64,000 nt of DNA. Source: an uncultured Thermoprotei archaeon. GTDB taxonomy: Archaea; Thermoproteota; Thermoprotei; Thermofilales; B15-G2. The DNA is taken from positions 32,001-96,000 of the forward strand of contig CBDUKN010000002.1 of NCBI GenBank assembly GCA_965367815.1. The letters are read 5' to 3'. The translations under genes and the position numbers were made by a program. How positions within the stretch are numbered: the stretch's first letter is position 1; each line of letters starts with the position of its first letter. The notes under the pieces are model-generated. The model did no database searches, was not told the DNA's origin, and saw nothing but the letters and a program-made list of their open reading frames with translations. Below are positions 1 through 64,000 of the stretch, one piece after another.

Positions 1-20
1 AAAATAAACGCCAAAACTCT

Positions 21-857
21 TTAGATAATAAATCTTTCGAGGAATTTTCTTGCAAGTACTAGTCCTTCCTCGTACTTGAAGTAGGGATCTTCGTGTTCTA
101 TACTTAAGGCATAATCGTATCCGTGTTTCTTGAGAATTGATATGAATTGGGGCCAGTTTAAGTCGCCGAAGCCAGGTAGCCTGTGAGGACACCATCCTCT
201 ACTTCTTATACCGTAGTACTTGACTTTATTCCATAGTATCTGAGCATCTTTCATGTGGGTATGGTAAATTCTGTCGCCGAATTTGTCTGCTACTTCGATT
301 ACATCGATAAACTGGCATATAAGGTGACTTGGATCGAATTCTAGTCCTATGATCTTAGAGCCGAGAATCTCGAATACTTTTTCCCATATATCAGGTCTGT
401 ACATAATATTTCCGGGACAGTTCTCTATGGCTACTTTTATTTCTCTGTCTTCAGCGTATTTTATTATCTTCGGCCACTCCTTTTCAATAGCCTTGTAGTT
501 TTCTTCTTCGGATTCAGATACTTTGCCTATCCATCCTGTAACTACAGGTATTTCAAGCTTATAGGCTGCCTCAATAAGGTTCATGAAGTGTTCTTGATGG
601 TGTTTTCTTATATTTTCGTCGGGAGAAATAGGATTTCCGTAAAATCCTATTGCCGAGATAATGACTCCTATTTCTTCTGTTAACTTCTTTATCTCGTTTG
701 GTCTATTTATAGCCTCCTTGACGTCAAAGAACTTTTTATCAGGCCATGCTGCTATTGAGATAGACTTAAAACCGTGTTCTTTGGCCCACTTTAAAGTAGT
801 TTTAAGATCCCCGAGCTGGCCCGAGGTTAGGAAACCTATGAACATATTCTCCGACAC
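21..857 (-). CDS. Sugar phosphate isomerase/epimerase (xylose isomerase-like TIM barrel)
   Basis: 278 aa ORF with AIENCP, FDPSH, HTHMKD and LSIEHED metal-binding motifs. Confidence 0.85.
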   Translation of the reverse strand: MSENMFIGFLTSGQLGDLKTTLKWAKEHGFKSISIAAWPDKKFFDVKEAINRPNEIKKLTEEIGVIISAIGFYGNPISPDENIRKHHQEHFMNLIEAAYKLEIPVVTGWIGKVSESEEENYKAIEKEWPKIIKYAEDREIKVAIENCPGNIMYRPDIWEKVFEILGSKIIGLEFDPSHLICQFIDVIEVADKFGDRIYHTHMKDAQILWNKVKYYGIRSRGWCPHRLPGFGDLNWPQFISILKKHGYDYALSIEHEDPYFKYEEGLVLARKFLERFII

Positions 858-959
858 TACGATACCGCGTGCTCCATATATAATACTAAGTCCTTGTTTA
901 ACAGTTATAATGAAGGATTAAGTTTTAAATCTCTCGAGAAGTAGAGAGAAAGGAGAAAC

Positions 960-1676
960 GTGATCAGAAATTTACTTGAGTCATACATCATTTCACTAGT
1001 CTCGCAAGTAGTAGATAGACTGAAGAGAGAATTTGGAGAGAATTTACTAGGAGTAATTCTAGAAAACTTCGATGAAAATAATCTCAGGGTTGCAGTTATT
1101 CTCGAGAGCTATGAGAGGTCACTAGAGCCCATTAAAAGCAGAGTACAGTCGGCGCTCAACTTTAATCCATTTAAGTTAGTTAAAGTTAAGACCGATATCT
1201 TAGTGTTTGAAGATATTTTCAACAATTTAAGTAAAGCCATACTTTTCCTATATTATTCAAATGGAACCATAGTATACGATAAGGACTTCATTATCTCAAA
1301 AATAATAAATGGATTAGAGAACGACACGCATGATGATATATTATCGATTCTTGAAACAGCTAATAGGTGTTTAGAGGACGCCGAGAACGCTATCGGAGAA
1401 AACGACTTAGTCAAGGCAATATACAAGGCTTCTCTTACAATAGATCTCTCACTCAGAGCACTAAGCGAGATAGCTGAAATTTACGGAGACATATTAGACG
1501 ATATTCTTGAAATAGAGTACGACTTAATGCCTACACCTGGAGACTTGTTTGAAAATCCGCTTATTCGGGAGACACTGAGCTATAGGTCAAGTGTACTAGA
1601 GCTAGTTGATAGAGCGAAAAAAACTTTAGGGATCCTAGAGAACATAATTTCGCATACTGTTAAACACTACACGTAA
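960..1676 (+). CDS. Degenerate nucleotidyltransferase (MNT)-HEPN fusion protein
   Basis: The N-half resembles MNT (LKREFGENLLGVIL...GTIVYDKD) but lacks the GS/DxD motif. The C-half resembles HEPN (LEDAENAIGENDLVKAIYKASLTIDLSLRAL). Confidence 0.5.
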   Translation: MIRNLLESYIISLVSQVVDRLKREFGENLLGVILENFDENNLRVAVILESYERSLEPIKSRVQSALNFNPFKLVKVKTDILVFEDIFNNLSKAILFLYYSNGTIVYDKDFIISKIINGLENDTHDDILSILETANRCLEDAENAIGENDLVKAIYKASLTIDLSLRALSEIAEIYGDILDDILEIEYDLMPTPGDLFENPLIRETLSYRSSVLELVDRAKKTLGILENIISHTVKHYT

Positions 1677-1759
1677 TTAGCTATTTTCCTTCCATTCTCT
1701 TATTAAGTTTTAAACATATAATAACATATTTATAGAACCGCTTTTCTACTAATACGTCT

Positions 1760-2521
1760 ATGCAAGCAATTAAGCATACTATTGTTCACTCCGCTGAGCT
1801 TAAGAAGCTTTACGCTCCTCAAAGGAACATTATTTGTATTGTAATAGAAACTGAAAAAGAAGAAGAAATAATGACCAAACTACTGAGCTACTATGCTTCT
1901 CGTAAAGTAAAGCTCCTGAGTACTTCTGTAACGCTTCATCCTGAGTCTCCGAGGGCGTACATTACTTCTATTCTTGATATAACTTCAATAGACATGGACG
2001 TAGCTAGTCTAGTTAGGGAGATAAGGTCTTTACCCTATATTCACAGAGCTGAAGTTCTCGAAACTCCTATGACAAGAGCAAAAGCACGACTAATTACATT
2101 TACCTTAAGAGAGTTTTCAAGTATTATTAAGGGAGCATACGAGAAATTCGAAGACGCCGGAGCGGTCTTTCTTTACTTCTTAGGCTATGAAATGGGACTA
2201 GATATAGCGGAAGATATTACAGAGAAGTACTCTGACTATGATGCCTTAAACCACTTCTTCTTTTGGATTAAAGCTCTCGGATGGGGTGACTGTGAAATCA
2301 TAAAGTATATCGATAAAAGGGAAGTAGTAGTAGAGGCTAAGAACCTGTTTGAGTGTATGATATTTCTAGGAGAGAAAAAGATTCCTACAAGTCACTTATT
2401 TAGAGGACTACTGGCTGGATTTACTGAAGCCCTATGGAGAAAGAAAACTGAAGTTACTGAAGAAACATGCATTGCCTGCGGAGACCCTGTATGCAGATTT
2501 ATAGTGCGCACTACTGAGTAA
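1760..2521 (+). CDS. ACT + V4R domain ligand-binding protein
   Basis: C-terminal LGWG...NLFEC...SHLFRG...ETCIACGDPVCRF V4R signature; ACT-like N-terminus. Confidence 0.8.
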   Translation: MQAIKHTIVHSAELKKLYAPQRNIICIVIETEKEEEIMTKLLSYYASRKVKLLSTSVTLHPESPRAYITSILDITSIDMDVASLVREIRSLPYIHRAEVLETPMTRAKARLITFTLREFSSIIKGAYEKFEDAGAVFLYFLGYEMGLDIAEDITEKYSDYDALNHFFFWIKALGWGDCEIIKYIDKREVVVEAKNLFECMIFLGEKKIPTSHLFRGLLAGFTEALWRKKTEVTEETCIACGDPVCRFIVRTTE

Positions 2522-3263
2522 GTAGTTCCTTGAATCTTAAGGCGTCTTGGCCCATGTAGACGTTGTTAAACATTACGTACACTTCTTTACCCTCATACCT
2601 GGACAAGATCTGATCGCGAAGCCACTTTAAATCATCATCTGTGTACTTATAGCGGTAGTTTACTTCACGAGGTCCTTTGCCGTGGAGTCTAAAGTAGACT
2701 ATTTTGTGCTCTGATACAGGCCATCTCTTAAACGGGTCAACTACATGAACTAACCCTAGTTCATCGACTATCTCCTTAACCTTGTCTAAATTATCGTTCC
2801 AGGTTCCTCTAGGTTCCCAGGCTATAGTAACTTCATTAGTAGAGATTGACGAGAAAAATTCTTTTACATTCTTGACGTTTTCTTCGCTGTATTCAAACGA
2901 AGGCGGTGTCTGGAAGACACATATTTTCGCTTCTAGTACTCTACATATTTCCAGTACTTTTTCCCATGCTTCAAAGTTTTCTTTAGTTGGCTTGAGAAAG
3001 CCGTAGTTTTCGAGATTTCCAGGAGGTTTTTCTTTAAGTCTTCTCCAAGTAGGTGACGTGTGTGGATGTGTAATTGCTTGCCATACTTTCACACAGTATT
3101 CAAAGTCTTTGGGCGCGTCATTTCTCCACTTTCTAGCTCTCTTGACTGTAGGTAAGTTATAGAATGTATCTTGGAGCTCTATTACATTAAATTTCTCGAA
3201 GTAAGCTTTTCTGCCACCTTTAATGCTCCATCCACATGTACCTACTTTAATGACAGTAGTCAT
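2511..3263 (-). CDS. DUF72 (YecE-like) family protein
   Basis: VGTCGW, ELQDTFY, FQTPPSF, WEPRG, YFRLHG and YVMFNN motifs. Confidence 0.9.
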   Translation of the reverse strand: MTTVIKVGTCGWSIKGGRKAYFEKFNVIELQDTFYNLPTVKRARKWRNDAPKDFEYCVKVWQAITHPHTSPTWRRLKEKPPGNLENYGFLKPTKENFEAWEKVLEICRVLEAKICVFQTPPSFEYSEENVKNVKEFFSSISTNEVTIAWEPRGTWNDNLDKVKEIVDELGLVHVVDPFKRWPVSEHKIVYFRLHGKGPREVNYRYKYTDDDLKWLRDQILSRYEGKEVYVMFNNVYMGQDALRFKELLTQ

Positions 3264-3325
3264 TCTATTCTAGACTAATCCTCGGCGGTAGATAAATTTA
3301 AAATTTAAAGCAAAAGGCTAATATT

Positions 3326-4531
3326 GTGCGTAGAAAGCTACTTTTCGAAATACTCTCTTTTCAAGACTACTTGCAGATAGTAAGTGAGCTAGAGAAAATA
3401 GGAGCTAAAGTAGAGACAATAGGCTATAGCTCTTTGAATAAACCTCTTCACTGTATAAAGCTAGGGGAAGGTGATACTAGAATACTAGCTATTTGTAGAC
3501 TTCACGGTAATGAACCTGCTACAACTAACGCGGCTCTCTATTTTACCTACCTGTGTTTAACTGAAGGTAGAGTGGGAGGAATACCTATGAGAGATGTTTT
3601 AAGCAAATGTAAGATAGCGCTGGTTCCTGCGGCTAATCCAGATGGACTTGAAGAGTACTACCGCCTTTACGTAAAAAACCCTAAGCCTTCTTGGGAAAAT
3701 GTCTTTGGCAAAGCTAGAGTAAATGCTGAGGGAGTAGACCTTAATAGAGACTGGCTCTATTTAACTCAAAAAGAGACACAGTGTCTTCACATATTGTTAA
3801 ATGAATTCAGGCCTCATATAGTGCTCGATATGCATGAATTTTACTTTAAAGGAGGTTATCCTCCACAGTGGCCTGATGGAGAAGAAGAATTTATGATATC
3901 GCTTACTGACACTCCTTATTTCATGGTAAGTGAGAGTATAAAAGATCTCTCTAGAGAGATCATGGAGAGAGCAATAGATGCAGTAGTAAATGAGGGATAT
4001 GGTCACTGGAAAATTAAAGAGAGGTGGTTTGTTGGAGAAGAAAAGGGTGCTAGAAGGGAAGATGTAGTAGTACCAGCCACTTTTCTAGGTTCTCATGTAC
4101 CATATGAACATTCAGCCAAATTACTTGTAGAGACATGGGGAGTAGGCTTAGGAGAGTACCTTCTTTCAGATCGAGTCAACATACATTCTCTCATAATAGC
4201 ACACATAGCCTATTACACATATGAAAAAGAAAGAGAAGTAAAAGAAGCTGTAAGTGAGTCTATTAGCGAAGATATAGCCTTTCCAGAAGCTATGTTCAGA
4301 ATTTCTGGTCCATCAAATGAAGTAAATAAGGCGGAAAAATTACTTAAACTACACGATATTGCGGCCTCTAAAGTAGGAAATGAAATTCTCATAAAGCTTC
4401 CCCAGCGCAGAAGCCGCATGGCCTCTATTCTCCTTGACAAAGACTTTGAGCTAAACCGCAGGCTATTCGAGAAAAGAAAGTTCTATACTATAGATCACTT
4501 CCTTCAAGTGAAAGTAACAAAGTACTCTTAG
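3326..4531 (+). CDS. M14 family zinc carboxypeptidase-like protein
   Basis: HGNE, NPDG, R-x-N...DLNRD and LDMHE motifs. Confidence 0.85.
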   Translation: MRRKLLFEILSFQDYLQIVSELEKIGAKVETIGYSSLNKPLHCIKLGEGDTRILAICRLHGNEPATTNAALYFTYLCLTEGRVGGIPMRDVLSKCKIALVPAANPDGLEEYYRLYVKNPKPSWENVFGKARVNAEGVDLNRDWLYLTQKETQCLHILLNEFRPHIVLDMHEFYFKGGYPPQWPDGEEEFMISLTDTPYFMVSESIKDLSREIMERAIDAVVNEGYGHWKIKERWFVGEEKGARREDVVVPATFLGSHVPYEHSAKLLVETWGVGLGEYLLSDRVNIHSLIIAHIAYYTYEKEREVKEAVSESISEDIAFPEAMFRISGPSNEVNKAEKLLKLHDIAASKVGNEILIKLPQRRSRMASILLDKDFELNRRLFEKRKFYTIDHFLQVKVTKYS

Positions 4532-4546
4532 CATAGATGTGAGAAA

Positions 4547-5866
4547 ATGCAGTACGATATTGTAGTCTGTGGAGGAGGACTCGCAGGTGTGGCGGCCGCA
4601 GTAGCTGCAGCGAGAAAAGGAAAAGAAGTATTGCTCATCGAGCAACACGGTTTCCTCGGAGGATGTGCTACGCTAGGTTTGGTAAACCCTTTCATGAAAT
4701 ATTATTTAAATAAAAATAAATTGCTGGCAAATGAAATATTTTTAGAAATTATTAAAAGACTAAAAGACAGTCGCGGCGCGTGGGGAGAGCCACCTCACTT
4801 CTTTGACCCAGAAGTTCTTAAAGGAGTTTTATTCGAAATATGTGAAGAATCAGGTGTGAATATCCTTCTTTACTCTAAGGTGTTAACAGCGAATACCGAA
4901 AATGGAATTATTAAATCCATTAATGTGAGCTTGAAAGAAGGTATTGAAGAAATCAAGGGAACAGTATTTGTAGACGCTACTGGCGACGGAGATTTAGCTG
5001 CTTCAGCTGGCGCTAAATGGGAGTACGGCGATGGAGAAGTAGCTCAGCCTATGACTTTAATGTTTAGAATAGGCAACATAGATTATAAGAAATTCGTCGA
5101 GTACTTGAGAACCGCAAACGACTGCTCCGAGTGGGTAAACCTTAACTACATCGAGAAATGTGTTGAAATAGGAGCTCCCTTCTCGTTTGCGGGATTATCT
5201 AAAGCTATCAATAAGTACAGAGAAGATTTCCCTGAAATTCCTGCACAAAATAAGGTATTCTTCCCTACATGTCTTCCTCGTAGAGGCGAAGCTTTTGTCA
5301 ACATGACTAGAGTACAGATGCTTTCCGGCTTAGTTAGCCGCGATTTAACTAAAGCTACAATCATGGCTTACTGGCAGGCATACAAGCTAGTACTCTTCTT
5401 AAAGAAACATATTCCCGGCTTTGAGGAAGCATATCTACTTGAGTCAGCTCCGATTATAGGTGTTAGAGAAACTAGAAGAATTATCGGAGAGTATGTCTTA
5501 ACAGCAGACGATATTTTGAAAGCGAGAAAATTTGATGACGCCGTGGCTGCGGGATGTTACCCTATAGATATCCATCCAATGCGTCCATCAGACAAAGAAA
5601 CTATTATGAAAGGGCCTCCTCCTGGAGACTACTACGAGATACCTTACAGGTGTCTCGTACCTCTTGGACTAAAGAATCTTCTTGTAACCGGGAGATGTAT
5701 TTCTACTACACATGAGGCGCAGGCTGCAATAAGAGTAATGCCTATTGCTTGTTCGCTAGGTGAAACAGCAGGCTACGCGGCAGCCCTAGCGGTCGAGAAA
5801 AAGGGACTAGTCCGCGAGATCAACATTAATACTCTTCAAAAACTCTTAGACTATAGACACCGATGA
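4547..5866 (+). CDS. FAD-dependent oxidoreductase
   Basis: GGGLAG Rossmann motif, DATGDGD, GVRETRRI, IPYRCLVP, GRCIS. Confidence 0.85.
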   Translation: MQYDIVVCGGGLAGVAAAVAAARKGKEVLLIEQHGFLGGCATLGLVNPFMKYYLNKNKLLANEIFLEIIKRLKDSRGAWGEPPHFFDPEVLKGVLFEICEESGVNILLYSKVLTANTENGIIKSINVSLKEGIEEIKGTVFVDATGDGDLAASAGAKWEYGDGEVAQPMTLMFRIGNIDYKKFVEYLRTANDCSEWVNLNYIEKCVEIGAPFSFAGLSKAINKYREDFPEIPAQNKVFFPTCLPRRGEAFVNMTRVQMLSGLVSRDLTKATIMAYWQAYKLVLFLKKHIPGFEEAYLLESAPIIGVRETRRIIGEYVLTADDILKARKFDDAVAAGCYPIDIHPMRPSDKETIMKGPPPGDYYEIPYRCLVPLGLKNLLVTGRCISTTHEAQAAIRVMPIACSLGETAGYAAALAVEKKGLVREININTLQKLLDYRHR

Positions 5867-7134
5867 AAATACTAGCTCTATTTAAATACAATAAAATTAA
5901 CGCAAATAGCTTAGCTTATATTCTTGCCGCTTTAGAGTCATCTGATGTATTCTACAGAATTGATGTAGAGTTAACAGAAGATGTTTTTGGTCATTTAGAT
6001 AAAAGATCTTCTTACTACGATAAAATAATAGTACTATATTCTGTAATGACTACACAGCTTCAAAACTATTTAAAAGAATTTAAAAGACTTAAAGACTATA
6101 AGAGAATTCTTAAAGATAAATTGCTCTTAGTAGCTGGAGGGCCTCATCCTACAGGAGATCCTAGAGGAACTATTCTCAAGCTAGGGTTTGATGTAGCTGT
6201 AGTAGGTGAAGGCGAAGAAACATTAATTGATATTCTTGAAGCAGTACTGAGAGATAAGCCCTTAATTTGTGTCGAAGGAATAGCTCTCCGGGGGAGTAGA
6301 GAGAAAGAAGTAGTGATCACGAGAAGAAGAAAGCTAGTTGATTTAGAGAAATATCCTCCCTGCTCCAGGAAATATGGGCTTTTTCCTCCTATAGAGATAA
6401 TGAGAGGCTGCCCTTATGCATGTAAGTACTGTCAAACTCCGAGAATTTTCTCATTTACCGTGAGATATAGGTCAGTAGACTATGTCAAGAAGTGGGTTAA
6501 GTACTATGTGCAGCAAGGTAGAAGAACTATACGCTTTATAGCCCCGAACGGCTTTGCCTATGGGTCGAAAACAGGAAAACAACCTAATCCAGAGAAACTG
6601 AGGCTTCTGCTGAAAGAAGTGAAGTCTATTCCTCGGACAAGAGTTCATTTAGGTAACTTTCCCAGCGAAGTACGTCCAGAGTTTGTTACAAGAAAGGTGC
6701 TGGACATTGTCGCAAAATATGTTGTCAATAAGACGTTGGCTATAGGCGCGCAGAGCGGCAGCAACCGTGTTCTAAGAGACATTGGGAGACAGCATACTAT
6801 TGAAGATGTCTACGATGCAGTAGACTTAGCACTAGAGTATGGTTTTACTCCCTGCGTAGACTTTATTTTCGGTCTTCCAGGTGAAACTGAAGAGGACCTT
6901 GAGCTAACGCTTAAAGCTATAAAAGAACTATCTAGCAAAGGCGCTGTTATCAGAGGACATACATTCATACCGTTACCTGGAACTCCCTTTGAAAATGCTC
7001 CTCCAGGGAAAATCCCTGAACACGTAAAAAAGGAGCTTAAAGAACTTAAAGAAAAAAGTGTCCTCCGAGGGGAATGGAAAAAACAAGAAGAACTAGCTTT
7101 AACTGTAACTCGGTTATGGAGATCACTCTTTTAG
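5863..7134 (+). CDS. B12-binding domain radical SAM protein
   Basis: GGPHPT and VGEGE B12-binding segment; RGCPYACKYC CxxxCxxC motif. Confidence 0.9.
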   Translation: MKILALFKYNKINANSLAYILAALESSDVFYRIDVELTEDVFGHLDKRSSYYDKIIVLYSVMTTQLQNYLKEFKRLKDYKRILKDKLLLVAGGPHPTGDPRGTILKLGFDVAVVGEGEETLIDILEAVLRDKPLICVEGIALRGSREKEVVITRRRKLVDLEKYPPCSRKYGLFPPIEIMRGCPYACKYCQTPRIFSFTVRYRSVDYVKKWVKYYVQQGRRTIRFIAPNGFAYGSKTGKQPNPEKLRLLLKEVKSIPRTRVHLGNFPSEVRPEFVTRKVLDIVAKYVVNKTLAIGAQSGSNRVLRDIGRQHTIEDVYDAVDLALEYGFTPCVDFIFGLPGETEEDLELTLKAIKELSSKGAVIRGHTFIPLPGTPFENAPPGKIPEHVKKELKELKEKSVLRGEWKKQEELALTVTRLWRSLF

Positions 7135-7764
7135 CACCGCAACAGCTCTTACAGGTGAAGCGCTTCCACCAGCTATTTTTAAAGGCAGGCCTATAAACTT
7201 GAATTTCTTGCCTAAAAGTTTGTCTAAGCCTGTTAAGCATTCGTATATCACTATGCCTTTCGACAACAATACTGGATGTACTTCAAAAGGCGGCCTGTCT
7301 ATCGATGGTGTATCTAGTCCAACAGCCTTTACACCTATTTCTACTAGCTTTTCAGCAGCTTCCTTACTCAGGCCGACATAGTCCGTAAAATATTCAGGTC
7401 TACCTATATACTTGTCAAAACCTGTATAGAGCAATACAATATAGTCTTTTCCGACACGAGTTTTTTCAAGAGCTTTGTTTAAGTCTTCTAACGTGATTTC
7501 TTCTTTCAGCTTCTTATAGCTAAAGTCAAGTACAACCCCTTCTCCTACAAATTTCTCCAAAGGTACTTCGTCTACCGTAGGTGTGTCTTTAATAAAGTGT
7601 GCGGGAACATCTACATGTGTCAAAGTATGTTCTGACAAGAAGAGAACGTTTGAGTAAAAGCCTTGAATTTCTATTTTTGACCAAGGCAGAATTGCTGGCT
7701 TAGGGTGTGCAGGGAATACAGGTGCTCCGCTTTCTATTTTGAAAGATAGGTCTACTATTTTCAT
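7123..7764 (-). CDS. Cyclase family metal-dependent hydrolase (kynurenine formamidase-like)
   Basis: HTLTHVDVPAH motif; C-terminal PLKI.GG.ASPVRAVA. Confidence 0.88.
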   Translation of the reverse strand: MKIVDLSFKIESGAPVFPAHPKPAILPWSKIEIQGFYSNVLFLSEHTLTHVDVPAHFIKDTPTVDEVPLEKFVGEGVVLDFSYKKLKEEITLEDLNKALEKTRVGKDYIVLLYTGFDKYIGRPEYFTDYVGLSKEAAEKLVEIGVKAVGLDTPSIDRPPFEVHPVLLSKGIVIYECLTGLDKLLGKKFKFIGLPLKIAGGSASPVRAVAVLKE

Positions 7765-7955
7765 CGATGATAGCTAGGAAATGCTTCTTATAAATATTTC
7801 TCGAGAAGATAATTACTATTAGTAATTATTAAAGCAACTTAGTTAAGGTTTCTTTTAAATAGTACTATGAGATAGAGCTTCTAGGTAGAATTACATAAAG
7901 TCTGGTCTTTAATGATTAAACGACAATACTTAAAACTTAAAACTAAAAATAAACT

Positions 7956-9485
7956 GTGTCTAGAAAATTGAGTAGAGAACAGCTAGGTTTAGTGCTAGGA
8001 CCTCTACTTGCAGTGCTATGGCTTATAACGCCGCCTTTTCCGGGTATGGTTGAGGCAGCAAGCCAGGCTGGAGTAAGTGTTTATCACTTAAAGCTTGCTT
8101 TAGGAGTACTTTTCTGGGTGGCAACATGGTGGATAACAGAGTGTGTTCCATTGGGGCTAGCAGGGCTTGTACCTGCTTTGCTCTTTCCTATGGTTGGTCT
8201 TGTCAGCTGGAAAAAGGCTCTCTCATCGTTTACAAGTCCAATAATATGGATTTTCATGGGAGGCTTTGTTTTAGCCAAGGCTTTTCAGGTTTGGGGTCTG
8301 GATAAAAGAATAGCTATTAAACTGTCCTCGCTCTACAAAGGAAGCAATCCTGCTCTCGCAGCTTTCTTCACAGCCTGTCTACCTGTATTCATACTCACGA
8401 TGACTGGCTCTATAACAGCCTCTACTTCAATTACGTATCCAATAGTGTTGGCGTATCTCACTACGCTAGGTTTTCAGAGAGGAAGTAGGTATGGTGAAGC
8501 AACAATGCTTGCTCTAGGCGAGGCTGCGACAGCGGGGGCTATGTTTCTCTTAATCAGCACTCCGCCGAATCTTATAGCTAAAAGCGCTATTGAAACAGCA
8601 ATGCCTGGAACAACAATTACTTTCCTTGACTGGATAATTGTGGGAACTCCTCACGCTTTTTTAGGCCTAGTGATAACGTGGTTCATTACTTTTGCATTAA
8701 TAAAGCCCGAAGTAAAAGAACTTTCAATTGAAAAGAGAAAAGAGCTATTGAGTAAAATCGAGCTTAAGCCTATGTCTCGCGGAGAAAAAATTGTTCTAGC
8801 AATATTTCTGTTAACTCTCTTCCTATGGACTATACCTGGCTCAATTTTAATATACTCTACAATAAATCCAGAGTACACTTGGCTGAGCAATCTTCTTAAA
8901 GCAGTTCTGCCCGAGGCCGCGCCAGCAGTACTTGCTATACTTCTGCTAGGACTTATTAAAGTAGAGAACAGGCCACTCTTAAAGTGGAAAGATATCGAGG
9001 AGGGAATAGACTGGAACGTGGTCTTCTTATTTGGAGGGGGAATAGTTCTGGGAGCAGGACTACAAGCAGCGGGCTTTGATAAGTGGATAGCAAGACTTAT
9101 TGTATCGCAACACTTCTTTAAAATAAATGTTTACACTCTTTCATTTATAAGCGCGATATTAGCCTTCCTCATAACGTACCCTGCGTCTAATACTGCATCC
9201 GCGCTAATAGCATGTCCTCTAGTAGCAGCAATGGCTATTGGAGCAGGAATAAACCCTATTCCTCCTGTAATCATCGCGGGGCTGGCTGCGTCTATTTCAA
9301 GTGCACTACCCAGTACTACGCCTCCTATGGCTATAGTCTATGGCTCCCGCTACATTAAGCTATGGAATATGTTCAAAGTAGGCATGATATGTGATATAAT
9401 TAGACTAATGCTTCTAGTGTTGATAGGACCACCTTTAGCGGTGTACCTGTGTCAGCTAAAGGGGCTTCCACTAATACTAGGCTAA
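7956..9485 (+). CDS. DASS/SLC13 sodium-coupled di/tricarboxylate or sulfate transporter
   Basis: Multi-TM protein with WWITE, STPPN, SNTAS and TTPP motifs. Confidence 0.85.
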   Translation: MSRKLSREQLGLVLGPLLAVLWLITPPFPGMVEAASQAGVSVYHLKLALGVLFWVATWWITECVPLGLAGLVPALLFPMVGLVSWKKALSSFTSPIIWIFMGGFVLAKAFQVWGLDKRIAIKLSSLYKGSNPALAAFFTACLPVFILTMTGSITASTSITYPIVLAYLTTLGFQRGSRYGEATMLALGEAATAGAMFLLISTPPNLIAKSAIETAMPGTTITFLDWIIVGTPHAFLGLVITWFITFALIKPEVKELSIEKRKELLSKIELKPMSRGEKIVLAIFLLTLFLWTIPGSILIYSTINPEYTWLSNLLKAVLPEAAPAVLAILLLGLIKVENRPLLKWKDIEEGIDWNVVFLFGGGIVLGAGLQAAGFDKWIARLIVSQHFFKINVYTLSFISAILAFLITYPASNTASALIACPLVAAMAIGAGINPIPPVIIAGLAASISSALPSTTPPMAIVYGSRYIKLWNMFKVGMICDIIRLMLLVLIGPPLAVYLCQLKGLPLILG

Positions 9486-10138
9486 ATTCGCCAACTCGAG
9501 CTATTTACGTCTTTCAGCTCTAGTTCTTTCTTTAATTGCTCTAAAAACTTTAGCATTACCTTATGTCTTTTTAAAGCAATTTTTTTAGCCGTCTCAGTGT
9601 ACATCAAATCCTTGAGCCTCAGCAATTTTTCATAGAAATGTTCGATAGACTTATCTATGCCTCTACCTTGCTCACCAGAGTACATAAAACACCTCGCTAT
9701 ACCTATAGCTCCTATAGCATCGAGTTTATCTGCATCAGAAAGTACTTTTGCTTCAAGAGACTTAGGTATTTCTCCCGATGAAAAGCTGTGAGCTTTAATA
9801 GCTTCTATGACTCTTTCGATAAATTCTAGTGGAAGTCCCAGCGAGGATAAGTATTTTTCAGCTATTTCGGCGCTCTTTGCTGCGTGGTTTTTCTCATAGC
9901 CTAGTGCTCTACCTATATCGTGGAGCAGACTAGCTATTTTAAGCACGTTTAAATCAGCTTTCTCCCTTATACCTATTTCTAAGCAAAGTCTATATACTCG
10001 AAGTACGTGGTCAAATCCATGCGAAGGATTTTTCACATTTCTATATAGTTTCTCAACATAACTGTAAACTTCTTTCTCAATATCATTAAAATTCATAGGT
10101 GAAATTGTTAGTTCGAGCTTAATATCTATAATTCTCAT
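9482..10138 (-). CDS. HD-domain phosphohydrolase
   Basis: H...H..RV, LLHDIG, DADKLDAIGAIG, HFYEKLL. Confidence 0.88.
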   Translation of the reverse strand: MRIIDIKLELTISPMNFNDIEKEVYSYVEKLYRNVKNPSHGFDHVLRVYRLCLEIGIREKADLNVLKIASLLHDIGRALGYEKNHAAKSAEIAEKYLSSLGLPLEFIERVIEAIKAHSFSSGEIPKSLEAKVLSDADKLDAIGAIGIARCFMYSGEQGRGIDKSIEHFYEKLLRLKDLMYTETAKKIALKRHKVMLKFLEQLKKELELKDVNSSSWRI

Positions 10139-10323
10139 GAAAAATACACGCTAATTACTCAGACCTTTAAGTGCCAGTATAGCTCTCATGAATAATTTTT
10201 GGCCCGTGCGCCTTACTGCTTGCTATGGTATAGATACTGCAATACTGAATAGAAACCTTTCTAAAATTTGCAACAAAATCACTACAGATATCTTCTTATA
10301 ATTCCGGACAAAACTCTAACTTA

Positions 10324-10374
10324 GTGATGAAACGTATTCACTCTGAGCACTATGACGAAGATTCCACGTACTGA
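10324..10374 (+). ncRNA. Box C/D guide sRNA
   Basis: C GTGATGA 10324-30, guide AACGTATTCACT, D' CTGA 10343-46, C' ATGACGA 10352-58, guide AGATTCCACGTA, D CTGA 10371-74. Confidence 0.9.
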
Positions 10375-12182
10375 CTTTCATGTTCTCTTTTCTCTTTATA
10401 TAGCTGCTCTATTTTTGCCTCATAACCTTTGATTATATCGTGTCTAGTGAGTATACCTAGTAGATGGTAGTCGTTTCTTGATTTTATTACAGGAAGCCTG
10501 CCTACTCTGTAGGTAATCATTCTGTGAATTACTATATCCAGTGACTCATCTTCATAGGCTACTATAGGCCTTTTCATAATGTCTTTTACTTCGAGTTTAT
10601 CTCTTTTAGAAACAGGTATTTTAGCTACATCCGTATAAGTAACCATACCTATTAGTTTTCCATCAGAGACTACTGGAAAACCAGAGTGCCCTGTCTTTTT
10701 AACTAAATTCACTACGTCACTTAATTTAGCTTCTGGCGATACTGTTACGACATGTTTAACCATGACATCCTTTACTTTAACTGTTTTAAGTATATCTACA
10801 TTGAATTCGCATAAGTGCGCAGGAGACTCTATTCTCGAAAAAACCTGACTAATATATATGCTGTGCCCTCCTGAAACTAGGTAGCTCGTTGCGCAGGCTA
10901 ACATTGCCGGTATTAGTAGGTCATATCCTCCAGTCATTTCAGCAACCATGATCATTGCCGCCAAGGGGACTTTGCCTACTGCCGAGAAAAAGCTCATCAT
11001 TCCAACTATGACGAAGCCTGCCGTATTTAAGTTTAAGTCAAATACCGAGTTAAGAAGCTTTACTAGCCCTCCCCCTATGAGCCCACCTATTACTAGAGAA
11101 GGCGCAAAGACTCCTCCACTACCTCCTGAAGCCACCGTAAGTGAAGTAGTAAGTATCTTTGTTGCACCGACAAGAAGCATTCGCTCAGTACTAAGCTTAT
11201 TGAATATTGCATATTGTATCCATCCATATCCCATTTCCAGAGCCTCTGGTACGGCTATACCTATTAGACCTGTAAGAAGCCCTCCTAAGGCTGGTCTTAA
11301 GTAGGGATTTATTTTAGCCTTTTTAAAGAACCTGTGTATGCCGTAAAATATTTTGACATAAACTATAGCTAAACCGCCCATTATTACGCCCAGTAAGAAG
11401 AAAAAGGGAAGCTCAGCTATATTGAATTCTATGTCTTCAGGTATAGCAAAGATATGTTCAGGACCCCATAAGGAAACAACTATAGTGTAGCCCACTATGG
11501 ATGAAATAAACACTGGCACCCAAGCATCAAATTCAAAATCACGCTTGTACAAGACTTCTAACGCGAAGATAGCTCCGCCTAAGGGCGCTTTGAATATACT
11601 GCCTATTCCTCCTGCTACTCCGCATAAAACAGCTATTCTTCTATCTCTTATAGACAAATGAAGAATATTGGCTATCCAAGAACCAAAGCCTGCTCCTATT
11701 TGAGCAATTGGTCCTTCTCTACCAGCACTTCCACCTGTACCGATTGTTATTGCTGTGGCTATCGACTTAACTATAGGCACTCTCGCCCTAATAAGTCCTC
11801 TTAGCCTATGAAATGCATGTATTACAGAATCTGTTCCATGTCCTTCTGCTTCGGGAGCGAATATGTATACTATGATACCGCAGAGAAGCCCTCCTAACCC
11901 TGTTAAAAGCGGAAAAGCCCACGCTCTCTCTATTTCGAGCTCCAGTTCCTCTATGAGCTCTTTCTCTCCTTCGCCGAGAGGTAGGGGAAAATTGTATCCC
12001 GCGATATTGTTTAAACATAAGTACAGCGCTGTGTCTACAAGTAGCCTTAGCAGCACTGCGCTGAAACCCGAGATAATTCCGATAAGTGTTCCTAAAATAA
12101 ACCACTTTTCGAGAGACTTTATTCTATCAAGGTACATTTTAGAATATTTAAGTGTTCTGAGGTATCGCGCCCTACTTAGCAT
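10350..12182 (-). CDS. CLC chloride channel/antiporter with CBS domain pair
   Basis: GHGTD, GSAGREGP and GGVFAP motifs; two C-terminal CBS domains. Confidence 0.92.
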   Translation of the reverse strand: MLSRARYLRTLKYSKMYLDRIKSLEKWFILGTLIGIISGFSAVLLRLLVDTALYLCLNNIAGYNFPLPLGEGEKELIEELELEIERAWAFPLLTGLGGLLCGIIVYIFAPEAEGHGTDSVIHAFHRLRGLIRARVPIVKSIATAITIGTGGSAGREGPIAQIGAGFGSWIANILHLSIRDRRIAVLCGVAGGIGSIFKAPLGGAIFALEVLYKRDFEFDAWVPVFISSIVGYTIVVSLWGPEHIFAIPEDIEFNIAELPFFFLLGVIMGGLAIVYVKIFYGIHRFFKKAKINPYLRPALGGLLTGLIGIAVPEALEMGYGWIQYAIFNKLSTERMLLVGATKILTTSLTVASGGSGGVFAPSLVIGGLIGGGLVKLLNSVFDLNLNTAGFVIVGMMSFFSAVGKVPLAAMIMVAEMTGGYDLLIPAMLACATSYLVSGGHSIYISQVFSRIESPAHLCEFNVDILKTVKVKDVMVKHVVTVSPEAKLSDVVNLVKKTGHSGFPVVSDGKLIGMVTYTDVAKIPVSKRDKLEVKDIMKRPIVAYEDESLDIVIHRMITYRVGRLPVIKSRNDYHLLGILTRHDIIKGYEAKIEQLYKEKREHESQYVESSS

Positions 12183-12304
12183 ACTTCTATCACTATGGAT
12201 AACAAAACCAATTATTTAAGTTTCTTTTAAAATCCCTTACATGGATCATTTGCCTACGGTTTTCTTTATACGAGGTAACTTAGAGAAAACTTCCTCAGCC
12301 ACAA

Positions 12305-13672
12305 CTATTGTCTTACACCGTTTAAGTTCATTTCAGCTAGCTTTCCTAAAGGCGACTTACTGCGATCTCTTACCTGGTACTCCATTAGGCTAACTCTGCC
12401 AGACATCGTAAAGGTAATTGATGAAGCTATCATTAATGGTACTAAGAGCTTATAGTTTCCGCTAAGCTCGCCTACTAAAGAAATAGCCGTTAAAGGTGTT
12501 TTCGCGGCGCCAGCTATGAATGCTCCTAAGCCTACTAGCGCGAATTTAGATGGATGATCAACAAGCTCGGGAACAATATCTTTGAATAACAGGCCTATGC
12601 TCCCCCCTGCTGTAGTTCCAATGAATATGGCTGGAGCTAGAAGCCCGCCACTGGCACCTGAACCTACTGTAAGCGATGTAGCGATAATCTTCAGTATTGT
12701 TATTATAAAAAGTCTTTCCATATCCTTAGGTTCTAATAGAGTTTCTTCGATAGTATCATAACCTAGCCCCATTACTTCAGGATAAAATACTCCAATTAAT
12801 CCCGTCAAGAAGCCGCCTAAAGCACATCTTATGGGTAGAGGAAGCTTAGTTTTCTCAAACATATGTGAAATTTTCTCAAATATTACTGAATACAATATTG
12901 CTATAAATCCTAGGAAGACTCCTTCAATAGCATATAGTCCTAGCTCCTCTATTGAAGTTACTTCAAGCTGAAGTGTGTGGAACCTGGGCTCCCAGCCCAC
13001 AAAAGAGGCGTATATCGAATATGATATAGCTGAGGCTAAAACACAGGGTAGCAGAGCTACTACCTCAACATCATATACATATGGTAATTCTACTGCGAAA
13101 AAGGCTCCAGAAAGAGGAGCCCTAAATACACTTCCGATAGCCGCAGCGACTCCCGCGAGCATGAGCACCCTTCTTTCAAGTACTCTTAACCTTAGCTCAT
13201 GTGCTACAATAGACCCTAGTCCACCACCTATCTGAACCATAGGTCCTTCGTAGCCAGCACTACCTCCAGAAGATATTGTGAAAGCAGAAGCGATGAATTT
13301 GAGGAAAGGTACTCTCTTTCTAGTAAGTCCTAATTTCTCATGATAAGCTTCTAACATCTGCTTAGTTCCTGAACCTTTAATTTCAGAAGCCATAGTCTGA
13401 GCTATTAGCCCTGCTAATCCGCATCCCATAGGAGTTACTATTAGAAAAACGTAGGGATAAGGTATGTGGAACTTCTCAGGAACTTCCTCAAGAAGTATCT
13501 CCGAAAGCCATTCTACTGTGAAATGAAATATTGTTACTGTAAATCCAACTACTATTCCTATACATATGGCTAAAAAAATCCATCTGAAGAAAAATCTATG
13601 AGGTATTCCAATGAAGAACGCCTTCAATACCCTAATTTTACGCCTTATAACAGCCCCCAGCATTGCTGCCAT
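12305..13672 (-). CDS. CLC chloride channel family protein without CBS domains
   Basis: GSGTK, GSAGYEGP and GGLLAP motifs. Confidence 0.9.
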   Translation of the reverse strand: MAAMLGAVIRRKIRVLKAFFIGIPHRFFFRWIFLAICIGIVVGFTVTIFHFTVEWLSEILLEEVPEKFHIPYPYVFLIVTPMGCGLAGLIAQTMASEIKGSGTKQMLEAYHEKLGLTRKRVPFLKFIASAFTISSGGSAGYEGPMVQIGGGLGSIVAHELRLRVLERRVLMLAGVAAAIGSVFRAPLSGAFFAVELPYVYDVEVVALLPCVLASAISYSIYASFVGWEPRFHTLQLEVTSIEELGLYAIEGVFLGFIAILYSVIFEKISHMFEKTKLPLPIRCALGGFLTGLIGVFYPEVMGLGYDTIEETLLEPKDMERLFIITILKIIATSLTVGSGASGGLLAPAIFIGTTAGGSIGLLFKDIVPELVDHPSKFALVGLGAFIAGAAKTPLTAISLVGELSGNYKLLVPLMIASSITFTMSGRVSLMEYQVRDRSKSPLGKLAEMNLNGVRQ

Positions 13673-13721
13673 CTTCGAGAAAAAATATATTCAGGCATAA
13701 ATATTTAGCCTAGACACAACT

Positions 13722-14357
13722 ATGAGAATAATTATTGCTGGAGGTAAGGGTGTAGGAGAAGCTATTGCTAAAGAACTTTTAAGAGAAGGACACGAGGTAA
13801 CGGTAATAGACAGTGCCCCAGAAGTATGTGAACACTTGCTGACAGAACATCCTGAGTTATCTATTCTCTGCGGGGATGTAACAAACCCTAAGCTGCTCGA
13901 AGAAGCAGGCATAAAAAATGCGGACGCTTTTATTGCGGTAACGGAAAGAGATGACATTAATGTAATTACAGCAATGTTAGCTAAAAAGTATGGTGTTGAG
14001 AAAATTATTCTTAGTATAAGGCACCCTGTTTATCGTGAAATATGCGAAATGCTCGATCTGAAAACCGTGGTAGATTTCTTTGAGTCCGCGGCTATTAGAA
14101 TAAGAATGCTTCTCGAAGGAGAGGCACTTTTAGAACTGGAAAAATGTATTGGAAGAGACTTTGACTTAAAAGAGAAAGTTGTAACTAAAGGAGATCATGG
14201 TAAGAAAATAACGGAAATTCTGGCTGAAGACGAGTATCCAATAGTTGTTTTAAGAAAAAAGGACGCGTTTATTCCTGAAGCAAATCTTCTGCTTGAGGAG
14301 GGAGATAAAGTAGTTTACATCAAGAAAAGGAAGAAGCCAACATTATTACACTTTTAG
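13722..14357 (+). CDS. TrkA/KtrA-type RCK regulatory protein
   Basis: IIIAGGKGVG Rossmann motif, GDVT...AGIKNADAFIAVT; RCK-C-like tail. Confidence 0.85.
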   Translation: MRIIIAGGKGVGEAIAKELLREGHEVTVIDSAPEVCEHLLTEHPELSILCGDVTNPKLLEEAGIKNADAFIAVTERDDINVITAMLAKKYGVEKIILSIRHPVYREICEMLDLKTVVDFFESAAIRIRMLLEGEALLELEKCIGRDFDLKEKVVTKGDHGKKITEILAEDEYPIVVLRKKDAFIPEANLLLEEGDKVVYIKKRKKPTLLHF

Positions 14358-14411
14358 CATCCAGTGGACTGTCAAACTAGAGTGTTTCTCAGTTAGCTTC
14401 AGCTTTTCAGA

Positions 14412-14630
14412 TTATCCACCATCAGATAACTGCAAAATTTCAATGGACTCCCCCTCTTTTACTTTAACTGAGAACGGTTCATAGATTATTTTACCTTTAT
14501 ATGATATTATGACTGAATCGTACCTGATTCCTAGTTTATAGAGAACTTTAGCTATAGTTGCTCCTTCTTTTACTTCAATAATCTCTTCGCGAGGAGGAAT
14601 ATTGTATTTGAGTAGTACCTTGACCTTCAT
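14412..14630 (-). CDS. ThiS/MoaD/SAMP-like ubiquitin-fold sulfur carrier
   Basis: 72 aa, beta-grasp-like sequence pattern, C-terminal GG (LSDGG). Confidence 0.75.
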   Translation of the reverse strand: MKVKVLLKYNIPPREEIIEVKEGATIAKVLYKLGIRYDSVIISYKGKIIYEPFSVKVKEGESIEILQLSDGG

Positions 14631-14642
14631 ACTCTACACACA

Positions 14643-14698
14643 TCAGCTCGGGGAGTTAGGATTCGTCGTCATAGCTCGGTTCCGAGGTCGCTCATCAT
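14643..14698 (-). ncRNA. Box C/D guide sRNA overlapping the 3' end of the ABC ATPase gene
   Basis: Minus strand reads ATGATGA-GCGACCTCGGAA-CCGA-gct-ATGACGA-CGAATCCTAACTCC-CCGA-g-CTGA. Confidence 0.75.
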
Positions 14699-15575
14699 GA
14701 AGCTTAACTTTAATTCGCTTCAACTTCTTTAGTATTTCATTTTTGGCCTTTAAATATTCTTCGGCTGAAAGAGTACCTGATTCAGCCATTCTTTTTAAGC
14801 CTTTAGCTGTTAACTCAAGCAGTTTAAGTTGAGCCAGAAGAATATTGTAGTCGTATTCAGCTGTTATTTTGAGTTTGAGAGCTTCCTCCATTGAATAGAA
14901 GAGCTTGCCGTCTCTAATGAATACTGTTCGATGAGCTATTTGTGTTAACTCAGGATTATGGGTTACTATAACGAAAGTAACTCCAAGGTACTCGTTAAGA
15001 CATCTGACCAGTCTTAATATACTTGCCGCAGAGACTATATCTACTGCTCCAGTGGGCTCATCCATTAGTATTACTGAAGGTTCATTTGCAAGCGCTCTCG
15101 CTATAGCAACTCTCTGCTGCTGGCCTCCCGAAAGCTGGCTCGGTCTATGATAAGCCCACTTCTCTAATCCAACTAACTTTAGTAAAATTAATGCTCTCTC
15201 TTTACATTCCTTTAAAGTATATCTGCCGCTGAAGAACATGGGCAACATCACATTTTCTAAGGCAGTCAAAGTGGAAATCAAGTTATACATTTGAAAAACA
15301 AATCCCAGCTTAAGGCATCTGAGATGGGTTAACTCTTTTTCGCTTAAATCAGTGACATCAATATCATCGATTATTACCTTTCCTGATGTAGGTCTGTCAA
15401 GAGTACCCATGATATTCAAAAGAGTGCTTTTTCCTGAGCCAGAAGGTCCCATTATGCACAGAATTTCACCTTCATATACCTCTAAGTTAATATTATCGAG
15501 TGCTCTAACACTAACCTCTTTCGAAACATCGTATACTTTAGTTACATTAATAAGCTTGACTACGGGCTTATTCAT
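14643..15575 (-). CDS. ABC transporter ATP-binding protein (LolD/MacB-like)
   Basis: GPSGSGKST, LSGGQQQRV, MDEPTG, VTH. Confidence 0.92.
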   Translation of the reverse strand: MNKPVVKLINVTKVYDVSKEVSVRALDNINLEVYEGEILCIMGPSGSGKSTLLNIMGTLDRPTSGKVIIDDIDVTDLSEKELTHLRCLKLGFVFQMYNLISTLTALENVMLPMFFSGRYTLKECKERALILLKLVGLEKWAYHRPSQLSGGQQQRVAIARALANEPSVILMDEPTGAVDIVSAASILRLVRCLNEYLGVTFVIVTHNPELTQIAHRTVFIRDGKLFYSMEEALKLKITAEYDYNILLAQLKLLELTAKGLKRMAESGTLSAEEYLKAKNEILKKLKRIKVKLHDERPRNRAMTTNPNSPS

Positions 15576-16734
15576 ATCTAAGAGCCTCCAAAGGCCTTAT
15601 CTTTGCAGCAGACCAAGAAGGATAAAATGCTGATAGTAAACTGATAAATACCGCTATAAGGATACCTAAAAGAGCTACTTCTGAAACAAAGAATATCGGT
15701 ATTTCCATCATTAAACCCATTTTAAGCAAAAGGAACTTCACAAAGTGGGCCTCAACATAGCCTACAACAACGCCTAAGACGCCACCTATTATACTCATTA
15801 AGAACGCTTCAGTTAGAAATATCACAAGAATATGTGTACTGTCTGCTCCTATAGCTTTCATAATTCCTATCTCTCTTACATGCTCTCTCGCAGTCATAGT
15901 CATAGTATTCATTACACCTAAAGCAGCTACTAATAGCCCTATTAAAGTGATCGCCATTAACACGCCCTCTATAACTTTAAGAACTTTCATAATGGTTTCT
16001 AGTATATCTTTTTGCTGAACAATACTAGCTTTGGGGAAAATTTTCTTAATTTCATGTTTAACAAAATCTATTGAAACTCCTTCATTTATTTTAATCAGTA
16101 TATGACTTACATACCCCTTTCTGCCAATCATATCCTGTAACTTTTCTAAAGACATAGCTGCGCCAGAAAACAGGGATGCTCCCTTTATTCCAAGAAAAGA
16201 TGATGAAATACCTACTACCTTTAAGTACTCGACTTTAGATGAAATATAAAGTGCTTTTACAGGGAGATACTTACCTAAGATTACTTTATTTTCAGAAAAA
16301 ACAGACTCGTCTACCAAAAGAAAATCCGTTTCATTTTCATAAGGGAGCCTACCTCTAATAACTGTCACATTAAAGAAAGATACTAGATCTTCTCTCCTTA
16401 CTCCAGCTAAGTAGCATCGAGATACTCCCACTTTACCTGTAATGAAAATTACTGGCGCAGCATTCTTTACTCCAGGAATCTGCTTGACTATGTCGACTAC
16501 TGATTCAGGTATGTTTATTTCCTCGCTAACTATTATCAGATCTGCACTAATGAGACCTTTTAGTTGCTTTTCTACTTCACTATGCATACCTATGCCCACA
16601 GTTCTCAATGCTACAAGAGTAGACACGCTAACAACTATAGCTAGTACTGTAAGGCATGTTCTAGCTTTACGGGTGCACATGTCTCTTACTGAGAAAAGAA
16701 CAGCTACTTGCAAAATACCTATAATCTTCCACAT
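15568..16734 (-). CDS. ABC transporter permease (MacB/FtsX-like)
   Basis: R.CLT.LAI N-terminal TM; REIGIMKAIGA; PSWSAAKIRPLEALRYE C-terminus. Confidence 0.9.
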   Translation of the reverse strand: MWKIIGILQVAVLFSVRDMCTRKARTCLTVLAIVVSVSTLVALRTVGIGMHSEVEKQLKGLISADLIIVSEEINIPESVVDIVKQIPGVKNAAPVIFITGKVGVSRCYLAGVRREDLVSFFNVTVIRGRLPYENETDFLLVDESVFSENKVILGKYLPVKALYISSKVEYLKVVGISSSFLGIKGASLFSGAAMSLEKLQDMIGRKGYVSHILIKINEGVSIDFVKHEIKKIFPKASIVQQKDILETIMKVLKVIEGVLMAITLIGLLVAALGVMNTMTMTAREHVREIGIMKAIGADSTHILVIFLTEAFLMSIIGGVLGVVVGYVEAHFVKFLLLKMGLMMEIPIFFVSEVALLGILIAVFISLLSAFYPSWSAAKIRPLEALRYE

Positions 16735-16773
16735 TCGACTAAACTAAATAGAACTACTTAATATTCTCTTAGC

Positions 16774-17241
16774 TTAGTAGAATAGTTCAGATATATTACA
16801 GTCTTGTATGCTCTCTATATTTTTAAAGTCTTTCAATACGTTTTCAACGAAGTGCTTAACTCCGTAGATCGCACTATTAAACTCTGTTTAAAAAATTGTT
16901 GTATTCTAAAGCTTTCTTATGAATTTTCTGTGTGAATAAAAATATCGCCTTCCTTTGTTAAGCCATAAGTAATTTCGTACATAGATAATACGTATCCATT
17001 AGAAGCCTCTCGTAAAGCTTTGCTTTATCGATATCAGAAGATATAGTGCTGCGGGAAAGAAGCAGAGATACTATTAGAACTTGCTTTTCACCATATCTCA
17101 CGAAGACAGTAGCTAAAGCGTATCCTCCTCCCGAAAGACTTATCTGAAAGGCAGCACGAAAACTCTTTCACTCTCATTATACTCGTACTTCAAGTTCATT
17201 TGATCAAGAAAACTCTTTATCTTCTCTGCTATCTTATCCAT
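16774..17241 (-). pseudogene. Frameshifted remnant of a ~150 aa protein, possibly YbjN-like chaperone fold
   Basis: Manual translation gives MDKIAEKIKSFLDQMNLKYEYNESERVFVLPF, then in shifted frames KAKLYERLLMDTYY, YEITYGLTKEGDIFIHTE and EFNSAIYGVKHFVENVLK. Confidence 0.55.
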
Positions 17242-17332
17242 GGAATTAGAGCAGTGTCAGACAATATATCTGTTGCGCTTAGCTCTAAGTCACAACGTGA
17301 CACTTTTATACAGCTTTGCCTACAAATACTGA

Positions 17333-17382
17333 GTGATGAACGCTGGAACAGCTGAATAGTGAAGAAAAGAAGAGTCAGCTGA
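17333..17382 (+). ncRNA. Box C/D guide sRNA
   Basis: C GTGATGA 17333-39, guide ACGCTGGAACAG, D' CTGA 17352-55, C' GTGAAGA 17359-65, guide AAAGAAGAGTCAG, D CTGA 17379-82. Confidence 0.85.
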
Positions 17383-17423
17383 AAACTTTTATTCTCCTTC
17401 TTCGTATTATCGCATACCCCGCC

Positions 17424-17490
17424 TTCCCCGCCTACATGACGACCTTAGGGGGATGAGAATGAGTGTTAGGTCGGCCAGCGGGGGACATTA
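17424..17490 (+). ncRNA. Putative H/ACA pseudouridylation guide sRNA
   Basis: Lower stem TCCCCGC/GCGGGGG, internal loop, upper stem CGACCT/AGGTCG, apical GGATGA...TGA K-loop-like motif, ACA at 17485-87. Confidence 0.6.
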
Positions 17491-18456
17491 TTCTCTTAAA
17501 TAGTTTATCATGATCGGTATTATTTTACTTAAGAACATTGCCGAGTACTTTACACTTTTATCCATTCGCTTAAGAATTTTTCTTTTGAGATCAGTATACA
17601 CTACTATTGCTTCTCCTCTAAGTCTATGTAATCTTTTCTCTGGATGAGGAATATCTAGTATTACTCTTGTTTTAACACCCATTATAAGTTCTCCATCGAC
17701 TTTTATTTCTACATAGTTTTTCTCAAAAGTTTCCGCGACTTTAGGTGGAGCGGGACAATCTACTAGTGAGGATAACGAGAAATATTCCGTAGAATTCTTG
17801 AAAGTAGCTGCAATTATTAGTTGAGTTAACTCTTCTTCACGATTAAAAGGACTAAGTATAAAGCCTATAAGTGGTGAAGCTCCTTCAAAAGGAGGACTTC
17901 TAATCAATAGCACAGTCGAGTCCCCTAAATATACTAGAAGCCCTGAAGTCCGCACATAACTAATAGACTTAGCAGTCTTCAATTTACTTTTAATAGAACT
18001 AACTACGAATGCATCGTCTTTTGCATACGTTATATACGGATGACAAAAAATAGCATACGTTATACAAATAATTATGGTCAAAATGAAGTAAATTGCGGCC
18101 GCTACTTCACTTATTTCTCCCAGCTTTCCTTCAATAGCGCAGACTAGTACAGCCACTATCTCAGTAAATAAGTATATTGTGATTACGTCAGATAAGCCTA
18201 GACCCTTAAAAATACATCCTAAGTGAGATGCCCCATACTTGAACTCTGGCACCACCTTCTTAACGGCTACTCCTGCCATCATCCTACTTAGCCATATTAA
18301 CAAAAATCCTGCCGTAAGGAAAAATATGGCTAAAAACAGATCCTCTATATTAAAGTAGACAATATACATTCCAAGTAATGGAGCATGAAGCACTACGAAG
18401 ATTAACCCAGCGACTAGCAATAGTAGGTTTAACACATAATCTTTCCTCAACAGCAT
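17488..18456 (-). CDS. Hypothetical membrane protein
   Basis: 322 aa ORF with about 4 hydrophobic N-terminal segments; no recognised motif. Confidence 0.65.
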   Translation of the reverse strand: MLLRKDYVLNLLLLVAGLIFVVLHAPLLGMYIVYFNIEDLFLAIFFLTAGFLLIWLSRMMAGVAVKKVVPEFKYGASHLGCIFKGLGLSDVITIYLFTEIVAVLVCAIEGKLGEISEVAAAIYFILTIIICITYAIFCHPYITYAKDDAFVVSSIKSKLKTAKSISYVRTSGLLVYLGDSTVLLIRSPPFEGASPLIGFILSPFNREEELTQLIIAATFKNSTEYFSLSSLVDCPAPPKVAETFEKNYVEIKVDGELIMGVKTRVILDIPHPEKRLHRLRGEAIVVYTDLKRKILKRMDKSVKYSAMFLSKIIPIMINYLRE

Positions 18457-18495
18457 TTAAATTTTTAATGAAAATAGAATCAAGTACATCAGAAA

Positions 18496-18543
18496 TCAGC
18501 TGTCCTGGCCTTCCGCACTGCTCGGCGTAGTTCCGGTCATCAT
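18496..18543 (-). ncRNA. Box C/D guide sRNA
   Basis: Minus strand reads ATGATGA-CCGGAACTACG-CCGA-(degenerate C')-AGGCCAGGACAG-CTGA in a GC-rich intergenic patch. Confidence 0.78.
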
Positions 18544-18647
18544 CTACATATTATTTCCTAGTTGAACTTTATTAACTTAATGTCCTTTTCAAAGACCTCT
18601 AAGGGAAAGTATTATTTTAAAGCCGATTGTAATTTAAATAGGGGCCT

Positions 18648-19670
18648 GTGAGAGCTTTTAGGATAATCGGTCCTCTTAAAGGCGAAGTAGTTGAACAGAA
18701 GGTATATGAAATTAAAGCAAATGAAGTCCTAGTTCGGGTTGGCGCATGTGGTATTTGTGGAACCGACATACATATTTTCAAAGGAGAATTGCCTCTCAAA
18801 TATCCTGTAGTGCCTGGACACGAGATCTCAGGCGAAGTAATTGAAGTGGGTAGTGAAGTTCAGTTTTTCCGAAAAGGCGACAAAGTAGCTGTTAACCCTA
18901 ATTTATATTGCAGGAAATGCTATTACTGTAAAAGAGGGCTCGTACATTTTTGTGAAAACTGGAAGGCTATAGGTATTCACTTACCAGGAGGTTTTGCTGA
19001 ATACGTTAAGGTTCCTGAATTTCTTTTGCATAAAGTTCCCGAAACACTTTCTTTCGAGGAAGCTGCTTTCGCGGAACCTATTGCATGTTGTCTTCACGGT
19101 ATACGGAGGCTTGAAATAAGTACGGGAGACAAGGTAGCTGTATTTGGGTTAGGTCCTATAGGACTTATTCACATACAGTTAGCTAAGATGTCTGGCGCTT
19201 CTTTAGTGGTAGGTATTGATCTTATTGAGAAAAAACTAAAAATAGCTGAAAGCCTTGGAGCAGACTACACCATCAATGCCGGCTCAAAAGATCCTGTTAA
19301 AGAGATAATGAGTTTGACTGAAGGTAGAGGCGTAGATAAAGTTATTGAGGCTACAGGTAGCCCTAAGGTACTTGAACAAGCTCTTAGAGTAATTGACTAC
19401 TGCGGGAAAATACTCGTTTTCGGTGTTGCTCCACCAGAGGCTAAAGTCAATATCTCTCCGTACATAGTTTACCGAAAGGAAGTCACGATAATGGGCTCTT
19501 TTACGAATCCCTTTACAACAGAAGATTCCGTGAAACTGCTTTCGAGCGGCGTAGTTAAAGTAAAGCCTCTAGTATCTCACGTAATACGTCTAGAAGACAT
19601 AGTAGAATACTTCAATAGAATTATGAGGAGAGACAAGGATATAATAAAAGTTCTCGTGAAGCCAGGATAG
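18648..19670 (+). CDS. Zinc-dependent alcohol/polyol dehydrogenase (MDR family)
   Basis: CGICGTD, GHE, CRKCYYC...C, GLGPIG. Confidence 0.92.
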   Translation: MRAFRIIGPLKGEVVEQKVYEIKANEVLVRVGACGICGTDIHIFKGELPLKYPVVPGHEISGEVIEVGSEVQFFRKGDKVAVNPNLYCRKCYYCKRGLVHFCENWKAIGIHLPGGFAEYVKVPEFLLHKVPETLSFEEAAFAEPIACCLHGIRRLEISTGDKVAVFGLGPIGLIHIQLAKMSGASLVVGIDLIEKKLKIAESLGADYTINAGSKDPVKEIMSLTEGRGVDKVIEATGSPKVLEQALRVIDYCGKILVFGVAPPEAKVNISPYIVYRKEVTIMGSFTNPFTTEDSVKLLSSGVVKVKPLVSHVIRLEDIVEYFNRIMRRDKDIIKVLVKPG

Positions 19671-19868
19671 TCCACTTTGATTTAGAAGCGAGTATTTGAA
19701 AAATTTATATACTTTTGGATAGATTTATATCGGGGTCTGGTGATGGAGCGCCAACCAAGATAACTTTAGAAGCATACTACTCTCAGCTACTTGGCGCTAG
19801 CTTCTTTTCAGTAGAAAAGATTTTAGAGCTTAAGTCTATAAGCCTTTGTCTTCCAGGAGGTGAAGGAA

Positions 19869-21326
19869 ATGTCTGAGAAAACCAAGTTACTGGGTATTTC
19901 TGTTAAGAAGAGTGAAGACTTTTCAGAGTGGTATACGCAAGTAGTGCTTAAAGCAGAGCTCTGCGATTATGCTCCAGTACACGGCTGCATTGTAATACGC
20001 GAATACGGTTACGCTATATGGGAAAAAATCCAGAAGATTCTTGACGAGAAGTTCAAGAAAATGGGTGTTAAGAACGTTTACTTCCCTTCACTGATACCTG
20101 AAAGCCTTTTAACAAAAGAGGCTGAGCACTTCAAGGGATTTAAACCTGAAGTAGCCTGGGTTACTCATGGAGGAGACAGTCCTCTGCAAGAAAAGCTCGC
20201 TATAAGACCTACATCCGAGACAATAATGTACTGTATGTTCAGCAAGTGGATTAAAAGCTGGAGAGACCTTCCTCTAAAAGTCAACCAATGGTGTAATGTA
20301 GTTAGATGGGAAATAAAGTCAACGAAGCCTTTCTTAAGGACAACAGAGTTCCTATGGCAGGAAGGCCATACAGTACACGAGACTTTCGAAGACGCAGAGA
20401 AGCAGGTCATGGAAGTACTTCAAGTGTATAAAGACCTCGTAGAGAACTATCTAGCTATACCGGTGATTGTAGGCAAGAAAAGTGAGGGAGAAAAGTTTGC
20501 TGGAGCACTCTACACGACAACTCTTGAAGCAATAATGCCTGACGGCAGAGCAGTTCAAATGGGAACAAGCCACCACTTAGGACAAAATTTCGCCAAGGCA
20601 TTTGAAATAAAGTTTACGGGAAGAGACGGTAAAATGCACTATGCCTGGCAGACTTCTTGGGGAGTTTCGACTAGACTAATAGGAGCCTTAGTAATGGTCC
20701 ACGGTGACGATAAAGGCCTAGTGCTGCCTCCGCGTATAGCGCCTATTCACGTAGTCATAATACCTATTTTCTATAACGAGGAACAGGAGAAAATCGTAAT
20801 GAAGTATATTGACGAGATAAGAAAGAAACTCGAAGAAAAAGACATCGTGGTATATGTAGATGATCGTAAGGAAAAGACTCCTGGATGGAAGTTCTATGAG
20901 TGGGAGCTGAAGGGAGTTCCTCTGCGCCTCGAAATAGGCCCTAGAGACACTCAGAACAATACAGTAGTTGTCTTCAGACGAGACCTGCTTAAGAAAGAAA
21001 CTGTGAATGTAGAAGACTTCATAAACAATGTTGAAAAAATACTCGACGATATCCAGCAAACATTATTCAATAAGGCTAAAAAGCTTTTAGAGGAGTTTAC
21101 AACATATGTAGAGACTTTCAATGAATTCAAGAAAGTTATAGAAACTAAAGGAGGCTTCATAGTAGCCCCGTGGTGCGGCACTCTTGAGTGCGAGGAAGCT
21201 ATAAAGGAAGAGACAGGAGCTACTGTAAGAGCAATACCCTTCGACCAGCCTAAAGAACTAAATAAGCCATGCGTATACTGCGGCTCTAAGGCTAAGTATA
21301 TAGCTTACTTTGCTAAGAGCTATTAG
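19869..21326 (+). CDS. proS: Prolyl-tRNA synthetase (archaeal/eukaryote type)
   Basis: RPTSET, FLRTTEFLWQEGHT, GTSHHLGQNF, C-terminal Zn site and FAKSY. ATG 19869 follows a GGAGGTGA Shine-Dalgarno sequence and is preferred over GTG 19860. Confidence 0.97.
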   Translation: MSEKTKLLGISVKKSEDFSEWYTQVVLKAELCDYAPVHGCIVIREYGYAIWEKIQKILDEKFKKMGVKNVYFPSLIPESLLTKEAEHFKGFKPEVAWVTHGGDSPLQEKLAIRPTSETIMYCMFSKWIKSWRDLPLKVNQWCNVVRWEIKSTKPFLRTTEFLWQEGHTVHETFEDAEKQVMEVLQVYKDLVENYLAIPVIVGKKSEGEKFAGALYTTTLEAIMPDGRAVQMGTSHHLGQNFAKAFEIKFTGRDGKMHYAWQTSWGVSTRLIGALVMVHGDDKGLVLPPRIAPIHVVIIPIFYNEEQEKIVMKYIDEIRKKLEEKDIVVYVDDRKEKTPGWKFYEWELKGVPLRLEIGPRDTQNNTVVVFRRDLLKKETVNVEDFINNVEKILDDIQQTLFNKAKKLLEEFTTYVETFNEFKKVIETKGGFIVAPWCGTLECEEAIKEETGATVRAIPFDQPKELNKPCVYCGSKAKYIAYFAKSY

Positions 21327-21529
21327 CCTCCTGATACAATAGGTAGTATAGTTATTTTATCTCCGTCTTTTAAAACATAGTCTTCTTTAACTGCTTCAGC
21401 ATCTTTAATCACAATAAACCTGTTTCTATTTATGTTCAGCTTCTTCAAAAGAACCTTGAGCACTGTTCCTTCGGGAAGCTCTACTTCAATTGTTTTACCC
21501 TATAGAAGCATTTTGACAAACACTTTCAC
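21323..21529 (-). pseudogene. ThiS/MoaD/SAMP-like protein with in-frame TAG at codon 10
   Basis: Manual translation: MKVFVKMLL*GKTIEVELPEGTVLKVLLKKLNINRNRFIVIKDAEAVKEDYVLKDGDKITILPIVSGG. Confidence 0.8.
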
Positions 21530-21587
21530 GTAAATAGAAATAAATAGCAATAAATATTAGGCTATTGTCTTAAAAGTAAATTCGGAA

Positions 21588-21637
21588 GTGATGATAGGGA
21601 AGAGAGCTGAGTTAATGAAGAAAGGTACCAAAGCTGA
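21588..21637 (+). ncRNA. Box C/D guide sRNA
   Basis: C GTGATGA 21588-94, guide TAGGGAAGAGAG, D' CTGA 21607-10, C' ATGAAGA 21615-21, guide AAGGTACCAAAG, D CTGA 21634-37. Confidence 0.9.
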
Positions 21638-21666
21638 TATTTCTTGAAACTAAAATACCTAGTATT

Positions 21667-22692
21667 TTGTCTTATAGAGAGGTGGATGAAGTGCAGCGCA
21701 GTAAGCTCCTTTTAGCGGCTTTAGCTTTAATAGGAGTACTGGTATTATCTCTTCTAGTATATAGAGCGTACTTGCTCAAGCAGTCTGAAAAGAAGCTTGA
21801 AGAAGAGCTCTACGAAGTACTCAACGAGCTTAAGAATATTAAGCCGCGCAAGCCTATTCAAGTTGAACTTAAAGGCAAGGCGGTATGGTGCTGGGGTACT
21901 ACTATCACAAAATATGGTCCAGAGAGAATAGTGAACACTTGTAAGAGCCTTGGCATCAAACACATTTTTGTTTTAGTAAAGGGTGTCAGCGGAACAGTTG
22001 TCAAAAACGTTATTGCTGAAATACTTCCTCTAGCCCACAAGAACGGTATTTATGTTCACGCATGGACAGTGTGTTTTGTAGATGAATCTAATCCAGGTGC
22101 TTCTCCTGACTCATACGAGTACCGTAAGTACTTGCTGAAGGTGTTAGCAGAGTTTCTTTTACTAAATGCTTCCGGCGAATATGTTGACGGAATACACTTG
22201 GACTACATTAGGTACGGCGGAATGGCTGAAAATAAGTGGAAACAAGTCTCTTCTTTTGTCTACGAAGTACGAGTACTTATAGACAAGTATGCTCCGGGAG
22301 TAGTGCTGAGTATTGCTTCTAAGGCAGAGGACTATACGAGCCCGAAGTCTCTTGCTGCGAGCGCGCTTTATTATGGCCAGAACTATACTGACTTGGCTAA
22401 GTATGTTGACTTGTTCTGCCCGATGACATATTACTTGGACTACGGCGTTTCTCCGCGTGAGGCAATGATAGGCGCTAAATGGGTTAAAGACTTAACAGGC
22501 AAACCTGTTTTTGCTGGAATACAGCTCCATCCAGTAGACTCGCTTAAGCCTACTGTAAACGAGATTAAAAATTCCCTAGATACTTGTATTGAGGAAAAAT
22601 TAGATGGAATAATTTTCTTCAAGATGCACCATCTTATGGAGCGGCTAGATGAGCTAGGACCTTTGATAGCCGAATATAGTTTCGAGCCCTAG
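21667..22692 (+). CDS. Membrane-anchored putative glycoside hydrolase (GHL10-like TIM barrel)
   Basis: N-terminal TM; VHAW, DGIHLDYIRY, GQNY and CPMTY motifs. Confidence 0.7.
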   Translation: MSYREVDEVQRSKLLLAALALIGVLVLSLLVYRAYLLKQSEKKLEEELYEVLNELKNIKPRKPIQVELKGKAVWCWGTTITKYGPERIVNTCKSLGIKHIFVLVKGVSGTVVKNVIAEILPLAHKNGIYVHAWTVCFVDESNPGASPDSYEYRKYLLKVLAEFLLLNASGEYVDGIHLDYIRYGGMAENKWKQVSSFVYEVRVLIDKYAPGVVLSIASKAEDYTSPKSLAASALYYGQNYTDLAKYVDLFCPMTYYLDYGVSPREAMIGAKWVKDLTGKPVFAGIQLHPVDSLKPTVNEIKNSLDTCIEEKLDGIIFFKMHHLMERLDELGPLIAEYSFEP

Positions 22693-23671
22693 ATACTACT
22701 CATGTCTATAGGCTCTTTCTTCTTCGACGAAAGGTATACTGCTTCTATTATTTTTTGTGTTTCAACGCCCTCGTCTTCATTTACTGAAGGAGTCTTGTCT
22801 TTTAGTATGCACTCAATGAAGTGCTTCATTTCTTTAATATACATTAGCTGAACATCTTCTTTGCGCTCTTTTTCTTCTCTTGTTCCGTCTCTTTTACTTA
22901 GTTTGATTAGTCCGTCAAGATATCCTTGTATGCTTAGAGTTCCGTTTCTGCAGACTATGCCCCAGCTTCTATATGGATGTGTTGGAGCCCAGCTTTGTAC
23001 AAGTGTGCTTACGGCGCCGTTTTCGTGATAAAGTACTACTGTAGCGTTGTCTTCTATTGTTATTTCTTCTTGGCTGCGTGTGAGCTCTGCGTAGACTTTC
23101 TTTACAGGTCCTGCTACCCACCTATAGAAATCTAGTATGTGGACACCATTTTCACATGTCATGCCTCCGCTTTTTTCCTTGTATTTTATCCAGTCGGCGT
23201 AAGTCGGTACTCTCCCTAAAGCCACATGCCATAGTTTAACGGGTTCTCCTAGCTCGCTGACTAGGTTTTTAGCATAGCTGAAGAGACCATGGTATCTTAG
23301 GCAGAGACCTAGCATTAGCTTTAAGCCTGTTTTCTTTACTGTATTTCTTACTTCAATAGCGTCTTTAAGAAAAATGGCCATCGGCTTCTCTAAGAACACA
23401 TGCTTTCCTGCCTTGAGAGCCTCTATTGCCTGCTCTTTATGTAGATAGGGAGGAGTTCCTATTATAACAGCGTCTATTTCCTTGTCTTCGAGGAGCTTGT
23501 AGAAATCTATATAGACTTTGGGTACTTTGTATTCTTCAGCAGCTTCTTTGCTCTCTCTTCAATAATATCGCATACAGCTACTACTTCTCCCTTTTCTATC
23601 AACTTGAAGCTCTTTAAGTGTGTGCCTCCAATAAAACCACATCCAACTACTCCGAACTTTACTTTACTCAC
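22689..23671 (-). pseudogene. Gfo/Idh/MocA oxidoreductase with a single frameshift
   Basis: The N-terminus MSKVKFGVVGCGFIGGTH from GTG 23671 goes out of frame near 23547-49 (GCAAAGAA, one base short), then continues ...IGTPPYLH...HVFLEKPM into ORF 22689..23399. Confidence 0.8.
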
Positions 23672-23818
23672 GGTCACGAAACTTTAGCCCTCTATTTATA
23701 CCTTATTTAGGTAAACTATGATAGCTAGATTTTATGCTAGTAATATTTAGGTAATGCCTCAGTAATAGTGTTCCTTATTCTCTGTCACCTATTTAAATCA
23801 TCTATGATAGAGTGATGT

Positions 23819-24340
23819 GTGAATCGCATAATGTTTTCATTAGTCTCCAGAGTATCAGTAATACTCACGTCTACTCTAGCGCTAATCACTGCCTACTCGG
23901 CGATCGAAGTCTTCATAACAGGAAGTACTTCAGCAATACTACTTGTTCCTGCAGTCGCCGCCGTCTTTGCTCAAGCACTGCTATTTACATGGTCGATAAT
24001 AACGCTAGTCAGTTTAATCAAAAACAGTAATGGTAAAAACTGGCTTAACTTAACTAAAGCACTGCTCATAGGCCTTTCACTAGCACTCTGTACTTGGTCT
24101 CTACCTTGTCTATATGAAAAATATGTAGCCGCATGTACTAGGAAAGTAATTTTACCTGAATTTGAGTACGACTACAGTCTACTCATAGGGGGAGCACTGC
24201 TGGGCCTCGGAGGAGTACTTATGATAGCAAAGCAGGCCGCTCAAGACCTACCTGTGATCCTTAAGTCAAGTATAAGTCTTCTATCTAAACTCAAAGAATC
24301 TTTACTAAATAGTGGAGAAATAGTTATTTCAGAAGAATAG
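23819..24340 (+). CDS. Hypothetical membrane protein
   Basis: 173 aa with about 4 hydrophobic segments. Confidence 0.55.
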   Translation: MNRIMFSLVSRVSVILTSTLALITAYSAIEVFITGSTSAILLVPAVAAVFAQALLFTWSIITLVSLIKNSNGKNWLNLTKALLIGLSLALCTWSLPCLYEKYVAACTRKVILPEFEYDYSLLIGGALLGLGGVLMIAKQAAQDLPVILKSSISLLSKLKESLLNSGEIVISEE

Positions 24341-24469
24341 TCTGCTAAGTCTTTGGTAGAACTATTTCCTTGAATAAGTGATATTCTGCTCTCTTTCTCT
24401 GAAATAAATAGAGGAGTCATGAGACTTTACCAAAAATTTTAAAGTTTTCCGCAAGCTTTTTATTGAGCG

Positions 24470-26071
24470 ATGCCCAATAAGAGAAGGTGGTTTGATGCGC
24501 CAATTTCAGTAGCTTCCTCGGAGAACGTTCTAGTGCCTAAGCGCCATTACGAAATTCTCTCATCTGTCTATAGAGGAGTCCACTCTGTAGAAAAACTCGC
24601 AGAAAAACTAGATACTTCTCCTTCGGCACTAATGAGAGACTTAGCTGAACTCGAGGCCAGAGGACTTATAAAAACTAGAAGAAAGAAAACATACGAAGTC
24701 GAGTTGACAGATGAGGGTAAAAAGTATTCTGAGCTAGGGCTTCCGGAGAAAAGACTTCTCCTTCTCCTACTGAAGCTTAAAGAGAAGGATAAGCCCTCGC
24801 TTAGCTTGAAGGAAGCTCCGCAGATAGCATCAGAAGAAGGCATTGAGCTAAACGCTAGAGAAGCAGTTATCGCACTACAACACTTAGCTAGAAGGAAACT
24901 CTGCTCAGTGAGTAAAGGTGTAGTAGAATTAATAGCAGGTGAAAAAGAAATATCCGAGTTTATAAGGCATTTAGAAGAAAAAGAAAAGAAACTAAAGGAA
25001 GTGCTAGCAGAGAAAGAGAGACTCGATGTAAGCGATTTAAGCGAATTCAAGTCCCGTAGGCTTCTAAAGATAAAGGAGCGCGCAATTATCAAGGTATATT
25101 TGACGGATCAAGCTAAGCTACTTTTAGAGAAGAACCTCATTAAGCCCGCCGAGATAGTAACTAGACTTACACCCGAACTAATTATTTCAGGGAAGTGGAA
25201 AGAAGTAATCATAAAGAAATTCGACTTAAGCGTAGACGTCCCAACGCTTCATCCTAGCCGCAAACACCCCTACATGGAGCTACTCGACGAAATAAGAGAC
25301 ATATTGATGTCTATGGGCTTTGAAGAAATGAAGGGCCCTCATGTAGAACTAGAGCTCTGGAACTTCGATGCACTATTCCAGGCACAAGACCATCCGGCGA
25401 GAGAAGTACACGACACATTCTATCTTAAGTATCCGACACAGGGCTACATCGAGGACAAAGAGCTTCTCAAGAGAATTAAAGCTGTACACGAAAACGGATG
25501 GATAACAGGCTCAAGGGGGTGGAGATACAAGTGGCGCGCCGAAAAAGCTCTAAGCCTTATACTGAGGACACAGACTACAGCCGTATCTACTAGAACACTG
25601 TATGAGAGAGGTGACGGAGAGTACAGGTGCTTTGCACTAGACAGAGTATTCCGCCCCGAAACTCTGGATCCTACACACTCTATGGAGTTCTACCAGCTAG
25701 AAGGAATAATCGTAGGGCGCTCTGTTACATTCAGGCACTTGCTAGGCTTCTTCGTAGAATTCGCTAAGAAACTCGGATTAGGTAAAGTGAAAATCAAGCC
25801 AGCATACTTCCCGTTCACAGAGCCTAGTGTAGAAGGATTCATTAAGCACCCGAAGCTAGGGTGGATAGAAGTATTCCCCGGAGGAATGTTCCGCCCTGAA
25901 GTACTTCTGCCTCTTGGCGTTAAAGAGTGCAATGTAGCGGCCTGGGGTATAGGCATTGATCGAATAGCTATGACTCTACTTGACATAGATGATATTAGAG
26001 ACCTGTTTTCCCAGGACTTAATGTTCCTTAGAAGCAAACCTGTTCCCTTAATCAAAAGTATTTTGAGGTGA
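24470..26071 (+). CDS. pheS: Phenylalanyl-tRNA synthetase alpha subunit
   Basis: WNFDALFQAQDHPAREVHDTFYL, LRTQTT, YFPFTEPS, WGIGIDR; archaeal N-terminal wHTH extension. Confidence 0.96.
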   Translation: MPNKRRWFDAPISVASSENVLVPKRHYEILSSVYRGVHSVEKLAEKLDTSPSALMRDLAELEARGLIKTRRKKTYEVELTDEGKKYSELGLPEKRLLLLLLKLKEKDKPSLSLKEAPQIASEEGIELNAREAVIALQHLARRKLCSVSKGVVELIAGEKEISEFIRHLEEKEKKLKEVLAEKERLDVSDLSEFKSRRLLKIKERAIIKVYLTDQAKLLLEKNLIKPAEIVTRLTPELIISGKWKEVIIKKFDLSVDVPTLHPSRKHPYMELLDEIRDILMSMGFEEMKGPHVELELWNFDALFQAQDHPAREVHDTFYLKYPTQGYIEDKELLKRIKAVHENGWITGSRGWRYKWRAEKALSLILRTQTTAVSTRTLYERGDGEYRCFALDRVFRPETLDPTHSMEFYQLEGIIVGRSVTFRHLLGFFVEFAKKLGLGKVKIKPAYFPFTEPSVEGFIKHPKLGWIEVFPGGMFRPEVLLPLGVKECNVAAWGIGIDRIAMTLLDIDDIRDLFSQDLMFLRSKPVPLIKSILR

Positions 26072-26075
26072 AAAT

Positions 26076-27737
26076 ATGCCAGCTGTAGATGTAGCTATAA
26101 ATGATTTAGAGAGACTGGTTGGAAGAAAACTAAGCACAGAGGAAATAGAGAAGTATCTTCCCATGCTCAAGTGCGAAATAGAGTCTATTGAAGAAAACGT
26201 AGTATACTACGAAGCTACCCACGATAGACCAGACTTATTCTCGGCTGAAGGCCTAGGAAGAGCACTTAAAGGCCTCCTCGAAATAGAAAAGGGGCTTAGA
26301 GTATTTAATATAAGCAAAGATAGAGTCGAGCTCTACAACGAGGGCCCAAAATATAGGCCCTATGTGTTAGGAGCAGTAGTGAGAAACTTGAGCCTTGACG
26401 AAGAATCTGTAAGGCAAATCATGAATCTTCAAGAAAGACTACACGTCACTTACTGTAGAAACAGGAGAAAAGTATCGATAGGCGTCTACGACTTAGATGC
26501 AATAAAGCCGCCCATATACTATAAAGCAGTAGACCCTGACTCAGTTTCATTTGTTCCGCTTGACGAAAAAGAGCTTATGACCTTAAGAGAAATTCTGAGG
26601 AAAACAGAGAAAGGTAGAGAATATGCTCACCTAATAGCTGAGTACAAGCAGTACCCGCTTCTAGTAGACTCAGAGAACAAAGTGCTCTCGATGCCTCCTA
26701 TCATAAACAGCGAAGACACTCGAGTCGCCGAGAATACTAAGAATGTGTTCATAGATGTTACTGGCACTGACTTAGAGGCAATGATGGATATCATCACTAT
26801 AGTTGCCACAAGTATAGCTGAGAGAGGAAACCCTGAGGAAATAGTTCCCGTAGTAGTCTACATGAAGGAGGAAAAGAAAGTGTCTCCTAGACTAGAGACA
26901 TACAACTTCTACCTAAACAGAGACCTCGTGACAAAAATCAGTGGTCTTTCACTAGACTCAAGTACCATCAAGGATTGCTTAGAAAAAATGAGACATAAAG
27001 TAGAAGAAGTAGAAGAAAATGTCTTCAAAGTAGACGTAGCACCCTACAGAATAGATATATTACATCCAATAGACTTAGTCGAAGACGTTCTAATGGCTTA
27101 CGACTACGAGAAAATAGAGCCAGAATTCTTACCGCCCACAGGTTCAGGCAAAGTAGCTCCAGTTGAAGTGATATCGCGTAAAGTAAAGGACATAATGATA
27201 GGTCTTGGCTTCCAAGAAGTAGCTAACTACATGATGAGCAACCCGGAGACTCTAATTAAGAAAATGAGACTCGAGGAAAAAGTAGTAGAAGTCAAGAACC
27301 CTAAGCTAGAGAAATACACTGCGCTCCGCAACTGGATTATACCTCAACTACTCGAAGTAGTGAGCGCCAACAAGAAAATAGGTTACCCTATCAAAATATT
27401 CGAGGTAGGAGACGTAGCCATACTAGATGAGTCAAGAGACGTAAAAGCCAGAATAGAGCGGCACCTAGCTGCAACAACAGCTTCACCAGAAGTCACTTTA
27501 ACGGATGCCTTAGTACTATGTAAATCATTCTTCAAAACACTTGGACTAGACTACACACTAAAAGAAACTATTCACAGAAGCTTCATTGAAGGACGCTGCG
27601 CAGAAATAATCTGTGGAGGCAGAAGAATAGGTATACTCGGAGAAATACATCCAGAAGTACTGACTGCTTTCGAAATAGAAACTCCAGTAGCAGCAATTGA
27701 GCTAAATATATCTGGCTTACTCGAACTCTTAGCCTAA
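26076..27737 (+). CDS. pheT: Phenylalanyl-tRNA synthetase beta subunit
   Basis: DRPDLFSAEG, LSMPPIINS, RIDILHPIDLVED, GEIHP; directly follows pheS. Confidence 0.96.
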   Translation: MPAVDVAINDLERLVGRKLSTEEIEKYLPMLKCEIESIEENVVYYEATHDRPDLFSAEGLGRALKGLLEIEKGLRVFNISKDRVELYNEGPKYRPYVLGAVVRNLSLDEESVRQIMNLQERLHVTYCRNRRKVSIGVYDLDAIKPPIYYKAVDPDSVSFVPLDEKELMTLREILRKTEKGREYAHLIAEYKQYPLLVDSENKVLSMPPIINSEDTRVAENTKNVFIDVTGTDLEAMMDIITIVATSIAERGNPEEIVPVVVYMKEEKKVSPRLETYNFYLNRDLVTKISGLSLDSSTIKDCLEKMRHKVEEVEENVFKVDVAPYRIDILHPIDLVEDVLMAYDYEKIEPEFLPPTGSGKVAPVEVISRKVKDIMIGLGFQEVANYMMSNPETLIKKMRLEEKVVEVKNPKLEKYTALRNWIIPQLLEVVSANKKIGYPIKIFEVGDVAILDESRDVKARIERHLAATTASPEVTLTDALVLCKSFFKTLGLDYTLKETIHRSFIEGRCAEIICGGRRIGILGEIHPEVLTAFEIETPVAAIELNISGLLELLA

Positions 27738-27755
27738 ATATTTATTCTCTACTCC

Positions 27756-28652
27756 TTGATTTATTTTGAGATGGTATCTTCCGTAATTATTAGAGAAGCA
27801 AAAAGTATAGAGGATTTTAGAGCAATAATGGATATTCAGAAGAAAGCCTGGGGCATGGCTGAAGCCGATGTCGTTCCAGCACATTTTCTGAAAGCTATAG
27901 CCGATAACGGTGGTGTAGTATACATTGCCTATGATAAAGAAAAGCCAGTAGGCTTTGTTTTAGGAATCCCTGCGCTCAAAAACGGCAAGCTTTACCATTA
28001 TTCTCACATGGTAGCTGTAATACCCGAATACAGAGGCAAAGGCATAGCCTACAGGCTAAAACTCACTCAAAGAGAAAAAGTCCTGGAGCAAGGACTCGAC
28101 TTGATAATGTGGACATATGATCCCTTACAGGGACTGAACGCTAACTTCAATTTCAGAAAACTAGGAGTAGTCTGTAGACTTTACTTCAGGAACTATTATG
28201 GTGAAATGAGAGACCAGATAAATATAGGGCTTCCCTCGGATCGGTTTAAAGTCGAGTGGTGGATTAAGTCTCTTAGAGTCTCTAAGAAACTTTCAGGAAG
28301 CTATCCTTCTCCAACGCTAAAAGATCTAGAAAGTATAGCTGAAAATGTTGTGGAGACAGAAGTGGTGAAAGGCATTAGAGTAGTTAAAAATATTACTTTA
28401 GATTCTTCAAGTGAAGTTCTTTTAGTAGAAATACCTGAGAGTATTTCTAAAGTAAGAGACGTAGACCTCAAGCTCGCATTAGACTGGAGACTTAAAACCA
28501 GAGAACTTTTTGAGCACTACTTTAGGAGAGGATACATAGCAGTAGATTTTATCACGGTTAAAGAAGGTGATCTGCGCCGAAACTTTTACATATTGTGGAG
28601 AACAAATCTGGAAAAAGTTCTAAGAGGCGAAGTACCATGGAGGTTCGAGTAA
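27756..28652 (+). CDS. GNAT acyltransferase (D-amino acid N-succinyltransferase-like)
   Basis: YSHMVAV.PEYRGKG, WTYDPL..NA.FN..KLG and PSDRF.VEW; overlaps the NSAR/OSBS gene. Confidence 0.8.
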   Translation: MIYFEMVSSVIIREAKSIEDFRAIMDIQKKAWGMAEADVVPAHFLKAIADNGGVVYIAYDKEKPVGFVLGIPALKNGKLYHYSHMVAVIPEYRGKGIAYRLKLTQREKVLEQGLDLIMWTYDPLQGLNANFNFRKLGVVCRLYFRNYYGEMRDQINIGLPSDRFKVEWWIKSLRVSKKLSGSYPSPTLKDLESIAENVVETEVVKGIRVVKNITLDSSSEVLLVEIPESISKVRDVDLKLALDWRLKTRELFEHYFRRGYIAVDFITVKEGDLRRNFYILWRTNLEKVLRGEVPWRFE

Positions 28653-29767
28653 TAGACCTGTATCATATTAAAATGAAGCTAGCACATCCATTTGAAACGA
28701 GCTTCGGAAGACAAGTCTACAGGTCGTGTATACTCGTGAGAGTTGAAGACGAGTCAGGGGAAGAGGGGTGGGCTGAGTGTGTCGCAGGCGAAGGCCCATG
28801 GTACAGTTATGAAACCGTAGAGACTGCTTGGCACATTATTAGAGACTTCATAGCTCCGCTTATACTTAAAAACGAGATACGGAGCCCCGCCAATGTCTCT
28901 AAAATGCTCTCACGTATTAGAGGACACAATATGGCCAAAGCCGCTGTAGAAATGGCTATATGGGACCTTGAAGCAAAACTACAGAAAAAGCCTTTAGCTC
29001 GACTTCTAGGAGGCACGAAAGACAGAGTAGACAGCGGAGTAAGCATAGGTATTCAAAAGAGCATAGAAAAATTGCTTAAAAGAATAGACTTCTTCCTCGA
29101 GCAAGGATACAAGAGAATAAAGCTCAAAATCAAGCCCGGGTGGGATGTAAACGTAATAAGTCGCGTGAGAAAGGAGTACCCCGATATACTGCTCCAAGTA
29201 GACGCTAACGCCGCATATACTCTACGTGACATAAACACTCTACTCGACTTAGATAAGTATGGTTTGCTCATGATAGAGCAGCCTCTAGACTACGACGACC
29301 TAGTAGACCACGCAGAACTACAGTCTAAACTCAAGACACCGATATGCCTCGATGAAAGCATAAAGAAACCTGAAGACGCCGTCAAAGCATACAAGCTTGG
29401 AAGCTGCAGAGTAATAAACATCAAGCCGGGTCGCGTCGGCGGTCACCACAACTCAATAATAATACACGACTTCTGCCTCTTCGCAGGCATAGGAACCTGG
29501 ATCGGAGGCATGCTAGAAACAGGCATCGGAAGAGGACACTTAGTCGCACTAGCCTCTCTCCCCGGAATAAACTACCCCAACGACATAAGCGCAAGCAACA
29601 GATACTACACTGAAGACATAGTCGAGCCCCCCTGGATACTAAACCACGACGGAACAATATCAGTACCAAATAAGCCCGGCATAGGAGTCGAAGTAAAGCC
29701 AGACCTAATAGAAAAACTTACTCTAAAGAAGACAAGCTTAAAGAAGCCATCCTATAGTAAAGAATAG
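28637..29767 (+). CDS. menC: o-Succinylbenzoate synthase / N-acylamino acid racemase (enolase superfamily)
   Basis: FETSFG, P.YSYETV, KLKIKPG, VDAN, EQP, LDES, DISAS, PGIG; probable start ATG 28637. Confidence 0.85.
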   Translation: MEVRVIDLYHIKMKLAHPFETSFGRQVYRSCILVRVEDESGEEGWAECVAGEGPWYSYETVETAWHIIRDFIAPLILKNEIRSPANVSKMLSRIRGHNMAKAAVEMAIWDLEAKLQKKPLARLLGGTKDRVDSGVSIGIQKSIEKLLKRIDFFLEQGYKRIKLKIKPGWDVNVISRVRKEYPDILLQVDANAAYTLRDINTLLDLDKYGLLMIEQPLDYDDLVDHAELQSKLKTPICLDESIKKPEDAVKAYKLGSCRVINIKPGRVGGHHNSIIIHDFCLFAGIGTWIGGMLETGIGRGHLVALASLPGINYPNDISASNRYYTEDIVEPPWILNHDGTISVPNKPGIGVEVKPDLIEKLTLKKTSLKKPSYSKE

Positions 29768-29770
29768 GAG

Positions 29771-29818
29771 GTGATGACATTTGTACGTGCTGACTGTGAT
29801 GAGTCTCCACCGAACTGA
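29771..29818 (+). ncRNA. Box C/D guide sRNA
   Basis: Four perfect boxes: GTGATGA 29771-77, CTGA 29790-93, GTGATGA 29796-802, CTGA 29815-18; guides CATTTGTACGTG and GTCTCCACCGAA. Confidence 0.92.
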
Positions 29819-29819
29819 T

Positions 29820-30365
29820 TTAAATTCTTTGAGACATTATTATTAAAGACTCGACTATAGCTCCTAGTATAAGTGAAGCTAACGCAATAACGACTTCTTT
29901 TGCCAGAGTTTTAAGCTCACTGGTTAAGTCTAGGTTCTTTTTGAGAAGGAATTTAGCTATAATAGTGTATGTTAAAATAATGTTCTCGCTTAGCGCAATG
30001 GAATATGCTAGAAACTCGATCCAAGTATGAGGAGTGGAGAAAACATGTGCTAAAAGAAAGTCACGCGACTTATTGGAGACTATTGCTAGAGCCGACATAA
30101 CGAGACCTGTAGAATATATTGCCAAGAGGCCAAGTGCTACGCCGGCTACTGGAATAAACATCAGCAAGCATATAGAAGCATTGTTCAGAAAAATGCCTAA
30201 CATCATGTGAGGGAAGTCACTTCTGAGTATATGTTCAAATTTCTTTAAAGCCGTGTTAACTAAGAAGTTAGCATATTCTTCTGAAAGTGGAGTGTAAGCT
30301 CCTATAATAAAGACTACGATAATTACCGCTAGAGTTATGAGCATTACTATGTATCTTTTGACCAT
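29820..30365 (-). CDS. Stage II sporulation protein M-like (DUF95) membrane protein
   Basis: IFLNN, PH..IE..A and GA.VES motifs. Confidence 0.78.
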   Translation of the reverse strand: MVKRYIVMLITLAVIIVVFIIGAYTPLSEEYANFLVNTALKKFEHILRSDFPHMMLGIFLNNASICLLMFIPVAGVALGLLAIYSTGLVMSALAIVSNKSRDFLLAHVFSTPHTWIEFLAYSIALSENIILTYTIIAKFLLKKNLDLTSELKTLAKEVVIALASLILGAIVESLIIMSQRI

Positions 30366-30399
30366 ATAATGTATTTGAGAACTATTTCCTAATTAAGTT

Positions 30400-30861
30400 T
30401 TAACTGTGAGTCTCAGGCTTAATTCCTCCTCCCCGCTCGTAGTCGACAGTCCCTAAATACTCTAGCTTCAGCAGCCTCATGTTGGGCTTTGCTTTGAGCA
30501 GAAACTTCGTCAGCGCGTTAGCCGATAAGATGCCCTCAATGTAGCCCATAGTTCCCCGCTCTGCCATCCAAGTGAACTTACTGTACCCCGATAAACTCCT
30601 GTAGCGTATTTTCTTTACTTTACCTTTAGGCACAACTATCTTCATTACAACTGTCCGCGCAGGCCACTCTCCTATTTGCTCAAGACCATTTTCAGCCTCT
30701 ATTTCAATACCCTTTCTTACAACAAATGCTTTACTCAATACGTAGCGGTCAGCTATTTCTTCAGGTAAACTAGCGTAAAGCAAGTAGAGCCTCACTGTCT
30801 CAAGACTGCAGAGTCCTCCTATTCTGTAAAGAGACTTTTCTTTAAGCTCCATGACCCTCAC
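30400..30861 (-). CDS. Hypothetical protein
   Basis: 153 aa ORF filling the gap; no recognised motif. Confidence 0.55.
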   Translation of the reverse strand: MRVMELKEKSLYRIGGLCSLETVRLYLLYASLPEEIADRYVLSKAFVVRKGIEIEAENGLEQIGEWPARTVVMKIVVPKGKVKKIRYRSLSGYSKFTWMAERGTMGYIEGILSANALTKFLLKAKPNMRLLKLEYLGTVDYERGGGIKPETHS

Positions 30862-30919
30862 CCGTCGTGTGTGGGAAAGCTGTGTCCTTAAATACCTTAA
30901 AAAAGACTTATTTAAAGAT

Positions 30920-31294
30920 ATGTTTAGATGCCTAAAATGCGCTAAATGCTGCTATGAAACCGAAATGATTCTCCTAAAAAGCGATATAGCTAGACTAAAA
31001 GCACTAGGTTATGATTTAAATAAAGTAGCTATTAAGGTAAATAACTACTATCAGCTCAGAAACATCAACGGCCACTGCGTATTCCTAGACGAAAAAACAA
31101 AGCTATGCAAAATATACGAGCACAGACCTCTTGGATGCAGACTCTACCCCATCGTAATAGACATAGAAGAACTAAAAGTAACAGTAGACTCCGAGTGCCC
31201 TGCCGCATACACTGTTACAGTAGAAGACATCATAAAGAACAGAGACCTGATACTAAAGGTCTTAAACGAGCTTAGAGAAATGAATATAATTTAA
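30920..31294 (+). CDS. YkgJ-family Cys-cluster (Fe-S/Zn) protein
   Basis: CLKCAKCC...CVFL...CKIYEHRPLGCRLYP; probable start ATG 30920. Confidence 0.88.
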   Translation: MFRCLKCAKCCYETEMILLKSDIARLKALGYDLNKVAIKVNNYYQLRNINGHCVFLDEKTKLCKIYEHRPLGCRLYPIVIDIEELKVTVDSECPAAYTVTVEDIIKNRDLILKVLNELREMNII

Positions 31295-31313
31295 AGTAAA
31301 GACTAGCTCCTCA

Positions 31314-32012
31314 GTGGAAAAACGCAGACCCATTGCTTTAACCAAATACGCTTTCGAGAAAATAAGCAACATATACGATAGGCTGAGAAGAAAACCCTGG
31401 TTACCTATTCTCAAAATAGCTGAAGCCGCCTATAGACCACCTCTACTTGATGCTGGATGCGGCACTGGAAGACATACAATTCCTCTTTTAAAGAAAGGAG
31501 ACATTATTGCAGTCGATATAGCATTTAACATGGTTAAAATACTCAATACAAAAACACGAAGCAAAAATCTACATGCAGTAGTTGCTGACCTCTCTTACCT
31601 ACCTTTTCGTGAAAACAGTATAGGCACAGTAATCTGTATAGCAACTCTCCATCATCTTCCCGGACGCTATCGACTAAAGGCTTTAAAAGAATTTAAAAGA
31701 GTATTAAAGCCCAGAGGCATGGCCATAATAACAGTATGGAGCATACTACAGCGAGGCTTTATTTTCAGAGCCCTTAAACAATATGTTTTAAGTAAACTCA
31801 GATTCACTAAAACATCTTTATCATTCGGGGATCTTTACGTGACATGGAAAACTCCCCAAGGCCCCATATACCGTTTCTATCACCTATATTTCCCAGGAAA
31901 ACTTGAAAAAGAAGTAAAGAAAGCAGGCTTTCAGATTAAAAGCTCCTTTGTATACAACCCGCATAAAAAACTCTTTGAGAACTTTGGAGTAATAGCAATC
32001 AAAATCGATTAA
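31314..32012 (+). CDS. Class I SAM methyltransferase, Trm9/ALKBH8-like
   Basis: LLDAGCGTG, IATLHHL, RVLKP.G.A.ITVW, D.YVTW...YRFYHLY. Confidence 0.75.
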   Translation: MEKRRPIALTKYAFEKISNIYDRLRRKPWLPILKIAEAAYRPPLLDAGCGTGRHTIPLLKKGDIIAVDIAFNMVKILNTKTRSKNLHAVVADLSYLPFRENSIGTVICIATLHHLPGRYRLKALKEFKRVLKPRGMAIITVWSILQRGFIFRALKQYVLSKLRFTKTSLSFGDLYVTWKTPQGPIYRFYHLYFPGKLEKEVKKAGFQIKSSFVYNPHKKLFENFGVIAIKID

Positions 32013-32090
32013 CTTACCTAGTTATTTAGACTACCTTACTTGAGGTGAATAAAGAAAGCTTATATAGCTAAAAGAGATGAAGGATGTCGA

Positions 32091-32140
32091 GTGATGAGGC
32101 ACGAGCTGGCGGATTGATGACGAGAAGGTCGTCAGCCTGA
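32091..32140 (+). ncRNA. Box C/D guide sRNA
   Basis: C GTGATGA 32091-97, guide GGCACGAGCTGG, D' CGGA, C' ATGACGA 32117-23, guide GAAGGTCGTCAGC, D CTGA 32137-40; TATA-like CTTATATA about 30 nt upstream. Confidence 0.9.
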
Positions 32141-32226
32141 CCTTGGTTTAGATTCGGCATATGATTAAGCTTATATAGTATACTCTTTATTATTCACCGT
32201 CCCAAAACACCATCCCTGTTGGAGAA

Positions 32227-32640
32227 ATGACGGGGGAAAAGTTTAAGGTGGGATTACGTCTAGGGCGGCACATCGTCATCGAACTAATGGACTGCCCGCC
32301 TGAGCTACTTGACAGTATAGAGTTCTTAAAGAAGACACTGCGAGAAGCAGCTATTGCTTCTAACAGTACAGTGATTTCCGACTACTTCTATAAGTTTAAA
32401 CCGCAGGGTGTCAGCGGCTTTGTCTTGATAGCAGAGTCCCATATTTCTATTCATACTTGGCCAGAATACGGCTACGCTGCAGTAGACATCTATACTTGCG
32501 GCAACGATACAGACCCCTGGAAAGGGCTAGAAGTTTTAACCAAGAGACTAAAGCCTAAGAGGCTTTTAATTTCCGAGATAGAGAGGGGCGTTGATATGCA
32601 GAAAATCAAGGTCTGTGAGCCAGTAACAGTGACAGCTTGA
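32227..32640 (+). CDS. speH: S-adenosylmethionine decarboxylase proenzyme (arginine decarboxylase paralog not excluded)
   Basis: G.H, F.PQGVS, AESHISIHTWPE pyruvoyl cleavage site, DIYTCG. Confidence 0.88.
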   Translation: MTGEKFKVGLRLGRHIVIELMDCPPELLDSIEFLKKTLREAAIASNSTVISDYFYKFKPQGVSGFVLIAESHISIHTWPEYGYAAVDIYTCGNDTDPWKGLEVLTKRLKPKRLLISEIERGVDMQKIKVCEPVTVTA

Positions 32641-32860
32641 CTACTAGTTTTAATGAATTCTTTACTTTTAAGCAGCTCAGCTGAGATACTCGCCGCTACG
32701 CCAATGGCTCTACTTGTATTAGGGCTAAATTCTTCAATAAATATTGCTTTCGAAAAAGACTTTGCTAATTATGGTCTACTCCAGTCGATATTTTAAGTAT
32801 TTGATGAAAAAATTGAGAGTTAATTTTATATATTTTTAAGTAATCACCTTAAACGAGACC

Positions 32861-34108
32861 ATGAGCCGTGTAGGTGCTTTAAGAGGCCACATAAAATGTA
32901 TAGTCGCAGTAATAGTAGTAGCTCTTCTCTGTACTGCTGTAACCTGGTTCTACTTAGAGCAGAAGTACTCAGCGCTTTTGGCTGAAGAAAAAGCCCCGTA
33001 TAAAGCCAAGAAAATTAAGGCAGCATGGATTTTCATCGGCCCTGTAGAAGATTATGGCTGGACTTACGGCCATTATAGAGGAATGGTTTACATGAATAAG
33101 ACTTTTGACTGGCTTGAAGTAACTTACGTTGAGGCAGTTAAGGAGGCAGACTGCCTGAAGGTAATAGATAGACTCGTTTCAGAGGGCTATCAAGTAATAT
33201 TTACTACAAGCTTCGGCTACATGGATCCTACACTAGAGGCTGCTAAAAAGTATCCGAACGTGATCTTCTTCCACTGCTCTGGCTACAAGAGATACAAAAA
33301 CATGGGTACATACTTCGCCGACCTATATCAAGTATACTACTTAAACGGCCTGATAGCAGGCGCACTCACTAAGACAAACAAGATAGGCTATGTAGCTGCA
33401 CACTTAATACCGGAGGTCATTAGACACATCAATGCCTTCGCAATAGGAGTACATGAAGTAAACCCCAACGCTACTGTATATGTAATAGAAATAGGAGCTT
33501 GGTACGATCCGCCTAAAGCAAGAGAAGCCGCTAAGACTCTAATAGACGTTATTGGATGCGATGTACTGGCATTTACAGAAGACTCTCCTACAGTAGTTTC
33601 TCTGTGCGAAGAATACTATAAGGCAGGAAAACCAGTATATGTTTTCGGACACTACAGCCCTATGCTCAAGTATGGTCCTGATGTATGTGTCAGCGGCCAG
33701 CTTGTTCACTGGGAAGTAATATACCAGGACATTCTAATGAAGATCTACCTAGGAATTTATAACACAACTAACTTACAGAACGTTGACTACTGGTGGCTTC
33801 TAAAAGAAGGAGCTGTTGAGCTGGGCTGCGACTTCGGCATACCTATTAATCCTAAGTTCAAGAGTATTCTCAAGTCAAAGTATGTTGAAGACCCTATACT
33901 AGGCAAGATAAGCGTATATGACCTTGTATTCAAAAGGCTTGCACAAATGAAGGAAGAAGTGCCTACATTTGATCCATTTACAGGCCCATTGTACGACAAT
34001 CAAGGTAATTTAAGAGTAAAACCTGGCGAGAGGCTAGGCCATGATCCTCTCTGGAACATGAACTGGTTCGTTAAAAATGTAGTCGTCTGGAAGACCAGCG
34101 GCAGCTAA
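32861..34108 (+). CDS. BMP-family ABC substrate-binding protein (nucleoside/purine)
   Basis: N-terminal TM; GPVEDYGW...H, TSFGYMD, IPEVIRHINAF. Confidence 0.88.
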   Translation: MSRVGALRGHIKCIVAVIVVALLCTAVTWFYLEQKYSALLAEEKAPYKAKKIKAAWIFIGPVEDYGWTYGHYRGMVYMNKTFDWLEVTYVEAVKEADCLKVIDRLVSEGYQVIFTTSFGYMDPTLEAAKKYPNVIFFHCSGYKRYKNMGTYFADLYQVYYLNGLIAGALTKTNKIGYVAAHLIPEVIRHINAFAIGVHEVNPNATVYVIEIGAWYDPPKAREAAKTLIDVIGCDVLAFTEDSPTVVSLCEEYYKAGKPVYVFGHYSPMLKYGPDVCVSGQLVHWEVIYQDILMKIYLGIYNTTNLQNVDYWWLLKEGAVELGCDFGIPINPKFKSILKSKYVEDPILGKISVYDLVFKRLAQMKEEVPTFDPFTGPLYDNQGNLRVKPGERLGHDPLWNMNWFVKNVVVWKTSGS

Positions 34109-34175
34109 CATTTTAAGTAATTACATAAATTTTTTGAGGAATAAGTTTATATATTTTTAAGTTTTTACCTAAAAC

Positions 34176-35684
34176 GTGGATAAGTCTTATGCTGTCTTAA
34201 TGAAGGATATTACTAAGAAGTTCTCTACTGTATTGGCTAACTACAAGATAGATTTTGATTTAAAGAAAGGTGAAATTCACGCTCTCTTAGGCGAGAACGG
34301 AGCCGGCAAAACTACGTTGATGCGAATTCTCTACGGCGAACTACAGCCCGACGAGGGAGAGATCTATGTGTGGGGCCAGAAGGTTTCTTTGAGGTCTCCT
34401 AAAGATGCACTGAATCTTGGAATAAGTATGGTTCACCAGCACTTCAAGCTTGTTGACTCACTTACTGTAGCCGAGCACTTAGCGCTGTGTACTAACAGCA
34501 CTATGGTTTTCAGCAAGAGGAAAGTAGAGAGTTTAGCCAGCGAAGTTATTGAAAAGTTTTCTCTTAAAGTAGATTTAGACGCTTATATATGGCAGCTTTC
34601 GGCAGGTGAAAAACAGCGAGTAGAAATCATTAAGGCTTTAGTAAGAGGAGCGAAGATACTTATACTCGATGAGCCTACTTCTTCGCTTTCTCCAATTGAA
34701 GTAAGGGAGCTTTTCTCAATTCTGCGCAAACTTAGGGATAGAGGGTACGCTATAGTCTTTATATCACATAAGTTAAAGGAAGTACTGGAGATAAGTGATA
34801 GAATTACTGTTTTAAGAAAGGGACGAAAAGTAGCTACATTGAGTACCAGAGAAGCCGATGTACATACTTTAGCTAAGCTTATGATCGGAGACTCTTCTGT
34901 TCTGTCTAATGGAAAACGTGTTTTAGAAGAAAACTGCGGCGAAGAGCTACTTAAAGTAGAGAACCTCTATGTGGAGAACGATAGGGGCTGGCTCGCAGTT
35001 AGAGGAGTGAATTTTGCTGTGAAGAGAGGAGAAATCTTCGGAGTAGTAGGTGTAGCGGGTAACGGGCAGAAAGAGCTAGCTGAAAGTATTGCTGGACTCA
35101 GAAAACCTCTGAAAGGCGAAATATTCTTTAAGGGCGTTAGAGTAACTGAGGCTTCGCCGCGTATTTTAGCTAAAATGGGGCTAGCGTATATTCCTGAGGA
35201 AAGCGCTAGATCGGCTGTTGTACCTGAGCTTACTTTAGCCGAGAACTCTATTTTAAGATATTACTGGAGGTTCTCTGAGAAGGGAGTAATAAGGTTCCGT
35301 AAAGTAGAGAAGTGGGCTCGCAACTTGATAGAGGAATACGACATTAAGGCGCCGGGAGTTTTTGTGCCAGCTAAAGTTCTTTCAGGAGGTAACTTACAGA
35401 AACTAGTTATCGCGAGGGAACTTTCAGTGAAACCTGAACTAGTGGTCGCTGTTAACCCAACATCAGGGCTAGATATTTCTGCTTCAAGTAGAGTTAAAGA
35501 AAAGCTTCGTAGAGAGAAGAAGAGAGGGGCCGGAATACTTCTGTTCACAGAGGACCTCGATGAAGCTCTGGAACTATGCGATAGGATAGCTGTGATGTAT
35601 AAGGGGCGTTTTGCAGGCGTATTTACTTCAAGTGAAGCGGACTTCGAGACACTCGGCTTACTCATGGCCGGTGTAAAGCCATGA
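34176..35684 (+). CDS. ABC transporter ATP-binding protein (CUT2/nucleoside type, two NBDs)
   Basis: GENGAGKTT, MVHQHF, LDEPT, GVAGNGQ, LSGGNLQK. Confidence 0.92.
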   Translation: MDKSYAVLMKDITKKFSTVLANYKIDFDLKKGEIHALLGENGAGKTTLMRILYGELQPDEGEIYVWGQKVSLRSPKDALNLGISMVHQHFKLVDSLTVAEHLALCTNSTMVFSKRKVESLASEVIEKFSLKVDLDAYIWQLSAGEKQRVEIIKALVRGAKILILDEPTSSLSPIEVRELFSILRKLRDRGYAIVFISHKLKEVLEISDRITVLRKGRKVATLSTREADVHTLAKLMIGDSSVLSNGKRVLEENCGEELLKVENLYVENDRGWLAVRGVNFAVKRGEIFGVVGVAGNGQKELAESIAGLRKPLKGEIFFKGVRVTEASPRILAKMGLAYIPEESARSAVVPELTLAENSILRYYWRFSEKGVIRFRKVEKWARNLIEEYDIKAPGVFVPAKVLSGGNLQKLVIARELSVKPELVVAVNPTSGLDISASSRVKEKLRREKKRGAGILLFTEDLDEALELCDRIAVMYKGRFAGVFTSSEADFETLGLLMAGVKP

Positions 35685-36754
35685 GGCTTAAAATAGAGAA
35701 GCGCGAAGAAGTAAGCGAACTTGTTTTACTTGAAGCATCCTTCCTGTCTATTCTTTTAGCACTAGGCATAGCTAGCTTAATCATGCCTCTCTTCGGGGTA
35801 AATCCGCTTAAAGCATACCATGAGATTTTCGTGAAAACTTTGACGAGTAAGTACGGAGTAGAACACACAGTACTGAAAGCCATTCCCCTACTTCTATGTA
35901 GCTTAGGGCTTATTGTCTGCTTTAGGGCAAGTATATGGAATATAGGCGCCGAAGGACAGCTGTTACTCGGCGCTGTAGCTGCCACAGGAATAGCTCTCTA
36001 CGCAATGCCTAATGCCCCAGGCTGGATTCTAGTACCAGTAATGTTTATAGCAGGAGCTATCGCGGGAGCTTTCTGGGCCCTTATTCCAGGGCTTCTTAAA
36101 GTAAAAATGAATGTCAATGAAATAATCACAACACTTATGCTAAACTATGTTGCCGCGAAAATAGTTGAGTATCTAGTATATGGTCCCTGGAAGAGCCCTC
36201 AGGAATGGGGATTTCCTTTAACAGACATGATACCTGATCAAGCTAGACTTACGCCTATTCCGGGGACTCCTATACATGCACCAACACTGTTTCTAGCACT
36301 TTCTCTAGTAGCTTTAATGCACTTCATGTTGACTAAAACGAGCATAGGCTTTGAGCTCAAAGTGTATGGTTTTAGCGAGAAAGTAGCATTATATGCGACA
36401 GTCAGCAGAGCTAGAATAGTCTTAGTGGCAATAGCTATCAGCGGAGCTCTCGCAGGGCTGGCTGGAGTAGGAGAAATAGCTGGTGTCCACTATAGACTGA
36501 GGCTTCCCGCATCTATTTCAGGCGGATACGGGTATACTGCAATAATCGTGGCTTGGCTTGCTCGACTCAATCCCGTGGCGTGTATACTCTTCTCTATTCT
36601 GCTGGCAATACTGGCTGTGGGAGGAGACGCTATACAGATATCGCTTAAGCTCCCTGGAGGAACAATAAACTTATTCAACGGCCTTATTTTATTCACTTTA
36701 GTTATCTTAGATTTCTTCATAAAGTACCGAGTAAAGGTGGTTAAAAATGCATGA
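35681..36754 (+). CDS. ABC transporter permease (nucleoside type)
   Basis: WNIGAEGQ, NEIITTLMLNY, GYGYTAIIVAWL. Confidence 0.9.
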   Translation: MRLKIEKREEVSELVLLEASFLSILLALGIASLIMPLFGVNPLKAYHEIFVKTLTSKYGVEHTVLKAIPLLLCSLGLIVCFRASIWNIGAEGQLLLGAVAATGIALYAMPNAPGWILVPVMFIAGAIAGAFWALIPGLLKVKMNVNEIITTLMLNYVAAKIVEYLVYGPWKSPQEWGFPLTDMIPDQARLTPIPGTPIHAPTLFLALSLVALMHFMLTKTSIGFELKVYGFSEKVALYATVSRARIVLVAIAISGALAGLAGVGEIAGVHYRLRLPASISGGYGYTAIIVAWLARLNPVACILFSILLAILAVGGDAIQISLKLPGGTINLFNGLILFTLVILDFFIKYRVKVVKNA

Positions 36755-37661
36755 ATTCGAGCTCTTTCTACATGAAGCTGTAGCCGCTGGAACAGTTCTC
36801 CTCTACGCTACTTTAGGGGAAATCTTAGCTGAGAGATCTGGTGTAATAAACCTAGGTATAGAAGGCATAATGCTCCTAGGCGCTGTATCTGCTTTCGCCG
36901 TAAGCATAGCTACTGGCTCAGTTCCTTTAAGCGTATTAGTAGCTTTTGCTCTAGGCTGCTTAATAGGAATTATTCACGGAGTAGCCTGTATCAGCCTTAG
37001 AGGAAATCAGATAGTAAGCGGGCTAGCTCTAGCAATGTTCTGTGCAGGCGTCAGCAGCATTATAGGCAAAAACTATGTAGGAATACCTCCTAAAGTAGTT
37101 TTAGCTCCTATTGAAATACCTTTGCTCTCAAAAATACCTATCATAGGTTATAGCTTCTTTAATCAAAATCCGCTAGTCTACGTAGCCTACGTTACTTCAG
37201 TTCTCCTATGGCTTCTCCTCTTTAAAACTAAAGTAGGCATCGCGATAAGAGCTTGCGGAGACAACCCGAGTGCGGCTGAAGCAATGGGAATAAACGTGCA
37301 CCTATACAGGTACTTCTGCACAGTGTTGGGAGCAGGACTTGCAGCAGTAGGCGGAGCATACTTGACCCTAGCATATACTCCCTTCTGGGTTGAAGGAATT
37401 ACTGCTGGAAGAGGATGGATAGCGCTAGCTCTGGTAATACTCTCCACATGGAACCCTATTAGAGCTCTTCTAGCGTGCTACTTCTTCGGCTTCTGTGAAA
37501 TCTCCCAATATTGGCTTCAGACAATAGGACTTAACCCCTACTTGCTCGGCACTATACCATACATAGCTACAATACTGCTGATAACAGTTATTCACGTAGA
37601 AAAGCTTAGAAAAATAATAGGTGCTCCAAGTGCTCTCGGAAAACCTTATCCTGAAGATTAA
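36747..37661 (+). CDS. ABC transporter permease (nucleoside type)
   Basis: ERSGVINLGIEG, GRGWIALA, P.ALGKPY. Confidence 0.9.
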   Translation: MHEFELFLHEAVAAGTVLLYATLGEILAERSGVINLGIEGIMLLGAVSAFAVSIATGSVPLSVLVAFALGCLIGIIHGVACISLRGNQIVSGLALAMFCAGVSSIIGKNYVGIPPKVVLAPIEIPLLSKIPIIGYSFFNQNPLVYVAYVTSVLLWLLLFKTKVGIAIRACGDNPSAAEAMGINVHLYRYFCTVLGAGLAAVGGAYLTLAYTPFWVEGITAGRGWIALALVILSTWNPIRALLACYFFGFCEISQYWLQTIGLNPYLLGTIPYIATILLITVIHVEKLRKIIGAPSALGKPYPED

Positions 37662-37662
37662 A

Positions 37663-38244
37663 CTAAGCTCTCTCTGCCCAAAGATTCTTTAAAATAAGTT
37701 GCCAAAAAATACTACTCTCAATAACACCTACTCCGAGTTTCTCCGCCCACTTAATGACTCCTTTATCATTACTGACTACTACTCCTCCCAGCTCTTTAGC
37801 CAAAAGTAGTACGTCTAAATCCTCTATAGAGTCTATGATACCCTCTCTTAAAGCCTCGCGGTATTTTTCCCTAAGCTTCCTTATCTTTATCTCTTCGGGC
37901 TCTGTGCTTCTAGCAGCTTCTTCAGCTACTCTTAGCCCCTTGTTTATTCTCGCCCGCATTTCCTCTATATACTCGTAGAAAAGCCGTGCAGGCACAGTAA
38001 GCTCGAATCTACTGGGAGACTTAAATAATACAATAGCTCTGAGCAGAGTGAGCTTACTCTCATCAATGTATTTGAGCAACTCTTTAGCCGTAGACACAGG
38101 CATATAGAACTCTAAGTTTAGGTTGCTCGCCGCCTCAAGGAACATTTTCACTGCATCTGAAGTAGAGTACAGCTTTTCTCCTATAACTGGGTTAACGAAA
38201 AAACTTGTATCAAGTACTACTCTTTTAAGACTTCGCGGAAGCAC
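37663..38244 (-). CDS. RNA-free ribonuclease P (HARP, Aq_880-like PIN domain)
   Basis: VLDTS.F.NP, RINKGLRVAE, LREKYREALREGIIDSIEDLDVLLLAKEL...D.G...WA.KLG. Confidence 0.88.
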   Translation of the reverse strand: MLPRSLKRVVLDTSFFVNPVIGEKLYSTSDAVKMFLEAASNLNLEFYMPVSTAKELLKYIDESKLTLLRAIVLFKSPSRFELTVPARLFYEYIEEMRARINKGLRVAEEAARSTEPEEIKIRKLREKYREALREGIIDSIEDLDVLLLAKELGGVVVSNDKGVIKWAEKLGVGVIESSIFWQLILKNLWAERA

Positions 38245-38656
38245 TAAAGACTCCCCTAGATGTAACGAACTCCACAGTTAAGCTTTTTTCTTTCTCGATC
38301 TTAGAGCTCTTAATCTCGATTAAGCATTTGCTTTTAGGCGGAATTTCAAGCGATGTTATTTTTTTAGTTAAGAAAATTATCTGCTTATCGTTTATTATAA
38401 CGAGTATACCGTACCTAGTATTCCAGTATCCTCCGCTCTTCCAGACAGTGATTCCGTTGACTTTAATTTCGTTTATAGTTATTTTCATTGAATCTAAGTT
38501 AGCTAAGACAATAGATATTTTTGTGGGGTGCTCTCTGTAAACGGACTCTATCCTTAAGTTTTGGGGTCCCGCCAAAAGTATGTTAGCTACTACAAGATAA
38601 ATAACTATAGAGACCCCAACAGCAGCCAATGCTTTTAGTAAAAGACTTCGCTTCAC
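38225..38656 (-). CDS. Membrane-anchored hypothetical protein, pilin/Ig-like
   Basis: N-terminal TM followed by a beta-rich pattern (ITINEIKVNG...IPPK...VTSRG.F). Confidence 0.55.
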   Translation of the reverse strand: MKRSLLLKALAAVGVSIVIYLVVANILLAGPQNLRIESVYREHPTKISIVLANLDSMKITINEIKVNGITVWKSGGYWNTRYGILVIINDKQIIFLTKKITSLEIPPKSKCLIEIKSSKIEKEKSLTVEFVTSRGVFSASAKS

Positions 38657-38738
38657 ATAGATATAAAGGCTTCAGAAGTTTAAAATTCTTTCCATATTTA
38701 TCGGCAACTTTTAATACTAATTAAGAAGTAAATCACTT

Positions 38739-39794
38739 GTGAAAGAAGCTAGATATTATCGAGTACTCAAGAACAAGCTTGTTCAGTGTACTATTTGCCC
38801 TAGGAAATGTGTAATTAAGCCAAGTGAAGCTGGTTTCTGTAGAACTAGAGTAAATATGGACGGTAAACTCTACTCACTTGTCTATGGTGTAGTCTCCTCC
38901 ATAGCAATAGACCCTGTAGAGAAAAAACCTCTCTTCCACTTTTATCCAGGGAGCCCTACACTCAGCATAAGTACTGTTGGATGCACATTCCGCTGCCCAT
39001 GGTGCCAAAACTGGCATATATCGCAGGCAGATGCAACTAAAGAAGACCTGTCGATATACGACAACTACGGTCCAGAAGACATCATAGAGTATGCGCGCAG
39101 AACACAGTGTCCCTCAATCTCAATAACATACAACGAGCCTATAGTTTGGCTAGAGTACTCCATCGATGTAGCGAAACTAGCCAAAGAAAACAATATCATG
39201 ACAATATTCGTTACAAACGGCTACGCTTCAGACGAAGTCTTAGACGAAATAGCCAGTAACATACACGCAGCAAATGTCGACATAAAGTGCTTTAAAGAAG
39301 AGACCTATAGGAAATACATTAAAGGAGACTTAAAGCCAGTACTTGAGTTCACCGAATATATGAAGAAAAAGGGTGTTCACATAGAAACAACCTACTTGAT
39401 AATTCCTGGACTCAACGACAGCAACGAAGAGATAAGGCAGTACTGCAAATGGCACTACGAGCACCTAGGCCCCGAAACACCATTACACTTCAGCAGATTC
39501 TACCCACAATACAAGTACACTGAAGCACCTCCTACTCCCACAGAAACACTAGAAAGAGCCTGGAAAATAGCTAAAGAAGAAGGACTTTACTACGTCTACT
39601 TAGGCAACGTACCAGGACACAGCTACGAAAACACCTACTGCCCAGAATGCGGAAAAGAAGTAATCGGAAGATACGGCTTCTACATAACTAAATGGAATCT
39701 GGACGAACAAAATAGATGCAAGTTCTGTGGAGCAAAAATACATATTGCAGGAGAAAAGTGGAAAGAAACACCACGATACTGGTGGTTCCTTTAA
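38739..39794 (+). CDS. amrS: AmmeMemoRadiSam-system radical SAM enzyme
   Basis: C..CPR.C, DPVEKKPLFHF, GCTFRCPWCQNW, TYNEP, YVYLGNV. Confidence 0.88.
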   Translation: MKEARYYRVLKNKLVQCTICPRKCVIKPSEAGFCRTRVNMDGKLYSLVYGVVSSIAIDPVEKKPLFHFYPGSPTLSISTVGCTFRCPWCQNWHISQADATKEDLSIYDNYGPEDIIEYARRTQCPSISITYNEPIVWLEYSIDVAKLAKENNIMTIFVTNGYASDEVLDEIASNIHAANVDIKCFKEETYRKYIKGDLKPVLEFTEYMKKKGVHIETTYLIIPGLNDSNEEIRQYCKWHYEHLGPETPLHFSRFYPQYKYTEAPPTPTETLERAWKIAKEEGLYYVYLGNVPGHSYENTYCPECGKEVIGRYGFYITKWNLDEQNRCKFCGAKIHIAGEKWKETPRYWWFL

Positions 39795-39920
39795 ATTCGG
39801 CCAATCCTATGCAAAATAAAATAATGTCTCACCATGTCTGCTCTATCACTTTAGTATACCTGACTACTTAACGACCATGAAAATAGAAGTAATTAACTAA
39901 ACATATAGAGTTCGATGAGA

Positions 39921-39969
39921 TCAGTTTCCTGGAATCTCTTCATCAATCATAGGCCCATCAGGTCATCAT
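39921..39969 (-). ncRNA. Box C/D guide sRNA
   Basis: Minus strand reads ATGATGA-CCTGATGGGCCT-ATGA-ttg-ATGAAGA-GATTCCAGGAAA-CTGA. Confidence 0.88.
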
Positions 39970-40002
39970 CTAAGCAGCTTATTTCCCGCGAGGAAATATA
40001 TT

Positions 40003-41355
40003 TTGCTTTTTGAGTATACTTTAAGAGAAGTGATTAAGCTTGTTGTTAGAGCTAAAAAGGATGCTGATGCTTTGAAGGCGTGTTTGTCTAGGTTTTATGG
40101 AGACTGGAGTATTCCTGTATATACGCTTAAGGGGGTTCGTTCAGCTGACAAAGTTTTAGATCGTCTTAGCGAGATACTTGACGAAGAGTCTTTTATAATA
40201 GTTCTTTTGGGCAGAGAGGAGGAGTACCTTAAGAGTATTGAGGAGAATCTTCCTTTGAATGTAGTGGTTCATGTTTTGCCTAAAGCTAGGGTGAGGAATA
40301 CTAGGATTATTCAGATAGCCCGTGAAATAGAGAGGGCTAAAAGTGTTTTGAGGACATCTGTTTTCTGGGTCAATGCGTATGTTTTCTACCATAGAGTCCG
40401 TGGAGGTGTGAAGCTTAGTATAGAAAATGAGCCTGCTTACGACTTGTTTCTAGGCCTCGGTGAGAGATTTCTCGATAACTTGGAGAAAGTTCTTGGAGAA
40501 AAAATTCCCCCCATTCCTCTTTTAGTTAGGAAATTTGGAGGCGAACACTATGTTTTTTCGGGCCCAAGGCTTGTAGGTTACTTAAAAATACCTGATTTAG
40601 GGGTACCTTCAGGAGAGATTTTGTCTACTGATTTCTACGAAGTAGGTGTCGATGATTTACTGAAATCTAATGATATGTACTTAAAGCTTTTTGAGAAAAT
40701 AGCGCTTGCTCTGCTTAAGAGGCTGTCTGGATTTGATGATATAATTGTTCCGTGGAGCGCCGGGAAAGACTCTACTGCTGCTCTTTTTTTAGCGGTAAAA
40801 GCGTATGGCGTTAAGAGAATTACGGCTGTTTACGTTGATACAGGAGTAGACTTTCCCTGTAATTTAGAGTATGTGGAGAAAATGTCTAAGAGGCTTGGAG
40901 TTAGACTAGAGGTAACTGAAGCGAACATAGACAAGGCTTTGGAAGAAAAGGGGTTGCCCACAAACGAGAATAGGTGGTGTACTAAAATGAAGATAAAGGC
41001 TCTTTATAAAAAAATAAGAGAAATTTCTCGAGGTAAAACACTGATAGTAGTGGGAGATAGAGATGCTGAAAGTGAACTCAGGTCGAAGAGACCTTTTGTT
41101 AGAATTCATAAAGAATTCACGCAGGTGGCTCCTCTTAAGTTGTGGAGCGGAAGCCATGTTCAGCTATATTTGCTGAAGAACAACATTCCCTTAAATCCGC
41201 TTTACTTAGAGGGATTTTATCGCCTTGGATGCTTTATTTGCCCAGCTCTCCGCTCATGGGAAATAATGGTTCTTAAAAATAACTTGAAGCTTATTCCTCA
41301 AAGCCAGCTAGATTTATTTAACTCCTTCTTAAAGCATAGAGAAGAGCCCACATAA
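40003..41355 (+). CDS. PAPS reductase family protein
   Basis: WSAGKDST PP-loop, DTG, RWCT..K, GDRDAES..R, RLGCFICP. Confidence 0.85.
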   Translation: MLFEYTLREVIKLVVRAKKDADALKACLSRFYGDWSIPVYTLKGVRSADKVLDRLSEILDEESFIIVLLGREEEYLKSIEENLPLNVVVHVLPKARVRNTRIIQIAREIERAKSVLRTSVFWVNAYVFYHRVRGGVKLSIENEPAYDLFLGLGERFLDNLEKVLGEKIPPIPLLVRKFGGEHYVFSGPRLVGYLKIPDLGVPSGEILSTDFYEVGVDDLLKSNDMYLKLFEKIALALLKRLSGFDDIIVPWSAGKDSTAALFLAVKAYGVKRITAVYVDTGVDFPCNLEYVEKMSKRLGVRLEVTEANIDKALEEKGLPTNENRWCTKMKIKALYKKIREISRGKTLIVVGDRDAESELRSKRPFVRIHKEFTQVAPLKLWSGSHVQLYLLKNNIPLNPLYLEGFYRLGCFICPALRSWEIMVLKNNLKLIPQSQLDLFNSFLKHREEPT

Positions 41356-41366
41356 GGTAGGTCTAT

Positions 41367-42098
41367 ATGCTGTGGTTCGCTGTGCTCATGTCCGCTTTAT
41401 TCGCCTTGGGCATAGCAGCTTCAGCTCTATACTTAGTTCCAGGGCTTTTTAAGAAGCCTTTAAACAGAGTACTTGAAGTAGAGCTAGAGGACCCTGTTGT
41501 CGTAGTCTCTGATATTCATAATGACTGCTCGCTACCGCCTGAGTTTTTGAATAAAATTAAAGAAATTAAGCCGAAGGCAGTAGTTTTCGCAGGAGACCTC
41601 TTTGATGAAGCGCATAAACCCGTTTCTGTAGCCACACTTAAGAAAATGCTTGAACCTAAAGTGATGCTTCTACCCGACTCTGTGGAAAAAGTTGTTTATG
41701 TGCTTAGCTTAGCGTCTCACGATCCTATTGTTCGAGACGAAGTAATTGAATTAGAGTATTTCTCTAGGAAAGTGATTGTTATAAAGCGGTGCTTAAAGCT
41801 TTCAACGAATAGTCTTGAAGTCTACATTACTCACGGCGATATTTCATGCCCTAATGGCGCTTTAGCACATATTATTAACAGACTGGCTTCTCTTATAGGA
41901 GTAAGTCTTTTTCTAGAAAAACTACTTAAGAGGAGACTAGAGGATCGCTGCTGGCTAATTATGGGGCATACGCATATACCGGGTATTTGCCAGAAGTATC
42001 GAGTTGCAAATACTGGCTCCTGGAAAGAATATTATCGGAGAGCTTCGAAAAGCTTCGTATTGATTAACGGAGATAGAGTACAGCTTATTTTCGCGTAA
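41367..42098 (+). CDS. Calcineurin-like metallophosphoesterase
   Basis: SDIH, GDLFD, THGD, GHTH, NTGSW. Confidence 0.82.
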   Translation: MLWFAVLMSALFALGIAASALYLVPGLFKKPLNRVLEVELEDPVVVVSDIHNDCSLPPEFLNKIKEIKPKAVVFAGDLFDEAHKPVSVATLKKMLEPKVMLLPDSVEKVVYVLSLASHDPIVRDEVIELEYFSRKVIVIKRCLKLSTNSLEVYITHGDISCPNGALAHIINRLASLIGVSLFLEKLLKRRLEDRCWLIMGHTHIPGICQKYRVANTGSWKEYYRRASKSFVLINGDRVQLIFA

Positions 42099-42693
42099 TT
42101 TTCTTCGAAACATATACGCAGTAGCCTGCTTCACGGGCTATTATTTCACAGTTTCCGAAAACCTCTACCATTTTATCCATTAATCTTTTTCCTCCCTTCC
42201 GATGCCTAGCCACTAATTGAAGCAAACCTCCTTCCACTAAATGCTCGGGGGCTTCTTCTATGATTCTATAGCATATTTTGAGCCCGGCGCTTATAGGCGG
42301 GTTTGATATTATCGTATTGAATACTTCGTTTTTAACTGGCTCGTAGAGATCGCCCCACCTGACTTCAGCGTTTTTAATACTATTTATTTTAATATTCATT
42401 TTTGTCAGTTTTACTGCTCGCTTATTAATATCAGTTAACACTACATAGCCATTAGGTGCCAGTTTGGCCGCTACTAGTCCTAGAACTCCGTATCCGCAGC
42501 CTAAGTCGAGTATTTTCCAGCTATCTTCTATTATCATATATTTTGCTAAAACCTCGGTACCTTTGTCTAGTTTTTTAGCAGAGAATACCCCACTTTCGCT
42601 GACTATAGTTAGCTCTACTCCTCTCAGACATATAGTAAATTTGTATTTCTTTACTTTACTTGAAGGTATTTTAGCAAAATAGTGTTCATTCAC
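42085..42693 (-). CDS. RsmC-like small class I methyltransferase
   Basis: GVFS...D.GT, LDLGCGYG, SNPP. Confidence 0.88.
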   Translation of the reverse strand: MNEHYFAKIPSSKVKKYKFTICLRGVELTIVSESGVFSAKKLDKGTEVLAKYMIIEDSWKILDLGCGYGVLGLVAAKLAPNGYVVLTDINKRAVKLTKMNIKINSIKNAEVRWGDLYEPVKNEVFNTIISNPPISAGLKICYRIIEEAPEHLVEGGLLQLVARHRKGGKRLMDKMVEVFGNCEIIAREAGYCVYVSKKITRK

Positions 42694-42721
42694 TTCAGGC
42701 TAAGTGACTAAATAATACTAC

Positions 42722-43600
42722 TTAAATGTTTATCCAGCTTAGAATAATGTAAGTAGTAATACCCAAGAATACAGGTATAGGCAAGCCAGGGAGGGCTCTA
42801 TGTCCTTTTTCAAGAGTTTTTAACGTAATATATGCTCCGACTACAATACTTAAGGATACTAAGATAAACCTCTCTAAAGAGAATTTAGGCGAAGAAAGAG
42901 CTAGGGACATTAACATAGAATAAAAGACAATGTCTCCTAGACCTATTATAAGACCTTTAAATGAGAGAGCTATTCCGCGCAGAAAACTAGGCTCATAGGT
43001 TTCTTCCTGCACTTTTTCCTTAGACTTTATTTCGTCTACTAGTGCGCGAAGCGGTCCTTTGAAAACAGCGTAAACATCCCAGAGAGCTACAGTAGCTGCA
43101 GCGGCTAGTACCGTCCACGGAGGCAGTGTTACTCCAAACAAAGTCCCTATAGATACTCCTAAGAGCAGTGTAGAAAACGCTGCGAGGAAACCTTTCTTCG
43201 TAAATAAAACAAGGTAGGAAAAAATGACTGTAAGAACTAGTATAGTAATATTGAAGACAAGTAAGTCTACATATTCTAGTCCCAGCAGTATACAAATACT
43301 AGCTACATATATTGTTACAATACTGTAGATTGATGAAGCTACAAGAACTTTGACTATTGCCTCCAATATTTTCACTTTCTTGAATTTTATTAAGATATAC
43401 AACATCAGCGATCCTATTACTATTAATGAAAGAAGAAGCATTGTGTTATAGAGCGTCGCATAATATGTTTCTTCTTTCATAAAAGGCATTTCTACAAGTT
43501 CACTTATGTTAGAAAACACGAGGATATAAGTACATAGATAAGTGAATACACATGTAGCCACTAAAGGAACTAAATGAACTATTGAAATCTTTTTGTCCAC
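42722..43600 (-). CDS. Presenilin/signal peptide peptidase family (A22) intramembrane aspartyl protease
   Basis: Multi-TM protein with WD, GLGD and a PAL-like LPGLP motif. Confidence 0.88.
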   Translation of the reverse strand: MDKKISIVHLVPLVATCVFTYLCTYILVFSNISELVEMPFMKEETYYATLYNTMLLLSLIVIGSLMLYILIKFKKVKILEAIVKVLVASSIYSIVTIYVASICILLGLEYVDLLVFNITILVLTVIFSYLVLFTKKGFLAAFSTLLLGVSIGTLFGVTLPPWTVLAAAATVALWDVYAVFKGPLRALVDEIKSKEKVQEETYEPSFLRGIALSFKGLIIGLGDIVFYSMLMSLALSSPKFSLERFILVSLSIVVGAYITLKTLEKGHRALPGLPIPVFLGITTYIILSWINI

Positions 43601-43755
43601 AGCTCTAGTGAAAGTACCGTAATTAATATGCTTTATTCGAGCTTTGCTGATTCAATACTCCTGTTTACCTAGACCTAGAAAGTATTGTAGTTAATATGTT
43701 CAAATATATTGAGAATAACAAGTGTTAAGAGAACTAAGTGTCTTGTATAAAGTAT

Positions 43756-44136
43756 TTATTCTCCTCCTAGCAAAATGTCTCTTAGTCTTTTAGCATATGA
43801 TTTAGCATCGAAAAGCGCTAAACCTAATTTAGCTCCCGGCCTTAGTACTACCGACAAGAGCACGTCTTCAGTGACATTGGTTATTAGTATGCCTCCCTCA
43901 GTGCCTTCAATATACGTCATGACATTACGTCCTCTACCTAGCTCAGCGGCTACTCTCTCTGCTACGCTTTGAATAGCGGCTGTCATTGCAGCTACTTTAG
44001 CTTCGTCTACTTCGCTTGGAAGAGCACTAGCTATTACTAGTCCGTCTGAGCTTACTAGAGCACTTGCCTCTATGTCGCTATTTCTTCTCTCTAGATCCCT
44101 CAACGTTTTCGTCAATTCCTCAACACGGCTGCTCAA
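43756..44136 (-). CDS. Roadblock/LC7 (MglB-like) protein
   Basis: ALVSSDGLVIAS...VAAMTAA...ELG.G...KLGL. Confidence 0.9.
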   Translation of the reverse strand: MSSRVEELTKTLRDLERRNSDIEASALVSSDGLVIASALPSEVDEAKVAAMTAAIQSVAERVAAELGRGRNVMTYIEGTEGGILITNVTEDVLLSVVLRPGAKLGLALFDAKSYAKRLRDILLGGE

Positions 44137-44244
44137 ATATATTCACCCCTATTTCAATTTATGCACACTAAATTTATATGTATCGCGTTAATTAAAAAGT
44201 TTTCTTTTAGAATAAATTTATTTCCTATACTTAAAGTCGTAAAC

Positions 44245-46104
44245 CTATACTTGATTCTTAGAGCGGAAAAATAGAGAAAGCTTTTCTGAGAGTTTCTTCG
44301 GAGAGTTAACAATAAAACAGTCTTCAAGTAACTCCGGTAGAAACTTTCTTATGCTGTCTGTTAGAATCCTTTTGTCTAAAATAACGATTGCCGCTTTGTC
44401 TTTTTCTGAGCGAATAGCTCTTCCTGCAGCCTGCTTTATTTTCATTGCGGCTGGTATCGCAAAAGCATATTCCCAGCCCAAGCTCTTATTAGAGTATTTT
44501 ATTGAAATAAGCTCTTTAAGCTTCGAGTTGAAGATATCGGGTTCAGGGTAAGGTATACCAGCTATAACGACAGTTGATATCATGCTTCCGCTCTTGCTCT
44601 TAATTTCTATACCTTCGACAATTTTTCCTCCAGCTACAGCTAGTACTATTGTTTTGTTTTTTGCCTGAACAGCGTTTACAATATCTTCTATTCTCGTAGA
44701 TTCATCTTCTATTATGAGAGGATTTCCTTTTAGAAGTCTTTTGATGGGTTTAAGGAACTCGTATGAAGGAGTTACTACTAATATAGCTTTATTTTCTGGC
44801 GATACGCTGTATGCCGATAAAATATACTCACACATTCTTTCATACATCGTGTCGCTTCTCTCAGAGTACCTTGAAGTAACATCAGTTGCTACTACCACTA
44901 AACGGTTCTCTCTAGGAAATATCTCTCCTACTCTCTTCTCTCTAACTTTAGCAGAAGGTAAGCCAAGTATATCCGATAAGAATTCTTTTGGCTGAAGCGT
45001 AGCGCTCATTAAGATTCCTGCTCCCAGATTACTAAAGAGCTGCTCTAGTCTTCCTGCAGGACTAATACACCTGTACTCTAGTACTACCTCTCCTTCCTCA
45101 AGTCTCGCAGACAGAACGTATCCTCGCCTAAATTCTAAGAGAGATTTGAGGAACTTTGCTACGTAGCGCACATAGCACCGGCTTTTAGAAACTTTTTCAC
45201 TTTTTCTTTTCTCTATAGTTAAAGCCTCGGCTTCTCTCACAAAAGACTGTACGCTTCTTACTGCTGTCAGAATGTCATCTATGTTTATTGGAACTCCTTT
45301 CTCGTTTATTTTTCTCGAAAGAACTCTATAGAAAGCAAGTAAACGACTACAGTCTCTAGCTAGATCGTAGAAGTGGTATTTAGACGCCTCTTTCTTGGCC
45401 AGCCGCACTAGCCTCATAGGCATTTTGATACTCAACATGTTTGAGAGAGAAGAAGGCAGGTTATGTGCTTCGTCTACAACGAGGACTATTTTATCTAAAG
45501 ATAAACCTGTCATAGAGAAGAAACTTTGCTGTACTTTAGGATCAAATACGTAGGGGTAAGAGCCTATAATTACTTTAGCTCCTAGCTGAACTAGTCTACG
45601 GGCCGCCTCGTAGGGACAAAGATCATCAAAGCGGCACTTCTCTATAAAGTCTACAGGAGTTCGAGCTATTAAACAGTAGTCAAATAAGTCTTCTGGCTTC
45701 AGCTTCAGTACATTTGTCGAGTAGATACATCCTTGCTCTCTTTTCTCTTTACAAAATTCTAGAAATTCTTCGTAGTCCATGTGCTGCGTAGACTCAAGCG
45801 AACACATTTCCTTCTTGCTTCTAAAAAGAGAGTAGAATACATGAACTCCTTTCTTCTGGAGTAGCTTTAATTCTCTGAAGGGAGCCATGGCCTGATTCTT
45901 AGTTCTAGCAGTAAAGAAGACCTTTAGATCACTGTCCTCTATTGCAGACAATACACCGGCTAAAACAGCCGAAGTTTTACCTACACCGGTCGGCGCTTCA
46001 AGTAAAAGTATCTCGCCTTTCTCAACTGCCTTTCTGACAGCTTCAGCTATTTCTCTTTGATACTTTCTCCAAGTAGCGTAAGGAAAGTACTTTTCTAAAG
46101 ACAT
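44245..46104 (-). CDS. XPD/DinG-family Fe-S DNA helicase
   Basis: APTGVGKT, Cys cluster with CPY, DEAHN, MSATL, EGIE, QAAGRAIR. Confidence 0.9.
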   Translation of the reverse strand: MSLEKYFPYATWRKYQREIAEAVRKAVEKGEILLLEAPTGVGKTSAVLAGVLSAIEDSDLKVFFTARTKNQAMAPFRELKLLQKKGVHVFYSLFRSKKEMCSLESTQHMDYEEFLEFCKEKREQGCIYSTNVLKLKPEDLFDYCLIARTPVDFIEKCRFDDLCPYEAARRLVQLGAKVIIGSYPYVFDPKVQQSFFSMTGLSLDKIVLVVDEAHNLPSSLSNMLSIKMPMRLVRLAKKEASKYHFYDLARDCSRLLAFYRVLSRKINEKGVPINIDDILTAVRSVQSFVREAEALTIEKRKSEKVSKSRCYVRYVAKFLKSLLEFRRGYVLSARLEEGEVVLEYRCISPAGRLEQLFSNLGAGILMSATLQPKEFLSDILGLPSAKVREKRVGEIFPRENRLVVVATDVTSRYSERSDTMYERMCEYILSAYSVSPENKAILVVTPSYEFLKPIKRLLKGNPLIIEDESTRIEDIVNAVQAKNKTIVLAVAGGKIVEGIEIKSKSGSMISTVVIAGIPYPEPDIFNSKLKELISIKYSNKSLGWEYAFAIPAAMKIKQAAGRAIRSEKDKAAIVILDKRILTDSIRKFLPELLEDCFIVNSPKKLSEKLSLFFRSKNQV

Positions 46105-46219
46105 TTTATCGTACCAGCTCTGCAGGGACTCCCTCCTTATTTTGACAGAACATACTGAGTAAAATATCTTATTTAAGGAAATAGATCGCTACTTCAAATC
46201 GAGTAACTAGAACTCGGTG

Positions 46220-47377
46220 TTAAGTAGAAATAAGCGAGTTAAGCCATGCAATAAGCTTTTGGTAAGCAACTATCCTTGGTACAGCTTTTGCTCCAGGAGG
46301 CCCTGGCTTCTTCATGTAAAACGCATTCACCTCGTATACAGTGCCATATAGCCTCCTATCTAGAGCTATTTTAGCTAAACGTACTAAGTCAACAAGCAGC
46401 CCTGCAAGTGCAGGACTATCATTTATCCTCATATTCACTGTAATTTCGTCGACGAGACCATTGAATGTAATGTACTCGAGGTTGAGTGAAACAAATTTTC
46501 TGTCACCTAAAGGCTCTAAGTACCCCGTGGGCTTAATGTACGTAGGCACTTTGTATTCAAGAATATCTTCTACAACACTTGTTTTCGTGGTTTCTTTTGC
46601 TTTATTTCTCCTACTATCAGTTAGAGCTAAAAAGTCCGTATTCCCACCTATATTGTACTGAACAATGTATCTTACTCTCCTGTTCCTTTCCTTCAAGTGC
46701 TCAACTAAATCTGAGGTAAATGGAGTTGCTCCAGTAGCACAGTCGTCGCCAAAAATAATCATTCCGGATTGCCGGCAGAGCTCTAGGAAAGCCTCGTCGT
46801 TTGCTAGCAGCACAGGAATAGCATTAATGAAAGCTATAGGCTTGACTTTCTTTGAGTATAGGTAAGCTATGTAAGCATAGACTTGAGTAGCGGTCAAAGA
46901 CTCTAATTTATTCTCCACTATCGCTTTCTCTAACTCCTCTGGGCTGCCAAATACTTGTCCATGCTCAGTAGTAATCGTATTCACTACGACATCCGGCTCT
47001 AATTCCTTCCACTCAGCTAGAATTCTATCTACTGCTTCGCCAAGCCCCTTCTTCTCCTCGAGTCCATGTGCTTTAACAGGCATGCCACGTAAACTACCTA
47101 AATGTACTCCTCTTCTAATAGTAATTTTCTTAAGAGACTCGGGTACAGGAACACTGCCACCTACTAGCTTCTCCGCGACGTCATACACTGTTTTACCTAC
47201 TTTATTTTCATCAACATCATATGATGCAACAATCTCTATGTCAGAAATCTTGTAACCTAAATCGTACTCTGCTAGCGGAACACCAAAAGGCTCTATTTCT
47301 CCTAACTTTATTCTCTCGACACCCACAGAGAAATGGGAAGCACCCATACCCTGCCCTAAGACAACTACTCTGATCAT
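46220..47377 (-). CDS. ino1: myo-Inositol-1-phosphate synthase
   Basis: GDDCATGAT, QYNIGGNTDFLAL, K..TK, INDSPALAG, FYMK.P. Confidence 0.92.
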   Translation of the reverse strand: MIRVVVLGQGMGASHFSVGVERIKLGEIEPFGVPLAEYDLGYKISDIEIVASYDVDENKVGKTVYDVAEKLVGGSVPVPESLKKITIRRGVHLGSLRGMPVKAHGLEEKKGLGEAVDRILAEWKELEPDVVVNTITTEHGQVFGSPEELEKAIVENKLESLTATQVYAYIAYLYSKKVKPIAFINAIPVLLANDEAFLELCRQSGMIIFGDDCATGATPFTSDLVEHLKERNRRVRYIVQYNIGGNTDFLALTDSRRNKAKETTKTSVVEDILEYKVPTYIKPTGYLEPLGDRKFVSLNLEYITFNGLVDEITVNMRINDSPALAGLLVDLVRLAKIALDRRLYGTVYEVNAFYMKKPGPPGAKAVPRIVAYQKLIAWLNSLIST

Positions 47378-47424
47378 GTTACCACCCTATTTTATGAGAA
47401 TAAAATATTTATGAGTATATAAAA

Positions 47425-48138
47425 CTATGCTTTGATGTATCCGCAGTTTCTACACTTATACTTCTTCTCAACTTCATCCCAGTGCAAACGATGAAAACAT
47501 CGAGGACAAGAATACTCGCCTACTTCCAAAACTCCATTAAGTTTAAGAATCTTTTTAACTAAGTACTCAGTCTCGCCTGTAAGCTTAGCAATCTTCTTTA
47601 TACTATAACCTCTATTATAAAGCTCTATTATAAACTGTTTTTTATCTTCATCTATTTTATCGTATTTTCTTCTCCGAGCAATCTTCTCTTTAACATCAGG
47701 TCTCTGCAAAGCAAGCCTAGTTCTCTCACGAATCAAGTATACTTCATACTGAGCAACCCAAGCCAAAATAGCTATAATAAGGTCTCTTATCTGAGGATGC
47801 ATAATATGAGTAAACTCTTCTCTAACACTAATAACCATAATACCTTTTCTCTCGAGAGCACTCATTGTAGAAAAGATATCTCTAAAGCTTCTCCCAAGTC
47901 TATCAAGAGAATAAACCAGGAGAATTTTTATATTCGGGTGTTGCTCAAGAAAAGCTAATGCCTCCTTGAAGCGAGGACGCTCAACAGCAGAAATACTGCC
48001 AGAAATATCTTCCTCGAACTCTTTCACTATACTAAATCCTCTCGATTCAGCAAACTTATGTACAGTAATCTTCTGCTGCTCTACACTCTGCTCCTCAGTA
48101 CTCACACGATAATATGCAATACACAGGCGCTGAGACAT
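47425..48138 (-). CDS. Serine recombinase/resolvase with C-terminal HTH and zinc ribbon
   Basis: YYRVSTEEQ catalytic Ser motif, SG...RP, LDRLGR, IRERT; CPRC...CRNC. Confidence 0.88.
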   Translation of the reverse strand: MSQRLCIAYYRVSTEEQSVEQQKITVHKFAESRGFSIVKEFEEDISGSISAVERPRFKEALAFLEQHPNIKILLVYSLDRLGRSFRDIFSTMSALERKGIMVISVREEFTHIMHPQIRDLIIAILAWVAQYEVYLIRERTRLALQRPDVKEKIARRRKYDKIDEDKKQFIIELYNRGYSIKKIAKLTGETEYLVKKILKLNGVLEVGEYSCPRCFHRLHWDEVEKKYKCRNCGYIKA

Positions 48139-48368
48139 TCTCCTTTAACACACGTTAGAGAAATATAGGTCTTTAGCGCCAATACCCCAACTATTACAGA
48201 AGACCATTAGAAAACTGCCTCACCATCGGTACATATGGTCAAAATGTAGCAAAATAAATTATTCTATACAGAAAAACACTACATTCTACTACATACACAA
48301 AAAGAAAACTGTTCTCTAGATAGAACTAAAAAACAAATATTTTAAACAAAGATACAGTAAAACATGAT

Positions 48369-48905
48369 ATGAGCAAAACAGTTTTCACTATAGCTATCAT
48401 TATCTTAGGTGCCGTAGTATTACTAGTCATCGGAGGTATAGCAGTAGCTCTTCTATTCACACAAACATCAACACAGCCCTCGACAAAAACAGTAAACGAA
48501 AAAATATGGACTATAAAAATCTACGATTTAGAAGGAAAAGCTGTAGATCTAAGTAAATACAAAGGCAAAATACTAGTAATAGACTTCTTCGCAACATGGT
48601 GCGGACCATGCGCAAAACAGCTTGAAGAACTCAAAAAACTTCTAGCTAGCCGCAGCGACGTACACATAGTTTCCATAAGCATATCTCCCGGTACAGATAC
48701 TCCAGAAAAACTCAAAAAATATGTAGAAGACCATAAAATAACATGGCCAGTTTACATAGATAAGAATAGAAGCATGACCAAACTATTCAGTATAAGCGCG
48801 GTTCCAACACTAGTAATAATAGGCCCTAGCGGAAAATACATTATACGAGTAGGGCTCACAAATCATAAAACCTTAAATGAACTAATAAACAAGGTTAAAG
48901 ACTAA
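48369..48905 (+). CDS. TlpA-family thiol:disulfide oxidoreductase
   Basis: N-terminal TM; DFFATWCGPC; AVPT. Confidence 0.9.
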   Translation: MSKTVFTIAIIILGAVVLLVIGGIAVALLFTQTSTQPSTKTVNEKIWTIKIYDLEGKAVDLSKYKGKILVIDFFATWCGPCAKQLEELKKLLASRSDVHIVSISISPGTDTPEKLKKYVEDHKITWPVYIDKNRSMTKLFSISAVPTLVIIGPSGKYIIRVGLTNHKTLNELINKVKD

Positions 48906-49131
48906 CTTAACTTTCCAAGAAACCTCTCCTACAAAAGGTATTCAACTATCCTTAATTCAATATCCTAATGAAGAACATGCAAAAGTATCTCAAGAAACTC
49001 CTCCTCCCTATTTTGGACACGAATAATAATTTTCGTCAAAGAATATTCATTAAATAGCTAAAATACTTTATATTTCTTAATAATAAGCCATATAATTAAA
49101 TATTTAAGCTCTAAAACACAAATTTTAATAT

Positions 49132-49585
49132 ATGAATAGAAAGTTTATAGCTATACTCATAGTAGCTCTACTGATAGCAATAGTATTCCTATACACACAT
49201 ACGAACTACTTTTCATTAAAAACATTTTCTTCTAAATCTAAAAAATAAATCATGCAAATATGAATTAAAAGAATTAAAGAAATTATTATCATAATTCAAT
49301 AATATTTACATAGTTTCAATCGATGTAGCACCTGCTGTAGATCCTCCTGAAAGATTAATGAAATACATTAAAGAGAGTAATATAACATGGCCAGTTTACA
49401 TAAATAAAAAAGGAGATTTAGTGATATTGTTCAAAATAGCTGCATTACCGACATTAGTGATTATAGAACCTATAGGAAAATATGTAGTCAAAGTAGGTTA
49501 TGTAGAATATAGTGAATTAATAAAATGTATTAATTATGTTAAGGAATATAATAGAAATAATTATTTTTGGCATTATTTTGAGTGA
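49132..49585 (+). pseudogene. Decayed tandem paralog of the TlpA gene
   Basis: TM leader MNRKFIAILIV..., then CKYELKELKKLLS*FNNIYIVSIDVAP...ITWPVYI...LPTLVII; WCxxC region lost; internal stops. Confidence 0.75.
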
Positions 49586-49784
49586 GAATATTGTACTCAC
49601 TTAAATAGATGTCCTTCGTTTTTCCTAAAAGAGTGAGTAGGGAGGTCCTCGCTTCGAGGTGCATCGGGCTTATTTAAATTTAATTGAATTATTTTTAAGA
49701 TACTTTTATAGTTTAGAATACTGTTATTTATCTTAGAGCCCTGAGTCGCCAAACATATTATTTGAGCATATTTTCTTTCGCGTA

Positions 49785-50675
49785 GTGAGAATAGCTGCTG
49801 TTAGCGACATTCATCACCCGGCTTCAACTATTCTAGTTAAGCTGGCTCAAGTACTGCGTAAGAGCGAAATCGACTTAATTGTTTTCGCAGGCGATGTAGT
49901 GAACTGGGCCGATGAGAAGTACTTCAAGAAGCTGTTGAAATTTATTAGAAGATTCTTTAAAGGGCCTCTTTTAGCTGTTTCAGGCAATCATGAGCACTGG
50001 CTTAGCGGTAGAGAAAAGAGAAGGGGGTTAACTAGTATCGAGAAGCTGAACAAGCTAGCTAAGCTTTACGAAGAATATAACGGAGTACTACTAGATGTAA
50101 AGGGTCCCTGCAGAATAGGAGACCTGTATGTTGTAGGTGTAGTAGGCTGGTATAACTATAGTTATGCTCAAGGTTTAGGGTTTACTGAGAAAGATTTCGA
50201 GAACTGCAATCCTTGAGGCTATAGTCTCCACAAGCTTGAAATAAAGGAGAAACGGGGGATAGGCTCTTGCCCATCGTGGTTTAGAGACTGTCTGTACGTG
50301 GAACTGAGTATGTCTGCTAGAGAATATGCTGAACTAAATGCGAGAAAGCTTAGAGACCAATTGGTCCGCGCGGGATCTCGTAGAAGTATTGTCATGCTTC
50401 ATCACTGTCCTCGAAGAGACCTCATTAAGTACACGGGTAATCGTTATGAAGACTTTTACTTAGCTTATGCGGGTCACCAGAAATTAGACGATATTATAAG
50501 GAGCTGTGGGAAAGTTTTCCTAGTGATTTATGGTCACTTACATGAAAAAGCTCTTGAGCCTACAGCTCAGAAGAATGGACTTACTTATGTTAATCCCTAT
50601 CCTCTGTACCCCTTGCTGAACAGGAAGATAACTCTGATTGAAGTTGATGAATATAAGGGAAGGTATTGTCTATAG
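49785..50675 (+). pseudogene. Metallophosphoesterase interrupted by one in-frame TGA
   Basis: ORFs 49785..50216 and 50298..50675 share a reading frame (CNP*GYS...). SDIH, GD and GNHE lie before the stop; HH and GHLH lie after it. Confidence 0.8.
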
Positions 50676-50737
50676 AATTTGTGTAGACTATTTCGTAGGG
50701 ACAGGTTTCGAAGATCTTAAGTAGCGCACTTAAAGTA

Positions 50738-51613
50738 ATGTATTTTGGTGGATTCATGGATTATCTGATTGTAGACACTTATCCCGGTTTCGTGCTCGCT
50801 TTATGTGAGAATCCGGGTAAGTCTCCGCTGGCTACATGGGAGGAGTTTTACAGCAAAAAATTTCCTAAAATTTATGAGCTTCAGATAGGTAATTACGGGG
50901 AAAATTGGAGAATTTTTGCTGAGAAATATGTTTTCTCGAAATTTACTTCATGGTTTCCTAAAACTAGCCGCGTTTGGAGAAATCTACTATCAGTAATACC
51001 TTATGCTTACAGAGAATTCGCTAAGTCCTGGAGGAATAGACTAGGCGTCGTTTTTGTGGTTTATGTGGGGATAGGATGTGGTGCTGGCTGGGCAACGGAG
51101 TACAGGGGGAGAAAAGCTGTTTTACTTGGACTAGAGAACATAGTAGATTTGAATTGGTGTAGTTTAGAGGATTTACGTGGCCTGATAATACATGAGCTAG
51201 CGCACTTAATTCACATGGAGTTGAGAGGCCTATCTGCTAGGGAATTCGAAAAACTTGAATCGGATCCCCTGTTTCTGCTTTATAGTGAAGGATATGCGAC
51301 ATATATTGAAGAAGAGCTGACGGGAAAAGGTCTTGCTAGGATAGCTTCAGATAATAGCTGGCTGAACTGGTGTAAGTGTCATTTAGGTTTTCTTTCAAGA
51401 AAATACTTAAGTCGGATAGAGTCTGGTAAGCCTGTAAATGATTTCTACGGCTCCTGGCTGAGTATAGAGGGGAAGAGCCAGACCGGCTACTATCTTGGAT
51501 ACGAGTTTATCAAGTACTTAGCGCGTAAAACTTCTTTAAGAAGCATAGCGGTGTTGAATGTCAAAAAGATAAAAGAAGAAGCGATGTGTTTCCTAAGAGC
51601 TCTCGCCAATTAA
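50738..51613 (+). CDS. Putative Zn-dependent protease (DUF2268-like gluzincin)
   Basis: HELAH...SEG.A; GYYLG. Confidence 0.72.
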   Translation: MYFGGFMDYLIVDTYPGFVLALCENPGKSPLATWEEFYSKKFPKIYELQIGNYGENWRIFAEKYVFSKFTSWFPKTSRVWRNLLSVIPYAYREFAKSWRNRLGVVFVVYVGIGCGAGWATEYRGRKAVLLGLENIVDLNWCSLEDLRGLIIHELAHLIHMELRGLSAREFEKLESDPLFLLYSEGYATYIEEELTGKGLARIASDNSWLNWCKCHLGFLSRKYLSRIESGKPVNDFYGSWLSIEGKSQTGYYLGYEFIKYLARKTSLRSIAVLNVKKIKEEAMCFLRALAN

Positions 51614-51647
51614 AGAATAAATAGCCTTAGATAAAATACTAGTTGGG

Positions 51648-51702
51648 GCGATGAGGAAGCGCTGTCCCCATAAGACCGGTGAAGCCCCTCCCCCTTTGCC
51701 GA
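51648..51702 (+). ncRNA. Putative non-canonical box C/D guide sRNA
   Basis: GCGATGA, guide AAGCGCTGTCCCC, degenerate D', GTGAAGC, guide CCCTCCCCCTTTG, CCGA; GC-rich intergenic segment. Confidence 0.5.
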
Positions 51703-51748
51703 GCCGATGTAAGCGGCTGTATGTTCATTGTTTCGCTTAAGTAGCTGA

Positions 51749-51797
51749 GTGATGACCGCACGCGGCACTGAAGAGTGACGAGTACCAAACCGGCTGA
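51749..51797 (+). ncRNA. Box C/D guide sRNA
   Basis: C GTGATGA 51749-55, guide CCGCACGCGGCA, D' CTGA 51768-71, C' GTGACGA 51775-81, guide GTACCAAACCGG, D CTGA 51794-97. Confidence 0.9.
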
Positions 51798-51852
51798 CTT
51801 CTATGCTCACCCATGGAACTAGTATTGTACTTGACTTTACTAGATGGCTTTC

Positions 51853-51969
51853 TCCTTTATAGAGGATTGTGCTGATACATTTTTATTTCCCTGTAAAGGA
51901 TATATTAGCATATGAATATTCTCCTCTATAGGGGTGAATAATTATGGAGTTTAATTCCTCTAGAGAGGG
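51853..51969. repeat. Four phased imperfect palindromes, consensus TCCTCTATAGAGGA (putative operator array)
   Basis: TCCTTTATAGAGGA at 51853, TTCCCTGTAAAGGA at 51887, TCCTCTATAGGGGT at 51922, TCCTCTAGAGAGGG at 51956; spacing 34/35/34 bp. Confidence 0.75.
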
Positions 51970-53404
51970 TATAAGAGTTCGTGTTTTAGATTACATTAGG
52001 CGTCTCCTGGTTACTGCTCCTCATAAGGCGCTCTTGTACACGCGCCGAGGTAGACAAGAGCTTCCTTACAGATGGATTTTCTATAGACTAGTAAGCTACG
52101 CTCGTAGTTTTGCTGAAGGCTTTACTGAGAATAGGCTGATCATGATACCCGGTTTGAGGGGTACTGGGAAGACTACTGTTTTGTGGCAACTGTACAGGTA
52201 TTTAGTTGAGGAGAAAAAAATTAAACTAAAGTATGTTTTATTTCTGCCTGTTGACGAACTTAAGACACTTGTTGGCGGAGATATCTATGAAGCTGTTAAC
52301 TGTTATGAAGAATTACTGGGAAGGCGTCTGGAAGAGCTAGATAGACCTGTATTTCTTTTACTCGACGAGATTACTTATGATCCTAAATGGCCTTCAGCAG
52401 TTAAGGCTATTTACGACAGATCTCCCATGGTATTCATAGTAGTCTCGGGCTCATCTGCTCTTGCTTTGCAAATGACCCCAGATTTGGCCCGCAGAGGGAT
52501 TAGAGAAATTCTTTATCCGATGAGCATGGCCGAGTACTTAATGCTTAAGTACAACAAATATCTGCAGAAAAATTTCATAAAGCGCCTCAAGGCTGCTCTT
52601 TTCGAGACATTTTCGCCCGAAGAAATGCTTGAAAAGCTAGAGATTTTACACCGAATGCTAATGGCTATAGACCTCGACCTACGTACTTTAGTTAGCAGTT
52701 ATCTTAAGTTTGGAGGCTTACCTTTTACTATGCATGGCGACGAAATTACCTACGAACAAGTTTACGATGTAATTGAAAGAGTAATTAACAAGGATTTTGC
52801 AGCAATATATAAAATGAAAAGTGAAACTAGAGAACGAACAGCTGCTCTACTAGCTGGGCTCTCTACACATCCACCAGGACCTCTTTCAATATTAAGTATA
52901 TCGAAAAGCTTAGGAATTAAGTACGATACTGCGAGAAAAATTCTTCAAGCATTAGAGCACTCCCTAATTCTATACTCAATACCTCCTTACGCAAAAGGAC
53001 TAGCTCAAGCTAGAAAACTGCGTAAATACTGCTTCTCTACACCAGTGATACGTGCTGCACTAGCTTTTCGCTTAGGCTGGCCTCCAGAGGATCTTTTAGG
53101 CGCAATGCTAGAAGATGCTGTGCTTTCTACACTTATACGCCTTAAGGCTACATATCCTAAAATAGTGGGCGTTCATTACGACCCGAAAGAAGGAGGTGCA
53201 GACGCAGTAGTAGAGGTACGTACAGGTAAAGGAACGATAAGTGTACCATTAGAAATAGAGTGGGGACTGAAAGATGGACGGCAAGTAAGGAATACTATGA
53301 AGCATACGTCGTCTTCTTACGGAATAATAGTCGATGATGTAATTAAACCTGAATTAGACAAAGACGTCATTCATGTACCTAAATACATATTTCTTCTGCT
53401 GTAA
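51944..53404 (+). CDS. AAA_14 ATPase with wHTH and DUF4143-like C-terminal domain
   Basis: GLRGTGKTT, LLDEI, SGSS, LYPMS..EY, GGLP, HTH-like segment, E......AD...LEIEWG. Confidence 0.85.
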   Translation: MEFNSSREGIRVRVLDYIRRLLVTAPHKALLYTRRGRQELPYRWIFYRLVSYARSFAEGFTENRLIMIPGLRGTGKTTVLWQLYRYLVEEKKIKLKYVLFLPVDELKTLVGGDIYEAVNCYEELLGRRLEELDRPVFLLLDEITYDPKWPSAVKAIYDRSPMVFIVVSGSSALALQMTPDLARRGIREILYPMSMAEYLMLKYNKYLQKNFIKRLKAALFETFSPEEMLEKLEILHRMLMAIDLDLRTLVSSYLKFGGLPFTMHGDEITYEQVYDVIERVINKDFAAIYKMKSETRERTAALLAGLSTHPPGPLSILSISKSLGIKYDTARKILQALEHSLILYSIPPYAKGLAQARKLRKYCFSTPVIRAALAFRLGWPPEDLLGAMLEDAVLSTLIRLKATYPKIVGVHYDPKEGGADAVVEVRTGKGTISVPLEIEWGLKDGRQVRNTMKHTSSSYGIIVDDVIKPELDKDVIHVPKYIFLLL

Positions 53405-53440
53405 AGTAATCATTAGAAAAGCATTAGCAGTCAAACTTTC

Positions 53441-54331
53441 TTACTTCAGTAAGTATTTTTGCAAGATCGCTATATCTTCTAGTATGTGCATGTCGCAAGG
53501 TCTCTCTATGATAACGCTGCCTTTATAACCTTCTTCTGCTACTGCTGCAAATACTTTGGCGAAGTCTACTGTCCCTAAGCTTAATGGATTGTGGTCGTCA
53601 CGTTCCCCATAATTGTTGTTTACATGAATATTTACTACAAATTTAGATACTTTTCTGAAGAATTCTTCTGGCCTCTCATAAGATAGATTTGCGTGACCCA
53701 CATCGAACGCTACTTTGAGTGCAGATGAGTTTACTGCTCGAAGTATTTGAAGCAGTTCTTCGCTACTTCTCCCAAAATGCGATGAAACTAGCTTTTGGCC
53801 ATGTTCTATGTGGAAGTAATCCATGTTTTCTAAGGCTAGCAGCACTTTTCGCCTAGCTGCATAAGAAGCTATTTTCTTTAAATTAGCTGTCATAGCCTTG
53901 AAGGCTTCACGGTATTCTAGTAACTTTTCTACATGCCGTGACGGCTCATAGTTTGAGAAGCTGGGCTTGAAGTAAGCAGGGTGAATTGTTATGATATGTA
54001 TATTGTTATTTGAAGCTATCTCAATTATTGAGAATAGTTCTTCGAGAACTTTTTTACGTACTTCAGGGTTTCTGTAGGCTAGTTTTACTGAATTTTCTAC
54101 ATCATGTACTTGTATACAAATATTACTGTAGTTTAGTTTACCTAATACTTTTAGCAGTTTTCTTAAATCGCTGCTGTCTTCTATGCAGAACTCGTAGCAT
54201 CTTATATTAAGATTAAGTAGGCGATCTAATATATGTTTAGTTATTTTGAATAGCTCGTCTATATTGAGATTTTTAAGTTTCTTATGGTATATTTTTTCAT
54301 AGGTTTCTGTAACCATTACTCCTATTATCAT
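53441..54331 (-). CDS. Sugar phosphate isomerase/epimerase family protein
   Basis: LALENM, FDVGHA, IHVNNN.G..DDH.PL..G.VDF, IIE. Confidence 0.82.
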   Translation of the reverse strand: MIIGVMVTETYEKIYHKKLKNLNIDELFKITKHILDRLLNLNIRCYEFCIEDSSDLRKLLKVLGKLNYSNICIQVHDVENSVKLAYRNPEVRKKVLEELFSIIEIASNNNIHIITIHPAYFKPSFSNYEPSRHVEKLLEYREAFKAMTANLKKIASYAARRKVLLALENMDYFHIEHGQKLVSSHFGRSSEELLQILRAVNSSALKVAFDVGHANLSYERPEEFFRKVSKFVVNIHVNNNYGERDDHNPLSLGTVDFAKVFAAVAEEGYKGSVIIERPCDMHILEDIAILQKYLLK

Positions 54332-56947
54332 TGTTTCACTTTAAGGCTTACCGTAATTATTTCGAAGGGTTTCGCTTCAATAGAGACAGTATTCTCGTCG
54401 ACTTTAAGTTCCTTTATCTTTTCTTCAAGTAGATTTGTTTCATTTGCTGCCTCGATTTCCTTGAAGAAAGTTATTTTGCCTCTGGTTTTTCTGCCTTCTG
54501 CTTCGTAGAAGCGGAGTACTACTTCATTTCCTTTGAAAGACTTCTTGAGGGCTACTAGTACTAGGTTTTCGGGAAAGAGTTTTAGAAAGCTGTATTCTTT
54601 TAGTAGTTTTCCTTTGTGTTTTGTTGTTTTCAGGGGTATGAGGGGATTGTTGAATTCGAGAGCTACTTTATATGATTTTGCCTCGCGCCATGATTTCTCA
54701 TGTGGGTATAGAGAATACTCGAATACGTGGTATCCTTTTTCTAGTGCCTTTGGACCCATTTCGTAGTAGATATAGTATTTGCCTGATCTTTCTAGGTAGG
54801 CTTTGGCTAGTTTTATTAATCTGAGCTGTCCTATGGGTGCTGAGAGGTACATAGCGTTAATGCTTCTTAATAGAGTTAGTATTAGCGTGTTTTCGACTAC
54901 GCTGTTTCCCGGGATACCTTTATTGATTAAAGTAACTCCGTAGTCGTTGTTCGAGTAGTCTACCCAGTTTACTGCGGGGTATTCTCCTTCGCTTCTTTTT
55001 ATTGCTCCGTAAGGTATTTCATGCCATATTTCACCTTTCTTGATGTTTACTGGAAAAACTACTCTCAGTCTCTTGTTTTCGTCTCCGAACTCTATTTCCG
55101 TTATGAAGTCTATTCCTTTGACTTTGTCGTAGATTATGGTGAGCTGAGTGTATTTGCTGTTTCCGATAACACCTTTTGAAACCATTACTGCTCTTACGGG
55201 GCCTTTTTCGGCTATTATTCCCTGGGGAACACACATGCTCGTGTTAAGTGTTGTTGGGTTCGGCGGGTCTTTAATAGGAGTTACTACCTGGTGAGCATCT
55301 ATGTCGCCGTTTATATTGCAGACTGACCCGTAGTCAGGCTCCATGAAAATGGTGTTCGCAAGATACTTGCTGCAGTCTAGTACCTCTCTTTTCGCTTCCT
55401 TATCGTATATACTGACAATATTCTTTGATAGTGTATCGAAACTTATTTTAAAGTATTGATTTTCTATAATATATTCGCCTTCTTTTTCGGATACTTTAAT
55501 ACTGGTTTCATATATTCTATTCGAGGGCGCCTCTGCTGACTCTATGTAATATGTTTTGTAGCCTAAAGGCGGCACATTTTCCACTATGAAAGCTATTTTT
55601 ACAGTATTTAATGTCCTGTCGGGATTTCTTCTAGCTTCAATTATTTGTGAAGGTATTTCTTTTCCATTGGAGTCTATTACTTTTAATGTTTTTGCTTTAG
55701 GCCCGCATACAGCTATGTTTACGTAAACTACGTCAGTTCGCGTCCAGGCTAAAGGATTGAATACTACTACTGGTATCTCTCCTTTTTCTGACTGTGTGTC
55801 TATTAGCGATACTATTGACTTAAGTGCTTTTGTTAGTACTTCGCGACAGATACTTTCTGCTGTTTTATAGTTTTCCATTATTTTGTCGTAGACTTCGTCT
55901 ACTACTTCACCGTTTATAGCGTCGTGGAACTGGTTCATTAGAATTAGTTTTAGAGCTTTCTCAAGCTGTTCTTCAGGGTAGTTTTCTCCGAGAACCCATG
56001 TTATAGTGGCGCATTTTTCTGCCGTAAGATAAAGGTTTTCTACCTTTCTGTTAGCTTTCTTTATTTCAATTCTAGTGCTATATGTTCCTCTGAAAATAGG
56101 ATTGAATTCTCCTTTAATTACAGGCAGTTTGCTTGAGTCTTTTTCTAGTGATTTAAAGTACTCGCTTGCAGTAGCGATAGATATCTGCCAGTTTCTCCTG
56201 CGTCTTTTCCATTCCCTTACAATCTCGACTATTGAGCGTTGAGGCGGAGAAAAGTCATCTCCATTGAGTAACATAATGTTTTCCGTGGGAGCTACTTTAC
56301 TTATTTCTCTAGCATTGTTTTCTAGGAAAGATATTGCTCTGTCTATATCGAAAGAACTTATGAGGTAAAAGTATCTTAGCTCTCCTTGAGGCACATAGCC
56401 TGAACTATATCCTAGGAGCGCGATACGTAAGTATTCTAGTGCCGTCGATTCCTTCCCAGAAGAAGTCGCTGGGCATGTTTTTGAGAGCTCCTCGCTAGAA
56501 AACAAAGTACTTTACTCCAGCTTTCCTGAATATTTGAGGACGCTGCGCAGACTGACCATAAACATCAATAAACCAGCCGCACTTAGCTTTTGTACTGAAA
56601 TTCTCTTGAATATACTTTTGGAAAATAACGATATTTCTTGCCAGGAATTCTCCTGAAGGAATATTGGAGTCAGGCTGAGTATAGCCGGAGCAAACGAATT
56701 CTATTAGCTTACTTTCTACAGCTTTCTTGAATTTCTCTACAAGCTCAGGATATTCTTCTACAAATTTTTCAATATAAATTGTTTGATCTAAATTAAATTT
56801 ATACTCATGGTTTTTCTCGAGAAACTCTAGCAGATCTACTATATTTTCTACGGTTATCTTAAAATACTCCTCAAAAGACAGCTGCCAGAGAGCGTCAAAG
56901 TGCCAGTGAGGAATAATGAATATTTTCAGTTGCTTGTTTCCCACCAC
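54328..56947 (-). pseudogene. GH38 alpha-mannosidase, disrupted
   Basis: H.HFD..W and W.IDVYG in the 5' ORF; TAG at 56495-97 followed in frame by RGALKNMPSDFFWEGIDGTRILTY; frameshift near 56415 into the NQFHD/VFNPL/LRFYE ORF. Confidence 0.85.
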
Positions 56948-57185
56948 GTTTAAAGAAGTTTACTTGAGAAATATATCATTTAAAAGTCTTCTGCTAGAGT
57001 ATCATAAATAATAACTCCCTCTAGGACTATGACTATAGCCTTTTCGGCCTAGTTATCAAGTAAACCACCTAGTAAGCTTCTACTCTACTCACGTACCGAA
57101 ACGCTCCAATCACTATCGTTAAACTCAAATATAGTAAGTTACGCGGAAGTTCTTCGACAAAAATTTAACTGAAGCAGAAAACTTA

Positions 57186-58103
57186 GTGATAGTGTCCTCT
57201 GTATCAGAGCATGAAATACTTAACGCCGTAGCAAAAGCTAGAGAAATCGCAGCTGGATTGCTCATAACAGAGTTTCATGAGAAGTGCAGAGAACTAGATA
57301 CACTTCTAAGTAAAATATTAATGCTTATTGGTAAAATAAAGTCAAAGTATTCTATAGAAGAAATTGACGCTGGATTTAGTATTAATAAATTGATTGAAAA
57401 AGGATCTATAAAAGAATACGTTTTAGAGCTAGATCCTAAATGCTTTATTAGTCTTAAAAAAGTATTTAAGCTATATAGTTTAGGCAAATTATCGGGATTA
57501 GAGTTTTTTGATAGAGTAAGAGCAGCTATAAGGCTTTCTTTAAATATAAAGGAGAGAGATCTATATCAGATGTTTGTATTTCTTTCTCTGCTGCTGTACT
57601 TGAAGGCCGATATCCTTAAGCCGTCTTCTAAGCTAATTTTAGAGAGAAGAACATTACCTAGGAAAATTCCAGCTACAGTAGTTCTAGCTACTGCCGACGG
57701 GAAGTATATGAGCATTTTTTATGAAGCACTTAGACCTGTTAAAGGAAGCGGCATACCGCGCTATAGACCTGACTTAATGATCTATAGCAGACTAGTCCCT
57801 GAGATAGCTTTTGCTAATAATAGAGTATATCCCTCACCTGATTACATAGTTGAAGTAGAGTCAGGATCTAAATGGTTTGAGAAAGAGAATGCCAGAATAT
57901 GGGGAAAAATTTCTAACATAGAGCTTGTTAGAAACTATATTGAAGTATTCAAGCCTCATAAAATGATACTTGTTTCTCGAGTAAAAGTTCCTTCTAGTAT
58001 CCGTGAAGATTTGGCTGAATACAGTGTTGTGCTGATTGATGGAGTGCAGTACAATTACCGTTTTATAGGAAAGGAATTAGTGCGAATTTTTGAGCAAACT
58101 TAA
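57186..58103 (+). CDS. Hypothetical protein with a possible PD-(D/E)xK-like C-terminal domain
   Basis: 305 aa; YRPDLMIY...PDYIVEVES. Confidence 0.55.
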   Translation: MIVSSVSEHEILNAVAKAREIAAGLLITEFHEKCRELDTLLSKILMLIGKIKSKYSIEEIDAGFSINKLIEKGSIKEYVLELDPKCFISLKKVFKLYSLGKLSGLEFFDRVRAAIRLSLNIKERDLYQMFVFLSLLLYLKADILKPSSKLILERRTLPRKIPATVVLATADGKYMSIFYEALRPVKGSGIPRYRPDLMIYSRLVPEIAFANNRVYPSPDYIVEVESGSKWFEKENARIWGKISNIELVRNYIEVFKPHKMILVSRVKVPSSIREDLAEYSVVLIDGVQYNYRFIGKELVRIFEQT

Positions 58104-58541
58104 GAGTAGTTTTGCTACATAGCTATCTTTTTCTCTGTAGAGAGTATTTAGCCGACTAGTAAGTACTTTTTTCTTTTCCTCTGGTAGTGCTCTAAGAAGA
58201 GCTTTAATCCACTTTAAGCACTTTTCATCGCAGTTTACAGCATTCTTTAGGGTCGTTTTAGATACCTTTATCCCTACTTCGCGAAGTGCATCGAGCACTT
58301 CTTGGTACTCGTTTTTGTATGCTAAGTACTCGTAGTCCTCAAGGTGCAGTTTATGCCTACATAACTTACGAAAATTTTCTATAGCACAAGTACTTAGAGG
58401 GAATCTATACTCTTTTGAAATATAGACCCACTCATGGTAGCACTCTATGCATAGACTTATAGGAATTTCTTCTCCTTCCTCGCTTCTGAGTAGCATTTTT
58501 CTCGAAGCTCTACGCCGAGAACAACAAAGACATCTATTCAT
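58077..58541 (-). CDS. Hypothetical protein with an N-terminal Zn-finger-like motif
   Basis: CLCC...CIEC. Confidence 0.55.
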   Translation of the reverse strand: MNRCLCCSRRRASRKMLLRSEEGEEIPISLCIECYHEWVYISKEYRFPLSTCAIENFRKLCRHKLHLEDYEYLAYKNEYQEVLDALREVGIKVSKTTLKNAVNCDEKCLKWIKALLRALPEEKKKVLTSRLNTLYREKDSYVAKLLLSLLKNSH

Positions 58542-58623
58542 TACATTTTTCTTGAGTGCAGTAGTTATATAAAACTAGCTTACAGCTTAAATCACATTAA
58601 TTAACTTCTACTCTAAATAATCT

Positions 58624-59361
58624 ATGAAGATGATTGTAGAGATAATTTCAACAGGAAAAGAGCTTCTAGTAGGAGAAGTAGTAAACACTAATGCCGTGTG
58701 GATTGCTAAAAGACTAACTCTCAAGGGTTTTACTGTAAGAAGAATTATAGTAGTTGGAGATAGCATTGAGGAAATAAGTAGTGCTTTAGAAGAATCTATG
58801 AAACGAGCGAATTTAATAATTTTGACAGGCGGTTTAGGTCCTACTTCCGACGATGTTACGCGCGAGGCTGTAGCGCAAGTGCTCAAACGCAAGCTAGTGT
58901 TAAGCAAAGAAGTTTTTGACTATATTTTACGTGAGAGAAAATGTGGCTTGAAGGCTACCGAAAAAATGTCCTATGTAATTGAAGGATGCTACATAATATT
59001 CAACAAAGTAGGCTCTGCGCCGGGAATGATCATAGAACACGACTCTAAAATAGTAGTCTGCCTACCAGGTCCTCCCCACGAGCTCAAATCTATGTTTCCT
59101 GAAGTAGAAAAATATTTGGAAAAATATTCTGCTGAAAAGTTATATGAAGAAAGAATTAGAGTAAGCGGTCTCCCTGAGATCTCTGTTTTTGAAAAAATAT
59201 ACTCTATTGCTAAAAAATATCCTAAGATATATTTTAAGACTAGAGTACTTAATAGCGGAGAAGTAGAAATATATTTACTTGGAAAAGAAAGCGATATTGC
59301 TAAGGCATCTAATGAGATAAGAGAGCTTCTTAAAGGATATATTAAGTCTTCGCCCTCTTAG
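58624..59361 (+). CDS. CinA N-terminal / molybdopterin-binding domain protein
   Basis: G.ELL.G..VNTN, TGGLGPT.DD.T, N..GSAPG, LPGPP.E. Confidence 0.88.
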   Translation: MKMIVEIISTGKELLVGEVVNTNAVWIAKRLTLKGFTVRRIIVVGDSIEEISSALEESMKRANLIILTGGLGPTSDDVTREAVAQVLKRKLVLSKEVFDYILRERKCGLKATEKMSYVIEGCYIIFNKVGSAPGMIIEHDSKIVVCLPGPPHELKSMFPEVEKYLEKYSAEKLYEERIRVSGLPEISVFEKIYSIAKKYPKIYFKTRVLNSGEVEIYLLGKESDIAKASNEIRELLKGYIKSSPS

Positions 59362-61486
59362 ATACTTCTCTACGTATTTCCTCTATTTCTTCGAGTATAT
59401 CCGTAATATCTACTTCGATTTTTTCGTGTTTTCTTGCTTTAATAGCAATATACAAAATTGCGATAATAGATAAAGCGGAAACTGTTATTAGAACAATATT
59501 TTTGCCCGTTGCTTCTTCGGTAGTCTCACCTTTATGGTACCCTGTTGGCACGAACTCTTTAACTGAAAATAGACGTGGAAGAACTAGCTCTAAAGAAAAT
59601 GCTGTTGAGTACTCTGCGTCAACGGGAGATTTACAAACATCTAATTCTACGGAGGGGTTAGAGACGTTAAGAAGAATTATTTTTGTGTCAACAGCGTTTC
59701 TGAGGACACTGCCATTGCTTAACGGACATATTAGAACAGATGTTTCCATAGTGTAGATACTGGCTTCTTCTGATACTGTTTTGTTCTCAGATGTAGCAAC
59801 AATAATTTTACTCGAGCTTTTAATCACCAGTCCATAGATAGTGTTCTCTGTTTTCACTACGATACCTTTTACAGTATTATTAATAGCCACTATTTCTATT
59901 TTCGGCTTCTGCTCAGCACTTTCTGAGAGTATTTCAAGAGAGTACTTGTAGTAAAGGTTCCACTCCGCGTAAGCACATTTTCTTATTTTTTCTAGATGAT
60001 CTTTTGTTTCAGTTAAATTATTTAGCTTATTTTCCATAGTTGAGAGTTGTTTTAAGCTTGAATTAACTGTTCTCACTAAAGTTTCTGAAATATTGTAGAG
60101 AACAAGAGACAAATTTATGTTAGTATACCCTATTAAGTTAATAGACGATGATAATTTAACAAAACCCTGCCCGGCTTCTTTAAGCTTATCTGCGGCCTCT
60201 TCTCCTTCTTCAATAGCTCTGTTTATTGAAGACACCATTTTTTTGAGTTTCTCTACCTCTTCAAATAGTTCTTCTTGATTTTGGCTTAGTTGCTCAATTA
60301 AAGTCTTTAAGCCTTCTAAAAGCTGTATTATTGTTTCGTTTTGAGGATATATCTTCTTCAATGTATCGATTGCCTCTTCTAGTGAACTTATTACTTCATT
60401 GTAATCTACTTCACTTGACTCTAGAGCTTTCAGTACTTCACTTATTTTATTTAATGTAGCTGAAGCATATGAGATAGATCCTTTAAATGACTTAATAAGT
60501 GACTTCATCTCTTCTGAAGCTTTTATTAAGTTTTCTCCAGAATCCTTAAGAACACTTGATATTTTAAGAAGCGAGTAACCAGTGTTATTCAACACAGTAG
60601 ATATATTGGCCAATCCTTCGGCAAGCTTAAGAGAAGCATTTATGCCTTCTTTCATCTTACTGACAATTGACGATAATCCTTCGATATACTCGTTCAGTCG
60701 ATTCATTATTTCCTCTACTCTTTCAGCAACTAAATCAGGTCTGTCGATAACTTGTATCGATATGCGTTTGAGGGGTACTTCACCCCAAGGGTTTACTTCT
60801 TCTACTTTTGCTTTAAAACTCAGGCTTATATTGTTATAGAGAGTAATCATCCAGACGTGCATTCTCTCGTCTCCGATCATAATTGTAGAGTTCGGCTGTG
60901 GACTAAGCGATAAAGGCTTAAGGTATGAAGGAAAGTTAAACATTATGATTAAGTTCAGCGGTAACCTCAAGTAGCTGTTTTCGCAAAGCCATCTTTTCTT
61001 CGTATTCACTAAAGTAATATTGAGTGAAACTATTTCTCCTACTTCTACTTTAACATAGTCTACACCATTTCTTTCAATAATTTCTGCTCTGCGTCCATTA
61101 ACTGATATTTCGACAGAGTAGTTTATCGGAGGAGGAGTAAAAAGCCTCGCTGAATATTTTATATTAGTTGGAAGCTTTAAGCGCTCCCAAATAAGCTTCA
61201 AGTAGCGGCCATAATACTTTATTGAAGAAGGCTTAGGTGAGATTTCTAAAATATCTTGAGGAGAAACAAACCATATCCTATCTACAATAGTGCGAAAGCC
61301 TGTTCCCTCAATAGTTATCTCCACATCTACTTTCCACTCCTCTATCTTACCATTAAGTCCGAGTATACAATAGTACTCGACCTTCTTCATTACATGGATT
61401 TCTTGAGAAGAAGTAGCTATAGTCTCGACTTTGAAGAAAATAATAAGAATTAATTCTGTAAGAAATAACGCCAGAACTTTTCTCAC
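59342..61486 (-). CDS. Large secreted, C-terminally anchored coiled-coil surface protein
   Basis: Signal peptide, beta-rich domains, ~250 aa heptad region, many N-x-S/T sequons, C-terminal TM with charged tail. Confidence 0.7.
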   Translation of the reverse strand: MRKVLALFLTELILIIFFKVETIATSSQEIHVMKKVEYYCILGLNGKIEEWKVDVEITIEGTGFRTIVDRIWFVSPQDILEISPKPSSIKYYGRYLKLIWERLKLPTNIKYSARLFTPPPINYSVEISVNGRRAEIIERNGVDYVKVEVGEIVSLNITLVNTKKRWLCENSYLRLPLNLIIMFNFPSYLKPLSLSPQPNSTIMIGDERMHVWMITLYNNISLSFKAKVEEVNPWGEVPLKRISIQVIDRPDLVAERVEEIMNRLNEYIEGLSSIVSKMKEGINASLKLAEGLANISTVLNNTGYSLLKISSVLKDSGENLIKASEEMKSLIKSFKGSISYASATLNKISEVLKALESSEVDYNEVISSLEEAIDTLKKIYPQNETIIQLLEGLKTLIEQLSQNQEELFEEVEKLKKMVSSINRAIEEGEEAADKLKEAGQGFVKLSSSINLIGYTNINLSLVLYNISETLVRTVNSSLKQLSTMENKLNNLTETKDHLEKIRKCAYAEWNLYYKYSLEILSESAEQKPKIEIVAINNTVKGIVVKTENTIYGLVIKSSSKIIVATSENKTVSEEASIYTMETSVLICPLSNGSVLRNAVDTKIILLNVSNPSVELDVCKSPVDAEYSTAFSLELVLPRLFSVKEFVPTGYHKGETTEEATGKNIVLITVSALSIIAILYIAIKARKHEKIEVDITDILEEIEEIRREVSKRAKT

Positions 61487-61574
61487 AGTATAGCAATATT
61501 TATACCTTCTATTAAGTCTTACTTTTCTGTAGTTTTTCCTTTACTAATATAGATTTTAACTGAATATTTTAAGT

Positions 61575-62702
61575 TTATCCATAGAACGGCGCTGGTAGAC
61601 ACAGCACTAGTATAACCAAGTACACTATGATCATTAGTTTCCTCGAAGTGCTCAGCGGAGAAACATTGTCTAGAGGCTCTATAGGTTTGCCTCCCATCAT
61701 CAAGAAAAACAACAGTATGAGAGCCATCATCCAGTACCCTAGAATAAAGAGCACTGCTATACCAGCTATAGAGAGGAGCCTAGCTCTCTTAGGACCTACA
61801 AGCGCTCTTATGACATGGCCTCCGTCGAGTTGCCAAACAGGGAAAAGATTTAGCGCTGTAATAATGAAACCTGCCCAGGCTACGAAAGCTAGTGGATGCA
61901 AGTAGTAGACATAGTTGGGTCCTGGAAGAGGCTTATAGTATGAGAGAATAATATCCATTAACACAGGAGTCGGAATGTAAACAAAGACATAGCCCTGCTC
62001 TGTCCAAGCTTTAAGCTGCTCTAGCGAAACAACGCCTGTAACTCGAGCAGCTACCAGCATGACTACCACAGTCGCTAAAAAGCCGAAAATAGGGCCGCTG
62101 AAGCCAATATCGAATAACTCGTCTTTATTTGTCGGAGGCTCTTCTTGGAAAATAACTGCTCCAAATGTACCTCCTATCCCTATTCCTGGTGGTGCTGGTA
62201 TAAAGTAGGGAAGCGATGTTCTAACGCCGTGTATCATCGAAACTATTTTATGACCCATTTCATGGATTCCTACAATAGCCATTAGGGCTAAAGCATAGGC
62301 TAGCATCGTTAAGAGAACATTGACTTCGTGTCCCAGCACTTCAGGTAGAAGACTATCTGAAGCCCTAAGAAAACCATCTATTAGTACTGTAATGAAAGTC
62401 ACCACAAAGAGAAGTAGAGGTGTCTTAGGGTTCCTTCTCTTAGGTTCGAAAGGAAGTACTCTTATAGTCAAATAACCATTACTCTTCCTCAAGAAAGGCA
62501 GAAGCTTCCTACTTTTAGCTTCAAGAGCAAATTCCTTAAATTTACTCTTCAAGTCGCCGTCAGGCTGAATATAGAAAACAGGTACAAAGCCGTCGAACTC
62601 GTAGTGAAGCACATAAAAATACTTTGAAACTAAGGCCCTCGCTTCCTCAAAGAGCATTAATGGATAGGGCGTATACACAGAGTTCCCATAGTAATAGAAC
62701 AT
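61575..62702 (-). CDS. Site-2 protease (M50 family)
   Basis: HEMGH, GTFGA, NLFP..QLDGGH. Confidence 0.9.
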   Translation of the reverse strand: MFYYYGNSVYTPYPLMLFEEARALVSKYFYVLHYEFDGFVPVFYIQPDGDLKSKFKEFALEAKSRKLLPFLRKSNGYLTIRVLPFEPKRRNPKTPLLLFVVTFITVLIDGFLRASDSLLPEVLGHEVNVLLTMLAYALALMAIVGIHEMGHKIVSMIHGVRTSLPYFIPAPPGIGIGGTFGAVIFQEEPPTNKDELFDIGFSGPIFGFLATVVVMLVAARVTGVVSLEQLKAWTEQGYVFVYIPTPVLMDIILSYYKPLPGPNYVYYLHPLAFVAWAGFIITALNLFPVWQLDGGHVIRALVGPKRARLLSIAGIAVLFILGYWMMALILLFFLMMGGKPIEPLDNVSPLSTSRKLMIIVYLVILVLCLPAPFYG

Positions 62703-62729
62703 AGACTCTTAAAATAGCTTAGCCTAAAA

Positions 62730-62793
62730 GCGGTCATCAAAAGGGGGCGAGAGGTCATCATTCATCAGAGCCGGCCTGGTATCAATCATCCGC
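62730..62793 (-). ncRNA. Putative box C/D guide sRNA with terminal stem
   Basis: Minus strand reads GCGG-ATGATTG-ATACCAGGCCGGCT-CTGA-tga-ATGATGA-CCTCTCGCCCCCT-TTTG-ATGA-CCGC. Confidence 0.72.
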
Positions 62794-62916
62794 TATGTGC
62801 ATTCTCCTGTCTTGAGTATATATTCTTTGTTTCAGTCTTGAAACATCACTTCTATAAATACGAGGTAAAGCACTACAGAAACATATTTATTAACTTAGTT
62901 ATTACAATGCCCGGAT

Positions 62917-64000
62917 GTGTCGTCGGGTAGAATACTTATTGTTGATCCTATTCGTAGCGGCGGTATTGTTCCCGAAGGAGTGAAAAAGAACTTAATAGAC
63001 TATCTAGACGGCTATTCTACATGCCTTTACTGTACAGGAGATCTACACAGCATTAGGCGCCCTAATATCAAGAAACTAGTAGAAGAACTCGAGACCTTTA
63101 TCGACTGCAGTAAAGTGAGACTCGTTCACGGAGCTAGAGAAGGAATATTTACAGTAATGTTCGCTCTCTACAAAGAATATGTACTGAAGAATGAAAAAGC
63201 CCCTGTAGTTGTTGCAGACGGAAATGCACACTACACGAGCCTTCTTGCAGCCGAGAGAAGTATGCTTGAAGTAGTTTTAACAAAGACTACAGACTACCCT
63301 GAGTTCAAAGTAGTACCCGAGGACTTTGAAGAAAAAATAGAGCTAGTTAAAAAGAATTACGGAAAACCTCCTCTTTTAGCTTTAATTACATATCCTGACG
63401 GAAACTATGGCAATATACCTGAAGTTAAAAAAATAGTCGATATATGTAAAAGCCACGGCATCCACGTATTAATCAATGCTGCTTACGCCATAGGCAGAAT
63501 GCCTTTCTCTCTAAACAAAATAGGTGCAGACTTCGCCGTAGGCTCAGGCCACAAAAGCATGGCATGTACAGGACCCATAGGAGTCTTAGCCATGACAAAA
63601 GAAGCTTCTCGAATAGTACTTAAGAAAAGCAAGTATAAGGAAAATAAGGAAGTAGAACTCTTAGGGTGCACTGTAAGAGGAGCCCCCGCAGTCTGCTTGC
63701 TACAAGTACTACCCTACTTAAAGGAAAGAATCTCAAAGTGGGAAACTAAAGTAGAAATAGCAAGATATGTTGCTGACCGCCTTGAAAAAGAGCTAGGCTT
63801 CAAGCTCCTTGGAGAAAAGCCTCACAACCACGACCTACTTCACTTTGAGACGCCTCAGCTTTACGAAATTTCACTAAAAGTACGAGATAGGTTCTTCCTC
63901 TATAAAGAGCTCAAGAAGAAAAATATCATCGGAATAAAGCCGGGAATAACGAAAAGAATGAAGATAAGCACCTATCTTTTAGAAAAAGAGACAGCAGACT
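62917..64000 (+). CDS. pscS: O-phosphoseryl-tRNA:Cys-tRNA synthase (SepCysS), truncated by the window edge
   Basis: Manual translation from GTG 62917 gives DPIRSGG, DGYSTCLYC, HGARE, DGNAHYTS, TYPDGNYGN, NAAY.IGRMP, GSGHKSMA and ELLGCT; absent from the ORF track because there is no stop in the window. Confidence 0.92.
   Translation, partial: MSSGRILIVDPIRSGGIVPEGVKKNLIDYLDGYSTCLYCTGDLHSIRRPNIKKLVEELETFIDCSKVRLVHGAREGIFTVMFALYKEYVLKNEKAPVVVADGNAHYTSLLAAERSMLEVVLTKTTDYPEFKVVPEDFEEKIELVKKNYGKPPLLALITYPDGNYGNIPEVKKIVDICKSHGIHVLINAAYAIGRMPFSLNKIGADFAVGSGHKSMACTGPIGVLAMTKEASRIVLKKSKYKENKEVELLGCTVRGAPAVCLLQVLPYLKERISKWETKVEIARYVADRLEKELGFKLLGEKPHNHDLLHFETPQLYEISLKVRDRFFLYKELKKKNIIGIKPGITKRMKISTYLLEKETAD

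Follow-up and report, generated by a model that had tools for sequence, protein, structure and literature searches.

Why should four evenly phased copies of one palindrome lie across the promoter and first codons of a gene for an AAA_14/DUF4143 ATPase? The locus lies in a window (the whole stretch of DNA analysed, 64,000 nucleotides) from an uncultured Thermoprotei archaeon, and its array consists of the following boxes, each compared with its counterpart in the closest orthologue:

51853..51866, no strand, box 1: TCCTTTATAGAGGA, 1 mismatch; orthologue CCACTCTGCAGAGGAG in phase, 9 of 14 positions identical
51887..51900, no strand, box 2: TTCCCTGTAAAGGA, 4 mismatches, weak; orthologue TCCCGTATAGAGGA in phase, 10 of 14 identical
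51922..51935, no strand, box 3: TCCTCTATAGGGGT, 2 mismatches; orthologue TCCTCTGCAGAGGT, 11 of 14 identical
51956..51969, no strand, box 4: TCCTCTAGAGAGGG, 2 mismatches, over codons 5-9; orthologue TCCTCCAGATTGGG, 11 of 14 identical
51944..53404, plus strand, AAA_14/DUF4143 ATPase-nuclease gene: 486 aa, PADLOC candidate PDC-S01

Judging from comparative sequence analysis, we put at roughly 70% the probability that these boxes are operators for the encoded protein, an ORC-like AAA+/winged-helix type that would bind them and thereby repress its own gene. They are most likely sites of self-control because archaeal and bacterial relatives carry their own versions at 34-base spacing. The four 14-bp copies of the palindrome TCCTCTATAGAGGA were an exact match on recheck to what the original prediction had described, with starts at 51853, 51887, 51922 and 51956, mismatches of 1, 4, 2 and 2, and start-to-start spacings of 34, 35 and 34 bp. 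The last copy had been placed within the first codons, and box 4 does occupy codons 5-9, because the start of the reading frame is the sole in-frame ATG, GTG or TTG before Met67. An alternative 420-aa form starting at Met67 is recorded by gene callers elsewhere, and residues 10-66 are conserved in relatives, unlike what that form would lead one to expect. At up to 3 mismatches to the palindrome, a scan of the window recovered boxes 1, 3 and 4 among 12 matches, against 5.37 expected (12 was attained in 1 of 100 shuffles), and the same three boxes were found de novo as one palindrome family with spacings of 69 and 34 bp. Box 2, weak alone, gains support because the orthologue carries a good box at equal phase. 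An Rfam scan of 51400-52100 gave no match over the array itself. Strain variants were T>C at 51856 (box 1), G>A at 51936 (beside box 3) and a synonymous G>A at 51967 (box 4); as two of the five differences from the X1 and X5 contigs across 51650-52083 fall inside box cores (51856 and 51967) and one beside box 3 (51936), purifying selection is not visible in this small sample. A 52083>55634 deletion form of the locus also occurs.

An array beside close homologues, which the original prediction had proposed looking for, was found. The sole close orthologue among 60 related genomes (72% identity, from a different family of the same class) carries four boxes at about 35, 34 and 33 bp by our own count, in the same phase as those of the window, and in its boxes 1 and 3 the centre has changed from TATA to TGCA with the dyad kept. 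Identity between the two loci is 41/56 in the boxes, 33/61 in the spacers and 41/100 in the upstream 100 nt. Homologues L090-L093, at 41-45% identity, have three boxes of another palindrome (GTTAAT-N4-ATTAAC or GTTTAT...AAAC), the last of them over the start codons. Phasing near 34 bp, the second comparison proposed, is conserved more widely: when 144 gene starts were compared after dereplication, 31 loci had like palindromes paired at 34 bp, 2 at 33 bp and 3 at 35 bp, with 0-4 loci at each other distance from 15 to 70 bp. Altogether 35 of the 144 gene starts have a pair at 33-35 bp, compared with 0/139 and 0/131 in-gene control regions. A secondary peak at 68-69 bp (4 loci each) corresponds to twice the 34-bp phase. 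Autocorrelation that made no use of palindromes (threshold of at least 14/18 matches at 33-35 bp) gave 40 loci at 34 bp, 4 at 33 bp, 3 at 35 bp and, for all remaining offsets between 20 and 60, 0-2 loci each; this threshold was reached by 41 of the 81 relatives sharing at least 31% identity, and by 4 of the 59 at 25-31%. Array-positive loci span many archaeal phyla and many Patescibacteria-type bacteria, and throughout them the box sequence varies by lineage while the 34-bp phase stays constant. The form common to lineages is TTxTxxxx-N4-xxxxAxAA. By eye, the relative on T. barophilus pTBMP1 has single unlike palindromes only, and the phased array is absent from it.

The window boxes themselves fall below the autocorrelation threshold, being too degenerate, so that it is chiefly their conservation in relatives that speaks against chance. 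A reading as chance or simple repetition within the promoter, in which AT-rich archaeal DNA contains tandem TATA-containing units with no specific binder, would fit the imperfect boxes of the window with their TATA-like cores, the presence of TATA-like elements in both spacers of three-box archaeal arrays, and the observation that across the genome like palindromes are paired at 33-35 bp no less often than at other distances. It is nonetheless already very unlikely, given that the sharp 34-bp spike is confined to these gene starts, that the palindromes of relatives are lineage-specific, near-perfect 16-20-mers, many of them non-TATA-like (TGTCCA-N6-TGGACA, TTATTCG-N-CGAATAA), that the same phase recurs in bacteria with sigma-70-type promoters, and that the TATA>TGCA change in the orthologue preserves the dyad.

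The array falls on the core promoter or the beginning of its own gene, promoter elements being predicted only by eye and by motif:

51899..51906, plus strand, TATA-like element ATATATTA at the right edge of box 2, the presumed core promoter
51931..51937, plus strand, Shine-Dalgarno-like GGGGTGA, 6 nt before the ATG and overlapping the right arm of box 3

A TATA-like hexamer occurs in 15 of 26 inter-box spacers of archaeal relatives, against 4.3% of control 14-mers. Box 3 probably covers the predicted transcription start, because it is placed between the presumed TATA and the ATG; among 17 sequencing runs, no RNA run was listed as containing the locus. At the position matching GGGGTGA the orthologue has GAGGTGA, both of a type that we take to be the archaeal Shine-Dalgarno motif. 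In archaeal relatives the last box abuts the start codon, and in bacterial relatives, by eye, a promoter of TTGACA type has its spacer and -10 under box 1, with box 2 after it. An RNA hairpin or attenuator was ruled out as a reading of the palindromes, because archaeal relatives have at least one box upstream of the TATA-like element, which would hence stay untranscribed.

The encoded protein combines an AAA+ core with a winged helix-turn-helix and a PD-(D/E)xK-like tail, as indicated by Pfam, conserved residues and a structure model:

52130..52543, plus strand, AAA+ core: residues 63-200, Walker A GLRGTGKTT, Walker B D141 E142
52820..53035, plus strand, winged helix-turn-helix: residues 293-364, from the secondary structure of the model
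53084..53383, plus strand, PD-(D/E)xK-like C-terminal domain: residues 381-480, with E390, D420, E437, K443 and Q447

Pfam AAA_14 matches residues 63-199 clearly (E 6.6e-20; 71.9 bits against a cut-off of 27) and DUF4143 matches residues 284-429 with a narrow pass (E 2.6e-7; 31 bits against 28.1), while PADLOC assigns PDC-S01 through model PDLC04787 (E 8e-27), with five more PDC-S01 models also matching. In 74 sequences, Walker residues G70, G75, K76, T77, T78 and D141 do not vary and E142 hardly does, and the window protein has all of them. The confident AlphaFold2 model of the 486-aa protein (pLDDT 94.4, pTM 0.92) predicts an AAA+ domain, a lid, a winged helix-turn-helix, in which helix 327-339 is the presumed recognition helix, and a PD-(D/E)xK-like tail. 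The top Foldseek match of the model was Orc1/Cdc6 on origin DNA (2qby_A; E 2.5e-8, TM 0.34/0.42), with ORC, Apaf-1/CED-4 (STAND proteins) and the archaeal ATPases 2fna and 2qen also among the best; among 10 Pfam hits at E of 0.1 or below there were no Cdc6/ORC families. A sequence search of solved structures returned marginal matches to helix-turn-helix regulators over residues 294-354 (E 0.16 and 0.4), and a homodimer prediction with two copies scored 0.01 against a mark of 0.42, which is evidence neither way. The available part of PMC3424549 lists DUF4143 as a PD-(D/E)XK family of unknown function. Conservation in 74 relatives is high at E390 (74), D420 (71), E437 (73), K443 (60) and Q447 (70). 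The original prediction had read LEIEW as loss of the ExK lysine and so as a sign of binding rather than cutting; this reading finds no support, as 61 of the 74 have Gly at residue 439, the 'K' position, and the window protein alone has Glu there. LEIEW is thus a family trait with a conserved Lys nearby and is uninformative on activity.

Further box sequences are found within the same genome. Of 22 AAA_14 places, four (the window gene and three others) have a private palindrome at a 33-34 bp phase, and the whole 2.45 Mb contains only 29 pairs of like palindromes at 33-35 bp, 5 of which sit at these four gene starts. With up to 2 mismatches to the box, the 2.45-Mb scan gave 20 sites, 3 of them within the array's 104 bp, a count that is partly circular because the consensus was derived from the array's own copies; the other 17, searched for a regulon, were singletons at about the compositional expectation on a rough estimate. 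An apparent surplus of like palindromes 15 bp apart across the genome (31 pairs) was set aside as mostly self-overlap of long palindromes, and among its 24 collapsed places only 2 precede AAA-type genes with real repeats.

That the array is the cognate site of the encoded protein, as originally proposed, finds support in comparison: gene and array travel together at 34 bp while the box sequence follows lineage, three other paralogues each own a private box, and array loci have no neighbour gene in common. Among 456 flanking ORFs at 44 array loci, no family was present in more than 4 loci. The part of the protein that would read the boxes is less sharply indicated. The start of the helix-turn-helix recognition helix differs by box type, for example SPT[LM][IV]R with TTATACAT in 5 loci. 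The original prediction had suggested testing whether the motif covaries with the winged helix-turn-helix. A partial Mantel scan of 48 windows of 10 residues, over 22 loci chosen from 36 by box register, gave top partial r values of 0.36 for residues 71-80, 0.35 for 291-300 and 0.30 for both 281-290 and 421-430, and just 0.09-0.12 over the presumed recognition helix (321-340). The p values fail correction for 48 windows, and the signal is noisy and singles out no reading head. Both the assignment of the ATPase as binder, which is our inference, and this outcome leave room for a separate transcription factor encoded elsewhere, for which the boxes would be operators and the ATPase merely a regulated target. 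We regard this as unlikely: such a factor would need to transfer and diversify together with the gene each time, yet no flanking ORF family exceeds the above 4 of 44 loci, the boxes differ among four paralogues of one genome, across phyla and across both domains with the phase held at 34 bp, and the unit common to window and orthologue is array plus gene only.

The extent of that unit was examined by comparison with neighbouring lineages. DNA homology to the orthologue is limited to 51895-53406, plus box 1 by motif, and a genome of the same genus lacks the following segment, having 315 bp of unrelated DNA in its place:

51698..53447, no strand, segment absent from the same-genus genome: array, gene and a C/D-box-like sRNA

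Gene and array had been suggested to form a self-contained mobile or defence unit, an idea that the comparison supports in part. Self-containment is favoured by the confinement of homology to array and gene and by the missing segment. Several results speak against mobility: we found no mobility or replication genes beside the window gene and no phage matches, plasmid records number only 3, and a search around the cassette for terminal repeats or target-site duplications gave nothing above 9 nt. As for defence, PDC-S01 (8e-27) is no more than a candidate label, and the one representative tested was not among the protectors. PDC-S01 is presented, in the part of PMC12988326 available, as a defence candidate with a single-gene ATPase plus PD-(D/E)xK architecture, fourth commonest among prokaryotic candidates, with ~10,000 archaeal and ~29,000 bacterial instances; the portion of bioRxiv 10.1101/2024.09.26.614923 available reports no protection of E. 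coli B from T7, T5 or T4 by one PDC-S01 representative, which is missing from the four candidates that protected.

A patchily distributed gene (1/60 related genomes) that is an indel between congeners, with an Orc1/Cdc6-like fold and phased repeated sites adjoining the gene of their presumed binder, could also point to an iteron, origin or recombination site serving replication, partition or cassette movement, with gene control as a by-product, and so could the three direct repeats with a 32-bp period in a plasmid relative from Methanosphaera. This we hold to be quite improbable. Relatives sit in chromosomal-size contigs of up to 905 kb, the boxes are placed exactly on promoter elements and start codons, the presence of several array-bearing paralogues in one genome argues against an origin role, and the lack of adjoining mobility or replication genes, of longer flanking repeats and of phage matches, with so few plasmid records, likewise tells against it.

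Under the self-repression that we favour, a symmetric pair of subunits would sit on each ~20-bp palindrome, one pair per 34 bp, and adjacent pairs would together cover the first codons and, ahead of them, the ribosome-binding site, probable transcription start and TATA-like element. With its boxes occupied, the promoter would be closed to TBP/TFB or RNA polymerase, so that the gene, in this proposal, represses itself and a potentially harmful ATPase-nuclease is kept at a low, buffered level; the pairing of subunits, repression in place of activation and the position of the transcription start are each part of the model. Gene and array would then form one portable cassette. As 34 bp is ~3.2 helical turns, a non-integer number, this spacing gives no obvious advantage to simple cooperative binding on one face of the helix. 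A more speculative and rather doubtful extension is that the array also serves a one-gene immune sensor as its platform for assembly, on which ORC-like ATPase-nuclease subunits would be parked as a phased filament on private sites, each 34 bp taking one pair and each superhelical turn about four. Disturbance of this parked state, possibly by competition from invading DNA or by a change in supercoiling or nucleotide level, would release or induce the nuclease, and private box specificities would allow paralogues to coexist in one cell without cross-talk. If true, PDC-S01 would gain a mechanism and a defined DNA ligand.

Elements of self-repression from phased sites are familiar from several systems. 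In archaea, ORB repeats lie beside the orc1/cdc6 gene, and Orc1/Cdc6 (2qby) shares with the window locus an AAA+ domain, lid and C-terminal winged helix as well as dyad-containing repeated boxes beside the gene of the presumed binder. The window protein differs in its absence of Cdc6/ORC Pfam matches, in TM-scores of 0.34-0.42 and in its added PD-(D/E)xK-like domain; here, too, several paralogues per genome each have their own boxes, strictly 34-bp phased on the promoter, whereas Orc1/Cdc6 boxes flank an unwinding element. Ss-LrpB of Saccharolobus solfataricus is an autoregulator whose dimers bind cooperatively to regularly spaced imperfect palindromes in its own promoter, an arrangement resembling this one, although the predicted binder here is a 55-kDa AAA+ ATPase-nuclease rather than a small Lrp-type protein, the period is 34 bp and both domains are represented. 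Controller (C) proteins of type II restriction-modification systems are separate small helix-turn-helix regulators acting on palindromic C-boxes; they offer the parallel of a portable cassette for a potentially harmful nuclease with its own palindromic operators and self-limited expression after transfer, in the present case, however, a single polypeptide would act as regulator and ATPase and carry the nuclease-like domain. Iterons of plasmids, directly repeated sites for a Rep-fold initiator on a replicon, come with Rep autorepression and likewise place phased repeated sites beside and within the promoter of the binder's gene; the sites described here are palindromes, mostly chromosomal, and associated with an AAA+ fold, with just the 3 plasmid records. 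There is likeness also to PDC-S01 itself (AAA_14 plus DUF4143; COG1373), both Pfam domains being over cut-off and PDC-S01 models matching the window protein, whose subfamily additionally has ~60 residues at the N terminus that include a long helix.

In the available portions of published literature on DUF4143, COG1373 and PDC-S01, no operator array or DNA target for the family was found, and no ligand, target or mechanism is known for PDC-S01. The phased, lineage-private palindrome array would thus be the family's first concrete, testable DNA partner, and the four predicted orthogonal protein/box pairs in one genome would supply a ready specificity code. The array could also account for how a nuclease-bearing gene moves between hosts as a self-limiting cassette. 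Ultimately, the fixed 34-bp period across archaea and bacteria points to a defined, structurally solvable protein-DNA assembly.

The array across the promoter and first codons of the AAA_14/DUF4143 gene is real and conserved. The four copies proposed in the original prediction, with their 1, 4, 2 and 2 mismatches, 34/35/34 spacing and last copy inside the first codons, were all reproduced from the window sequence.

Palindrome array and associated gene in the window
51853: box 1, TCCTTTATAGAGGA, 1 mismatch to the palindrome TCCTCTATAGAGGA
51887: box 2, TTCCCTGTAAAGGA, 4 mismatches
51922: box 3, TCCTCTATAGGGGT, 2 mismatches
51956: box 4, TCCTCTAGAGAGGG, 2 mismatches, covering codons 5-9
51944-53404 (+): AAA_14/DUF4143 ORF, 486 aa (AAA_14, 6.6e-20; DUF4143, 2.6e-7)

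Pattern search of the window recovered the three good copies (boxes 1, 3 and 4), as did a de novo repeat search, and the palindrome had 12 window matches with three mismatches or fewer versus 5.37 expected, a count reached in 1 of 100 shuffles. Across the whole genome (2.45 Mb), 20 sites carried two mismatches or fewer, three of those in the array, although this count is partly circular because the consensus was derived from the array copies themselves. Also present are a TATA-like ATATATTA (51899-51906) and an SD-like GGGGTGA (51931-51937), and we infer from the sequence that transcription of the ATPase gene would start within box 3.

Among 60 related genomes, an orthologue was found in one (G041, different family, same class; 72% identity), with four upstream boxes at the same phase, or start-to-start distance between like palindromes (CCACTCTGCAGAGGAG, TCCCGTATAGAGGA, TCCTCTGCAGAGGT and TCCTCCAGATTGGG). 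Its boxes 1 and 3 have the centre TATA changed to TGCA, and the dyad is therefore preserved. Identity between the two loci was 41/56 in boxes, 33/61 in spacers and 41/100 further upstream, and BLAST homology was confined to 51895-53406, so that array and gene constitute a shared unit. Four metagenome homologues at 41-45% identity bear a different palindrome (GTTAAT-N4-ATTAAC or GTTTAT...AAAC) in the same layout, the last copy covering the first codons. Two orthologues (loci L008, 1498-1500, and L089, 424-426) have CTG in place of the window's ATG start, and their next in-frame start is the TTG of codon 8, within box 4; these genes would use a non-canonical start or one that falls within the operator.

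Family-wide, 160 loci were gathered with gene starts located by tblastn, and 144 regions were retained after leaving out loci with <130 nt upstream, exact duplicates, a copy of the window (L001) and a copy of L008 (L009). A distance of 34 bp separated like-palindrome pairs (6-nt arms) in 31 loci, against two loci with 33 bp and three with 35 bp, and there were 0-4 loci at each other distance from 15 to 70 bp, the highest being 68 and 69 bp (four each), twice the phase. Pairs at 33-35 bp occurred at 35 of 144 gene starts versus 0/139 and 0/131 control regions within the same genes; the ~34-bp phasing upstream of homologues, raised by the original prediction as a point to check, is thus conserved. 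A palindromy-blind test (at least 14/18 identical at offset d) identified 40 loci at d = 34, four at 33 and three at 35; no other offset from 20 to 60 had more than two loci. At ≥31% identity, 41 of 81 relatives passed it, as did 4 of 59 at 25-31% and two of the genome's three own paralogues, with the window's own array below threshold. Positive archaeal loci spanned Archaeoglobales, Methanophagales, Methanosarcinales, Methanobacteria, Thermoplasmatales, Halobacteria, Thermoproteota and DPANN archaea, and positive bacterial loci included many Patescibacteria-type bacteria.

Boxes in archaeal relatives are ~20-bp palindromes with the common form TTxTxxxx-N4-xxxxAxAA, and a TATA-like hexamer was present in 15/26 inter-box spacers (two mis-registered loci counted as misses) versus 4.3% of control 14-mers. 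By eye, box 1 in bacterial relatives lies over the spacer and -10 of a TTGACA-type promoter, with box 2 after it. The last box stops directly before the ATG in most relatives; that of the window is coding because its protein has an N-terminus ~10 residues longer than most. One relative at 31% identity, on plasmid pNP174 of Methanosphaera sp. ISO3-F5 (L202, 488-570), has three direct repeats TATTTTGTAAAAGATAAAA before its start, which differ from the 34-bp palindrome arrays in their 32-bp period and lack of dyad; with a cultured methanogen as host, it is a possible tractable model.

The genome contains 39 PF13173 places, 22 of which were tested for an array (E ≤3.3e-6, minus one within a 739-aa frame). 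A private palindrome with a phase of 33-34 bp was present at four of the 22, including the window's gene.

Paralogue arrays elsewhere in the genome (contig:position)
C10:75240: TTGCAGTGTCATTGCAA
C17:40597: TGAGAACTCTTACTTCTCA
C7:75249: ATTCGA-N6-TCGAAT, three copies

The 436 like-palindrome pairs at 15-70 bp genome-wide showed no excess at 34 bp (nine pairs), and of the pairs spaced 33-35 bp, 29 in all, five lay at the four array-bearing gene starts. An ATPase_2 (PF01637) and DUF234 gene, of a different family with similar build (L184, about 1935-1985 (-); G000:C12 near 34174), has three TATACTCTAGAGTATAA-type palindrome copies at a 15-bp period reaching into its TTG start, which suggests that self-operator arrays may also be present in the 'archaeal ATPase' family. 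GGTAACC-N-GGTTACC-like palindromes, also at a 15-bp period, precede an AAA-type gene (weak AAA_14, 407 aa) at G000:C19 near 50514 (L187, upstream of 1450).

The window protein was modelled confidently by AlphaFold2 (pLDDT 94.4, pTM 0.92).

Predicted domains of the window protein
Residues 7-33: long N-terminal helix
Residues 63-200: AAA+ core
Lid
Residues 293-364: winged helix-turn-helix
Residues 381-480: C-terminal alpha/beta domain

The top Foldseek match to this model was Orc1/Cdc6 on origin DNA (2qby_A, E 2.5e-8), other best matches being ORC subunits, Apaf-1/CED-4 and archaeal ATPases 2fna and 2qen. Conservation across 74 C-terminal domains was high at E390 (74), D420 (71), E437 (73), K443 (60) and Q447 (70). 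In 61 of these sequences Gly occupies the 'K' place of ExK; LEIEW is therefore no special loss in the window protein, and the earlier argument from a lost lysine to binding rather than cutting fails.

As the best explanation of the array we take autoregulation through the encoded ORC-like ATPase-nuclease (probability roughly 0.7). The gene product would bind the palindromes as symmetric pairs and, once bound, would repress its own transcription. This would be the simplest account because a lineage-private palindrome always accompanies one gene, on the promoter, at a protein-fixed period and in both archaea and bacteria. No family was common to >4 of the 44 array loci among their 456 flanking ORFs, and the gene's neighbours in the window are unrelated (peroxiredoxin, metallophosphoesterase, DUF2268-like protein, sugar-phosphate isomerase-type TIM barrel and GH38 mannosidase). 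Several observations count against autoregulation or leave it open. Covariation of motif and winged helix, which the original prediction proposed to check, was sought in a scan of 22/36 loci picked by box register (eight with poor or mis-registered boxes removed beforehand); the scan did not single out the presumed recognition helix (partial r 0.09-0.12 at residues 321-340), and top values fell at residues 71-80, 281-300 and 421-430. Furthermore, two of five strain differences fall in box cores, the phase was detected in only about half of closer relatives at the threshold used, and 34 bp is a non-integer count of helical turns.

Full-text search of the literature on DUF4143, COG1373 and PDC-S01 found no operators or DNA targets in the available text, and the papers retrieved for AAA_14 dealt with other subjects. 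New here are the exact 34-bp period common to archaeal and bacterial members of this AAA_14/DUF4143 subfamily, the TATA-in-spacer layout, and four putatively orthogonal protein/box pairs within one archaeal genome.

The window ORF matches the PADLOC phage-defence candidate PDC-S01 (8e-27), ranked in the available text of PMC12988326 as fourth in frequency among defences across prokaryotes; per the available text of bioRxiv 10.1101/2024.09.26.614923, the four systems found protective there did not include the one representative assayed. The suggestion of a self-contained mobile or defence unit held in part: array and gene are shared with G041, and a same-genus genome lacks segment 51698-53447, with 315 bp of unrelated DNA in its place, but no flanking repeats >9 nt were found around the segment and no phage matches, plasmid matches being limited to three records from two plasmids. 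Contigs of three runs (X1, X3 and X5) track the window to 52083 and then match it from 55634 onward letter for letter, a unique match without a repeat at either site, which suggests that a form with 3,550 bp deleted exists in the natural population. This form would retain the array and 46 codons of the ATPase gene but none of its later part, and would lack the TIM-barrel gene and some of the GH38 gene; word depth in X1 was higher for the deletion contig (35 vs 11.9).

The GH38 alpha-mannosidase gene (54328-56947 (-)) is split in two overlapping ORFs, 56495-56947 (N-terminal domain) and 54328-56505 (rest), and the metallophosphoesterase gene (49785-50675 (+)) into 49785-50216 and 50298-50675; these splits may reflect frameshifts, pseudogenes or assembly errors. 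Directly upstream of the array, within the segment missing from the same-genus genome, lies a C/D-box sRNA-like element (51745-51799 (+); TGATGA ... CTGA ... TGACGA ... CTGA) whose Rfam matches to several archaeal C/D families are all sub-threshold, sR7 scoring best (25.6 bits vs a gathering score of 37). Directly past the DUF2268-like gene, 87 nt (51611-51697) with 79% identity in the same-genus genome include GGGGCGATGAGGAAGCGCTGTCCCC, whose ends are able to pair, and may be a conserved terminator or small RNA.
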